A stretch of DNA of 62,753 bases, the filler included, from Choristocarpus tenellus KU-1152 (Eukaryota; Protista; Phaeophyceae), in the NCBI GenBank assembly GCA_964200185.2. It is 7 parts of 7 records of this genome, joined end to end, with 100 filler letters (N's around TTAATTAATTAA, not from the genome) between each part and the next. Parts side by side here need not be neighbours in the genome. Positions count along the whole stretch, not along the records: positions 45,055 to 51,087 come from CAXNAD020009111.1; 6 more parts are not named here. One strand, 5' to 3'. The notes under the pieces are model-generated. The model saw only the letters and a list, made by a program, of their open reading frames with translations. It ran no database searches and was not told the DNA's origin. The position numbers and the translations under genes are program-made. Each line of letters starts with the position of its first letter. Position 1 is the stretch's first letter. Below, piece after piece: positions 1 through 62,753 of the stretch.

Positions 1-71
1 CGGTGATTCTCTTCGCCACCCTTGCCTGAGTGAACCACGCCGCCACAGAATCACACGATTAGCATGTTATA

Positions 72-232
72 TTTGATGGTAAGATATACCCAATTCCTCG
101 GTTCTTTTTTCTTCCCGCGGGGAATTCCAATTTTATATGGTGTAGGCCATGGTTAGATGGTTTGATGGTAATAATAATATACCCAATTGCTCGGCCCTTG
201 TTTCTTAACGCGGGGAATTTCAATTCTACAAT
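72..232. repeat. Two diverged ~90-bp direct repeats upstream of the GST gene
   Basis: TTTGATGGTAA..ATATACCCAATT.CTCGG....TTTCTT..CGCGGGGAATT.CAATT occurs starting at ~72 and ~161. Confidence 0.75.
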
Positions 233-383
233 ACGATAGACCTTTATGATACGTGATTTTTGAATCCCAATCCAATAATACACTCACACACACCAAACAC
301 AGCACGATCAACGACCTACCTAGTACTGTTCCTTTGTGACTCCAAACCTACAAGTCCAACTCCGATATCGAAAACGCAAAGAA

Positions 384-2627
384 ATGGCAACCTATAAGCT
401 CACCTACTTCGATCTTGCTGGATGAACAGAGCCAATTAGGCAGGCCTTCGTTATCGCCAATCTCCCCTTCGAGGATAACAGGATCTCGTTCGCAGAGTTT
501 GGGGCTATGAAGGAATCAGGAGATCTACGATGGGGAACGGTGAGAGCGAATGAAAATATGTAGACTCCGCGAAGATCAAGAGTTCTCCGAGCAAGAGTTC
601 TCCTAGCCAATAAAACGATATCAGAATGGCTGATTACAAAAGTCTTGTCGATATGGGATTAGGGTCCCACTAGCATTTCATGAAGATGTAGGGTCATTCC
701 ATCGACAATTTTGGAATTTTGTTCACCTGCTCCATCTTCAGGTCCCATCTCTCGACATCGTTGGCACTGATGGCAAGACAACCACCATTTCGCAGTCCAT
801 GGCCATTTTGCGATTTGTATCTCGCAAAGGAGGACTCTATCCAGCTGATCCTGTCGAAGCTGCCAGGGTAGACGAGGTGTGTACTACCTGGATAGGGCTA
901 GGGCATACGTATATCGTAGTCAACCGTGGTATCGATAGAGTAACTGTCTGCTTAGGGATGATTTTCGACTAGGAATAGATACGATGTTCAGGGGTATTCG
1001 GACAGTTGTGCAGCCCAGCGTATTTCCTTGGGCGGTTGCTGTCCTGATGATCGAATCGGGATGTGTATGGATGGGGTAGTTAATGCCACCGTTCTCCGTT
1101 GCCGTTCTTCACAAAATTTGAGTGGGTCAGTCTCGAGATGAGCAATTGCCGCGTACATGCATATTGAGGGGAAGAACCATCTATCGTAAGCAGTGGTCAC
1201 CTATCTACTCACCACAAATAGCTGACAATTTCGTACACAATCGCCCTTTCCACAGATCTTGGATGCTTTTCAGGACATGAACAGCGCGATTGTGCCCTCC
1301 GCGAAGGAGCCTGATGTGGAGAAGAAGGTGTGGGGATATCAAGTCCTTTATTGACCAAGTACACTATCAAGGCAATTGTCTCGCGCCAAGTCCTCCATGC
1401 GTTCTCTGTGGTGATAAGTTGTTCATGCTGCAGATCGGTCCACATGAGTGAATGTATTGGACATGTGATGGACTATGAATGTCGTTGTTCCTGTTCTCCC
1501 ATGATTGCAATTCCTATCACAGGCTGCCATGAGGATAGGACTGGCAAAGACCCTTGTGCAAATGTTCGAACGATTCGAGAAGCGGTATGAGGAGAACAGC
1601 AGCAATGGCTGGGCTGTGGGAACATCGGTAAGTTGCCCTTGGAAGTCCCCTCACTGTACACAGCCAATGTTGCTGTTCGAAGTGATAAGACATTTTGTGC
1701 AACAACATGATATCTTTACTGTACACATTTGCCAATAATAGCTTCCTTGCAATGGAATTTCGAAGGGTTTATGAAATTTATTGTTTAGTAATGCCTCGCG
1801 TGTGCAAAAGTCAAGAGAAGAGTCGTTTGTCTCACTTCGCTAGTCCTTCGGTGTGAAGTGTGGGATATAAATTCCAGATATCCCGAAGGGTAGACGAAGA
1901 CAGCTTCTTGTTCTAGAGTTTGCCCCAGGAGGAGTAGTTTTCCTCTCTGTCCTGCCGGGGCTTTCCGACTATCAGCGCCCTCTTGCTGGTTGAGGTTTGG
2001 CAAGTGTGTGCTGTGTGTTGTGAACGTTTGTCCCTTCATTGAAGACCGACTTGGTTGGGCTGTGAGTGAAGTGACATAGTAGGCATGATGTGTCCTCGCC
2101 CCTTCAGAAGAAGTTCGTTTCACTGAATGAAGTGATGGTTCATACAGATAAGAGTACTTCCGTTGTTGCTTCATAGTATATATAGTCGTCTGAAGAAGTT
2201 CGTTTGACTGAATGAAGTGATAATTCATACAGATAAGAGCACTTCCGTTGTTGCTTCATAGTATGTAGCCGTCTAGTATACCCCAGAGGTTGCATAGAGT
2301 AATATTGTTATAGTATTAGTCAGTAGTAGGGGTACTGCATAATGAGTACTTGGGCGCTTGCCAGGCGATATACCTTCTCGTTAACTTGTTCATCTTGTGC
2401 CCTCCCTCTCCTGGCCTTGTTCACATCCTGTGTTGGGCCTATCCTGTACCTTCCTACAGATCAGTGCTGCTGACTTGGCCCTGTGTGAGGTTGCTCGTTG
2501 GACATCAACTGGGATACTTGACGGAATTCCCACCACTATCCTCGACACCTGCCCTCAAATTAAGGGTCTCAGAGAGAGAGTTCTTGGTAACAGTAAAATT
2601 GCCGAGTACTATGCTTCCAAGCAGTAG
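384..2627 (+). CDS. GST: Sigma/HPGDS-like glutathione S-transferase, 5 exons, with an in-frame TGA at codon 14 (recoded gene or recent pseudogene)
   Basis: Exons 384-539, 742-876, 1256-1327, 1523-1627, 2460-2627. All introns are GT-AG, phase 0; total 636 nt. Translation: MATYKLTYFDLAG*TEPIRQAFVIANLPFEDNRISFAEF...WGT|VPSLDI...ISQSMAILRFVSRKGGLYPADPVEAARVDE|ILD...|ISAADLAL...KQ*. It has the catalytic Tyr8, cis-Pro VP, QS-x-AI and N-cap S-x-x-D motifs. TGA is at 423-425. Confidence 0.93.
2107..2275. repeat. ~85-bp tandem duplication in GST intron 4; each copy contains a hairpin
   Basis: GAAGAAGTTCGTTT.ACTGAATGAAGTGAT..TTCATACAGATAAGAG.ACTTCCGTTGTTGCTTCATAGTAT occurs twice. ATGAAGTGAT can pair with GTTGCTTCAT. 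Confidence 0.9.
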
Positions 2628-4012
2628 TCATCTTCTTCCGTTTCCTGTTGGTGCGCCTGATCAGGTGTTGTGTGGTGTAGATGATGCATGTTGTGTGACA
2701 AGAGAGGGCGATTTCAATGACAAGGTCTTGATGCACGGTGTTTTGGTCATACTCTAGTCTTGCCTTTGAGTTGAAGGAAATATCCTCTTCTAACTGTCGC
2801 AGCGGCATTCTGGAATAAGTATCTAGAGGTTGAGTTGGGCAGTCTTGACATTGCATTCTTGGCATTGTCCAGTTGTTGTCAAGTCACAGATGTGTGTAAT
2901 AGTAGGGAGTACTATTCATGAGCAGTTTTGAGTTCCTATTGTGAGTCGTGAGAGAGTGCTGCAGGCTACAGGTACACTCAATAAATTGTTGTGAATACCT
3001 CTTCTCCCAATTGTTACCATTGGGGTGTGAAAAAAATGTGTGGTAGTGAAACTGGTGAGAGTTCATTTTGACTTGGGCACCATCTACATTGTTGAACCAC
3101 GTATTGTTATCAAGTGATCAAGATTTGTTTCTGAGGAGAGGTTTTCATCGCCAGAAACTTCTCTTGGCTGTTGCACAATGTTAAAACAGAGGCTACTCAT
3201 CTGTTTGTTCCTTGATACGATACAGGTCAACCAGTCAACACTGACTGTTGATTAGTCTGTTACATTCTGGATGTTACTTTCACTTGTTCGTCATCACCAC
3301 ATCAACTACAATCAGAATACCTTAGTACAGAACAGTCACTCTGCGTTCCACACAAATAGTATAGTATAGTGTACATCACTTGAGTTGCATCACATATTGT
3401 TTCAATTTTTTTCTGTTCTCTTGTTTGTTTTTCTTTCACTCTTTCTTCTTATCAGCAGAAGATGACAGTTGTACATTTATGGTTGATTATTTTTTCTTTC
3501 GTGACTGCCATTGATGCCTCAAATTGCACCAACGCCACTCTGCAAACTGTGTATCAAACACACATGGACTTCTTTCTTTGAATATCTCATGAAAGAACAC
3601 TGAATTCACATCACATCATTCTGGATTGAGCAACCAAGAATACTGAATTAACATCGCATCATTCTTGACTGAGAGGTCAATGATCTCAGTTACAACAGAA
3701 TAAATACATCGGTGCTTTGTAGCACAATCACACCTATCCATAACATAGACTACACATACCACTCATTGGTGCTTTGCAACACCATGATTCCTCATCGCTA
3801 GTAGTCTACGCAATTTGCTTACATGTACGATACGTTCGATTTAGGTTTCAACACACAACCCATACGTTCACCCCACAACGCAGGTCTCAATAAAATATAT
3901 TCACAAATTTTGCACTCCGAGGGAGTAACACATAACCAGTGATGCGAGTTGTCAACACACCAATATCTTTCACAAATTGATATTTTAAATGCTAACTTCA
4001 CTGTTGTTACTG

Positions 4013-4860
4013 TGTCAAGAATGTGCTTTTATTCGTGTGTTACGTAGATTATTTGAAGAACAGTCTCAGGAAGGAAGAGACCATATTTGTGTTCTGAAGA
4101 ATAGAAGGTAGGTATGGGTTAAATAACTAGAATATGGAAGAGTGCAAGAATAGGAAACATTGTAGCAAGTAATCTGTCATCAATGATTTGTGATCCATAG
4201 AATAGGATTGATTTGGTGGCAAGGACCCACCCCAGCCCTTGGGCTTGAAAGCTCACCCCTCCTTTGTCCTTCCTTCATCTACAAACTGTCCATCCCATTA
4301 AGGAATGAATGGAGTAATTTATATGCAAAGTCTTCGGAACATCAGCTTCTTTAAACATGCTAGCTAGCATTGCTTACTGAAGTGTGCTAAGTTTTTAAGG
4401 CTAGCGTAAATTGATTGGAGGCGTCCATCGGTAACAGTAGACGTGCTTCAAGAAGAGTGAGGTATAGAGAGAGATGACACCTGTAACAGGAGTAGAAGGT
4501 GGTGAAGTGGAAGTTGAGTCAGAGTTTGAGGGTGAAGATGAAGAGGCGGTCAACAGAACTGGGCACCGTAAAAGGACTGCAGGAGAGAGTCTGCGGGGAC
4601 TCATCCCCCTCACGTCAAAGTTCGAAGTGTATAGGGGCAATGATGATGACGGGGAACGATACCCAACGTTCGAGAGAAACTTCCTTGCGTGTGCCAGCAT
4701 GGGCAGATGGAAGGATGGTCTTGTGACAGAAGACCATACCAGAGTGAGCTATGCTATTGTAGATGAAACGAGAGATGGAAAGAGAGATAAGTCCAAAAGG
4801 CCAGTATGGTTATGGCACTTTTGGTGGTAAGATTAGGTGGACTTGCTGATGTGTACAGGT
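4013..4860 (+). mobile_element. Truncated Ty1/copia-like LTR retrotransposon: putative 5' LTR 4013-4357 plus gag N-terminus 4474-4830
   Basis: The putative LTR starts TGTCAAGAATGTGCTT, close to TGTCAAGATTATGCTT at 49000, and ends ...AAACA. The ORF segment FEVYRG..YPTFERNFLACASMGRWKDGLVTEDHTRV aligns by eye with PTFKG..WKKWSKTFLTHALSSGWREPLVTKEHLRV in the gag at 49468. Confidence 0.65.
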
Positions 4861-5283
4861 AAGTAAGGCCCTTTTCAGCAGCACTCCCAGGGTTGGGGGA
4901 CATAACTTCATTTTCGAACCAGTTTTACATGTTTTTGTGGACGTTTTAAATTTTTTTTTTCCTCTTTTTAGCGATATTTCTTGGGTATTTGGTCTTGTTC
5001 TTGGGGATGTTGCAGTGCACAGGTGAGATCCCGTGTCTCTTGGGAGCCCCCATTGTCCTTGGGAAATACTCTCTGAGGTATTGTTTGACCCTCCTTCACG
5101 TCCCCCCTCACTGACAACGGCAAGCGAGCCAGGCTATGGTAGGTAGCGTGACGGATGGTCACATCAAAGCTCTGAGTGAAAGCATCTTAGAGGGTACGAG
5201 TTTTCCCCTGTTTGTCCGTTTGGGACTTGGATCCCACCAGTTCCTTATGACATTTTCCTACTCTGAAATGTCTCGGAGTAGGT

Positions 5284-5418
5284 AAAATGTATACTCTATG
5301 AAAAGGTGTGTTTGCAACAAGGATATTGACACTTCCTAACAAACACGATAGCCAAAATTACGTCAATATCGCAACATTGGATTTTAGCCCCAAAAGGGAC
5401 GCAGCTCTACCCTCTAAG
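5284..5418 (+). repeat. Dispersed repeat, copy 1 (second copy at 39331-39465 on another contig); probably a transposon fragment
   Basis: Shared AAAATGTAT...AACAAGGATATTGACAC...CTAACAAACACGATAGCCAAAATT...ACATTGGATTTT...GGACGC.GC.CTACCCTCT. Confidence 0.8.
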
Positions 5419-8400
5419 ATAATTCGACTCCTCGGGCAGCTCGAGGACCTACTACCACTTCAAAAAACGGAGTCCGTGATGTCAAAGAAGCTGTCTCCAC
5501 TGTAACGGAATAGAAAGATACATTGCCCACGAGACGATGAATCCCCTCTTCTCAACTCGCCCTCACACCCCTCAGTTCAAATCTGCACCTTGTGCTTCTG
5601 ATCATCCAAACATCACCCATTACACAAATAGCTATTCCAGATAAGATGCCACCATAGAGTGGGGGTCATCAATCTTCCGGAGGACAGTGGTCAATATTTC
5701 ATTGTGGGCTACATCTCTGGCATAAGCAAGGCACTCATCATCTATGGCTTTGGCTAGCATATTCACATTACAATACCTAAAAATATATGTTCATCACTGT
5801 GAAATGTCTATCCCCAGTTCCATCCCCAGTCTCCTCACCCGTTCAATTCTCCAACCCTACAGCAGTCAATAGGTCCAAGTCTAAATCTCCAAACTCCAAC
5901 TCTACAACCCAGGGCCCAGTCTAAGTCAACACACACAAATCCTAGTTTTAGAAATTCATTTAAACACCAGTAACGTACCTCATTGCCATCTTCCCTTGCT
6001 TTATCTGCACATTTATCTGCCACCCTTTCTGCTGTAGGCCTCACTGCAATTGCTGCTTGGCATCCCACCAATACCACCACCCCTTAGTGAGGTCAAACCG
6101 CTGCTTGACCCGGGGCAATCCGGCATCTTCAGCAATTCTCCATCAGGTTGCCCTGCCCTTCTATCCAGACCTTGGACAGCCTCTTCGGATTCCTTAGTGC
6201 CTTCCTTACAGGCTAGATCATTTGCATCGGCATTAACCCGATCTCCTCCGTCTTCGTCTCCAGCATGGCACTTCAGGGCTTACGGGTTGTGTGCAAAATA
6301 GGACAATAGTGAGGTGTACCTTATTTTGTGTATATGAGATTATTGTGTTGAGTTGAGTCNNNNNNNNNNATAGTACATCCGGATTATGTATGGGATTACG
6401 TATTGGTATTTATTCTGCATTCAACTACTTTGACATAACCATGGACTTATGTATGAGACACAAATCATAATAAAACAAGCAATGAGAAGACACCCTACAA
6501 AGGTCACTCTTCTAATCTTCAACCATGTAATCACGTTCAGCAAAAAGGGGGTCGTGTGAGGCTTCACACCTTCTTGTCTTCACTACTAACAAATAGCATT
6601 ACCTCCCAAGGTAATTTGCACAGGTTGTAAGCGGACGGGTTTCGAGCTGGTGTTAGTGCTAATGCTTGATTCAAGGTAGGAAATGGAATGGTGGAGGACG
6701 TGGTGTTGCGAAGGCACAATATAAACTCCGTGTCTGGCAACTACTTTGTAGATTATATTTTCAAGAGGGAGCACAGATGGGGCGTGGTAAATATATCCAT
6801 GACTCGCATGCAGAATGGTGCATAGGTAAAGGATTTCGATGAAGCGAGGATTGGAGGAGAGCAATTCTAGGGGTGAGTTTCTGAGGACTCTGTGAGTGCA
6901 TACTCTTTCACAGGTCTTGCTAGCCTTCTTCTTACTCTTTTCGGATCTGGCTCTGGGCTGTGGCTTTTTGGGGGGAGCCGTCTCTTCCAAAATTTTATCC
7001 CTCGCTTTGCGCTTGAGGTAGGTTTGCTGCAGCCACCATAGTCCAGACAGGAAGAAACAGACAAGGATCAGGAAGTGCATCGTTCTTTAAGCAGCGAGGG
7101 AGGGCCGTCCCCCAACCAGCAAGGCCTTGGAGGACACTATCCCGAGTTATGTATTCCAAATTTCAATGGATTATTAGCTAGCCTCAGTCTAAACTTTCTT
7201 CGTGCAACTGATGTTTCCAAGAAAGGGTATGGGTTGTTGTCTCAGGACGAAGTCCTCATCTATCGGAACCCCATGCACCCCCCGAACCTTTCTGGATCTT
7301 AGCTCCTAGCCGGGGGCGGGGGTAGTGCTGTGTGATACGATCTTTTTCCCCTCCATGAAAAAAATGATCAAGCACGGAAATTGCGCCCCACCTCTCAATG
7401 AAGATAAAAGGGTGACCAACCAACTAGTAGTGCTATTACTAACAACTCACCAAGTACTCAACGATCATTAAGATGTATTTATTTTTATGATTATTGGAGC
7501 CACAGGAAGGGAGCGGTACAAAATAGTGGTAAAATTAGTGTTTCTCACATTATATGTGACATATTTCTTCTTTGGGGTTTGTACTGACATGTGAATAGTT
7601 CTCCTTGGTTCTCCCCTTAACACATCTGGAAAATTTTAAGAGGACAAAAAAATATATCATTTTAGGTATGCTGATTATTACTATTGTTACGATTATTATG
7701 AATACTATGATTGGCATGATTATGATCAACTGTTACGAATATGATGGACAGGTCCTGTTGGGACCTGATCTCAGTCAAATCCATTTCCACGTGGAAACGT
7801 AAGTTTATTGCGCGCATATTTGTTTTGTCATCGGTGACTTTCACATCAACATCAATGACAGAGAAGCCATGAGAATGCGCGGATCATTTGTCATTGACGA
7901 CAACAATGATGAGATGTCATCCATCGGATCCAAAGTTCAACTCAGGTTTCATCCCAAGATTTGATGGTTGTTTGCGCTTTGAGTTTGCTGAAGAGAACTT
8001 CTCACACAAGTGGTGACTCCTAACACTCCCCACGACTGATCGGACCCTACCTCACAACAGTGATACCCACGCCAACAGTGTAAAGGGAAATCACCAAGTA
8101 AAATGGTACCCTAGTTGGAAAGGAAGCGAAGACAAGAAGAGTGAAGGAAAGACCACCTGCCCAGACAAGACAATATTTCAAACCAGTCACTAGGGAGAAG
8201 TATCGCTATTATTGCTGTCGACTCTCTCCCTCACACACCTAACCCATACCAATCCTCTCACGTTGTCCTTGTCAACTCCATGTTACGAGGCATGGTGGTC
8301 ACTCTGAGAAGGGGATTTTTTTTCTACTTTAGATTGCTACTGTCTCCTGTGTATCAAGTAATGCAGTGAATTAATCAATCTTTAGGTACTTCATACGGAA

Positions 8401-9899
8401 TAGAATTTGTGAACTGGTGCAAACTTACTTGGTTCAAAATCCTGACAAAAAAATTTGAACATATTTTTTTGTGGCTTCAATTTATTTTTCCTCCATTTTG
8501 CCTCGTACACTCATCAAGCGACATTGGATCCATCACAGATGTTCACATTCCCTCTCCGAACAATTACTGCATGTTTTAAGACTACTACCAGTATGTTAAA
8601 AATGTATTTCTAGTACAAAACCAAAGGCAATTCAGAGTGCAAGCCACAATCATACCATACCGCATCAAACTATCCCATGTAATGATGTAGAAGATCTGCA
8701 GGTTTCATGTATTTTCCCATACATGTATATAAAACGTGTGGATCATTTATGTTGAAATAATGGAACTTCATTAACCCTTCGACACCAGACTTTCTCTCAC
8801 AGATATATTGTTTTGATGGTGCTATTCCAAATGGCAAGATAAAAGAATTGTACACCTGTACAATACTGTCTGTGCCTGGACCACAGAACACCAAATATTA
8901 ACGAGAAAACTTCGAGGAAGATCCAGTAAGATTTGAGGGAAAGGGATGACTAGTAAGTAGTGGGAGTGCTGCACCCAACACTAAATACGCAAGCCACAAA
9001 GAGACACAATACAATTGGTCATAGTGAAACGGATCGTAGTGTAAGAAGTGTAACAGGATGTGCCTCTGACCATGGGTCAGAATTATCCCCAATTAATGCA
9101 ATCCAAACAATAAAAATCTACCAAACAAGTTAACTGTGGACATTTGGCAACTACCTACACAACACCATGTTCTCATGTCAGCACTTTAAGTAAACAACCA
9201 AGTGGGAGAAACTAGGGGGCAGGTATGAACACGATAGATTTCTGTGGTATGTGTGTCCTCTAATTCTTGATCCTCGTTCTAGTATCTCTTCTTAGTATGA
9301 CTGGTTGAGTCAGCAGTGCACTCCTTGGAATATCTGTTTTTGATCACCTCACCTGCTGTCGATAATCCATTCGATCCAATTCAACAAAAATACATGGTGC
9401 TGAGACAAGGAATGTAGGTTTCCAGTTACCACAAGCGAAGTCGAAGCGTATCAAGTAACCTTAAAGCACTACTGTTTTACTGGCATTGTTAGTGGAAGGG
9501 CATCAACCAGTAAGAGTACCACAAGCATCGAGCCAGAGTTGAATTTGTGGTGATGGACAAGTAGTAGGGATCACAAGAAGATTGATTCACCCTGAAGGCT
9601 GAGACCAAACAAGAGCTGAAGTGAAATTGGAGATAAGAGGACAATTTACAGTGCAAACATCTTGGAGACCTGATTCACAATATTTTAGCACATTTCCCCC
9701 TTGCCTTTTCTGTGGAAGATGCGGTTACACCTATGTTGAAAATGCCCACAAAATACACAATTTTCCCATGTGCTGTTTTGGGTGTTTCCCCCGAAGTCCA
9801 AATGTATGCCACTTGATACATTGCGTTCAACCAACCATTTCCTTAGTATCACATGCAAGTCAGGTTGACTGGTAATAGCAGTAGTAAAGTGTTACCTTG

Positions 9900-11090
9900 A
9901 CATGATACACGATGTGGTGCGAAACATTAACTGATGAAACAATATTGGTCTTACACTATCATCCCCCCTGAACCAGTGACAAAACTTGGAAAATGCTCTG
10001 ATTCGCATCCAAATATTGAGGAGAGTCAAATACGCAAACTGCACAGTGCGATGCGCATCTCCTCCACAACCTCAAATATTAACAAAAAGAGTCTCAGATT
10101 GTGTTGCAACAAAGGTTGATATTGAATGTCTTCACCCAATTAGCAACACTAAATATTCGTTTTACAGTTGTCACCTTACTCTCTGTTGTGGAGATCATGG
10201 TGTTTCTGAATGACATATCATGAGACACAACACATACCTAGATGTTTTGCACTGGATTGTTACCACAAGTAACAGATATTGTGTGTATAATCTATGTTTC
10301 AACTTTTATGGGCAAAACACATCATTTCAGTAAGATATTTTGGTGGTACAGTGCATTAATGGTGTTTGTAAGAGCCAAAGTAAACAAGAGGTACCCAGGT
10401 TTTGGAAGTTTTGCATTTTAAGCCAGTTTTTCACTCTTACGCAATTCACCCATATTTCTTTGGATGGAGTGCCAAGTTTGATTTGAGAGTGTTGACTTCT
10501 CCATTGTTTGGAATTTTCAACAGAATTCAGAAAATGTCAGCATCCTTAAAATACAACACAGGGTAACTCTCCTTTACTGACTCTAAATGATAAGGACATA
10601 ATGTAGTTCCAAACATTACTATTAGTAGACACAAATATATGGATGTTTTCGACTCAATTGTTCCAGTCAGAATTGTTAAAAGTGAGTAAAAGACCACTGC
10701 AACACTGAACTTTTTCTTCGGGTGGTTTGTCACATGTCAGTAGACAAATATGGGCCTTTAGTGTGGAAGACACAAGGTACTTACATCAGTGTCCAATCTT
10801 GGTATCAACTGGTCTTGGCATCAAAGGTCACGATGTACATGCAGTTCATGCCTATATCTGGTTGGTGTTCTCATAATGTAACAACTTCAACCGGAAATCT
10901 TCTTGACCCATTGCACACGTTATCCACATGAGAACAGCAATAATTTATGAAATTCAGCGTATATAATAGGCATTTGCTCACATCAAACCTGAATATGTAT
11001 CAAAAGTGTCTACAGGGACTTACATGACGCACAAAATCAAATCATTGCACATTTAGTGCAGCTCGTGAGTTTGAGAAAGCTTTCTTGTTT
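9900..11090 (+). pseudogene. Possible heavily decayed hAT-family transposase relic
   Basis: A stop-riddled frame gives CDAHLLHNL at 10047-10073, resembling the hAT CxxH motif. A frameshifted TRFGS-like stretch near 10393 and an EKAF (ERxFS-like) stretch near 11073 follow in the expected order. Confidence 0.3.
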
Positions 11091-12855
11091 TAGGCTACAT
11101 CCTAAGATGGCTGAGAAAAAAAATACAGCAGCCCTAAAATGGTGCAACTGTTGAAATGAACTATTTTGGGGACATCCTCATCCCCTCTCACTCAACTACT
11201 ATGATAAGAATTTTGTACTGGAGCACCTGTTGTCCATTAGCTCGTTGTATCACCACTCGTTTGTTGCATACCTTCATGCTGGGCATATTCTCAACTCGAC
11301 GTTGGAGACTTCAACCTCCCTCCACTGCAATTGTCACTGTTGTTTCCAGCAGGAACCTGTCACGAATGACATCGACTTGACAACACAATAATCACTCCCT
11401 CCTTGACACACATTTCATTAACCTCATGTAGAAAAATTTCTGTAGAGGTGCTCTTATTGTCCCTTCCAATCCTCTGCAAGCATGTCCGTACTGACCTCAA
11501 TGTTTACTAATGTAATGCACTTGAAGTCTTCACAAAAAATTTAACACCATCAGAATTATAACAATTCACCTATTCATTTAAAAGTAGAGGGCAGGAAAAA
11601 GTCCAGCCTAAAGAAAAAATTGAGAGTAGGTAATTCTATCCACTCCGCTAAAGAAATTACATGACACTGCAAAGAACTCTAATTGTGTTTAATCCTTTGT
11701 CATGATCGATATGCAAGACATCCACCAAAACTGAGAAGAGCAAGGTGATCAGGGATGCCCCTGATGAAATCACTGAGAAAAAAAAAGAAATTTAACACTT
11801 GATGGATACTAAAGACCTATATTGCAAGGTGATGGGGGCAGGGTTAAAAATGGACTTCAAACGGAAATATTTCGGAAATAGATACTTGAGTCGATAGGAC
11901 AGCGAAATTTATGAACGCCATCACATGAGGAGAGGCAATCAGAGTAACAAGGTAAACTGTTGATAACAAGTGCACCAGGAAAGTAACAACGCAATGCAAC
12001 ACAGGACCAAGTGAAACTGTGAATGCAGGTACAAAACACGAGGGGTTTAAATAAGGTGATGCAAAGAGAGGAGGGAAAAAATATTGCTTGTATTTGATCC
12101 CTTGAGCTCACCCATTGAATCTGATCATTGTGTTTCACTCTTGGGATGGTAATCAATTTCAGCCCACAATTATTGCACTTTTTGCTACTAGGCACCTGAA
12201 ACAAATCGTTCCCTAATTTTAACCTAACTATCATACGCACATTAACTCTGGCTGGCCAGGTATGTGAATGTTGAGACAAAGACCTATCTCTGACATTACT
12301 ACTTTACTGTACAAGCAGTAAAGATGAGGGTCCACCTTGATACAGTAACTACAACAATCGCCTCTACTGTGACACTGTCATGATACAACAAAGATAAATA
12401 GACAAGTCTCACACACACATACACAAACGCACACACTCGGTGTGGCACATCACAGTCGCACCAATCCAAGAGAACACTCGATTTGACGCAAGAAAGTGTT
12501 CACTTTGCACAACTGACATCACCCCACAATCCCACCTTGTGACTCATAATGGCAGCATCTGCCGAGGTGAAGGGTGCAGTGAGTCGCCGTAAGGAGCCAG
12601 TAGTAGAAACATGCTGGGTGAAGAGGGCAAAAGGCGGCAACACAAGACATCAACATCACAAGCTAAGGTGGGATATGTTGTTGCTGGGCTCTCGTAGCTC
12701 ATGGGCTTCCAGCCCGAGGGTTTGGACGGCATGAACACGGGCCACTTGGCAAACACACAACACTCAGAACGGAAAGGGGGTAGAAACCGCCCTGTCCAGA
12801 CCACAAGACACAGGGCACTAAACATGTACATAGCCTGAAACACGTGTTGTAACCG

Positions 12856-13407
12856 TCAACGGTTATCCACCGCATCGCGTTTGTCGTCTTTCAGAGGCCA
12901 CCCCGTGGATAGAGGCGAGGGTAATAACTCTGGTTTTACCTCCTCATCTGACAACGTACCCTTCCCGTTGTTGTTGTCCTCATCTTTACAAGTATCCCCT
13001 CCAGCTAAGGGTGATAGTGTCCCGCCAATCTCTGAGGAAAAAGGAAACGAGAGTTCACGACCATACAACACGGCATCCATCAGCATCATCAGTTCTTCAT
13101 CGTACCCTCGTCGCCACACGTGTTTCTCACAACGTCTGACAGCACGCCTACCGGGCGAAAAACGAAAACACGACCTTGGAGGGGATATGGAAGGCGAAAA
13201 TGAACTAGTCACAGATTGGTCCATGGAGGGGGTGGAGAATTTTTCATCCAATAATCCTTCCTCAGCAGGTGGAGAAGGGGGAAATCCTCCAGTGTATATT
13301 TCTCGTGTACCAGATCGGCTCCGACTCCTGCGTCGGCGCTTCACCCTTTCCACGGGACATTGGAGTTGTAAGTCCAACTGGTGAGCTCGTGTCGAAGATT
13401 CAAACAT
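12856..13407 (-). CDS. Hypothetical Ser/Pro/Arg-rich protein, head-to-head with NBR1
   Basis: ATG-initiated 183-codon ORF in a GC-richer patch, starting ~500 bp from the NBR1 ATG. No recognisable domain. The antisense frame is also largely open. Confidence 0.35.
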   Translation of the reverse strand: MFESSTRAHQLDLQLQCPVERVKRRRRSRSRSGTREIYTGGFPPSPPAEEGLLDEKFSTPSMDQSVTSSFSPSISPPRSCFRFSPGRRAVRRCEKHVWRRGYDEELMMLMDAVLYGRELSFPFSSEIGGTLSPLAGGDTCKDEDNNNGKGTLSDEEVKPELLPSPLSTGWPLKDDKRDAVDNR

Positions 13408-13585
13408 GGCCAGTAAAATTCAAGCGCTAAATACGCCAACACACAGCGCTTATGACAAGATGTCTCCACAGACTTCTGAAGGCTTCCTTAAAACGAACTC
13501 AACCGATGTTGAAGATGCAACCACCTATCAAGTCAGAACAAGGTTTCTTCAGAAAAGTGGTCTGTTGGATGTTGTATTTTATGTG

Positions 13586-13698
13586 GAGACACTTCTTTAG
13601 AAAATCAATCAATAAATAAAATAATATGTCAAGATTGGAAGAGACACTTCCTTAGAAAATCAATCAATAAATAAAATAATATGTCAAGATTGGAAGAG
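13586..13698. repeat. 55-bp tandem duplication in the intergenic region upstream of NBR1
   Basis: GAGACACTTC(T/C)TTAGAAAATCAATCAATAAATAAAATAATATGTCAAGATTGGAA at 13586 and 13641. Confidence 0.92.
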
Positions 13699-13904
13699 TA
13701 CTAGTCTAGTCCGTCGTTTAGTTGAAGAGAGACACTCACTTTTCCTCTAGTCAAAGAGAGCAAACTACCCCACGAATGCACACCCAATTAAAAGTGCTGA
13801 CCCCATCTATCCCATCGAGAGGGTAATTCCCTGCTTCAACGTTGGATATTGTGTTACCCTCTTCTTCTCCCTGCCATCTTTATTTCATTGGACACACGTT
13901 CGAG

Positions 13905-16900
13905 ATGTTTGAAATTCCCATCAAAGTCAACTTTCGAGGAGGTGAGCGATCAACCGAACGCTGTTGGTTTTGTGATTGGTCACATGGTAACTGCAATGTG
14001 TAGGTCCACTTTAAGCTCGGTGATTTTACGTCTGGGTCTTATGAATTACCATGATGACTACACGAGTTTAAAATACATTAACCAAATCCCGTATGTATCT
14101 GTTATCCGCAGAGTTCAGACGATTCTGGTGGCGAACAGATACCCTCCAGGTCTACAAGCTCTTGTACTGTCTCTGCGATTTTTTCCCAGAACTCAAGGAG
14201 TTGTCTGATAATGGCATGGCCAACAAGATCCGCATCAGCTATAACGACACGGTGAGGTTTTCGATGTGGTGTTGTCGGTTATTTGGAGGAAAATGAGGTG
14301 ATAATGGAGATTGAACCCTGTTATCATGCAAATATTATAGAATTCTTCGAAAAAACAGGTTGAACTTCCTCGAAGTATCCTTTTCTGTTTGCTCTCTTTG
14401 TGATCTAGTTCCCTTTCCTTAGGCTACTTGCCCACCCTCCCCTCGTTTCCAGGATGGTGACGAGGTCCATATCCTGCTAGACATCGGCCTACATGAAGCA
14501 GTGCGACTCAACATGAGTGAGGAAACTCTGCGCCTTAAGGTCACTCTGGCTGACGATAAGGCCTCACCAAATCCTCAACCAACTAGGCCCTCGCCATCGT
14601 CAACTTGTCGAAGCCAGCAACCCATGGGCTCCATTGGTGACCCGTCAACTACGTCATCTCCTGCACCTCCTGCAACCTCTCCTAGTATTCCTTCGGCACC
14701 TGGTAACCTAGGTTCAACTGCGCAGCCAACCACCCCTGCTTCGTCTGCACTCGAGGAAGTTCTCCCGTGTGTTCTGGACGCGCTCAGCAGGTACAACTAT
14801 GCGACAGAGCTGATGCCCCAACTCGTCCCAGCTATGATGGTAGCTGCAGCTGGCCTGAGAGGAACGGATAATACAATTCCTTCTGTGGTAGCCTCTGTCA
14901 TTGCTGCTGCTGCTTCAACCATGTCCAATGCTTCGGAGGTCGCCGATTCTCCAGCTGCCACTGAAAGGTCTAACACACCTGCTGACACAGCACAGGCTGG
15001 TCCAGAACCATGTGAGACAAGCGTAAGTGGAGGAGATGGTGCCTCCCCGGACCAGAGTACGGGGAGTCCGGGTGTATCTGGCTCCAGAGCTGGACAAAAT
15101 GTCCCTTCTTCATCTGTCCATGATGGTGTGCAGTGTGACGGGTGTCATGTATGCCCCATTATTGGAACACGGTACAAGTGTGCGGTGAGGTCCGACTTTG
15201 ATCTTTGTGAGGTGTGCGAGACCAACTCCACAGGGCCGTTCCCCATGCTGAAGATTCGTCACCCAGCACAGGCGCCAGCTTCCATAGTATGTGTACTGCG
15301 GCCAGATCAGCCAAGCACATTGGAAGAGGCCTCTGAGATGGACTGGCGGAAGTTGATGGGTCAGGTGAAACGAGGTGGGAAGAATGGTAAGGGTAGTGCA
15401 ACCTGTGCAGGCCGTTGGGGTGGTGGAGGCAGTTGCCGTCGAGGTCGCAAGCCTTCACGGATGTGCAGCAACAACACACTGGAGATGGGCCAGGTCCTAG
15501 CGGCCATGGCAGCAAGCTGTGCACCCAACACTAACAACAACCTTCAAAATGCAGACTTCATCCGATTCAGTGGACTCAGCGCAGAGGGACACCCAGTGCA
15601 CACAAACACCAACGAGAAGGCGGTAGACACAGAATCAGGATCCAGTGCGACAACACAACTCAGCTATGATGACACCCCTGCTCATGACTTTGAGGCTGTT
15701 ATGGGAATCCCAGTTGACCTGGCCTCTTCTACATCTTCATCTTCCTCCTCGAGTTCATCTTCCTCCTCGAGTTCATCTTCCTCCTCGAGTTCATCTTCAT
15801 CCAGTTCATCTTCAACCTGTTCGTCTTCATCCTCTGCTTCCCACTTAGCCACGCCCATAGGTACTGGTCAGGTTATCAACCTCTTCCCCACTTTCGTGGG
15901 AGATGTTGACAATGCAATGGAAGGGACTGTACCTAGAGAGCAAGAAGCACAGCAGGAAAAGACTGCTGTCGCAGGTGGTGACCATCCAACGGAAACCCCT
16001 GAGAAACCCCAGATCGCCCCCAGCAGCGATCCCAAGACGTCCGAGGAAACAGAAGATGCTCTTCTTGCTGCTTCCATACGCTCTCTGGCTTCATCCATGA
16101 GTGCCTCGATGATGGCAGGGGACCAGTCTGCCACACAAGACCAGTCTGCTGCACAAGACCAGTCTGCTGCACAAGACCAGTCTGCTGCACAAGACCAGTC
16201 TGCTGCACAAGACCAGTCTGCTGCACAAGACCAGTCTGCTGCACAAGACCAGTCTGCTGCACAAGACGAATCTACTACACAAGCACCAACCCCAGTTGAG
16301 GCTCCAGTTCAGCAATCTGCTCCTTCTAGTTTGCTTGTGGATGCAGGGTCCGACGTGAAATCAAGCACGACCACTACCGGAAAGCTCATGGCTCGGTTTG
16401 TAGGAGATGCGAGTGTTCCAGATGGGAGTTCACTTCCAAAAGATACTCACTTCACCAAGACGTGGGAGATGCGGAATGACGGCGATATGGCCTTTCCTGA
16501 GGAATGCCGTCTCATTCCAGTGGGAGGTGACCTCATGTCTGGCCCAAGTGAAGGCGTCAGGATCGGATCAGCTCTTCCTGGAGAGGATTTCCATGTGAGG
16601 GTGATCATTTTGTAATATCTTGGTTGTCTTAGCATTGGTCCTCCTCTGTTGTGTTCTTGGAGCTTTCTCATTGAGGAAAATTGTTGATCTAGCTTGAAAT
16701 ATGTATCTCCTAGTGCACATTACATATTTTGAGTCTCCAACTACTGATTTCACCGGAGGCTTTCCTTAGAATCATTAATACGTCCACAATCCAACAAAAC
16801 TCTATGGAGGTATAACCACTGTCTAGTCCACCTCCACACATTGGTGGCATCATTCACACTTTCACCCCCCAACTGAAATTCCTTTCTCACACTCTCCTTC

Positions 16901-18502
16901 TGCTAAATCCGTCACGTGGACTGTGATACACGGAGCAGGTGAATGTGCAGCTGACATCGCCCTCTACAAGTGGCAGGTACATTGGCTACTGGCGTCTTTG
17001 TTCACCCCAAGGGAAGAAGTTCGGTCACCGCATTTGGGCTGATATTCGTGTGGTGGAAGACCCAGTCAATCTGCTAGGTGTAGACAGGACGGTTTCACTT
17101 GTGGAGGTATTTGTGACCCCTCTAACTGTTGTCCTTTCTCAAGGTACAGAGGCAGGATGTTTTCGGAGTAGGAATGAATTTTTGTGGATAGGTGGGCTGT
17201 GCTTTGTCTCTGAGTCACCTTTGGTAGAGTAGGGTGGACAGTGCCCTGCTTTGGTTTTTTGCATCATGTTGAGTAGGTATAGTGTTGGTGTCGATATATA
17301 TGCCCATCAGGTTGTTACTCACCCTCTTCTTGTTGCTGTTCCTCACCATTGCATTTTGTGCTATTCACATCCTGTGGTTTTCAATGTACCCCCTATGTAG
17401 CACTTCAGGAAGTGTAGGGTATCAGAAGAAGAGTCCCTTTTCCCTCTCCTTACAGCAATAATGCATGTGGCACTCTTAAAATATTCATGGCCCTGCCTGC
17501 TCATATGATAGGAAACCCAACAACAGTGGTTTTACTTTGGGCAGAAGGGAAGATTTCACAAATGCACATGCATACAGATGCTTGTGTTTCATCTAGCATA
17601 GACAAATGCAAAGCCCACCCATCGCCATTTCTCAATTTTCCTTCTATGGACAGGATTCAGACTGGGATATAGTTTCGCCGGAGCATATCCCCCCATCCAA
17701 GATGATGAACCAAAGTGCTGAAGATCCCAAGGTTTCCTCGCCTGCTAAGGAGGCTGGTGATGTCACTACTGACCCTACCAATGCCCCCCGTTCATATGAC
17801 AACGTTATCAACACTGTTGTCAACACTCCTCCTCAAGGAGAAGAGGAGTCAAAGAGCAGTGATGCTGAGGTTGAGGCTGAGAAAGGGTCCTTTGATACCA
17901 ATCCCTTTGTGGGTGTCCCAGTCTTGGGCCCTGTTGAGGTAGCTAGTGGTGAGGCTGACACGGAAGTCCTGAAAGGTCCGGACTACAACACCCTACCTCC
18001 TCCCTCTTCCTCACCGTCCCCACCTGCACCAACAAGTGATGACCCAGTAACAGCCTCAACCCAGCCCCAACCCTCTTATGGCTTGTACTTAAAGTGGAGG
18101 AGCGAGCTGGGCTCACTCTTGGAGATGGGCTTCACAGACACAACCCGGAACATCAACCTCCTGGAGAAACATCTGTCCATGCCTGGTGGACCTGGTTTGG
18201 ACAAGTGAGATCTAACCCATCCTACATTTGTAGCCCCAATCACCTCTTCAAGCAAGCCCTGCTGTGCAATGACTTGTTTTTTTTTCTGCAGAGGTACATT
18301 ACCTTCACAGTACGGTCAAATCCTATCTATCCTTTGCAGTGGTTGCAGTGTTGGTCGCTGTTTGAGTCTCGATGCTTGCCTGACATCCTGACAACTGGAA
18401 TAACATATCCTGTTGCTTTCAAACTCTTCCTTTTGTTGACACTCTGTTTTATACAGGGTGCTGGACGAGCTGGTGTCATGGCATGAGCGCCGCTTTGATT
18501 GA
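13905..18502 (+). CDS. NBR1: NBR1 selective-autophagy receptor (PB1, ZZ zinc finger, FW/NBR1 domain, LIR, UBA), 6 exons, ~1027 aa
   Basis: Exons 13905-13941, 14112-14251, 14453-16594, 16939-17106, 17654-18204, 18457-18502; phases consistent, 3084 nt. PB1: IPIKVNFRGEFRRF...YNDTDGDEVHILLD. ZZ: HDGVQCDGCHVCPIIGTRYKCAVRSDFDLCEVC. FW: ARFVGDASVPDG..FTKTWEMRNDG...GRYIGYWRL..FGHRIWADI. LIR: DSDWDIV. UBA: ELGSLLEMGFTD..NINLLEKH...KVLDEL. Confidence 0.95.
15733..15830 (+). repeat. Coding poly-Ser tract built from an 18-bp unit (TCATCTTCCTCCTCGAGT) in NBR1 exon 3
   Basis: The unit is repeated three times with degenerate flanks and encodes about 30 serines. Confidence 0.9.
16121..16272 (+). repeat. Coding 18-bp minisatellite (GACCAGTCTGCTGCACAA) x8 encoding DQSAAQ in NBR1 exon 3
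   Basis: Near-perfect in-frame tandem copies, directly visible. Confidence 0.95.
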
Positions 18503-19627
18503 TGTGAAGACAGAAGGTGACAGGAAGCCCAGAGTCTCTTATCTATTGGAGACTAGCAAAGTTATGTCCTCATGTAATTCTGCTACACCTAAAGGCAGCT
18601 CCATGGAACACTGATAGGGCAGAGCTGTGTGCATTGAGGGTGGGGTGATGGTTCCGTTCATGTGACGCTTTTATCCGGTAGAGGTGAAGTGATCTTCCGT
18701 ATCACACATTTTTTGTTTTGCTTTGGAAAAGCACATGATGAGGTGAAATACCTCCTGCCAAATTGTATGTGCCTGTCTCTGTTTTGTTGCTTGGGTGTAT
18801 AAGTTGTATTCAAAATTTGCCGACAGGATTTATGATAAGAATTTCAAAAGTACGATAGGGGACAATCTTTCATAAACTTGCTCATCCATGATGTAGAGCT
18901 CCATGATATTGTAGGGCAGAATTAGATGGCCACTGGTTGGAGTTCAATTTTGGTGCCAGCTAAAGGGCTAATTTGCCAGACACCCAAGGAAAAAGGATTT
19001 TTTTTTTGTCTTTTGACTGAAATTCATGTGGGATATGACTGGCTTCTGTGGTGATGTATTTTGTATGTTAAAGGGTATTGACATTTTTATGGTGGTATGA
19101 AAGTGCAGGCATCATGCTGCTTCCAAGCTCTCATGTTCCCAGTGCAAGTCGGTAGATGTGTCCCCTTGTAATTGAACTTCTGACCTATTGTATGCTGGAA
19201 GTGCATGCATGGTATCAAATAGTTCACCTTCAGGGGCAGGTATGAGTGTGTTCCCTCCTGGGGAAGCTTTCCACCTTATTGTATACAAGCAAGTAGTGGT
19301 TCATACTCTCTCGCCATGTGAGACACCCAATATTATGAAAATAGGTGTTTGGACCACAGGAGGTCGACCTCTCTTGAGAGCAGTAGTAGTGTAGGAGGAG
19401 AGTCCTTGTGACTAAAGGTCAGCTAGTCGACATCATGTAGTTTCACCTGTCTAATCGGTGAATCTTAAGACATTGTTATTGTTGCTGCGCCTAGTAGTAT
19501 AGGGAGGGTATGGCTTGGATTGGAACTCTGTTATCTAAGTAGTGACTTGTGTATTAAGTCTGGGAGATGTCCGTCCTTGAGTAGATGAGGTGGATATTAA
19601 CAAGAGAGACAATTGTGACAAACTTCG

Positions 19628-20280
19628 AGATCAAGGTGGGGTTGTAAACTGGATGCGGTGAGTTGGCTTCTTAACTTCGATTGAGTGCTGGACGCATATG
19701 CCTGTGATGATTGAACCACCGGAACACATAGGAAAATAATAAAAGGCGAATGACAACAGTGTCAGCAAGAATATAATATATCAAAGACAAATCGGCAAAC
19801 AAAAGCTCATGTTCTTGAGCGCGCAAGCTTGGGTCAGGCGTTCTACAGAGATTAATACTAAAAGCGTGCATGCCATTGATACCTTTAAGAATGAGAGGCT
19901 TTTGTACACTATTTATGAACAATCGAAAGGGTGGTAAGTACCAACCAGTAAGACAGACCATACACACCTCTCCTGGTCAGCCAACCCCCCTCCTTTCATG
20001 CTCCCGGGCTAATTATACCATCCATGTGTGGTATCCTACCATTTCTGGTAAGTTTTAGATGTGTCCCACAACCCAACAAGACATTTAAAAAAATGAATAC
20101 CATGTGCGGCTGTCTGATGGGGGTCTACTGCAAGACAGAACACTAGGATTTTCAACAATACAAATTTCAACCATGTGCATGCGTGGCTCACCTCAAAAAG
20201 CTCAAGTCAGTGCAACTACATCTGTAGTCCTATTCAAAGGAAATTACAACTCATCTCACAACTCTACCCCACCTTGATCT
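19628..20280. mobile_element. Possible non-autonomous DNA transposon bounded by a 15-bp inverted repeat
   Basis: AGATCAAGGTGGGGT at 19628-19642 and its reverse complement at 20266-20280. No target-site duplication recognised. Confidence 0.35.
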
Positions 20281-20810
20281 GTTGATCTAAGACTAGTTTG
20301 AAACCTACAAACACCTTGAAGCCAAGGCAAGGCCCTCACTATCAAGGGGAAAGGATGCTTCACGACCTTGCAAGAGTCACTTTAGGAGTTGCACATAAAG
20401 CACATCCAAGCATTCTCATTGCTGATCTTGGTATGTAGGACAAAAAAGAACCTCAAAGCTTTTGGGAAGAGGTATCAATTATCTGTAGAGATCAGCCCAA
20501 GCAAAATAGCACAGTCCTCACATCAAACCTCCAACAACTCCCTGCCCACTCCAAACATACCCACATATTTTAATCAAGGCAATCACCCTGACCCAAGGTG
20601 TGTTGTCCTCCCTCCTCCCCCCCCACCACTCCAGCCATATGGCCAGGCTAATGCGTCTGTTCTATCCAAGGTGTGTTGAAGTTGCTCATGAATCAAGACA
20701 AACTAAAATAATCAAGTCTTTCTTTTTTAGCTACCTCCCAAAACTACAACAATCCTCAATACACAAATCAAATCAAATCAAGCACAACAAACATAATACA
20801 CACCCTCATT

Positions 20811-22753
20811 CTAGGAGACCGCTACAGACAACCCCTCCTCTTCTCTTGCAACTGATGCATCCTCCTCACTGCCTGTTCCTGCCAACGCCCTAATTAGACT
20901 CTCCACCTGACCAATGCCAAGACGGAAGGGGCAATGAAGGTTAGGATTAGGGTTATAGATAAAGCCATGAACTTCAATCCCCAATTTTTTTACAACTTAC
21001 GTACACCTTGATGATTCTCAACTTAAAAGCATCGATGTGATTGTTACTCTTCCAATAACGCCTTCTACACACAAACACACAACACACAACTCTACCTCCA
21101 AATTTTGACCAACTCACCTCCCCTGTACCATTGACAAACATGGACGCATGCGTCGGTTTCATGCCCACTGTACAAGTGTACACCCGTATGTCATCTGCCT
21201 CCACCTTCAAAGCTGCTTCTGGACTTCCCTCTCTGGTATTGGTTGGAAACAGTAACAATTGACAAGGACACAGTGCCAGCAGTGACAATGGAAATAAGCA
21301 AAGCTGTCATGTTGAGTCAGGAAGCCAGCGAGGTTGCTGAAAACTAAAGCCCATTCTTTTCCCCTAACCTTTAAACAATACCAACATCAGCGTTTTTCTT
21401 TATTATTTTCACAAGTCGGGCTTAACCAAAAGATGAAGAGAACCAGTACAACAGACCTACCCAGCTCCTCCTCGGTGTTGAACATGATACACCAACATCA
21501 AACCAGTCATTCTCCTTAACCGGTTACTCTCCACCCTACCCATCCAGTCAACTAGTAAGTACAGGACCACTTGTGTTACTAATATCTGTAACAGTCTTAC
21601 TTCATCAATGACACTCCACTTCATCCATTAAATTAAAAAAAGTACCAGTAGCATCAACAGTAGAAAAAATAATTTTGTTAAAATGAAAATAATAATAACG
21701 ATAATAATATTATTAAAGGCTTATAACCAATGTCTGAAACCTGGGTTAGATAACTACGAAACTACAACATGCTCTTTACAGTACCCTTGTGAGTACACAA
21801 TTAATATTAACACACTCCTAACGTATACATTATACCTTAATTGGGGTTAATTAAATAGACTCAGGGCTAAGGTTAGCACTACCAGAGATCTTCACAACAC
21901 ATCTTCATAACACATCTTCATAACACACTTTTGTAACACAACACTCACGGGAGGGTGTCGATATCTGCCAGGAAGGAGTAAACTGCCGTGAACATCTGCT
22001 CATCACTGATGTCATCCCCTAGACAAAAGATGAAGTCAGGGTAGTGCCCAGATTTTTCCTGCAGTTTTTTGAGAATACTCTTCACCACAACGCCCTTATG
22101 CAGTCGAATTGGTACCACCTGCCATGACACAGGACACAGGACACAGGACACATGAGACATGAGACATGACACACATAACCAAAATTATGCGTTTTGAAGG
22201 ATAGATACATAAGATACATAAGAGCATCAAGAAACGCCTTCCACACCATGAAATAATTGGGCACATCTTGATTAGGGATTGAATCCTTGTGTGAGAAAGA
22301 GATAGAGTTAGGTCTGTTAGTCCAGCCACTCCCCTACCACAGGCACTGACTGTCTGAACTTCCATGTTCAACTTGCTTTATAGTCGGCACAAACATTAAA
22401 AAATATATCATATTTGTTCATCATTGAATCAATAGTAAATCCCATCAAATCATAATAACAATGACAACAATAAAAATAATACTATCTCACTAGCCTGTAC
22501 AAAATATCAAAGTCCCTCAAGGCACTGAGACACCAACCACGGTTGCTGTTTCCAAATCTTTAAAATAAAAAAAATTGTTGTACCGGACAAATATCAGGTG
22601 ATAAAAAAACAAATTTTAAGCTTGTCTTTTTCATCAAAAAATATCAACAATTGTCAAAGGCAATACACACCCCAATACGGTTACGTATCACACCAAAATC
22701 ACCACAAAAGCTACATGTTCAGGATCTACTACAAAGTAACTGACAAGCCCCCC

Positions 22754-22790
<37 letters not shown>

Positions 22791-23069
22791 ACCCACCAAC
22801 ACACCCCCCCCCCCACCCCCCCAAAATCTCCCTGTTCAGAGTCCACTACAAAATAACTGACAAGCCCCCCCCCCCCCCCCCCCCCCCATCCCTCACATAA
22901 AAAGAAAAAGGTGAACACTACTGCTTAGTGGATCACACCTGGACGGAATTGACTACACCGGCTCCATTTCTACTGATCTGTATTCATCATCTAAATGATC
23001 TGCGTGCCCTCTCACCTCAAGCTGACCACGCACATGCTGCACCTTGACATCATATGCTGCAAGGGCCAC
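20811..23069 (-). CDS. TPS: Trehalose-6-phosphate synthase/phosphatase, C-terminal TPP (HAD) domain; last 4 exons, 5' part off-contig
   Basis: Exons 23069-23016, 22118-21949, 21232-21118, 20906-20811 splice in phase: VALAAYDVKVQHVRGQLE|VVPIRLHKG...PDFIFCLGDDISDEQMF...|...VYTCTVGMKPTHASMFVNGTGE|VESLIRALA...*. GDDxSDE and CTVGxKP are TPS/TPP motifs. Confidence 0.9.
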
Positions 23070-23338
23070 CTGTCATTATATTGAAAGACCAAAACATCAC
23101 ACATAATTGTACAACACACATCAGTGATTACAAACTATTGTAACAGCAGGAAACGCGTACAGTAAGACTAAGGACAGAATAGTACTCTTGTCACCCAGTG
23201 TCAAACACACACACACACACGCACACCCAGTAAGACACACTGCCACCCTTCACTCGATAGATACAACACATGTGGCATCACCTCATGCAAAAGAAATGTC
23301 CATCATATTCATTCATGACCCAAAGCATCTGGGGGGGG

Positions 23339-23438
23339 NNNNNNNNNNNNNNNNNNNNNNNNNNNNNNNNNNNNNNNNNNNNTTAATTAATTAANNNNNN
23401 NNNNNNNNNNNNNNNNNNNNNNNNNNNNNNNNNNNNNN
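23339..23438. other. Artificial contig linker N44-TTAATTAATTAA-N44
   Basis: An identical 100-nt structure with stops in all six frames recurs six times; genes are truncated at these points. Confidence 0.97.
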
Positions 23439-24493
23439 CACATGCAGAAGGGGGGAGATAGACGGGAGGTTATAGCAGGAAAGGGGCTGTCAAACCCCGC
23501 TTAGGGCAGATAGTTTCTGTCACGACACAAGTGGCTCTCTCAAGATGTGTCATTTTTTTTAAGCTGGAGACACCAGGGAGATGGGCAAGGAAGGAGGGGC
23601 CTGTCAGATTCTTGGGATGCTTTTCTAGCTCCTCGCTCAGCTGTGTAGGGCTAGGCTAGGTTGAAGACATAGCAGCAGTGTATACACATAACATTGTAAT
23701 TATGAGATTTAAGAGAGTGTTGTAGCGTATCTGGTATGAAAATAGAAAATAGGTTGTGGAGGGACATTTTCACATTTATCGCAGCTGTTACACGACAGTG
23801 GTCCTTGTGATATTGGTTTGGCTTTTTCCTTGACTCATCTGCAAAATATCAGACGAAATATTAATATAATACTCTACAACAACAATGGATCTGAATTTCT
23901 TGTAGGAAACCACGAAATCGACTCAGATACATCAACAAGATTGTATTAATAGTAACATTTTAAGACAAAAAAGGCACTAATAAGACAATTATAGCTGAAA
24001 CTGATACAGAACTAGTGCTATAACGGTGGTCTAGAAGCTATAGGAAAGAGTCTCACCAGTCAGTCAACAAACCCCAAGTAGGTGACCGACAGGGTGTGTC
24101 CAGCTTCGTCAACTGCGTGAGACTCCTGGAGCGTGGAGAATACTATTTGTGCCGTGACTGAAACAATCTGATGCAGGCGTTCCTTCACTACCATCCAGTA
24201 CATGACATCCAGGAGTTGGATCGATGTGGGTAGATGCGCATTGATGGTTTTAAATTAGTAGAATGGTTTAATTGTGTTGTATGGTATGGATAGGTGAAAC
24301 ATCATTAACGAACCAATATATTCCCCCAACCAAAAAAGATATATTGTGGTTACTAAGATATACTATAATTATTAAGAAAATGAAAAATTCGACTATAAAA
24401 AATATATAAAACAATTTATGTACTCCAACATTTCCCAATTCCTCACTCAACCTTCCTTGTAACTTGTCGAAATTCCACTGCTGTTGTTTGGAT

Positions 24494-27400
24494 ATGACAC
24501 GAATCATTGGGAGGGCTGTGAGGGTATCCCGCTTTCCGAGGCCACTATGGAAACTCCTACAAACGAGGAGTGCTGCCACCAGTTCTGACCGTAGATGTTC
24601 TTTTGACGTTGAAGGAGAACAGACGGTGAGTACTGTGTATTTGTCCAAGGTGTGCCTTGGTTTGGAGCAGTCTTCTTTCCAATGGAGAAGCTCGAGTGGG
24701 GTGGTTTTGCAGACAATTCATTTCTCTATATGAACTGCTGGTTCATGTGGCAGGCACCCTCATCTGATGGAGATGTACTAGGATCTAAAGCCAACGTTTT
24801 CGTAAGTCTGCGTAGAGCCAGCGCAGTATTTGATCCTGCCTTGTTACCTTCTTGTTTCCTCTTGAACTGAAATGCACGACCTGCCTCACACATATATATA
24901 TATATATTCACTAACCGGTGAATGATCTACCTAGTTCAAGGTGAAAAATCTCATCGGGGGAAGCCTGGTGGAGAGCAAGACCTCGGATTGGATCGACGTG
25001 AGGAACCCAGCAAACCAGGCTATCGTGTGCAAGGTGCCCTGTAGCACCCAGGTAGAGGTGAGACCCCATGGTAATTTCGATGCTCCACACAGGACTTCAG
25101 CAGGAAGCTAGAGATTGTATCCATTGTGGTGAAACATGGCCACCCCACCCCGATGAGAAGGACAAATGCTTGTGCTTGGTGTAATTGTCCAAGTGGCGAA
25201 AGATCGCCCCAAATTCCCAATTCGAGCCCGCCAGACGATTATTTGTACAGCTTGATATCTCGACAATTGATTCATTTTCACTGCAGTATGTACCTGGCCG
25301 GACCAAATAATCAAATCCCTGAACTGGTGTGTGGATTATCACATTGACAAATCCACTTGAAAGAGGGGAAGAGTTGCAGTGTGTTTGCCACAAGGTAATA
25401 GCTACCTGCGCCCTGTTACGATGTGTTGCTCTTTGCTTAATAGATGGAAGAGGCGGTTTCTACCGCTTCTGAGGCTTTTTTGCTTTGGAGAGAAGTGCCT
25501 GTTCAGCAGCGTCAGAGGGTAATGTTCAAGCTGCAGCACCTCATCAGGTCAGGAGTAGGGTAGGGTTGGGGCTAATGTAGAACAGGATTGTGTTGGGAAA
25601 ATGGCAAGTGATGTTGCCCTTTCTCCTATACCCCAGAATGCTCTGGCGTGGGTTAGGGTGCAAATTGTCGAAAGAGAAGTTGCATTACCACCTCCTGACC
25701 CTGTCTGCTTCAGTATTTTAGGATACTGCATGGAACTTGTGAAGGTAGACAACTCGAATGAGTTTACCCGACCCAAGCATGGTAATACTGTTTCACCTAG
25801 GAGGGTATGATTCTCAAGACACCATGGTGTTTGCCACTTACTCTTATATCACCCTTGAGTTGGAGTGATGTTCACCATGCTTTAACTAGTGCTGCTCTGA
25901 GTACAACTAGCCTAGGGCTGGCACATGAATGCTGTATGTGTTGTATAGAAGTGTCCCATTAAGATTCTGTCAGCAAGTCCGACCCTGGTTGTAAGCACGA
26001 CGTTACCATGGAAGACGTGTCTGTCCGTTACCACATACCTTCTTGTATTTTGCTAGTTCTTGACATAACCCTCTTTCCACCACCCCTCCGTATGTTCCGC
26101 TTACAAACCATTACCTCTTTGCTAATGAGGACACATTGCCGACATGTGCTCAATCCATGTTGCTTTTTCGGGTTCGTATCTCGACTGCTGGTGCTTCAAT
26201 AGTCCATTCTCTATCTTACAGTCTTGGCTTAAGACATATATTGGATAACTGATCGCGGCCATAGTTGGACCAATATGTTTTTTCTACTGTCATTGACATG
26301 TTGGAGATGCTTCATGGGGATGAGATGAAGTGGCAAAGGATATCTCCAAGTCTGCATACAATTTTTTCAACTCTCTACTACTGTTGTCCTTCCTACAAGC
26401 AAAGATCTGATGATCGTGAGCACAAACTATCGGTTGTTTGCACTGGTGTGCCACTAGTACCGAACCACTCCGACGTAAGAGTCAGTCAGGCAATACAATA
26501 CCCTAACCCTTCAATGATTAAGTACGCTCTGAAGGTTCTAACCCTAACCCTAACCCTAACAATCCAAGAATACCACGAGTCTTCCGGACCTCCCCACCCA
26601 GCCCACCAGTCAGAACCTCTTCACTCTGCTACTGCATTGCTGCAATCATGTGTTGGATGTATGACAAGCAAACACTATGTACTAGCAACAACTGTCGAGT
26701 GGGAGGCAGACTTGCCCTGTTTGTACAGCAAGCGAGGCGCTCTATTAGAATACGCAGGCAGAGTTTAGACATAGTGATTGTCAAGTAGTTTGAATGATTT
26801 GATTTGTTGGTGGCATTTTGCCGTGCAGTTACATGACAGTTACATAACAGTTACGTGATAGTAACAGTCTGTGCTGCACTTGTTTACACCCGTCAATTAT
26901 TGACTGATTGTTGAGACAAGAGCTGTGTTTTGTCAGTCAGGAAACCTTTTTTATTTATTTTTCTTCAATATTTCTGTAAGAATTCAAAATCTTGGGGTAC
27001 TAAACTGCATACATTTGTTTGTACCGCCTTTGAGGGTATTGCAAAACCATATGCAAATTTTCAATGGGAGAGAGGGAAATTTACTTTGGTGTCTTACCTC
27101 ATGTGGTGTCACTTGAGCATAGTTATTTTTTCTTTTTCTGAAATGTCTGCCTAGAGTGAGCAGAGTTCAATCCTTCAAGAGTCCTTTTGTTTGTGTGGCC
27201 CATGACTTGAGCCCTAGGTTAGGATTAGAGTTAGGGTCAGGGCTAGTGTTCAGCAGGGGCAGGGTGAGGGCAAGGGAGATTGCCTGTGCTAGTACAGTAG
27301 TGCCTTCTATTGGCTTCAGATGTTAGATTTTGGGGGATTATGTGTGTACTGCTTTTGAGAATGTTTTGTTTAGGTACTCATACTCATATCCATATACATG

Positions 27401-28671
27401 TATGAATCACATGTGTATACACAAACATAATGTACTCATACTCATAACCATGTATGTACGTAACACATATACCTACACATAGAGGTGTTAACTCAGCATA
27501 GGTGCAATGATGGTTGATGCTGCTCTTGCCTCTCTCACTTGACCAAGAAGGTCCTTGGGACTTGGATACAATAGCGCCGAATCAAGCCCAACTGAATCCT
27601 TCTTGTCTGAATCCTACCCAACGCATGGAACCCCAACACCTAAGGGAAAACACGGAATTGCTTTCAGCTAGCATCACAAGGGAACAGGGAAAGACACTGG
27701 CAGGTAACTATGTCTTTCATTTTTTTTGTGTGCATGTCCGGCCACATTGGTGTCCCCTATCTTATAGAGAGTTAAGGCGTTTTTTGTTCAAAAAATGGCA
27801 AGTGATAGGCTGGTGTTGTACAAGCCTTTTCCATAAATGAAACGGCGCTGCACTTGTCAGTTACACTTGTCAGTTACAATCCCACGGTTACTGGGCTTTT
27901 TTTTTGGTTTGTGTTTTGAATATTGGATGTTAGAATATGTATTTCTTAGCCTGTGTGTTTGCAGTTGCATTTATAGTACAAGAGGCGTTGGTGAGTATTG
28001 ATTCCTTGCTCATGCTCTTCCGCCCACGACTATTTTTCTTTGTTTGACTGAGTCAATAAAATAGATTTTTTTTTTCTTTCAAATTTTTAATCTCAACATG
28101 CAAAATATTTTCGAGGAGTAGTGTGCCGCCTTTCACGTGCATACGCAAACGCCTTCCATCCACAAAATATAAATAATATGAATAATAATAATGATATTAT
28201 TGTATGTGCAATGTTTTACTGACAAAGGGAAGTAAGGGATTGCCATGGACATGTTTTTGACATATTATGTATCACATATCCAAAGTGTATGCAATTATTA
28301 GAAAAATAATATTTTCTCTTTTTTTCCCCACCAGTACGAATGCAGTAAACATCTGTATGAAAAAAAAAAACATTTTTGAGGGAGGGTGACCTCCGCACAC
28401 CACTTTGGGTGTACACTACAACATCCTTGTATATGTTGAATTATCTATTTTTCTAGTCCAATTTTATCGCATAGTTGAGTCTATAATAAATTTTGTAATG
28501 AGTTCTTCTCTGCGACGATATATCAAGATGCGAGAGGCGACGTCTTCCGGGGTTTGGAGGTGGTTGAGCAGGCGTGTGGTGCAGCATCAGCCATGATGGG
28601 GGAGACCCTTCAGGGACTTGCTGTGGGGGTGGATACGTACTCATATCGTGAGCCCTTGGGGGTGTGTGCAG
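24494..28671 (+). CDS. ALDH6A1: Mitochondrial methylmalonate-semialdehyde dehydrogenase (ALDH6), first 6 exons; 3' part not found on this contig
   Basis: Exons 24494-24625 (Arg-rich transit peptide MTRIIGRAVRVSRFPRPLWKLLQTRS), 24754-24801, 24935 or 24941-25057 (VKNLIGGSLVESKTSDWIDVRNPANQ), 25444-25547 (WREVPVQQRQRVMFKLQHLIR), 27645-27703 (ITREQGKTLA), 28528-28671 (DARGDVFRGLEVVEQACG..MMGET..VDTYSYREPLGVCAG). Confidence 0.93.
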
Positions 28672-28677
28672 GTAAGA

Positions 28678-28860
28678 GCTAGGGGTGGGGGGTTATCGTA
28701 AGGATTGGGGTTTTAGGGTTTTAGGATTTTACTGGTAGGGTTAGGGTAAGGGTTTTCCGTTGGAGTTAGGGTAGGACTTTTCCATTTGGATTAGTGTTTT
28801 AGGGCTTGGGGTTAGGGTATGGGTTTTAGGGTTAGGGCTGGGGTTAGGTTTGGGCTGGGT
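28678..28860 (+). repeat. Degenerate interstitial telomeric (TTAGGG-like) tract right after an MMSDH exon donor
   Basis: Many TTAGGG/TTTAGGG/CTAGGG variants over ~180 bp. Confidence 0.8.
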
Positions 28861-30642
28861 CTTGACGGAGGTTTCTTTTTGTGAGGTATTGACAAGTGAC
28901 AAAGGATTGAGAGCCTTGATGCCGTGTGCGTGCTTTGGACTTGAGAGGGAAAGTACCTGAGGTGCATGAGAAAGAACAGTATGTGTATGGTATATGGTAT
29001 ATGTTAAGTGTAGCCAAAACAAGCAGTAAGGTGCGTTGTTTTCTCCCCATGTACTCCATGTATACACAGGTGTGATAAACGCTCTCTGATCTCATCGAAT
29101 CCTACCTCCTTCGAATGACCCAGCAACCGAAGAAGTGCTGACATTGTTGACATTGCTGACATTGTTGATGTTGTTGGAGGGACTTCTTTCCCTTCGGGTT
29201 AGGAGTAGTACATGGACACAGGTCTGATCATTGACAGGCCCGTATTCGAACATATGATAGACAACAATGTAGTTATTATCTTCCGATTGTCGCTTGTCCT
29301 TAATCTCCTATCTGTACCCCACAAGAACAGAAGAAGGCAGTGTTGAACTGGGCCCTGGGGTTTGTTTACCATCGAAGATAGGTAGGGATGGGTCAGAATC
29401 ATGCCAATGTTTTGTTTGAGAATTGGGAGGCTTTATTCGGCTCGATTCAATCACAGTTGAGGTACAATACTTGGAAGTGCAAGTAACACCTAACTGTAAT
29501 TCAGTATAATGACAATTATTCAGTTATTTTGTATTATTATTATTATTATTATTATCATTTATTTGATGTTGAGCAGTAGGAGACTCGCAACTATTTAAGT
29601 ACAGACAGGTCGTTTAGGGCTAGGGTTAGAGTTAGGGTTAGGGTTGGATTTTGTTTTCTTGCCATTTCAATCTCATAAACACGTCCAGGTCAGCTAGCAC
29701 CGTGCACCTTCGTAGGCGTGTACGCAATACGCCTGACATGTTGACGCCCTTTGTGAACTAACACACTCAACAAGAGGGGGCCGCCTACGGCAGATGTCTC
29801 ACACCAACGCATGGTACAACTGTTAGGTGTTGAGTCATTGGTACACGATTTTACCTCAATGAACCCTTGGGTTATACTGTCTTGAGTGCTATTCAACTTC
29901 ATGTTGACACGCCTTTTGATACCGTTGAAAACCTCGGCGGATGCTGCCTGTAGGGCCCTGTAGATAAGTATCCCTTGAACGCATCTCTTGGGCTGTAGCT
30001 AGCTCACACGGCTACTGGACTTGAAAGGGCCTATGCCCCTTATTGTTTAAAATGGTGCACAATGGGTTGGTTCTCTGTTGAACAACAGATGACTAGGTAC
30101 GCTCCTTCTTGATTCATTTGATTCAGGATCATCGGCCTGGTCTCTGTTGGTACACCAAGCAAGAAATTCATCGCAGTTGTCCTTCCAAGTCAGATAGGAG
30201 TATATACATATGTGTATGTATATACATACATAAGTATCTATTGCAGGACATGCTGTAGCCCTTGCCGGCGACGGACGTCATGCAAGGTGGTGTGGTGTTC
30301 TTGTCTAGTTCACACACTCTGTAGAAGAGATCCAGCTGAGTCATCTCTGCTGGGAACATTGGTTTAGCCAAGGTGTTGGCATTAGGGGTAGTGCCCTGTG
30401 TCTGGCTCCACCTCTTCATCACGCTTTGAGGAGAGATAGGGTTAGGGTTAGGTCTAGGTTTGTTTTTCCTGGGTGTGGGGGTGAGGATATGGTCCGAACA
30501 TCCTTTGATCCCTAACCCTAACCCATTATTATAATATGCCTCTAAAGCACTTGAGTGTGTCTACTGTAACCACTCCAGTGAGCCAATACATGTCCTGTAT
30601 AAAAAATAAATTAATGTGGGTCATAGTTCTGGAAGAAAAACA

Positions 30643-30940
30643 TAGGTTGGGGATAGGGTTAGGGTTAGGGTTAGGGTTAGGGTTAGGAGCCCTCTCCCCC
30701 TCATGCCACATTGCTCTCAAAGAGCCCATAAAACGGTCTCAACTCTCTCGCTCCTCCTCAAGTCAAAGTGTGATTGATTGTGTGATTGTGCCACTCACCC
30801 CTTCACCTCAAATCTCCCCAGTTGTTAATTTGAATTCAAAATGCAGTGCCCAAGAAACAAGTGCTATGTATGTATTCTGAGCATGTCGCGTGGAAACGCC
30901 TGTGTTAGGGTTAGGGTTAGGGTTAGGGTTAGGGTTGGGG
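30643..30940 (+). repeat. Two interstitial (TTAGGG)4-5 arrays
   Basis: Perfect hexamer runs at ~30654-30687 and ~30905-30935. Confidence 0.9.
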
Positions 30941-31421
30941 TTTGTGTTAGTGTGTTGGTTTGTTTGCAATGGTGCAGTTGTAAACAAAGACATACAAGAA
31001 TGTTGACGGTGGTTTGGTAGTTGTGCATATCAGGTACTCTTGTCTATGGCATGTACCTACTCCCCTGCAGTGACATACCTCCAGAAAGTTTGGGGGGTAC
31101 GTTTTAAAGTACTGGATCACTCCGATCACGTGTAGCTTGACAATTCCTCCTCTGCAACCCTTCATCAACCAATATTTTCCAGCTATACTTTCTTCAGTGA
31201 AATGAATTGTGTAAGGTATTATATTGTAGGAGATGACTCTTCTGGTGGTACAGAAAGAGGTCAGAAATAGGTATTAGCAAGAGGTTCGTGCCCGTGGCAG
31301 GCAGGGGTTATGACTTGATTCAACCAGGAAAGGGTTTCATACCCCCCCCCCCCCCCCCCCCAGAGTGGTTATGGTTCAGTTCGATAATATTTAAATTCTT
31401 TTTTTTTTTTTGGGGGGGGGG

Positions 31422-31521
31422 NNNNNNNNNNNNNNNNNNNNNNNNNNNNNNNNNNNNNNNNNNNNTTAATTAATTAANNNNNNNNNNNNNNNNNNNNNNN
31501 NNNNNNNNNNNNNNNNNNNNN
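31422..31521. other. Artificial contig linker
   Basis: N44-TTAATTAATTAA-N44. Confidence 0.97.
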
Positions 31522-32545
31522 GGCATACACGTGCACGACGATGAAACGAAATCATTGCCGCCCCCCACACACTGTACTACTACCACATCCGGCACGGATT
31601 CCCATTCAAAAAGGGGCCCTAAAAAAGTGCCGCAACATTTATAAAAAAAAGCATACCGACACTTTTTCCCGGTCAATTTTGGGTCAAACTCATCCTCCAT
31701 AGTATCCTCCATCCTCAATTTTGAGAATACGCTGTTATTTGGAGTAGTTTGTCATTTTTATCCACACATCAACTTGCAAGGAAAGTATTTTTGTCTCTAT
31801 GTGCATCCAAGTATTCTGAACTAGCATCTGCACACATTTCACTCTGCAGAGGAGGCATCATTTCAAGCAAGAATCCCTCCATTTTCTTGTGTTTTCAACT
31901 TTTGTCATTACTGTTTTGCAACAGGTTGATGCTTTTTAGTGAATGGCAACGTGAGTATATTCTAGTACTTCAAAGTATCAAGCAGTACAATTTTTTGGCA
32001 ACCTATGGAATTATGATTCTTTTTTATGTTGACTTGCCCTTGTGTTTCTTGCCCAGATTATATGCTATGGAAAGCAGGGTAGTTCATAGTCCAATTAGTT
32101 TATCAGTGTATTATTTGGAACAGTCAACTGAGGGTTCTCCACTCCCCTCTTGACCATTGCATTAACTCTTAAGTTACAGTCAGTCCTTGTCTGTCCATCT
32201 GCCACAGTAATATATGAATGTCTTCATCAAGCATTACTACCTACCAAAATTCTCTGCCACATCATGGTAATAATCACAATACTCCCAATCTCAATAATTT
32301 TTCATACCAATGATGGTACGGGTAAGAAAAGATCAATTTTGTCCACAAAAAATAATGAGGTAAAAATACATGAGATAAAGATGGAGTAGAATTTGATGAC
32401 TTTGTGTAGGCTATACTTGATACATTTCATACAGCAGGACCTAGTGGTAAACCGTCAATTTGATACCAAGTTCTAAAGTGGCATCAATGTTGTTCCATGC
32501 TTCTTGCATGCTGTAAGGAATTTCATCTGAAAAATAGGAAAAAAA

Positions 32546-34047
32546 AATCCTCCGTTCTGAATTAAATATAAATATAACTTAACTTTTGCAGCCCCAATGA
32601 AAAGGCAAGCTTTTTTGCACATGTTCATATTTTATGGGTGTATTGTGGCAACACAAAAAGATTGCCCTCCAAAATCTCAAGCAAATGGAGCAGCCTATAC
32701 CTATCTATGATTCTGCCCCTGAAGCCCTCCAAAACTCCATTCCAGCACAGTATTTCGCAACATCCACCAGGGTATCCAGGGGGAGCTTCCCCATCTTCTC
32801 AGTCTTTTCCTTGCCAAAATGGGGAGTTTTGACAATGTTGTCACCCTTCACCGTAGATTGTGAACAGGCTCTGCTAGATACACATTAGTGTCTCCTGGGG
32901 GTACACATCGAACACCTCCATTGTGGCCTCCACTAGCTCCTCTGTGTTGGTCACCCCCACATCTTCCTTGCTAAATGGAATGAAAGAATCACAGGTCGTT
33001 GACGTTGAGGTCAGGTGAGTTGGCTGACTGGATCTGCTATGACAATGTTGTTCCCCTCAGCCTCCTCATTTCCTCCATGATCTCCCCCTTGGTCTGTGAC
33101 TTTGCCCTGTCCTGCTGTACAAATATGATGTGTCCTTCTGGCCTAGTCATGCGAGCCTTGATTGTCGGGATGACATTCTCGATCATGAGCTTCTTATACC
33201 TCTCCCCGCCCACCATGGCTAGCACAATACCTTAGTGCCCTTGGGGCAGTGTTCACTGGAGTGCTGAGCGACCATAGTGTTCACGGTTGACCAGATCCCA
33301 TTTTTCCCATTGAACCACACCACATTGGAGAGCTTCCTAGGGCAAGCCATGGCTCTAAGGAATATCACTTTGGTAATGTAATGCTTATTCTATGCCCATG
33401 GGAGTTTGGGGAGGTCGGTCCTCAGTGGGGTGCAGGTAAACACCTTGCCCATCCTTGAGGGTGTAAAACCACTCCTCATCCACATGCACCCAGTAATAGA
33501 CATGGTCCACTAACAACCCTCTTTCCCCCCCCTGTGCATGTGACTGATGACAAAACCCACCCTGTCAACTTTCTCCTGGTGTGAGAGGACTGGCTTAATC
33601 AACCGCTTGACCTTCACCTTCTCGAGCTTGCACAGATCCCACACAACAAGCCAAGGGAGACCTCTGGCCGCCCATTTGTGGGAGGATGTGCAGTATACCG
33701 ATGTGATATCCCAAACATTGAGGATACTTGTACAGCAGCTACACATCACACGTTGCAGCACTGTGCAAGGTCCATGCATACACCTCATGCAATCAGGCTG
33801 CCATACTCCTCCAGATGACAGAACACAGTGATTCAGGAAATTCCAAAGTACTCCGTGATGGCTGCTGCTGTCTCCCAAGGCATCTGAGTCTTGCACCCTC
33901 TGATGCCAGGCCACCATCTCTAATTTTGGACGCTTCTCGATTTATATGAGAAGTGAGCCTTATCGAGAGGGTTTATCACGCGGGTCTTTCTTGGGCGAGA
34001 ACGTAGCTTGCAAAAGTTATGTTACATTTAATTCCAAACGGAGGAAG
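32546..34047 (-). mobile_element. Decayed ~1.5-kb mariner (plant-mariner/DD39D-like group) with Stowaway-type TIRs
   Basis: Minus-strand pieces: IKPVLSHQEKVDRVGF, WVHVDEEWFY, KHYITKVIFL, WFNGKNGIW, IFVQQDRAK, QSANSPDLNVNDL*FF, with stops and frameshifts. TIRs: TCCTCCGTTCTGAATTAAAT at 32548 and ATTTAATTCCAAACGGAGGAAG|TA ending at 34047. Confidence 0.88.
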
Positions 34048-35381
34048 TATGTTTTTTTGGATTTCACAACTCAAATTCCAATACCTGTAGACCTGTGTTG
34101 TGTCAAAACGTTGTCCACTGGGAGGTCAACCACAGTTACCCATGTGGAATTTTGGGGCCACAATGCTGGGTTCTCCTCCATCATACAATAAACACATAAA
34201 TCAGCGTAATACACTCAATTATTTTACCCTGGTTGTGAAGAAATCTTGACTAACAGGATCATGAGTTCCTCAGTGTATTCAAAAGTCAAGGAGACTGCTC
34301 CCTCTGATATTGCCAGAAAGTGTGTAGAACCTGGACTGCAGTTATGTGACAAAGTGGTACATATAATAGGGGTGTTTAGTAAGTACACATATTCCACTCC
34401 AATGTACTGTGAAACAACACGCACAAAAAGGTAAATTAACTTGGCTACGTACAGGTGCCATTCTTGAGGTACAAGAAACGCCCTACCTTGAGCTGACTTC
34501 TTAAGCTTTACTCCACTTTGAGATGACTTTTGTGTGTTGATGTGCTGGGTGGTGCAAAACAATAGGCAATGTGCAGTTCTTGCTACAGATAACATAGCCA
34601 ACAAACACACTTGCTTGATGCGACAACTCCTTTGAGGCGGCTCACCCATTTCAAAGATCCAGTAAATATTGTGGGTTGAGCATGATAGCAGGGAGTATTG
34701 AGCAAAATATATTACATGGACAGCAATGGAAGTAGTCTCTATGCCGCAAAAATATATTAACAGTAATGTCAAACAACATGCAACAAACTTTTCTTCAAGT
34801 CAATCATTCGCCTCAAAATATGCAACCCCCAATTCCACCATTTACACATTACACCATGGAACATAAAAAATATACATGTACTGCAGTCTTCAAGTACGTT
34901 ATACTAGTACCAGTACTTACAATCAAATATAGGGGAAAAGAAACACATTGCAGCACGGCCTGCAGGATGTTAACATACTAAGTGATATCTACTTATGCTA
35001 AGTGATATCTACTTTCTCCTTCCATTTAGAAGTACTCTGTATATATATATATCCTGAAATCTCCCCCTCTTCTTACAAAGGTCTAAGTTGTTTGATCCTA
35101 TCACAGTATGCATGGTATTCACTACAATGGAAACATGCAAACTCCACCCTTCCTTGCCAGGAAGATATGAAACAGACAACTAAGTACCGGATAGAACTAA
35201 AATGATGCACAAAGCAATGAACCCTGTTGATAAAATCATTGTGCCTGTGAAAAATATTTCATCTTGCCTAGATTCCTGTTGGTCCCTTCAACAAGCGAAA
35301 TTCAAACTAAACCTATCATGTAGTTGGACTGCCAAAGAAGGCATGTATTCCCATCAAGCCTGTTCCCTGACATACACTGTC

Positions 35382-38300
35382 TTAGAGGGATACATAGACT
35401 TCTGGACATCCACTCCTGGCCTCTCCAGTCTTGGTATAGAGCATGAAGTCCGAGAGCATGTCCTCAAGCAATTTTGAAATCATATCTGAGCTACCAGGCC
35501 ATATCTTAAGCATGTCCTGCAGTCACGTTATGTATGGAAGGGACACGGTTTCAAGTCTTGAAATGCTTGAGGTACACGATTTGTTGAACGCATGGAACAA
35601 TGGGACTTGATAGTTGGACCTATTTCATCCAGAAAATACATAACCTGTACTGAAGAAACATATCCTTGTCCTGTACACACTCCCTGCCTTGGTTTTCATC
35701 AGTTACGATTCTGTGATACACTCACTCTCTACGTCATAGCCAACTACTATTAATACTACTATTAATACTAATTATAATACTACCTACTACTAATACCACT
35801 ACCACTACCACTACTACTGAGCATTCATCATAGATGGAGGAAGAAACAACTCTTTCCTTTTCATACTAAGAAATACAAAAACATGTAACAGAGTGTGTTG
35901 CACTCCACAACAAACTCCAATACCATGATTCAGTATATTAAAACATTCAGTACTAGAAGTTCAAGAAAGTACCCAGTACCGGAAAACAATCTGAAGTCTA
36001 GGCCGTGCAGCAACTAACCCAAAAATATCAAGGAAAAGGTGCTTTTTTTTATACGTATCAATAGTTTCCTCCCATTATGATTTACACCACATTGATACTG
36101 ACCACCCCTACATAATTTTGCTCTCTGCTAGTAACACCCCATCCCTTCAGTTGGCATGATTATGCATATTTCCCTCTTTATCAAGGGGACCAATGGCAGG
36201 TGGGGAACAAAAGGATAAACCCTAACCCTAAAGGAATATGTCGTAGGCACTGATGACTGCCAATGCCATAAAACCTTAGGAGGGTCAACGTATCATTAAC
36301 ATCTATGGGAATATAGTCTGTATCACATTCACGTATTCAAGTATGAGGACTGTCAGCAACAAAGGAGAATCACCTCTTACTAGTCTTTCATATCCATTCT
36401 AACAAATATTTCTGCATGGCCCTAACACACCTGTTCTAACTAATTGATTTCAGCACAGTCCTCCTACCATCAAGCCTAGAGTTCTAGCGAATGAATGCCT
36501 GCAATGCAATACCAGTATAGACAATAGTATACACAATAGTATACACAATTGTCACGAAGTAGAAGATCTATGTTGAAAGAGGTGCCTCTTACTATTGTGC
36601 AAACCTCTATCCAAACATTTTGGCTTCAACATTTTGTTGCAGTAACATGTGTCAAGATCAAATGCAGGCTGTTGGAATGCCCTTTTGCCCAGGTTGACAA
36701 ATACCCATTAAAGGCTGAGGGTTGGTTTCATAGGGATCAAACTTTCCCCCTTCAGGGTGCTTTCTTGAGAGGGGGGAGTCAGTATATAAAGGGAGGAGTT
36801 AAGATCTGGTTCCTGAAAACTGCCAACACACATATAGACCATATTTCCTTGGGCAGTGTGTGACCGATCTTTCTTTTGAATCTTGATTGGCATCACAGAA
36901 GAATGGACAAAGGGGTATAGTCCTTGCCATATCCAAACATTCATTATAGTGTCAAATTCTCACATCTTGGTTCAAGTTTGTTATATATTTGAATAACAAA
37001 CATATCAAACTTTGATAGTTTGAAGGCTTGTCATGTATGGTAACTGTTTCACACCAGGTAGGTACTTTCGCCCTTACTCAAAATCAGGAGTTAAAACACA
37101 TATCAACCACATATAGCCTGAAAAAAGCTCTGTATGTGCATGTTAGTGATTATTAGCCACAAATTATTCAGGTTGGTTAGGAAATGGTCTTCTCAATATA
37201 ATTTATGGTACTGTGAAGTACATACAGTGTAGCAAACCAATTCACCTGGAGTGCCAGGCCATCTCCTCCAGTCTCTTGAATCTGCTTGAATAGTGATTCT
37301 GCAGATAGGACTTCCTTGGATTCCTTGGATTCCTTGCCAATTTTCTCTTGAGTCTGACTCTGAGTTTTCAAGGAAGGTGTGGCATCACCACTGCCCACAG
37401 GTGATACAACTAGATCCCCCTCCTTTGCTTCTGTCACAAGCGAGGTGACCTCATCCTTCTCATCCTTCTCATTCTTTTGACCTCCTTCCTGCCGGTCCTT
37501 GTAAGAGGGCACAAACAGCTCTGCCTTGGGTGCCACAATCACACCTGCACCGCCCTGCAGTCCACCACTACCTGTGGCCATTCTGGAAGATAATCCCCAT
37601 CGACCAGCACCAGTCCCATAGATGTGAGGTGGGAAACACTGTTTGTTGATACTGTTTGGAGCTGTGGGTGCCCAAGGTAGAGGGCGCTTCTTCCCTCTCA
37701 CATTGTCAGTACCTAGGGAGGGTTTAGCAGGGGGTTGTGGACAGACTCTATCCACTTGGGGGAGTGAGTTACCCTTGCTCTCATAGCGAAGGCGAGCTAG
37801 CAACAACCTGACCCAGGACAACAGCATACATAACATCACAATACATCACATCACAGTATGAAAAGGTGAGGGGTCAGATGGTCTAGAAATGCCATGTGAC
37901 ACGTGCAGTTTAGTCTCTTGTTGCACTGATGTCTACAATTTGCTGAATGGTTGACAACTTGTAGGTCCCAACTTGTTCATATCCACCATAGTCTAGTTAC
38001 ATACACTATATAACTATTTTGGATGTTTCATTTGTGGTACATGATGTTTTTGAGGACAATGCACAGGTCATTTTCAATACATGCCTTACAGGGAGTGGCT
38101 GGCAGTGTAGCTGTTTAGTGTTGACATACATGAAGACCATACTTCAAAGCTGACAACTGCTGGTATACTCATGAAGTGAATATAATATACCATACAAGAG
38201 GTCACCATCATCCTATTCCCATATAGACAAACACTAGTCAAAACAATCACGCTGATTGTGATCCTCCATCCATGCAGCATTGCAGGAGACCAGTCAATCA

Positions 38301-38589
38301 CACCCCACCAAACATTTGCACATATTGATAGGATATCAAGAGGTCATATTCTGTGCAATCAAGGTCATCCCCTTTACAACCTTTCAAATGAGTGAGGAAG
38401 AAGAGTCCAAGGATGATGATGAAGAACATGTACAAAACAATTGAGAGAAAGGGCCAACCCTTACTTGATCGTGTTGTATGCATTTGAGTCTGTTCCTGGA
38501 GGGAGTTCATCAAAGATGGGCTTCAAGCGGAAGCCAGTTGCCAGAGGGCCCAGTCCACTTGCTTTGAAGTTATCAACAACACCCAAAAC
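35382..38589 (-). CDS. 3' end (3 exons) of a probable RecQ/WRN-like helicase: C-terminal HTH, low-complexity linker, terminal winged-helix-like domain
   Basis: Exons 38589-38465, 37807-37246, 35516-35382 splice in phase. GFRLKPIFDELPPGTDSNAYNTIK|LLLARLR resembles the HTH_40 signature LKPIxxxLP...YxxIKxxLA. The protein ends ...GLALQ|DMLKIWPGSSDMISKLLEDMLSDFMLYTK...VYVSL*. Confidence 0.6.
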
Positions 38590-38679
38590 CTTTCCACAAA
38601 TGAACAGAGGTAACAGAGATAAGGGTCAAAGTATCTGAGTGGGGGGGGGGGGGGGGGTGCGAGGGGGGGGCCGTGCTTG

Positions 38680-38779
38680 NNNNNNNNNNNNNNNNNNNNN
38701 NNNNNNNNNNNNNNNNNNNNNNNTTAATTAATTAANNNNNNNNNNNNNNNNNNNNNNNNNNNNNNNNNNNNNNNNNNNN
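38680..38779. other. Artificial contig linker
   Basis: N44-TTAATTAATTAA-N44. Confidence 0.97.
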
Positions 38780-39330
38780 GGAGTGATCAAAGTCACTTTC
38801 ACTAAGGATCCTTGGGAGGGGGGGGGGGAGTGGGGCAGACACACACACACACACACACTCGTAAATTTTTGTAATGATCTATTTATGCCACTGTAGAGTA
38901 GCACAGATTTTTGCGGTAAATACATTTAAATCAGTGAAGCGACTATTCCGCCTTCCATAAAATATAAAACATGTTGAGGTCGGTATTTCGAAAAACACTA
39001 GGGGTGTCGTCGGTAACTGCGGAATGTTTTCTTTTTGAATTTTAATGATCTATTTGAAATCTTCTTGCCGAGGAAGGTCTTCTCAACTCTACTGCTTGAG
39101 TCTTTGCAAAATAAAAGTGAAGCAGGGGACCGTTTGTGTATTTTATTGTTTTTATTCCTCTGAGTAACTGTTCGATTGCACCCAAAAGGATTGGGTAGTT
39201 AGTTAGGTAGCTGGGACCCAAAGTGTTCAGGAGGGTAGGAGTCTTGCCCTGTTTGTTCGTTTGGGGCTTGGGCTTCCCACAGTTTTTTTATTTCCCTTTT
39301 TTTTTTTTTTTTTTTTGAACACAGTCGCCT

Positions 39331-39465
39331 AAAATGTATCCGACCGTGAAAGTTGTGTCCGGAACAAGGATATTGACACACTTGCTAACAAACACGATAG
39401 CCAAAATTCAATCAGTCACACATTGGATTTTTGGTCCCAAATGGACGCGGCCCTACCCTCTTAAA
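39331..39465 (+). repeat. Dispersed repeat, copy 2 (homologous to 5284-5418)
   Basis: Same conserved blocks as the copy at 5284. Confidence 0.8.
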
Positions 39466-40908
39466 TGCTCTGACTCTGGGCGTACGGGTCCCCTCTTGTA
39501 CTACACCTTTTTTACTTTTTTTCCTCTGTGTATACCTTTTTACGACACAGGTTTGGGACCCTCTCCTCAGGACAATATAATGCAAAGAATAGTTAATAGT
39601 AGTAAAAATAAATATTAATTCACACTATGAAGGACCTGGCAGTTTTTGTTTTTCCTTCCCTTTTAAAAAAAAAACTGAGCTTCTTCCCAGACGCGCGCGC
39701 GCGCACGGTTAACGGGACGGATGGATTCTCTCCTTTTTTTTTCTAGGATTTTCTCCGGCAGTTGGCAGAAAAATATCCCATCAAGGAACCCCGGGTGGAC
39801 CCGAGCAAAGTTCACTGGACACCTCTAGTGACATCCGCAAAGGAGAAGGATAAGTTCCACATAAAAAACAAGGTGAGAGAGAAGAAACAATGAGAAAGGA
39901 GGAAAGGGGAGGATTGGAAAAATAAATATATATATATATATACTGTTACGTTTAAAAATGGTGTTGGTTTATTTGACTGTTCTGTTATTTTTGAAGATTC
40001 AGTCAAATCACGGTGAATCACGGTGAATTGGAACCGAAAAATTGATGGGGGGTAATGAATCTTCTATGTGCTTTTTTGTTTAAAGAGTGCTCTCTGGACA
40101 GCACTAAGCTGATCGTGGTGCAATAGTGTAGTGATGGAGTGTGTGTATGTGTGTGTGTAAATGATGTCAAAAATATTTTTTTTGAACTTTTTTGGTTCGC
40201 AATGACCGGCGACCAATGAGATAGGAGCAGACGCTTGTATGCCTTGCAAGTTATGTGGAAAACCATTTGGGGGGGCGTGCTGTAGTGTCTGTGGTTTATT
40301 GTAGAAGGCGCTGAAGAAATGGTACGTGTGATAAATTTACTATTAACTGATAAATTTACTCATGTTACTATTACCTGTAGTGGCTATAGGTAGCACCTTT
40401 TCTCATTCTACTTTTGTCAAGGTGATCAAAAGTTAAGAGGGTAAATTAATGTCAAAAACGATTTCTGTGCCTTGTCTGCTCTAGCACTCTAATAATAGTG
40501 CAGGAATTTGAGGCTTTCGACCTCGTTAATGGGGGGGGTCTCCAATCCACATGCTCCAATCCCGATTTGTTTTTTTTTGCTATCAAGGTTTTGAGTGCTG
40601 GCTGTACTGATGTCAAGAGCACTCTGCTGTTGCCAGTCACTGCTTTGAGTATTGGCTCCTTTGTTACACACAAGAACACTATTTTCGTGCTGTTTCATGT
40701 CAAGTGGATCCTATTGAATTGGGTCGATACCCCCACTCCCACCTTTTTTTTCTGTGGACGTTGCAGGTACCACCAAGGACTGACCCTGTGGAGGAAGAGT
40801 AGTCCCTAAGGGGAGGTAGTGCATGTTTTTTGTTGCAGTTGTTCAACATGCAAGAGCCAACCAAATCCAGTGTCAGTTTGAAGTGTTGCCGCAGGGGAGG
40901 AATGAACC

Positions 40909-41089
40909 TGGCTCAAAGTATCTGGGGGGGGTGGCAGCTGTCCATTTAAGGTCCACTTTTCCATGTCGCGATTTTTGTGTGATTTGGTTGCATGCGTTGG
41001 ATGGATAATATAAGTGCACTTTTCCTAGTCAGGGCCTGAATAGACACCCTGGTGTAGACCCCCCCCCCCCTCCCAGATACTTCGAGCCA
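40909..41089. mobile_element. ~180-bp MITE with TIR GG(C/G)TCAAAGTATCTGGG followed by a G-run
   Basis: TGGCTCAAAGTATCTGGG at 40909 and CCCAGATACTTCGAGCCA ending at 41089. The same terminus recurs at ~38623, at 51188-51205, and in degenerate form at ~23318. Confidence 0.75.
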
Positions 41090-44000
41090 CTTGTGGTTGC
41101 TTTGCTTTGCCTGTAGACTCTTTGTGGCCCAAGTCGGGAAGTACAGGGGCAGCATGGTAGAAGCACCTCCAAATTGCATGTCCTGTATGTAGTGTAAGGA
41201 GTCATGAAGACTGTTGTTAACTCCATGTCTTCACCCCCCTGTGATTGTGGAGAGTCCTTCATCAGAGACAATTTAGAGGCGGAAAGATCGTTGTTGTTGA
41301 AGTGTTCTTGTACGGCATGGCGTCCAGGACCCCCAACTCTCCCAACAACCATTTTGGTTCAACCAATATGTGTGTGAGTGTGTGTGCATGGTGAGCACAC
41401 ATATGCCCACCAAGAAGCCCAACCAGTCACCCTCACTGCTTGGACGCAGGCTGATTGTGTCTCTTCTTGTCATGGAAAACGAAATGCCCTCTCTTTGCTT
41501 TAGTGTATGTGAAGAGCTGGTTGTGACTCTTTTGTCTACCATGTCATTCAGATGGCGGAACTCTGATGTGGTGGTGATGAGTATGCTCTACAGTAGGGCT
41601 TGTGTTTATGAGTATTTTGAAGTGTGTGTAGTTGATGATAGGTGATACATGTTGTTGTTGTTACTATGGAGTCTGGTGGTTGTAGGGAGGGGGTGTGTTG
41701 TAGTGTTTTTGTTATTTGTTTCTGCCTGTGCTTAGTGTTGTGTCACTGGTCGCTGTGTTGTTGTGCTGGTTTTGTTAGGTTGTTTTATGGCGCTTGTTTC
41801 GGGAGGAGTTACTGACTTCTGATTGGTGTACATTCTGTTTATGAGGTGGAGGTTCATCCAGGCCGTTCCATACTTGGAGGTGACGTAGTGGGCTGTTATT
41901 ACCATCATTCATTTGTCGACGTAATAAGAACAGTCATACCTCCTGTTGGGTAGGACCAACTTACAACTGTAATACGTAAGTGTTAATATCGATGGTAACA
42001 TAGGGTATGGAATTAATAGTACTAGTAGTAGTGCCGACAATTAACTAATTAATTGAGACTACTTGGAATTATTTTCCTTTGTATTGGTATAATATTGCGT
42101 TTGTTTTTGTTGTTTTGTACAGGGGGAGGAGATGGACACGCTGATTAATCGCGCTGGGTGCATGTGATGCTTCTTGGGATACAGTAGTGTAAGGATTGAT
42201 GGCAACGGATACATTTACAGTGTGTCCTTTTGACAGAGTTTAGGTCTTCGTGACACGTATTTAAGATGTCAGAGAGCATAGTAATATAAATACAATGGTC
42301 CAAGTACCTGCTCTACCTAACTATAGAATATACATCCATGCGTATTCGTTACACACTTGGTATATACAGTGGCTTACCGTTGTTTCCGTACTCTTACATA
42401 CTCCAGGAATATTTGCTGCCTCTGGTGATACCAATGTGCATTTCATGTGGGTTTTTTTGTTCCTTCAGTTTATCGTCTGTGATGGTTTTTTTTTATTCCG
42501 TTCAAGGTAAGGTCTGAAAAGGAACATGAATATTCCATAGATTACGGATACAAATAATAAGAGGATTGGACAAGAAGGGTAGCCAAACAAAACCCAGTCG
42601 GGCAATACGCATCAGCACCCAGTAGGTGGGACAAGGCTCCCTTCATTTCTTCAGCATCCGCAAGGTCCTATGGATATAAGAAAGGTATTTAGTACCGCAT
42701 CCGGTCCATCCAATCCAAACAACACTGCTTACTCATCACATGATATCACACAGAAAAAGGAAAGGGTGGCGCAAAAAGAATGATGAACCCAAAGGAAAGA
42801 AGATGAACGAGAAAGTGCAATATTCAGCAGGTAGTGATGGTGAGTGCGCATATACCCTGAGCTGCTTAATTGGCTGTTGTTGACATGACGTGTGTCAGTT
42901 ATCACAGGTTCCCTAGCATGCCGCTTGTCCATGAAGCTCCTTTGTTTCGTCAGCCCCAAACACACACACGCATACCCCCTGTCTGTACTAGTTTCTTGCC
43001 CTTGTACTCCGTCCCTCAACCACGGTCCCAATCTTTTTCAAGGCATCATCTTCGAGATAAATTCTCCTGTAACACTTCTCCTGTTCACCTTGCTTCTGCT
43101 TTTTTCCAAACATCAACTAATGCCTATGGTAGTCACCCACCCCCCAAGCATGAAACTGAACCTACCAGACAGAAGTCTCTGTTTTCACGCAATCACCTCG
43201 ATACTGTCACACCCAGAAATGTTCTGATAAGGGCATCTCTGTATGATAGTGTGTACGATGTAACTGTGAATATGAAATGTGCATATGAATGTGCACTAAG
43301 TATTACTACTACCATGGAAGTATGTCTTACGTATGTACTCCATGTATACTTGTTTATATATTTGTGGATGGATAGAAATATGGATGAATGATGTGCATGC
43401 GTATATGCGATATTACTACCACATCAAGAGATTGGGATAACTTGAAGAAACAAGTAGGCAGGTAATGCAATAGGTAAAGAAGCTCCGCTCTTCATGCACA
43501 TTATGCAAATGCAGTGCAACACCTATTTTACCCCCTACCATATCAAACAACCCAATGCTACAGAATATAACGCACTAAAAATAAAGCACAACAGAAAGCA
43601 GGCATGCCATTGCTGCTGAACAAATCCCTACCCTGTCACGCACTGCTTCTTACACCAGTCACAGGTAGCACTTGTTTGGAGTGGAATATCGCCAGGCACA
43701 GAAAATATAGTGGGTATCACTGATCTCAATGCAAAAAATCACCAGTCACTGAGTTACAAGTTGCCATCCCAGCAAAGCAAGGGTTCTCTTCAGCTCCAAG
43801 ACCACACACACAGGCTCATACAGTCCTCCTTTCCACATATTCCCACTATTTTTCAGTTATTTTCTACTGCATGCATATATACATCACCTGATCTATGAAC
43901 CTACCTGGTAAACACACGCCATGTACGTATGAAAAAAAATAATAGTACCATTTTAGTACCGGCATTTCCCCACAAATTGCCTACCAATCCACTCCATGTG

Positions 44001-44906
44001 CTGTATTGTATCACTTAGGACTTCCACTCCTCCCTATCAACTATGGGTGATCAAATATGTGCATACTCCGGTTGAGCAAGTATTGCCAGAGCTATCTATG
44101 CTCCATATAACATGTAACACAGGAAAAAAAATGAAGCAAGGCACAAGAGCTTAATTATCAAGTACTTCCACACATTAAAGTATTCCATACATTCAGTAGT
44201 ACATCAACCCGCTTCCACACACATGAGTATAAATATGTTGAAACAAGTATAAACAGAGCTCCTCTCCCATCATCATCATTTGGTGGTTTCAAAGGGCCCC
44301 TCCTTGACGCAGCCAGCTCTGTGGTACAACTCAAAAGATCTGTGACTACTCCTTGGCAGCAAATATAGCAACAGATACCTACCCTTACCTTATACACGCT
44401 CTTGAATCAAACAAACATATAGCAATCTTAACAAAAAATGCTTCCAATTCAAACACAACCTAAGCAAACTAAAGTGTCCAAACAACCACCACATCACAAC
44501 AGGAACGAGCCCTTTTCCTCCCCCTTTAATGCCTACACCTAATGACTGTAAACCAGCACGCCCCAAACCATTCCTAAAATTACGCACAAGAAAAATCCCC
44601 TCAGAAGAGGAGCCAACTGACACTGCCACATGGCAACATTCACTCCCCCCTCATACACTACTGACAACTACTTGTAGGGGTGCAGAAGGGCAGCATCCAA
44701 TGTACAACCTGAGACCCAGGCAATGCACTGCTCAATTCATCATCCCCATCATTCTTGACCCCACACAGAGATTAAAAACACACACACACACACGCACACA
44801 CACACGCACGCAAGTCACTCTCCCATTGACCGAACAACTAACTCCCCTAAATCTCCCACGCCCATCTATGCATCAACCCCAACAGCCTCCGCCTCCCCCC
44901 CCCCCC

Positions 44907-44938
<32 letters not shown>

Positions 44939-44954
44939 ACCACCCCCCCCCCCC

Positions 44955-45054
44955 NNNNNNNNNNNNNNNNNNNNNNNNNNNNNNNNNNNNNNNNNNNNTT
45001 AATTAATTAANNNNNNNNNNNNNNNNNNNNNNNNNNNNNNNNNNNNNNNNNNNN
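44955..45054. other. Artificial contig linker
   Basis: N44-TTAATTAATTAA-N44. Confidence 0.97.
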
Positions 45055-47635
45055 TTTTTTAAGACCGTTTTCGCAAAACAACCATCCTCGTAGTCCCGCT
45101 CCATCCCCAATTTTGAAAATCCTCTGTTACTGGTTGTACACCTAACTGCACTATCCTATTTGTCGCTATACGACAAAGACAAGGGGAACCGGAAACAAGT
45201 TGGCAATTCATTATTGCGGAGCATTGTCAAGGCAGGTCGTCAAGTTGATTCGAGGAAGGAGGCGGAGGTACAAGAGGTGGGAGAGCTCAACCCAACACAT
45301 GATAGGCAAGTCATGAACACAGGTAGTGTAATTAGTTGTAGCGCAACAGTCATCGTACTGTATTTAGTATGGGAAGTAGTTCAGTCAGTGTGTTCCGACT
45401 TAAAATGGGAAGGGATAGTCCACACACTAAAGCCAGCACAAAATGACAATAAAAACTAATTCCTGTTGCCGTCACTGTACTCCACAACAAGTTCTCTCCA
45501 TATATTTAAAAAAAAACATAAAAAAACAAGAGTGAGATCATCGCTTTAAGCTGGTCTACTCTATATTGCACATATGCTCTCAAATGCTGGGGCTGGCGCA
45601 AAGATTATTAAGAAATGTTTCTTGTAATACTTTTGATCAAGGTGGTTCCAATAAAATTGACCCAAATTTGTGGAAATCGTTAATGCACAGAAAGGTAAAA
45701 AATAAAAAATCTTACAAGCACTTCATGTACTTACGTCATGAATACCTCCAACGAGATACATCTGCTCTGTTTCGTGCACTGGCTCTAACCAGCTCTACAC
45801 AATTGCACCTCATCCACAGTCTTCTACATAATGGCACTGCTCCCACTCGAAAGAAAATTTCTTTTTACCTTGTGAAGCGCTGGCAGCTTGCAGCAAACCT
45901 GGTTCAACCAGTAACTGTAGGGAAACCGTAGCCTATGTGTTGGTTGACGTGAGTAAAATCTCCAAGTTCCACACAGAGGGGGTGACTAAGCAAGTCAACG
46001 CACCTAGGGTCATACTTCGAGCACATGGTACTCAAGAGCAGATAGAACACCCAAGGAAGGGAAAAGGTCGTGGTGCTTCCAAGACAAACAGCCTACAGAT
46101 GAATGCTGGGATGCTTGTTCTGTCCCCAAACAGTCCCGCTCTCTTATTTTACTGACATTTATCAGTGATGTAATAATCATCCTTGCCCAAGTACAAAAAG
46201 AGGTACAACCATTAAAGGACGTTTAAGGAGGGAGTAGTGGAGAAGTAGCAAGCACCTTGCCATTGCTCAAGCAGTTCCCAACTTGGTGGTCCATCTACTA
46301 TGATACTAGCCAGACCCTCGGTCAAATATGAGCACAACAGAAAAAAAATGTTGAAACTGTCTCGTGCTCTGGGCTGCCAGCAATTGACAAAAAAATTAAT
46401 GGACATGCAGTGCCGTTAGCTACTGCACCTAAAGATGAGCGCCTTGGGAATGGCCAATAGCATTCAGACAATGTCAAGGTGCTCAAGAAGCACAGTATTT
46501 ACCAAACGATGCAAAATATAGCCTGTCAAGCCCCAAATCTTGTAGGGACCTCCATTAAACGATGGGGCACTGAATTTTTCCATCTTCCACCTACAAGCAG
46601 GACAAAGAGTACAAGAGATGGGCCGTGTATGCAGGGGGGGAGAGTTGAGCTATGGTGTTCAATGAAGTTGTGGCGAGACCAAAGGGCGCAATATTGCATA
46701 CAACATCGTCCTTCAAGTATAAACCGCACTCCAAATATGAAAGCGTTATACCGTATCATTATTCAGAGCAAAAAGAAAACCCACACGAATGAGAGAGCAT
46801 TAACGGCACACTATACAAGTACTGAAGAGGCAGCACTGTAATCCTCTCTGTGGGGTAGTCACACAGGAGACTGACTGAACAACGCATACTACATTGGGAG
46901 TTGGCAACGGCAACCTGGTGCGTACTTACTGGAGCAGTCAGACTCGAAAGACTCAACAACACCTGGCATACATGGTTGTTCCTAGAGACTTTTTGTAGAC
47001 TCATGAGTGTATCCATTGACCTACACGGCACAGCTCTATGTTATGGAGTTCAGTGGACAGATACATTGCGAGTGTCAACGCCTCAAAATAGCATCAACCC
47101 AATAGCCAAGTAGTTATTGTGCGCGAACCTCCTACACCTGCAATAAACAGGTTGCAAATGTCCAGTGCGACAAAGCTGCTGGAGCTACCCATACGACCAG
47201 GGTTGTGAAGGCACATACATGTGTTTTCTTACAAAATGGCAACCTAATTGTGATACCCTGCAAAGTTCATCCACTAGCAACTAACCGGCCCATGTCTCCA
47301 TCGATTCAAAAACATGCGACTCATCAACACTTCCTGCAATTTTTTCCATTGATGGGGCATAGGTTGGAAAAAAGAAAGAGCTCCAAAAAAATAAAAAGAT
47401 GACCAAGACACAGAATAACTTGCAGGCAGGACATACCTGTCCTGCTCTAGGAGGCGTTTTAGAGGAATAGTAAAACAGTGTGAGACCTGGACGAGGGGGA
47501 GGGAGGGGAGTGTGTGTGACTCAGGCAGGGTGATTTCAGTTATAATATTATATTTTTTGTATATTAACTATCACACTTTTGTAGTCTCATGGAACAGGGC
47601 CTGTAGTGAGAAGGTAGAAAAAGAAAGAAAAAGAA

Positions 47636-47676
<41 letters not shown>

Positions 47677-48238
47677 GATTGAATGTAACATACGTATTAA
47701 GATCAAGAAAAGGAGCACCGACTATAAAAAGAAAAAAGAGGGGGTTAGTAGTTAGTATGGAGGTAGTCATGGAAAGAAAAGGTTAGGGTTAGGGTTAGGT
47801 CACCCAGGCAACACCCTCTCTCGGGTGGTTGGAAATGAAAATGCAAGGATGAGGTTGTGAGGATCGGGGGGGGGGGGGAGCTCACAAGGTACTTCAGGTA
47901 CACTTCAAAGCTCTTAATCACTAAACGCAACTCGACTGCTGGGCAGAACACAGCTATAGAAACCCGCTCACTCTTCTGTGTGGCCTTTGATGTTATGATG
48001 CAATGATAGTCAGTACACAAGGAGACTGACTATATTCCAAAACAAAAAACGGAGTGCTCAACTGCAAGGCTATGAAGTTGAGACTGGCATCGTGCCTTTG
48101 TGTGGACCATCTCCAATAATACATTCCTCTGTTACTCCTGATTTTGTTTTTTAAGTTGAACCAAGCACAGGCGTGAGTCCTGGCACAGACCCCCCATGTG
48201 GTCCACCTCTCATGCCCGTTCACAACAGAACTGACCCA

Positions 48239-48870
48239 AAGGGTGTCATAACAGTACTACCAGACTCTATGATGCCTCTAGATAATGGTACGCGCGTATT
48301 GATGCTGTCATAGGTAGTACTACACTCTTCAAGAGAGGAACAGCTGGTCAGATCATGGAGTGCTACACCAGTTCCAAGAGTATGGAGGGTGATCCTATAG
48401 TCATCTCTGACCATGTGGTCACAGAGAGGATTGACACTACACCTTCTGTTATAATCGATAACATACCCTCTTGTCACTGTAACGGCCGGGAGGTGTCAGC
48501 ACATGTAGGGAAGATAAGGCTTCTCCAGTCATGTCACATGAGTTTCGATAGGCATCAGCTCACCAGGTACCGTATGAGGATGGACTCTAAGGCACCTAGG
48601 TCTGGTAGGTTGTCTGGTGGAGATGTCAATCTGAGTGAGATGGACATACAGCAGATGGCAGGTAATGGTCTCAGACACACATTGGAGGAACTCCACTGTA
48701 AGGGGAACATGTCAGTAGTGGATGTATGTACAGGCTGTGGATGCATAGCTATGCTATGCGAGTGTGAAGGAGAGCATCCAACAAGGATATCAATGAGTTT
48801 ACCCAGAGATACCATACAGGCAATTACTAGGATGTTGGTTGCTGATGGGATATCTGTGTCTTTCAAGTAG
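48239..48870 (+). pseudogene. Intronless, highly divergent DNA-directed RNA polymerase second-largest subunit (RPB2/beta) C-terminal fragment; probable endogenous viral or plasmid element
   Basis: Removing one extra CG at ~48291 gives KGVITVLPDSMMPLDNGTRIDAVIGSTTLFKRGTAGQIMEC...VGKIRLLQSCHMSFDRHQ...SGRLSGGDVNLSEMDIQQMAGNGLRHTLEEL...VDVCTGCG..MLCEC...MSLPRD...MLVADGISVSFK*. This is collinear with the RPB2 motifs GQKG..DMP..PDIIIN..SRMTIGQLIE, HMVxDK, GRxxxGGxRxGEME, the clamp zinc ribbon CxxC...C and the C-terminal xPY..L.xxGI. Confidence 0.85.
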
Positions 48871-48997
48871 ATGTACCTTCTAAAACCCCAGTCATAGCCG
48901 TTACCACCCAACCTCTACAGTGAACCGTTATTCTACTCCTGGTCCTTAGAGATGCATTGTTAGGCACTCTAATGTAACCTCTGGTGTAACCATCAGG
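48863..48997 (-). CDS. Possible C-terminus of a convergent ORF overlapping the RPB2-like stop by 8 nt, cut upstream by the LTR element
   Basis: 44 stop-free codons, PDGYTRGYIRVPNNASLRTRSRITVHCRGWVVTAMTGVLEGTST*, run from the LTR edge to TGA at 48865-48863. Confidence 0.35.
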   Translation of the reverse strand, partial: PDGYTRGYIRVPNNASLRTRSRITVHCRGWVVTAMTGVLEGTST

Positions 48998-48999
48998 TG

Positions 49000-50781
49000 T
49001 GTCAAGATTATGCTTAACTAATTATAAGAATATTATTTGAAGTATTATTTTATGTACGCAAAGAAGATAATGTGGAACATTCGGGATATTTAGTCAGGGC
49101 ATTTGATCGGAAGGAATCGACGGACTATTAGAGTCGGAGCGTTTCTGATGGGTAATAGAGAAGAGTTGAGTCATTTGGTATTCTGAGTCTTTCAATGTTA
49201 GGATTGGTGAGCCCCACCTAGTACAGGTATCTCACTCTCTTCTCAACAGTGATACAAGCTAATAAACAATAATATAACTAGTTGTGTGGGACAACAGATC
49301 GTCAAGGACAGCTTAACATGCTATAGCACTCCAATTAAGCGTGCTTGCGTAGTTATTATACTTGGATTTTAGCTATCACCAGGAAGGAGTCAAGATAAAC
49401 CATGATACCCAGATCAAGAATCGACTCAAGTCTAAAATCCATTGATGAGGGAATGGATTAACTGACTATGACCCGGGAGGGGGGTGAGATACATGATGGG
49501 ACATCAGCTTCGCAAGGGGGCGAGGCTAGGGCTGGGGCTAGATATACGGTGGCCATGGGGGTTAGACCCGTATTCACTCCGAAATTAAAAATGTATTCCT
49601 CGAAATAACCTACGTTTAAGGGGGAACCAGGGACGTGGAAGAAATGGAGTAAAACGTTTCTTACGCACGCTCTCTCATCGGGATGGAGGGAGCCATTAGT
49701 TACAAAGGAGCATTTAAGGGTACTGTCGTTGGAGTATTCCCCGGCGGGCGTGGATCTGTATCTGCACCATGCGACGACGCTTGCTATCAATGGACTACAG
49801 GAGGCAACGGCAGGACCTGTGTTGGACATCGTGCTGATGTACGAGTCACCGAGTGAGGCGTTCGCCGCACTGGTGAAGAACTATGCCCTTTCAGGCCAGA
49901 CTGAGAGAAATCTGGCGAAAAGAAAATTGATGGACATGGTACTGGAACCTAGAGGAGATCCTGCGACCATTATTAACCGGCAGGAGGCTCTCATAATGGA
50001 GTTGAAGAGCTTGGGAGGTACCGTCTCTGAGGAAGATCGAGTGGGGTGGCTACAAAATTCACTCAGCGAAGGATATCTGGACATCATGTCACAGATTGAT
50101 GACGAAGAATCGGTGGAAGGAAGGAGCAAATTGGAAAGATTAGTCTTGAAACGATATAGACTTCGATCCATTCAAAGAGGATCGGACTCGGATGGGGTGA
50201 GAGCTGGCGCACTGGTGACTGGACGGCAATCCAGATGAAATGGTGGACAACCAAATTGTTGGGAATGTGGTGGACCTCACTTTCGGTCTAAGTGTCCTCT
50301 CATCAAGAGTCAGAAGGCGAGGGATGGGGGTATTACGTGTCTTGTATGCAGGAAAAAGGGTCATCAAAGCTTCGAATGCCCACAAAGAAAAGTGGGAGCG
50401 TCAAGGGGTCAGGAATCTTTGAACATCCAGAAGAAGAAAAATCGGATGGGGGGAAATGGTTCTAAGAATAAGGGAAGCGGACCAAAGTTGGATGGATCTG
50501 GTGATGTACAACCGAGACTGGCGGGGTTTTCAGTAACGAATCAAGTGCATTATCTTGCTAGTAAGGTAAAAACACTTCCTTTCAAGAGGCCATTATGGGT
50601 TGAGGTTTGGATTTGGGACAGTGGAGCCACACATAATTTAACGACGACCAATAAGAACAAGTTTAATTGGGAATCTTGTGTTGGAACAGTTGAAGTTGGC
50701 GGTGGTGGACCACTTAACATTGTGGGCAAGAGGGACATCCAATTGGAATGTGTTCTGAGTGGTAAACTGGAAACTGTGGTA
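49000..50781 (+). mobile_element. Ty1/copia LTR retrotransposon, 5' part: putative LTR 49000-49318 and gag-protease from 49468, with two nonsense codons
   Basis: TGTCAAG...CTTAACA termini. A single frame from ATG 49468 has TAA at 49606 and TGA at 50236. It contains a UBN2-type gag core (ELKSLGGTVSEEDRVGWLQNSLSEGY), zinc knuckles CWECGGPHFRSKC and CLVCRKKGHQSFEC, and the copia protease WIWDSGATHNLT...VEVGGG. Confidence 0.9.
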
Positions 50782-51087
50782 CAGTACCTATCCCGATTTT
50801 ATGCCAAATATTATGTACCAAAACCCATTTTGTACTGCTTTTTCGACATACTAAAAAAATAGGCTTTTGTACCGGAATTCTCGTATTCGGGCGACTTGGC
50901 ACAAAATCCCAGAGATATTCACGCGAGTTTCTCGCGAAAAGTGCATTTCTTCCTGAGTCATGACCACACAGCAGTACAGTACGTTGCTCGTAGGGAAATA
51001 AAGTGGAAGCCATGCCTTGTGCCGCGGGAAACCTCTGCAATATGCCTTCAAATACGCCGACTCCCCCTATCTACACAATCCACAAGT
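50782..51087. mobile_element. Probable DNA-transposon end inserted into the copia protease region
   Basis: Copia-like coding stops abruptly at TA|CAGTACCTATCCCG. A TA target followed by CAGT is typical of Tc1/mariner/pogo ends. The other end is not on this contig. Confidence 0.4.
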
Positions 51088-51187
51088 NNNNNNNNNNNNN
51101 NNNNNNNNNNNNNNNNNNNNNNNNNNNNNNNTTAATTAATTAANNNNNNNNNNNNNNNNNNNNNNNNNNNNNNNNNNNNNNNNNNNN
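51088..51187. other. Artificial contig linker
   Basis: N44-TTAATTAATTAA-N44. Confidence 0.97.
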
Positions 51188-53514
51188 CCCCAGATACTTT
51201 GACCCTCAATATTCTTAGCATAGCCATACTGAACCTACAGTGCACTATGCACTACCCCTAACATACCCTGGTAAATTGTTGCTGTACTTGACTGACTGTT
51301 CTCACACCAACCTTGAGATTAAGGGGAGCATGAGGGTACCCCACTTTCCGTGATTCCCTATCTCCCCTACGCACTTGCCAATCACATCCACCAACAAGTG
51401 CGCATTGTGAAGTAACTGCATGTCCCTGACAGTAAAGCAGCACAGTTACATTACAGTTACAAAAAAGGGTTAAGGATAGGGGTGGATATACACAAACAAT
51501 CAGCTAGAAGTATCAAGTACAGTAGACTTACAGTTACAGTACAGCTGCAGTTTAGGGTTACAAGATCATAGTAAAAGTGTACAAAATGTATACATTTTTT
51601 ATAATTAGGGAAAAATATGACTAAGGTTAGGGTTACCTTCAACCAAACAATAATAAAACTGAGTTTTTTTTCCATTCTTGGGAACAGCATCAGTGAAGTT
51701 AGTGAGAACACTTTGTCGCAATGCGTGAAATCAGACCAGAAGGGTTAAACTTAGTGCCATAAAGGTTAAACTTAGTGCAGTTACTTGGTTGCCTTGCTGA
51801 GGAGAGCAATTGAAAGATACCAGAATTTCAAATTCTCAACATCGCTTGCACCAACTGACAACACACTTGACACTACACTTGACAACAGTGTTGGCACCTA
51901 ATCCCCTCCTCACAGGCAGGGGGTTGCCACTGAAGACCACTCTTGGCAACACAAGGTCTTTGGCAAGGTCAACCAGTTGACCAATCCACCGCAAACCACA
52001 GTCAACTACAGAACGGCCCCATTCACATCGGATGGGTGAGTGAGTTTGGCATCACAGTGTCACAGAAGGCCATGGGAGGTACCACTTCAGTGTCCTCCCA
52101 TCTTAAGCTGGTCACACACATACCAAAAGAGATTTTTCTAACTAACTGCTTAACAACCCTAACCCTCATTTCAAGTATACATGGAGGTGTCACAATCTCA
52201 GTTCCTGAACACAATACAATAAATGAATCGATCATTTGTACACTCTGGAGCATGCACCAATAAGAGTAAATACTATTAATATACTAGTATTACGTATGAT
52301 CATATACATTATTATTATTACAAAAACCAAAGTTTAAGGTTCTTTTTCATAGAGTAATTTGACAATTCATGGGTAGGAATGCGAATGGTGAAGACTCTAC
52401 CACTATATATGCAAGCCTCAGATATGACAAGATCACAGGAGCAAGCCAAAAAGCTGTACATATATATATATATTTACATCTTCCTTATTCTTCTTATTAT
52501 CATAATGTATGTGCTGTATAGTACAGGGGATATCTTTACAGAACACAAAGCATCACATACACAATTTCTTACATTTTCTCAAAAGTTCTTCAAATAGATC
52601 TTGGAACCAATACAAATAACAGTTGGACAAAAAATCCAGGGACACAAATTTAGAGGAAAAATCGTACATTCTCACCAACAAGATATTGCAAGGATCAGTG
52701 GATCAGTTAGGACATTATAAGGAATACCACTATATACAATATAGCCACGTAACATTGACAACACTGACAGTAATTACTAACCCTACTTCATACCTCCATC
52801 AGTTTCTTCAGTAGTAGTCATACCTATCACTTGTGTGTTCACTTCTCTTATCACAACCTTAACCCTAAAAATACCTAGGAAAGATCAAACAAGAACAAAA
52901 ACATGAAATAAAACATTTTTTTGGTACGAACCTCTACATAAATAAAAACACGCCTACACAGTGAGCACCAACATAACCCAAACCTAACTCTAACCCTAAA
53001 CCCTTAAGGTATTAAATTGATTTAAATTACCAAAAAAACAGAGCAACTAATTTTCACAAAAAAATGTGATAACTCCAATATTTCAGTGCAATTTTGAAAA
53101 AGTAGAAACTCAACAATCTAGACTGTGGTAAAACACGGTAAGAAAAGACACATTAGAACATGAATAAAATCATACTACAGCATTAAATTGTGGATTACTT
53201 ACCTAAAATATGAAACATTTCTCCGTAGAAATATTAATAATAAATACACAATTGGCCACTAGCAATGTAAATAATAATAAATACACAATTGGCCACTAGT
53301 AATGTAAATAATAATAACAGTACATGTTTAGATAATCTTGTCGAAATTGGATGGCATGATGATAAAACACTAGAATGAACCCTAACCTTAACTCTAGCAA
53401 CAACCATCTTAAATTAAAAAAAACAATAGCACCAAAAATAACAGTAAGAGTATTATTGGCATTTATAACAAATAACATAAAATAACATAACATAACATAA
53501 CATAACATACACAC

Positions 53515-56500
53515 CTAGCCGTCATCTTGTCGAGATCAGATGGCAGCACACGGTTGAAACAATCGTACAATACATTAGCGTTGCCCTTAACGAGCTCAAT
53601 CATCTCCGCCTGCTCCTCCACACGGCGCACCTATTTTATAAACAAGACAGAACGAAATATTGATCTTATTATAAAGAGAATTATAAAATACGTATGGAAA
53701 TAATATTCCTAACGTTTGAATTCTCATATATATAGAACAGAATAATTTCTAGCTACTGCCATCATCGTTCAGTGTGTTAGACTCAGTAGCTGAGGAAGTG
53801 TTCACCAGGTTAGAAAATAAAAATATACCCCATTCATAGATAGAGGCGATTAACTCATCCACATCGACAATGCACTAAACACCATGTTGTACCCATAACA
53901 TACAAGTGACAGTTACCACAGTAGGTTAACTAACACTATGATATGAAAAATTATGAAGAATATCAAGATTATTAACACTACACGATAAAAAATGTGATAA
54001 ACACCACTTCAAATTCAGTGTGCAAATATTGGTATGCTAGCAGTGTTGTCTGCTATCATACCAATATTATCGTGTACCATATATCATCATTCTGTTCAAG
54101 CATAGTCTTTTCAGGAATCTTGGATTCCAGTGGACGATACTCAGTCAGTGAAGCAGGCGCCATGAAATGTCTTGAAGAGGTTAGGGTTAGGGTTAGTCAT
54201 CAAAGGTGGAGAGGTGGAATACCTTCATCAAGATATACTAAGAGCCAAGGGACTTCTTTTGGAGCCACCTCCTGTCACTCTGATCCTGTACTCTCTACAC
54301 TCCTGACCTCTCTGTGCTTGTCCTTGTACAACTTTACTTCGTCCTCTTGGTTACAGCTTAATACAGCTTGATACAGTTTGGTACAGTTTGATACAGTTTG
54401 GTACGATACAGTTTGGTACAGTTTGATACAGTTTGTCCGTAGTTTGCACGGTGAATCTTTTCACGACCCTTGTCCGACTTAACCACACCAGCATCAAATC
54501 ACACTATCCATATACATCAAATCAAAGGGATGATAGGATGGCTCCAAGGTATTGCAAAGAAGTCATCACCCGTCAATGATTCAACAACACCCCATAAATA
54601 CCAAAATAGACTGCTGTTCAGTTACGTTATTATCGTATCAATAATAATTATAAGTATAATAATTATTATTATTATCGTATCAATTACAATTATAATAATT
54701 ATTATTATTATCATATCCTCATGACTAACATACTTAACTAACAAACAAAAAATCAAACTTGAACAAACCTAACCCCAACCCTAACACTACCATATACTAC
54801 TGATAGTAACACTAAGAATGACCCAGACATTAACCCATAACTCTATCAAGTGGTATTATACCATAGTATACCGATAGGAGCATATAAAATAAAAGTTGAA
54901 CCACTAAAACCAAGAATCGTCTACCAAATCAACAAGGGATGTATGTAACCACCTACGTACATACCTAACCTAACCCTAACTCCAACCCTGTATAAATCAT
55001 AGGGTTAGGGTTCAATGATACAATCTGTTTTGAGATAGAAATGTGCAACAGTCCACACATAACACACACAATTGTACTTTATTGGCACAATAATTGTTAA
55101 TACTACACCATATTGTATTAACATCAATCATCGTAAGTCACTATTTTGATTACTTTACCATCATGGAGGATGGAATTCTGCAAGATAGGAATCTCTTGTT
55201 TTCAGATGAAGGTACAATACACTACTGTTGTTGATACTAGGTAGTCAAAGTAACCTAAAAAAAATAGATATGGACTAAGAACAAAAACATTGACATATTC
55301 ATGAGAAGCAAGGAGGTACAATGCTTCATCTAAGATATTTACATCAATACCCAAAAGAAAGCATGTCTACAGGCTTCAACCTACAAAGAAAGTACGAACA
55401 AATGGGAGTAAATCTGGAAAATACTTTCACTCGGTATATATAGTTGATTGCTTGAAATTACCTGACCCCAACCCAAACCCTTGCAATTCTATGCAGTACA
55501 CTAGGAAAAAAAAAAATCAAACAAAATATGACACTCCAAGAACTAAAACATACAGATGGCAATAGCTACAATAGAAGTAAATACATATACTTATTAAATC
55601 AATAATAATAAACTTCTTGGATAATACTAGGGCAACGGTTGTGCAAGTAGTTTCAGGGATGGAGTCTTAGGTATTTAATGTTTGAATCGCATTTAGACTT
55701 GTCTCATTTGTCTCAAAGGTTTGAAACAACAGCAAGTACAAAGGAGAGGTTGGTTACCTTCATCTGGTATTCACTGTAGGCCCTCTTGATTGGCTCCCTC
55801 ACCAGGATGATCAAACGCACATTAGGCAACTAAAACCACATACAATTCACATCGCATTAACCCACACCAAATACACACAACATTATGTGTATATTACCAT
55901 GTCACATAGAAGACATGCAACAACATGAGGTACATCACAACGTAACACACAGAACAAGGTAGGGTTAGGGTTATGATTAACACATCACATTGCAACACAG
56001 AAGAAAACAAGGGGGTACGGTACCATAGCACATCACAATATAATATAGCACACAACATGATGTATAATAATAGCATAACAAAATATAACATACCATAACA
56101 TAGTCCATCACAATGTAACATAGCACACAACACGATGTATCCTAACAAACAACACAGCATAATATAGCATGACAAAATATAACACATCACAACACAGCAC
56201 ATAACATGATGTATCATAGTAGCCAACATAGTAAAACATGGAACTATAACTTAACATACAACATAACATAGCACATCACAATGCAATATAGTACACAAAA
56301 TGATGTATAATAATAGCCAATACAGAGTAACATCGCATAACAAAGTCTAACAGAACATGAAACACACCATAATATAGCACATCACATCGTAACATAGCAC
56401 ACAACACATTGCGTATCCTAACAAACAAAAGAATAAAACATCGCATGTCAAAACAGAACACAACACAAAACACACCAAAACATAGTTAGGGCTGTTATGA

Positions 56501-58044
56501 GGTGCTATAAATATTGGAGGGTTACGTAAATGGTGGTACAAATATATTGAGAAAAAGCAATGATCATAAACAACAGTAGTAGAACCACCTAATCACCTCC
56601 ATTACGTCCATAATAGAAAAAATAATTATAAAAATAAAACAAGAACTAAAATTATACATTTTTTGTTTATTATTATGGTGAGCATCTCCTCACCATATTC
56701 TTGATGTTAGAACAAGCATTTCTGCTAGCAAGGTAGAATGGAGTTGCCTCACCCACAATAAATGGAGTGATGTTCTCCAACGGCACTGACTCATTCATCC
56801 TGAGCAAAAAATTGAAGGTCATTTTCAAGAGTCAAGGCAAAACCAAAGTACATGTTGTACATCAGTCATGTTGCCAGCATGTAATACATGAGTCAGATGG
56901 TCGCTTGACTCAGAACTTCTCACCAATCACGTCATGATATAATACTGATCATAGTGTGTGTGTTACCTATGCTCCAAGCACTATCAGATGAGGTTGGGTA
57001 CGTAGAGATGCCCTGCGGTTGTGACTATAGTATTATAATTATTTTCACCATTAGAAAAAATCATGTTGAGGTTATACATCGAGGAATAGCTGTATCAGTG
57101 AGAGATACATCACATACCGCATAGTACTATGTTAGTATTTTGGTATTAATATCACATACTACAATAGTATTGTGGTATTAATATCACATACGACCATAGT
57201 ATCATAGGTAATATCACATACAACCATAGTATAATGGGATAAATATCACATATTACCATAGTATTGTGGTATAAATATCACATACTACAATAGTATAATG
57301 GTATTAATATCACATATTACCGTATTTGTAGTCTAAAAGTTAATTTTTGATGTGAACGACAAAATATTTTATCAACTTTTCTATAAAACAGAAAGATTTG
57401 TGGAGTCCTGTGATTGTGTCCATTCTTAAAATGAAGGAAAGGAGGTTAGAGTTAGGGTTTGGGCACTGTCACTAGAGTAGACCATATACTCCTTGGTAGT
57501 ACAGACATATACAAAAACCATACCAGGAGAAGGTATCGTCTTGGATAAGACCAGAAGAAACCGACTGGTTGGTTAAGTTTCGTGACTCTAACCACGGACT
57601 TGGAATCACTCTTAAATAGTTCACATTTTCTACATATAACAAAAAGAAAAAAGAAAAGTAGGAAAAAAAAAAGGTACGGAAAAGTCTCAATAACATTCTA
57701 CTATAAATAAGGTGGGTGCACATCGATGGATGTGTTAGGGTAAGGGATAGGGTTAGGGTTGTTCAGCAAAACAAAATAGGAACACATGATAACATCAATA
57801 CTAGTACCAGTATATTTACCAGTATATTTATTAGTACGTTTACTGGTATATCGGTATTTTTATCAGTGTATTAATCAGTGTATCAATCAGTATATTGATC
57901 AGTATATTTATCTCTAACGCACGCCCTACCTTGGGAACTCCTGTGCATAGCGGTTCAGGCCCATCTTTATCTTTGCATTTGAATCAAAAAAGTGCAGCTC
58001 CTTTCGTAAGGCCATGTTGACATTGGGGTGTTGCTCCAGGATTG
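53515..58044 (-). CDS. PAPS-dependent sulfotransferase (heparan-sulfate 3-O/N-sulfotransferase-like family), 4 internal exons
   Basis: Exons 58044-57930, 56799-56694, 55829-55758, 53630-53515 splice in phase: ILEQHPNVNMALRKELHFFD...YAQEFPR|...IVGEATPFYL...|LPNVRLIILVREPIKRAYSEYQMK|VRRVEEQ... The QHP, KELHFFD, GEATPxY and 3'-PB (RxPxxRAYS) motifs are present. The exon carrying the 5'-PSB motif was not found. Confidence 0.88.
54360..54435. repeat. 10-bp tandem repeat G(A/G)TACAGTTT
   Basis: About seven copies visible. Confidence 0.85.
55840..56485. repeat. Degenerate (ACATA/ACACA)n low-complexity intronic satellite
   Basis: Long A/C-rich tract with pentamer periodicity; it explains the spurious Cys/Tyr/Val-rich ORFs here. 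Confidence 0.8.
57108..57322. repeat. ~32-bp minisatellite, ~6.5 copies, with an internally palindromic unit
   Basis: ATATCACATA starts at 57149, 57181, 57211, 57243, 57275 and 57307. The unit contains ATACTACAAT-AGT-ATTGTGGTAT. Confidence 0.88.
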
Positions 58045-58891
58045 CTGCACAGAAGTTTAAAAGAAACATAAAAGAAACATAGATCCACACAAACGCATCA
58101 AAGAGTGGTCCCACAACGGCTCATAGAAAAGGAATGATCAGGGTCAGGGTTAGGGCTGACAAACACTCAAGCTGAACATATGTTCTGCCTTCATTGATAT
58201 ATGAGAACTAAAAAAACGTATGGTACTTGTCAACCAAAAAAATATCCAATTCATAGTACACGATGGACATCATTTCTTTACAGTGGAGTATAATGACTGA
58301 GTGTATGATAATGAGCCTGGGGAATTTGTCAGGATATAGTGTCCTCAAAATTAGAACTTCTTAGGGTTAAGGTTAGTTAGTTAGCCCTAACCCTAACTTC
58401 TACAATGAACAGGTGAAAAGAAACGGAACAATAACGTTCTTGCATAGGTACAAAGATTAGAGCAAAAAATGGACAACGGATCTATTATATCTCATGCTTT
58501 GTTAATATTTTTGTTAACAGTAATGGGTAGGAATATTCCCACTGTTGTTGTGTGTAACACAATAGGTGATTAGTAGTCGGTAGTCAGTAGTCCATAGGTC
58601 GAACGCCGAAGAATGTCACTACTGTTTGATTAGACTTAGACTTAGACTTAGAATTAGGGTTAGGGTTAGGGACTACTGTTCGATTAGACTCTTCCAACTC
58701 TATCGGACAGTTACTGTAAAATATGTACAGAGTAACAGAACAATCAATTAGTGGTTGAGTTATCAGAAACTATTACTAGTGATTAGTTTAATGTAAATTT
58801 TTCTCATATAAAAGGAAATTTCTCTGATTTTATGGGGTATTGCATGCCCCACCTAATATTAATCAACCACTCTACAGACACCAAGCAATAT

Positions 58892-58991
58892 NNNNNNNNN
58901 NNNNNNNNNNNNNNNNNNNNNNNNNNNNNNNNNNNTTAATTAATTAANNNNNNNNNNNNNNNNNNNNNNNNNNNNNNNNNNNNNNNNNNNN
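58892..58991. other. Artificial contig linker
   Basis: N44-TTAATTAATTAA-N44. Confidence 0.97.
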
Positions 58992-59822
58992 GCGACACCG
59001 GTGTCCTCAGAAATAGGGTGACAGGGCATTTCTGTTTGACCGCGGACAAAAGATGCCGAACGAAGACGTGGATCCCCTTCTTCCCCTTTCACAGATCGAC
59101 AGGCAAATGTCAGACCCGTGTCGTCGACCCTAGAGCATCGTGTTAGCTCGGGCGACCGTGACACTCGTCGGGTCCTTTTTCAGGGAGAACCAGTCCCACC
59201 CCCAAGTTCAACTACTTGTGAGGTGGCCACGTCACAGGCACAGTTCGGGGACTCTGTGCCATCGTACATCGCGCACCACGTTAACGAGTGCACCAGGACA
59301 AACACTGTGCCTCCTGGATGGCTCCAGGACCTCATGCAACTGCATGCTCGTGGAATGGACTCTGATCATGTAAGAACTGTTGAACGAAGTAGCAGCGTTG
59401 CACGCCCATCATCAACACCAGAAGCGAGTCGTTTCAGGTTTCCACTTCGGAAATACCATCTGGTCTTGTCATTACAGGTTTGGGAGAGGAAAATTTACCA
59501 CTCTTGTTTTCCAAATGGCATATGGCGATTTCCTTGCACTCTAGACAGTATGGTGTTGAGAAGCTTGGCGCACATGAGGCTCGTCGCCGGAAGCTAGCAG
59601 TTGAATTACATGATAAAGCACACACTGAATTATTAATTGCCTGTCAACCATCCATCCATCATCATTATATTTTATATACGTCCGTATTCTGTATCATACC
59701 TCCCAAAGGTAATTTGCACAAAACGACCTGATTGTCTTTGAGAAACCCACACATTACAACCAACGACAGTAGCATCTTCTTTGCCAAGTCGTTTTGGCCA
59801 CCACTGTTAGACTGACTGAGGA

Positions 59823-60738
59823 ATGATGCATGATCACAGTCATGAACATGGTGGCGAGGAAGAACATGGTCAGACTGCTGGCCACAGCCACGATCATGAT
59901 CATGGACGCTGGGAAGTTACTTCTGGCGATCTTGAAGAAAGTTTCGTATCCAACTCGCGCCGACAGGCTCAAGCAGATGATACCGCTCTTGAGCAAGCTC
60001 AAGAAACCACTAGGTACGAGTCTCTGGAGTTCCCTCCTTATTGTTCCTCACCATCCAATATGGACATCGCGAAAAATGCCTGAACTCAACAAGTATGACT
60101 TGGCACTGCAGTATATACTAGTCACTGGTATCTTGCCGTTCCTGATGAAGTGACTATGCTTAAACTTGGTTGTCTATAGGTACGTTTTTTTAGATTGGAG
60201 TAGGTATTCTGTCTTTAATGGATTCGAAGACTGTCGTGGGTCGTATATAGTCGCCGTTTTCTCTACCCGAATATCGAAAATGTGCACTTCGATTGAGAAG
60301 TCTGAGACCAAACCAGGGTATATCCCTTCCGCATATTCATGGGGCGTCCGCAATTGATGGGATTACTGTTGAAGGAAGGAATAACATGAATCGTTCATGT
60401 GGTTGAAGATCATCAGGTGAAATACTAAGATATGTTTTATGTGGTGTGATTTTTTTTTCCTTCACCAGCTCGTTTGCGACCACTCCTTTCAGTTGCGTTG
60501 GTCTAAGACTCGTTCGCCTTTATATTTTCTCTCTCACATCATAATCGTTTCCTCCCCACTACCCCCTTCTTGACTCCAACGAATCGAGCTTGTGCTCCTC
60601 CCACTCACCCCATCCAGGAAACTAAAGTGTGCAACAATCTTTGTGTTAATGTTTTTCGTGGTGGAGATTGTCGGGGGCATCTGGTCGGGTTCGCTTGCCA
60701 TTATCAGTGACGCAACGCATCTTCTGGCAGACGTTAGC
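59823..60738 (+). CDS. Cation diffusion facilitator (ZnT2/MTP1-like zinc transporter), first 2 exons
   Basis: Exons 59823-60013 and 60618-60738: His-rich N-terminus MMHDHSHEHG..GHSHDHDHG, then R|KLKCATIFVLMFFVVEIVGGIWSGSLAIISDATHLLADVS, containing the CDF signature SLAxxxDAxHxxxD. Confidence 0.9.
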
Positions 60739-62753
60739 GTGAGTTTACATGTCGTTACTCGCATTCTCAATGGATTTTTTCTTTTTTGTGTTCTCCTGCG
60801 GTGTTCACGCATATCGTAATGATGCACAACCCCTTTGCAGACAGTGAATGTACATTTGGTTGTCGATACCAACTGCTTAGGACTATTTTTCTTGCTGCTA
60901 TCCATCCCCAATCCACTCACCTACACATTGTCCCTTTTTCTGGTCTTTACTCTTTCTCATCTTTGCTCTCGTTGAGCATCACTGTTGTTTGACTAGTACA
61001 TAGGTGGAGCATTAATCAATGCCGAGTTATTGGTGCAAAGTGAAGTCCTATAAATGGGAACTACTTTTATTCCACCCTTCCTCAGTAGAATCGCCCCATG
61101 GGGGATATATGGAGTGCAAACTCTAAGGCAGGGATCCTACACACAGTTTTCGGGATAATATAATCTACAAGTATTACTTGGAAAGTGTTTAACTGGAAAA
61201 AAACTTTGTCAATGAGCTTTACAACTTACAATGCACAACAGAGGCAACGTACACAAACCGGTGACTCGCAGCAAAGATGCTGAGGTTTGTAAGTACAGCA
61301 CATATTTTTTGCTTGGCCTGTTTGGAAGATTGTTGGCACCTAGCTGTGCAACTATGTGATTTCGCAGGACAGAGGATTGTTTAAACCTGGTTGTGATATG
61401 TCTGAAGTCTAGAAACTGCTGTGCCCACATGAGGGTAGTGTGCTTTGAAAGATATGGACAGAAGGCGTCAGATGCCAGTTGTAGGTGATATTTGGTGCCC
61501 ATGGCGTTAGTTGATCGTGCGGTAGACTACTTTTCTCGCCTTGTGTCACCTCTTGTTCAGGCGTATCTTTCCCTCAAAATGGCCTCCATCTGTGTTATCC
61601 ACATGCATTTTTTCTCCCTGCAGAACATGAAAATATATATATATGTAAGTACATTTTTTTGTGTGTCAATCAAATTCGTCGATATATAATTGTCCTTCTA
61701 CATTCTCAACCCCTGGGGTCCCCTGGTAGGGCATTAGCAATTGATGAGCATAGTGAAGGTGCAATGTTTGGTTCTCCTTTCCTTGAAGTACTGGGGAAGT
61801 GGTATAGTAAGCTGGGATTTTTACTAGGAATACCTAGCAAGTGGCACTAATATTTTTTTTAGGGGAAAGGGGGGCAGAGGTTTTGATTTTGGAATACTGA
61901 CAAACATCGGGTAATTTGTACCATTGGAATGGAAGGGTCGGAGGGTCATGAATACGCACAACACTCCTCCATATCTTGACTGCGTTGAATGGGGTCAGTG
62001 GTTCTATAGAGAGTCCGATTGGGAGCTAGGCTTTTTTTTTTTTTTTCAAAGCAGAGTCACCACGATATGAGCACGATATGAGCATGAAGTACCACCCCCT
62101 CTAAGTATGGTTGTTTGTCCAACAATCAGATTTCTAAGTTCTTATCCTTGATATTTCCTTGATATTTCCTTGATATTTCCTTGCCGAAGCAAACAATCAC
62201 CCCAAGATTGCCTGGCTCTTTCAAGTAGGTGGGGATAGGGCAACCATGCGGCGAACTTCCTGCAGTTAGTTGTGAGGGCACCTTCCAACTTTGTACTACG
62301 CTAAAGTGTGCAAACAGTTGATTTTTTGTGAGGTGATCACACCCTAATGGACAACCTTTCCCTTTGCCACAAACCCCCAACACCGCTCACATGAAGCTGG
62401 GGAGGAAAATCCAACCCTTTCTTTCCACTGATGGTGAATTCAGATAGAGAAGTTGGATGTCTCATAACTGTAGATATTCCGTAGCCGTCAATTGGAACCA
62501 AATAGGAATAGCGTTCACGTATTCACATTTTGTTAAGACACATTTTGTTAAGACTGTACTACCCCCCCCTATTTTTTTTCTTTTTAAAATTTTAACATAA
62601 GAAAAAATTATCGTGTCAAGTACACAGAGTTTCTCAATTCAAGATCCAGGCTGGTATTTTCCTGTTGTACAGGCACGATCTCGTACCACAGCTGCCTGAT
62701 TATACACACACAACTACCCACCCAGTCTTACCCTCCCATCCCCCCCCACCCTC

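Follow-up and report, generated by a model that had tools for sequence, protein, structure and literature searches.

The window, by which is meant the whole stretch of DNA that was analysed (62,753 nucleotides of the brown alga Choristocarpus tenellus KU-1152, gaps included), carries a fragment of 632 bases that corresponds to the last (3') quarter of a gene of the RPB2/beta type and has a single frame break at 48291-48296. The features at this locus are the following.

48239..48290, plus strand: initial piece of the RPB2-like fragment, with KG..MP of the hybrid-binding region, from tblastn and a profile match in one frame.
48291..48296, plus strand: run of CG dinucleotides that is the site of the frame switch, from the sequence, its length being polymorphic among samples.
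48297..48870, plus strand: main open part of the RPB2-like gene, ending at the natural stop, from the alignment with protein P0001 and the position in the tree.
48297..48870, plus strand: content of this main piece, namely the RxTxGQxxE region, HMxxD, GRxxGG, SEMD, clamp zinc ribbon and last helix.
48727..48765, plus strand: C-terminal Cys4 zinc ribbon of the archaeal/eukaryotic RPB2 type, from the sequence and alignments with the family and PDB.
49030..50862, plus strand: high-copy repeat followed by a decayed copia gag-pol, neighbours that are not part of the element, from depth and Pfam.

All of the RPB2/beta motifs that a sequence-only reading of this DNA had listed were located on the plus strand of 48239-48870, in the order it gave. 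KG..MP lies in a single frame at 48239-48280, and a second frame, whose 194 open codons run from 48286 as far as the stop at 48868-48870, contains KRGTAGQIME, HMSFD (48535-48549), SGRLSGG, NLSEMD (48628-48645) and CxxCG..CxC (48727-48765). The first piece has 10 of 14 residues the same as five close relatives by tblastn and matches the profile with E=2.5e-6, in the KG..MP frame only. Homology begins abruptly at the KG lysine (48239); its continuation 5' in another frame was considered, and RPB2 homology was sought upstream of 48239 in all three frames with no match. The CG slip and 5' truncation that had been named as the only lesions are both recognisable, as the frame switch and the abrupt start, with the addition that the break is polymorphic, because a contig of one sequencing run (X2) differs in length at the CG run; the other two runs (X1 and X3) agree with the window there.

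Searched alone, the open reading frame (ORF) of the window reaches Pfam Rpb2_7 at E=0.017, short of the cut-off, and PDB at a best E of 0.03, with an Atlas feature score of 0.89. The Rpb2 profile match that had been proposed as a check was obtained through P0001, an intact protein of 781 aa on an 11,005-bp public Logan contig, which passes the Pfam cut-off for Rpb2_6 (E=2e-13) and aligns with archaeal Rpo2 at the fork, ED, GDKF..HGQKG, HM..D and GEM motifs. P0001 was the sole match to the window ORF (E=3e-59) among 333 longer-protein candidates, its residues 595-781 being 56% identical to it over 189 aa with an identical C-terminal end residue. The window ORF scores 239 bits against a profile of eight relatives from which it had been left out, compared with 6.9 bits for the best of 500 shuffles and -2.6 for the reversed sequence, and on these scores the similarity to RPB2 can be taken as not due to chance.

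The ORF stops after its zinc ribbon, with no fused beta' part, and the ED region is absent from the window copy, which starts at the KG lysine. Because three quarters of the subunit are missing, including the metal-binding ED, the fragment would be unable to work as a polymerase and is best regarded as a dead fossil. It retains 15 of 18 columns conserved in its family, compared with 16-17 in the six relatives that cover all 18. The alteration to NLSEMD, which had been singled out as unusual, is present but not unique, with SEMD found in 2 of the 67 relatives examined, and the shortened spacers are likewise present but not peculiar to the fossil, as they are common to its intact relatives. The small number of conserved columns lost, together with the occurrence of SEMD and short spacers in relatives, indicates that the donor gene was under selection until recently and that its unusual motifs and shortened spacers were inherited as family traits and did not arise by decay. 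The GC content of the fragment is 46.5%, even across codon positions, and the ratio of observed to expected CpG is 0.27 compared with 0.47 in the window, a figure that for the fragment comes from only nine CpGs.

The insertion site was followed in three sequencing runs (X1, X2 and X3) of the same organism, all from one study and one of them possibly the source sample. The left junction is spanned by contigs of each (X1 48174-48750, X2 48174-48749, X3 47715-48631) at a depth like that of single-copy flanks, and X1 contigs continue past the ORF to 49056 in the right flank, tiling at similar depth. The junction at about 48235, for which a chimeric contig had been a concern, is thus not chimeric, and the fragment is single-copy and fixed at one locus in the host chromosome. 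Minor haplotype bubbles, 4-7% divergent, occur at 48074-48203 and 48721-48851 in runs X1 and X2, with no variant listed in the 577 bases between them, and represent either a second allele or a second copy. All five variant letters inside the ORF alter a residue, which is compatible with drift although five are too few to test. A direct or inverted repeat flanking the insertion was sought and none was found, nor was a poly-A tail seen in the sequence at the fragment.

To the right, contig depth climbs from about 15-25 to thousands where the repeat begins at about 49030, and the decayed copia gag-pol that follows it (49609-50862; Pfam Retrotran_gag_2, zf-CCHC and Pol_BBD) has one in-frame stop at 50236-50238. 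Elsewhere there are exons of an NBR1-like autophagy receptor at 14423-18208 on the plus strand, with a ZZ zinc finger, N_BRCA1_IG and a short tandem AAQDQS repeat, and 18 interstitial TTAGGG dimers between 26542 and 58671, where 0.01 are expected. The window therefore carries eukaryotic host features in this gene, the copia element and the dimers. A scan of the window with archaeal and viral RPB1 (the A'' profile, of one sequence, carrying no weight), with the DNA polymerases linked to the family and with the proteins of the viral contig L276, both described below, gave no match.

A search with P0001 finds six close relatives, one of them from Scytosiphon promiscuus, after which matches fall to an E of about 1e-11. 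At E<=1e-30 a family profile matched 109 clusters among 1.84 billion representatives, and at 1e-10 it matched 780, of which the best 150 were inspected, the classification covering part of them. Ten clusters were looked up for their sources, which yielded the brown alga Laminaria digitata (P0079), the rust fungus Melampsora americana (P0113), the chytrid Clydaea vesicula (P0133) and, as a fourth, a JGI hypothetical protein; the brown-algal records are CAN0048122.1 from Laminaria and CAM9764402.1 from Scytosiphon. P0079 is 51-55% identical to the subclade of the window and 38-41% to that of Scytosiphon. Judged by these matches the compact RPB2 family is large and extends over brown algae, fungi and environmental sequence, and the fungal members go beyond what could be seen from the window. 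No paper describing it was found in the literature searched, in which subscription journals are poorly covered and which included terms or passages of PMC11890097, PMC12993054, PMC13533422, PMC5294986, PMC12142844 and PMC11071308, and the main text of those brown-algal papers that were searched by term does not mention RNA polymerase.

In a tree of 101 rows, the window ORF and 73 family rows picked by coverage form one clade with support of 100, in which the window ORF sits beside P0001-P0004 with support of 99; the family is also one clade in LG+G4 and mixture-model trees. The median length of family RPB2 is 810 aa (59 rows, some partial). The catalytic motif is [YF]ED in 57 of 70 family proteins and QED in none; HGQK, also found in 57 of 70, is preceded by a residue other than arginine, with the usual S/T-R-HGQKG in 0/70. 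The distance from ED to HGQK is 85-110 residues in five family proteins compared with 147-150 in three canonical ones, hence the wall/flap region is cut. An AlphaFold model of family RPB2, made with 63 sequences (pLDDT 81.7), matches cellular and viral RPB2 folds about equally at 12-20% identity, with Foldseek E values of about 1e-32 and two pithoviruses at the head of the BFVD matches. By homology and predicted fold, then, the family is a second-largest subunit (RPB2/beta) of multisubunit RNA polymerase, with the catalytic ED and KG in its intact relatives. The fold and motif order are common to the cellular RPB2, RPC2, RPA2 and Rpo2 and the RPB2 of giant viruses, from which the family differs in its length of about 800 aa (1100-1250 in those) and its low structural identity. 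A family RPB2 that is split by a break and has a simple repeat at its end (L011:62-2103, minus strand) is probably another endogenised copy in a eukaryote.

Compact elements with shortened RPB2 have been described before, as NCLDV-like regions of the moss Physcomitrium patens (Maumus et al. 2014; PMC4083422) and as fungal 'fundsalphaviruses' (Gong, Zhang and Han 2020; PMC7017919). The moss element is reported to be about 13 kb, with capsid and packaging ATPase not found and cytoplasmic replication proposed, and Maumus et al. left it open whether such an element is a whole replicon that has no capsid or part of a large virus (PMC4083422). Their gene set includes D5, SF2 helicase, a split RPB1, RPB5, capping enzyme and UDG (PMC4083422, PMC7017919). 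Like the present family they are compact endogenised DNA elements with an RNA-primed family-B DNA polymerase (PolB) and a shortened RPB2, near pithoviruses. A second compact group of RPB2 (823-924 aa), which the family profile also picked up, keeps QED (5/5), CP..T.E and mostly the N-terminal motif, and a member of it found among 60 loci, L276, is an 820-aa RPB2 on a 35,106-bp IMG/VR contig. L276:1-15988 is dense, with an SF2 helicase, a weak match to a capping enzyme (E=0.02), PolB and a D5 primase-helicase, which appears to be the gene set of the moss and fungal elements, and the L276 element is a candidate free-living relative of them.

The family and the second compact group are joined with SH-aLRT of 99 under LG+G4 and 94 under the mixture model, in trees without a verified cellular Pol II (P0053 is the best candidate for one). 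With more rows under the mixture model, the two form a trio at SH-aLRT 99 with L255, which lies on a viral contig of 610,033 bp, the inner order being unfixed. Approximately unbiased (AU) tests on 32 rows, which like the mixture-model trees used reduced row sets, did not reject a family position with Pol III-like (p=0.18), Pol I (0.35), archaeal (0.22) or other viral (0.064) sequences, and so leave its deep position unfixed. The stem of the family is 1.6-2.7 changes per column, and because it is so long, long-branch attraction is possible. The PolBs linked to the family score 109 bits against that of the second group and 116-137 against 40 other viral PolBs, so do not seem specially close to the former. 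In the preferred trees the neighbour of the family would nevertheless be the second compact group, the one in which the moss/'fundsalphavirus' gene set is found.

In the short family loci available no partner RPB1, helicase, capping enzyme, capsid gene or element end was seen. In 5 of 25 proteins scanned, which are the five longest family matches, a PolB lies N-terminal to the RPB2. These PolBs match Pfam DNA_pol_B with E from 9e-22 to 2e-43, compared with 8e-4 or worse for DNA_pol_B_2, and their PDB matches are archaeal, poxviral, alpha and delta enzymes, which indicates that they are of the RNA-primed type; they are 28-38% identical among themselves and 24-29% to other viral PolBs. The linkage is seen in the fungal-type branch only, where all four of the five linked proteins that are in the tree are found. 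A true PolB-RPB2 fusion is doubted; as large deletions occur at the join in three of the five (by eye), as expected of gene-caller joins, we read the two as adjacent genes that gene callers have merged. A PolB also lies within 10 kb of an RPB2 motif in 40 of 60 IMG/VR viral loci (L248-L307; 41 PolB ORFs including that of L276), and this proximity is therefore not unique to the compact family.

For 16 of 17 clusters looked up the longest contig is no more than 27.1 kb, with that of the Scytosiphon cluster being 60 kb, which is weak evidence on element size because most contigs in that collection are short; examples are P0001 at 11.0 kb, P0006 at 9.3 kb, P0107 at 27.1 kb and P0110, P0127 and P0133 at 21-22 kb. 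No family member was found in IMG/VR with the window ORF, P0001, A2, P0110 or a motif pattern as query; a pattern scan of GTDB prokaryote genomes gave three chance matches, none related, and PLSDB gave matches at the level of bacterial rpoB only. A first scan of JGI metagenomes found no family member among 283, and a second found at least 4 family loci among 120 listed, mostly archaeal-type rpoB. Genes beside RPB2 in the four JGI family loci (0.5-3.5 kb) matched nothing, and a proposal that L037:3-512 is an RPB1 C-terminus gained no support from comparisons. Two viral contigs of 107-120 kb encode very divergent beta-like subunits of 1020-1050 aa (L001:7391-10459 and L002:7313-10462), with a motif reminiscent of baculovirus-type LEF-8.

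What had been proposed for the fragment, a non-host, intronless and little-decayed piece of an RNA polymerase-encoding mobile element, agrees with its nearest relatives being intact compact RPB2s, some of them linked to PolB, and we hold it very probable that the donor was a non-host mobile element of this family. Viral DNA fixed in chromosomes and intronless genes are also features of the phaeovirus proviruses of brown algae. The window piece differs from these in being an RNA polymerase subunit, of an unrelated lineage, and the 551-kb phaeovirus element of Undaria is reported to be without both subunits, RNApolA and B (Undaria preprint).

The donor may instead have been an ordinary large capsid-bearing virus, pithovirus-like and divergent or otherwise of the Nucleocytoviricota, that has been seen in fragments. 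Its tree affinity with the 610-kb viral contig and the pithoviruses at the head of the Foldseek list would suit this, as would the many giant-virus inserts, some mimivirid-related, that brown algae are reported to carry (Phaeoexplorer preprint). We think it unlikely, given the scans of IMG/VR without any family member, the small contigs of nearly all clusters and an RPB2 cut to about 800 aa where 69 of 75 sampled viral RPB2 ORFs have 1037-2227 aa. That the family simply belongs to the described moss/'fundsalphavirus' group is suggested by the fungal hosts and by its adjoining a compact group that has their gene set, but is rather improbable. The N-terminal motifs G-x-F-x-I-x-G and I-S-Q-x-L are retained in moss RPB2 (by eye, in the first 400 alignment columns; PMC4083422), whose N-terminus looks by eye like that of the second compact group; these motifs occur in 1/70 and 3/70 family proteins respectively, with the first kept in four of five second-group proteins. 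The family RPB2 is also far more derived, with YED replacing a QED that is found in all five of the second group, and the family has a brown-algal branch, a PolB directly before RPB2 in five members and a rust-fungus member, Melampsora, of which the searched part of the supplement of Gong et al. makes no mention (PMC7017919). This comparison was made through the second group as a proxy, the motifs of the moss protein and published descriptions, and by analogy the family would work like the compact moss and fungal elements but, on one test by motifs, does not qualify as one of them.

A cytoplasmic linear plasmid of the yeast pGKL type, or virus-like element (VLE), would share with the family a minimal two-barrel RNA polymerase, shortened spacers and small element size, and ORF6-ORF7 of pGKL2 are described as having a compact beta with shortened spacers and a large subunit that is a beta-beta' fusion (PMC6211774). 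In the family there is no such fusion, as the zinc-ribbon C-terminus is kept and followed by a stop and the beta' motif D[FY]DGD is absent from every protein of the family search. Protein-primed PolB was not matched in the five linked PolBs, all of the fungal-type branch, which score as RNA-primed and have a spacing between motifs B and C of 47, compared with 49 in an ordinary viral enzyme. With both features tested failing, a pGKL-type donor is disfavoured and seems highly improbable, and of the unrecognised DNA virus or linear plasmid first suggested, the non-host element encoding an RNA polymerase stands and the plasmid in the pGKL sense is not favoured. The nearby copia element and the cellular root that AU tests allow for the whole family might speak for a retrocopy or paralogue, evolving fast, of a host Pol I, II or III subunit. 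This reading has scarcely any probability, as the window ORF is 56% identical to the family whereas cellular proteins matched by P0001 reach at most about 30% (alignments covering over 20%), and in its clade there are proteins from fungi and from environmental sequence with a viral-type PolB fused or adjacent to them. For the window piece itself this reading is effectively refuted by its nesting, with support of 99-100, in the non-host compact clade and not in a Pol I, II or III clade, whatever the unfixed root of the family. Lastly, N gaps in the window (the nearest at about 45000 and 51090) and the origin of all three runs in one study might raise the suspicion of an assembly chimera or contaminant, which against the bridged left junction and the even tiling of X1 into the right flank has a negligible chance of being correct.

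We therefore return to an element of the compact family, and consider it reasonably probable that the fragment is a broken, single-copy 3' piece of RPB2 that was captured by accident from a small DNA element related to giant viruses. Such a donor would descend from the pithovirus-like/moss-'fundsalphavirus' branch of Nucleocytoviricota and is likely to replicate in the cytoplasm, using a DNA polymerase and a stripped-down RNA polymerase that it encodes itself, as argued for the moss element by Maumus et al. (PMC4083422). It would be small and may be without a capsid, this last being put forward only tentatively. It would transcribe its own genes outside the nucleus, which is usually why such elements carry an RNA polymerase. 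A piece of its DNA may then have reached the nucleus and been joined into the chromosome at a break; capture by break repair is suggested because neither flanking repeat nor poly-A tail, signs of an integrase or of retroposition, is present. The fragment is a recent fossil of a real and large lineage. More speculatively, and with about the same reserve as for the missing capsid, this lineage could be an undescribed class of capsid-less cytoplasmic DNA replicons of ~10-30 kb that persist in eukaryotes including brown algae, rust fungi and chytrids, descendants of giant viruses that turned plasmids independently of the yeast killer plasmids, whose DNA polymerase is RNA-primed and whose RPB2 is among the most reduced stand-alone ones known.

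The fossil in the window leads to a lineage of more than a hundred RNA polymerases that are compact and deeply divergent, some of them intact, and would add a DNA element that encodes an RNA polymerase to brown algae. As intact members lie on public contigs of 9-27 kb, the question of whether such elements are capsid-less replicons or pieces of large viruses becomes testable, and the RPB2 of the family gives structural studies a minimal subunit that occurs in nature.
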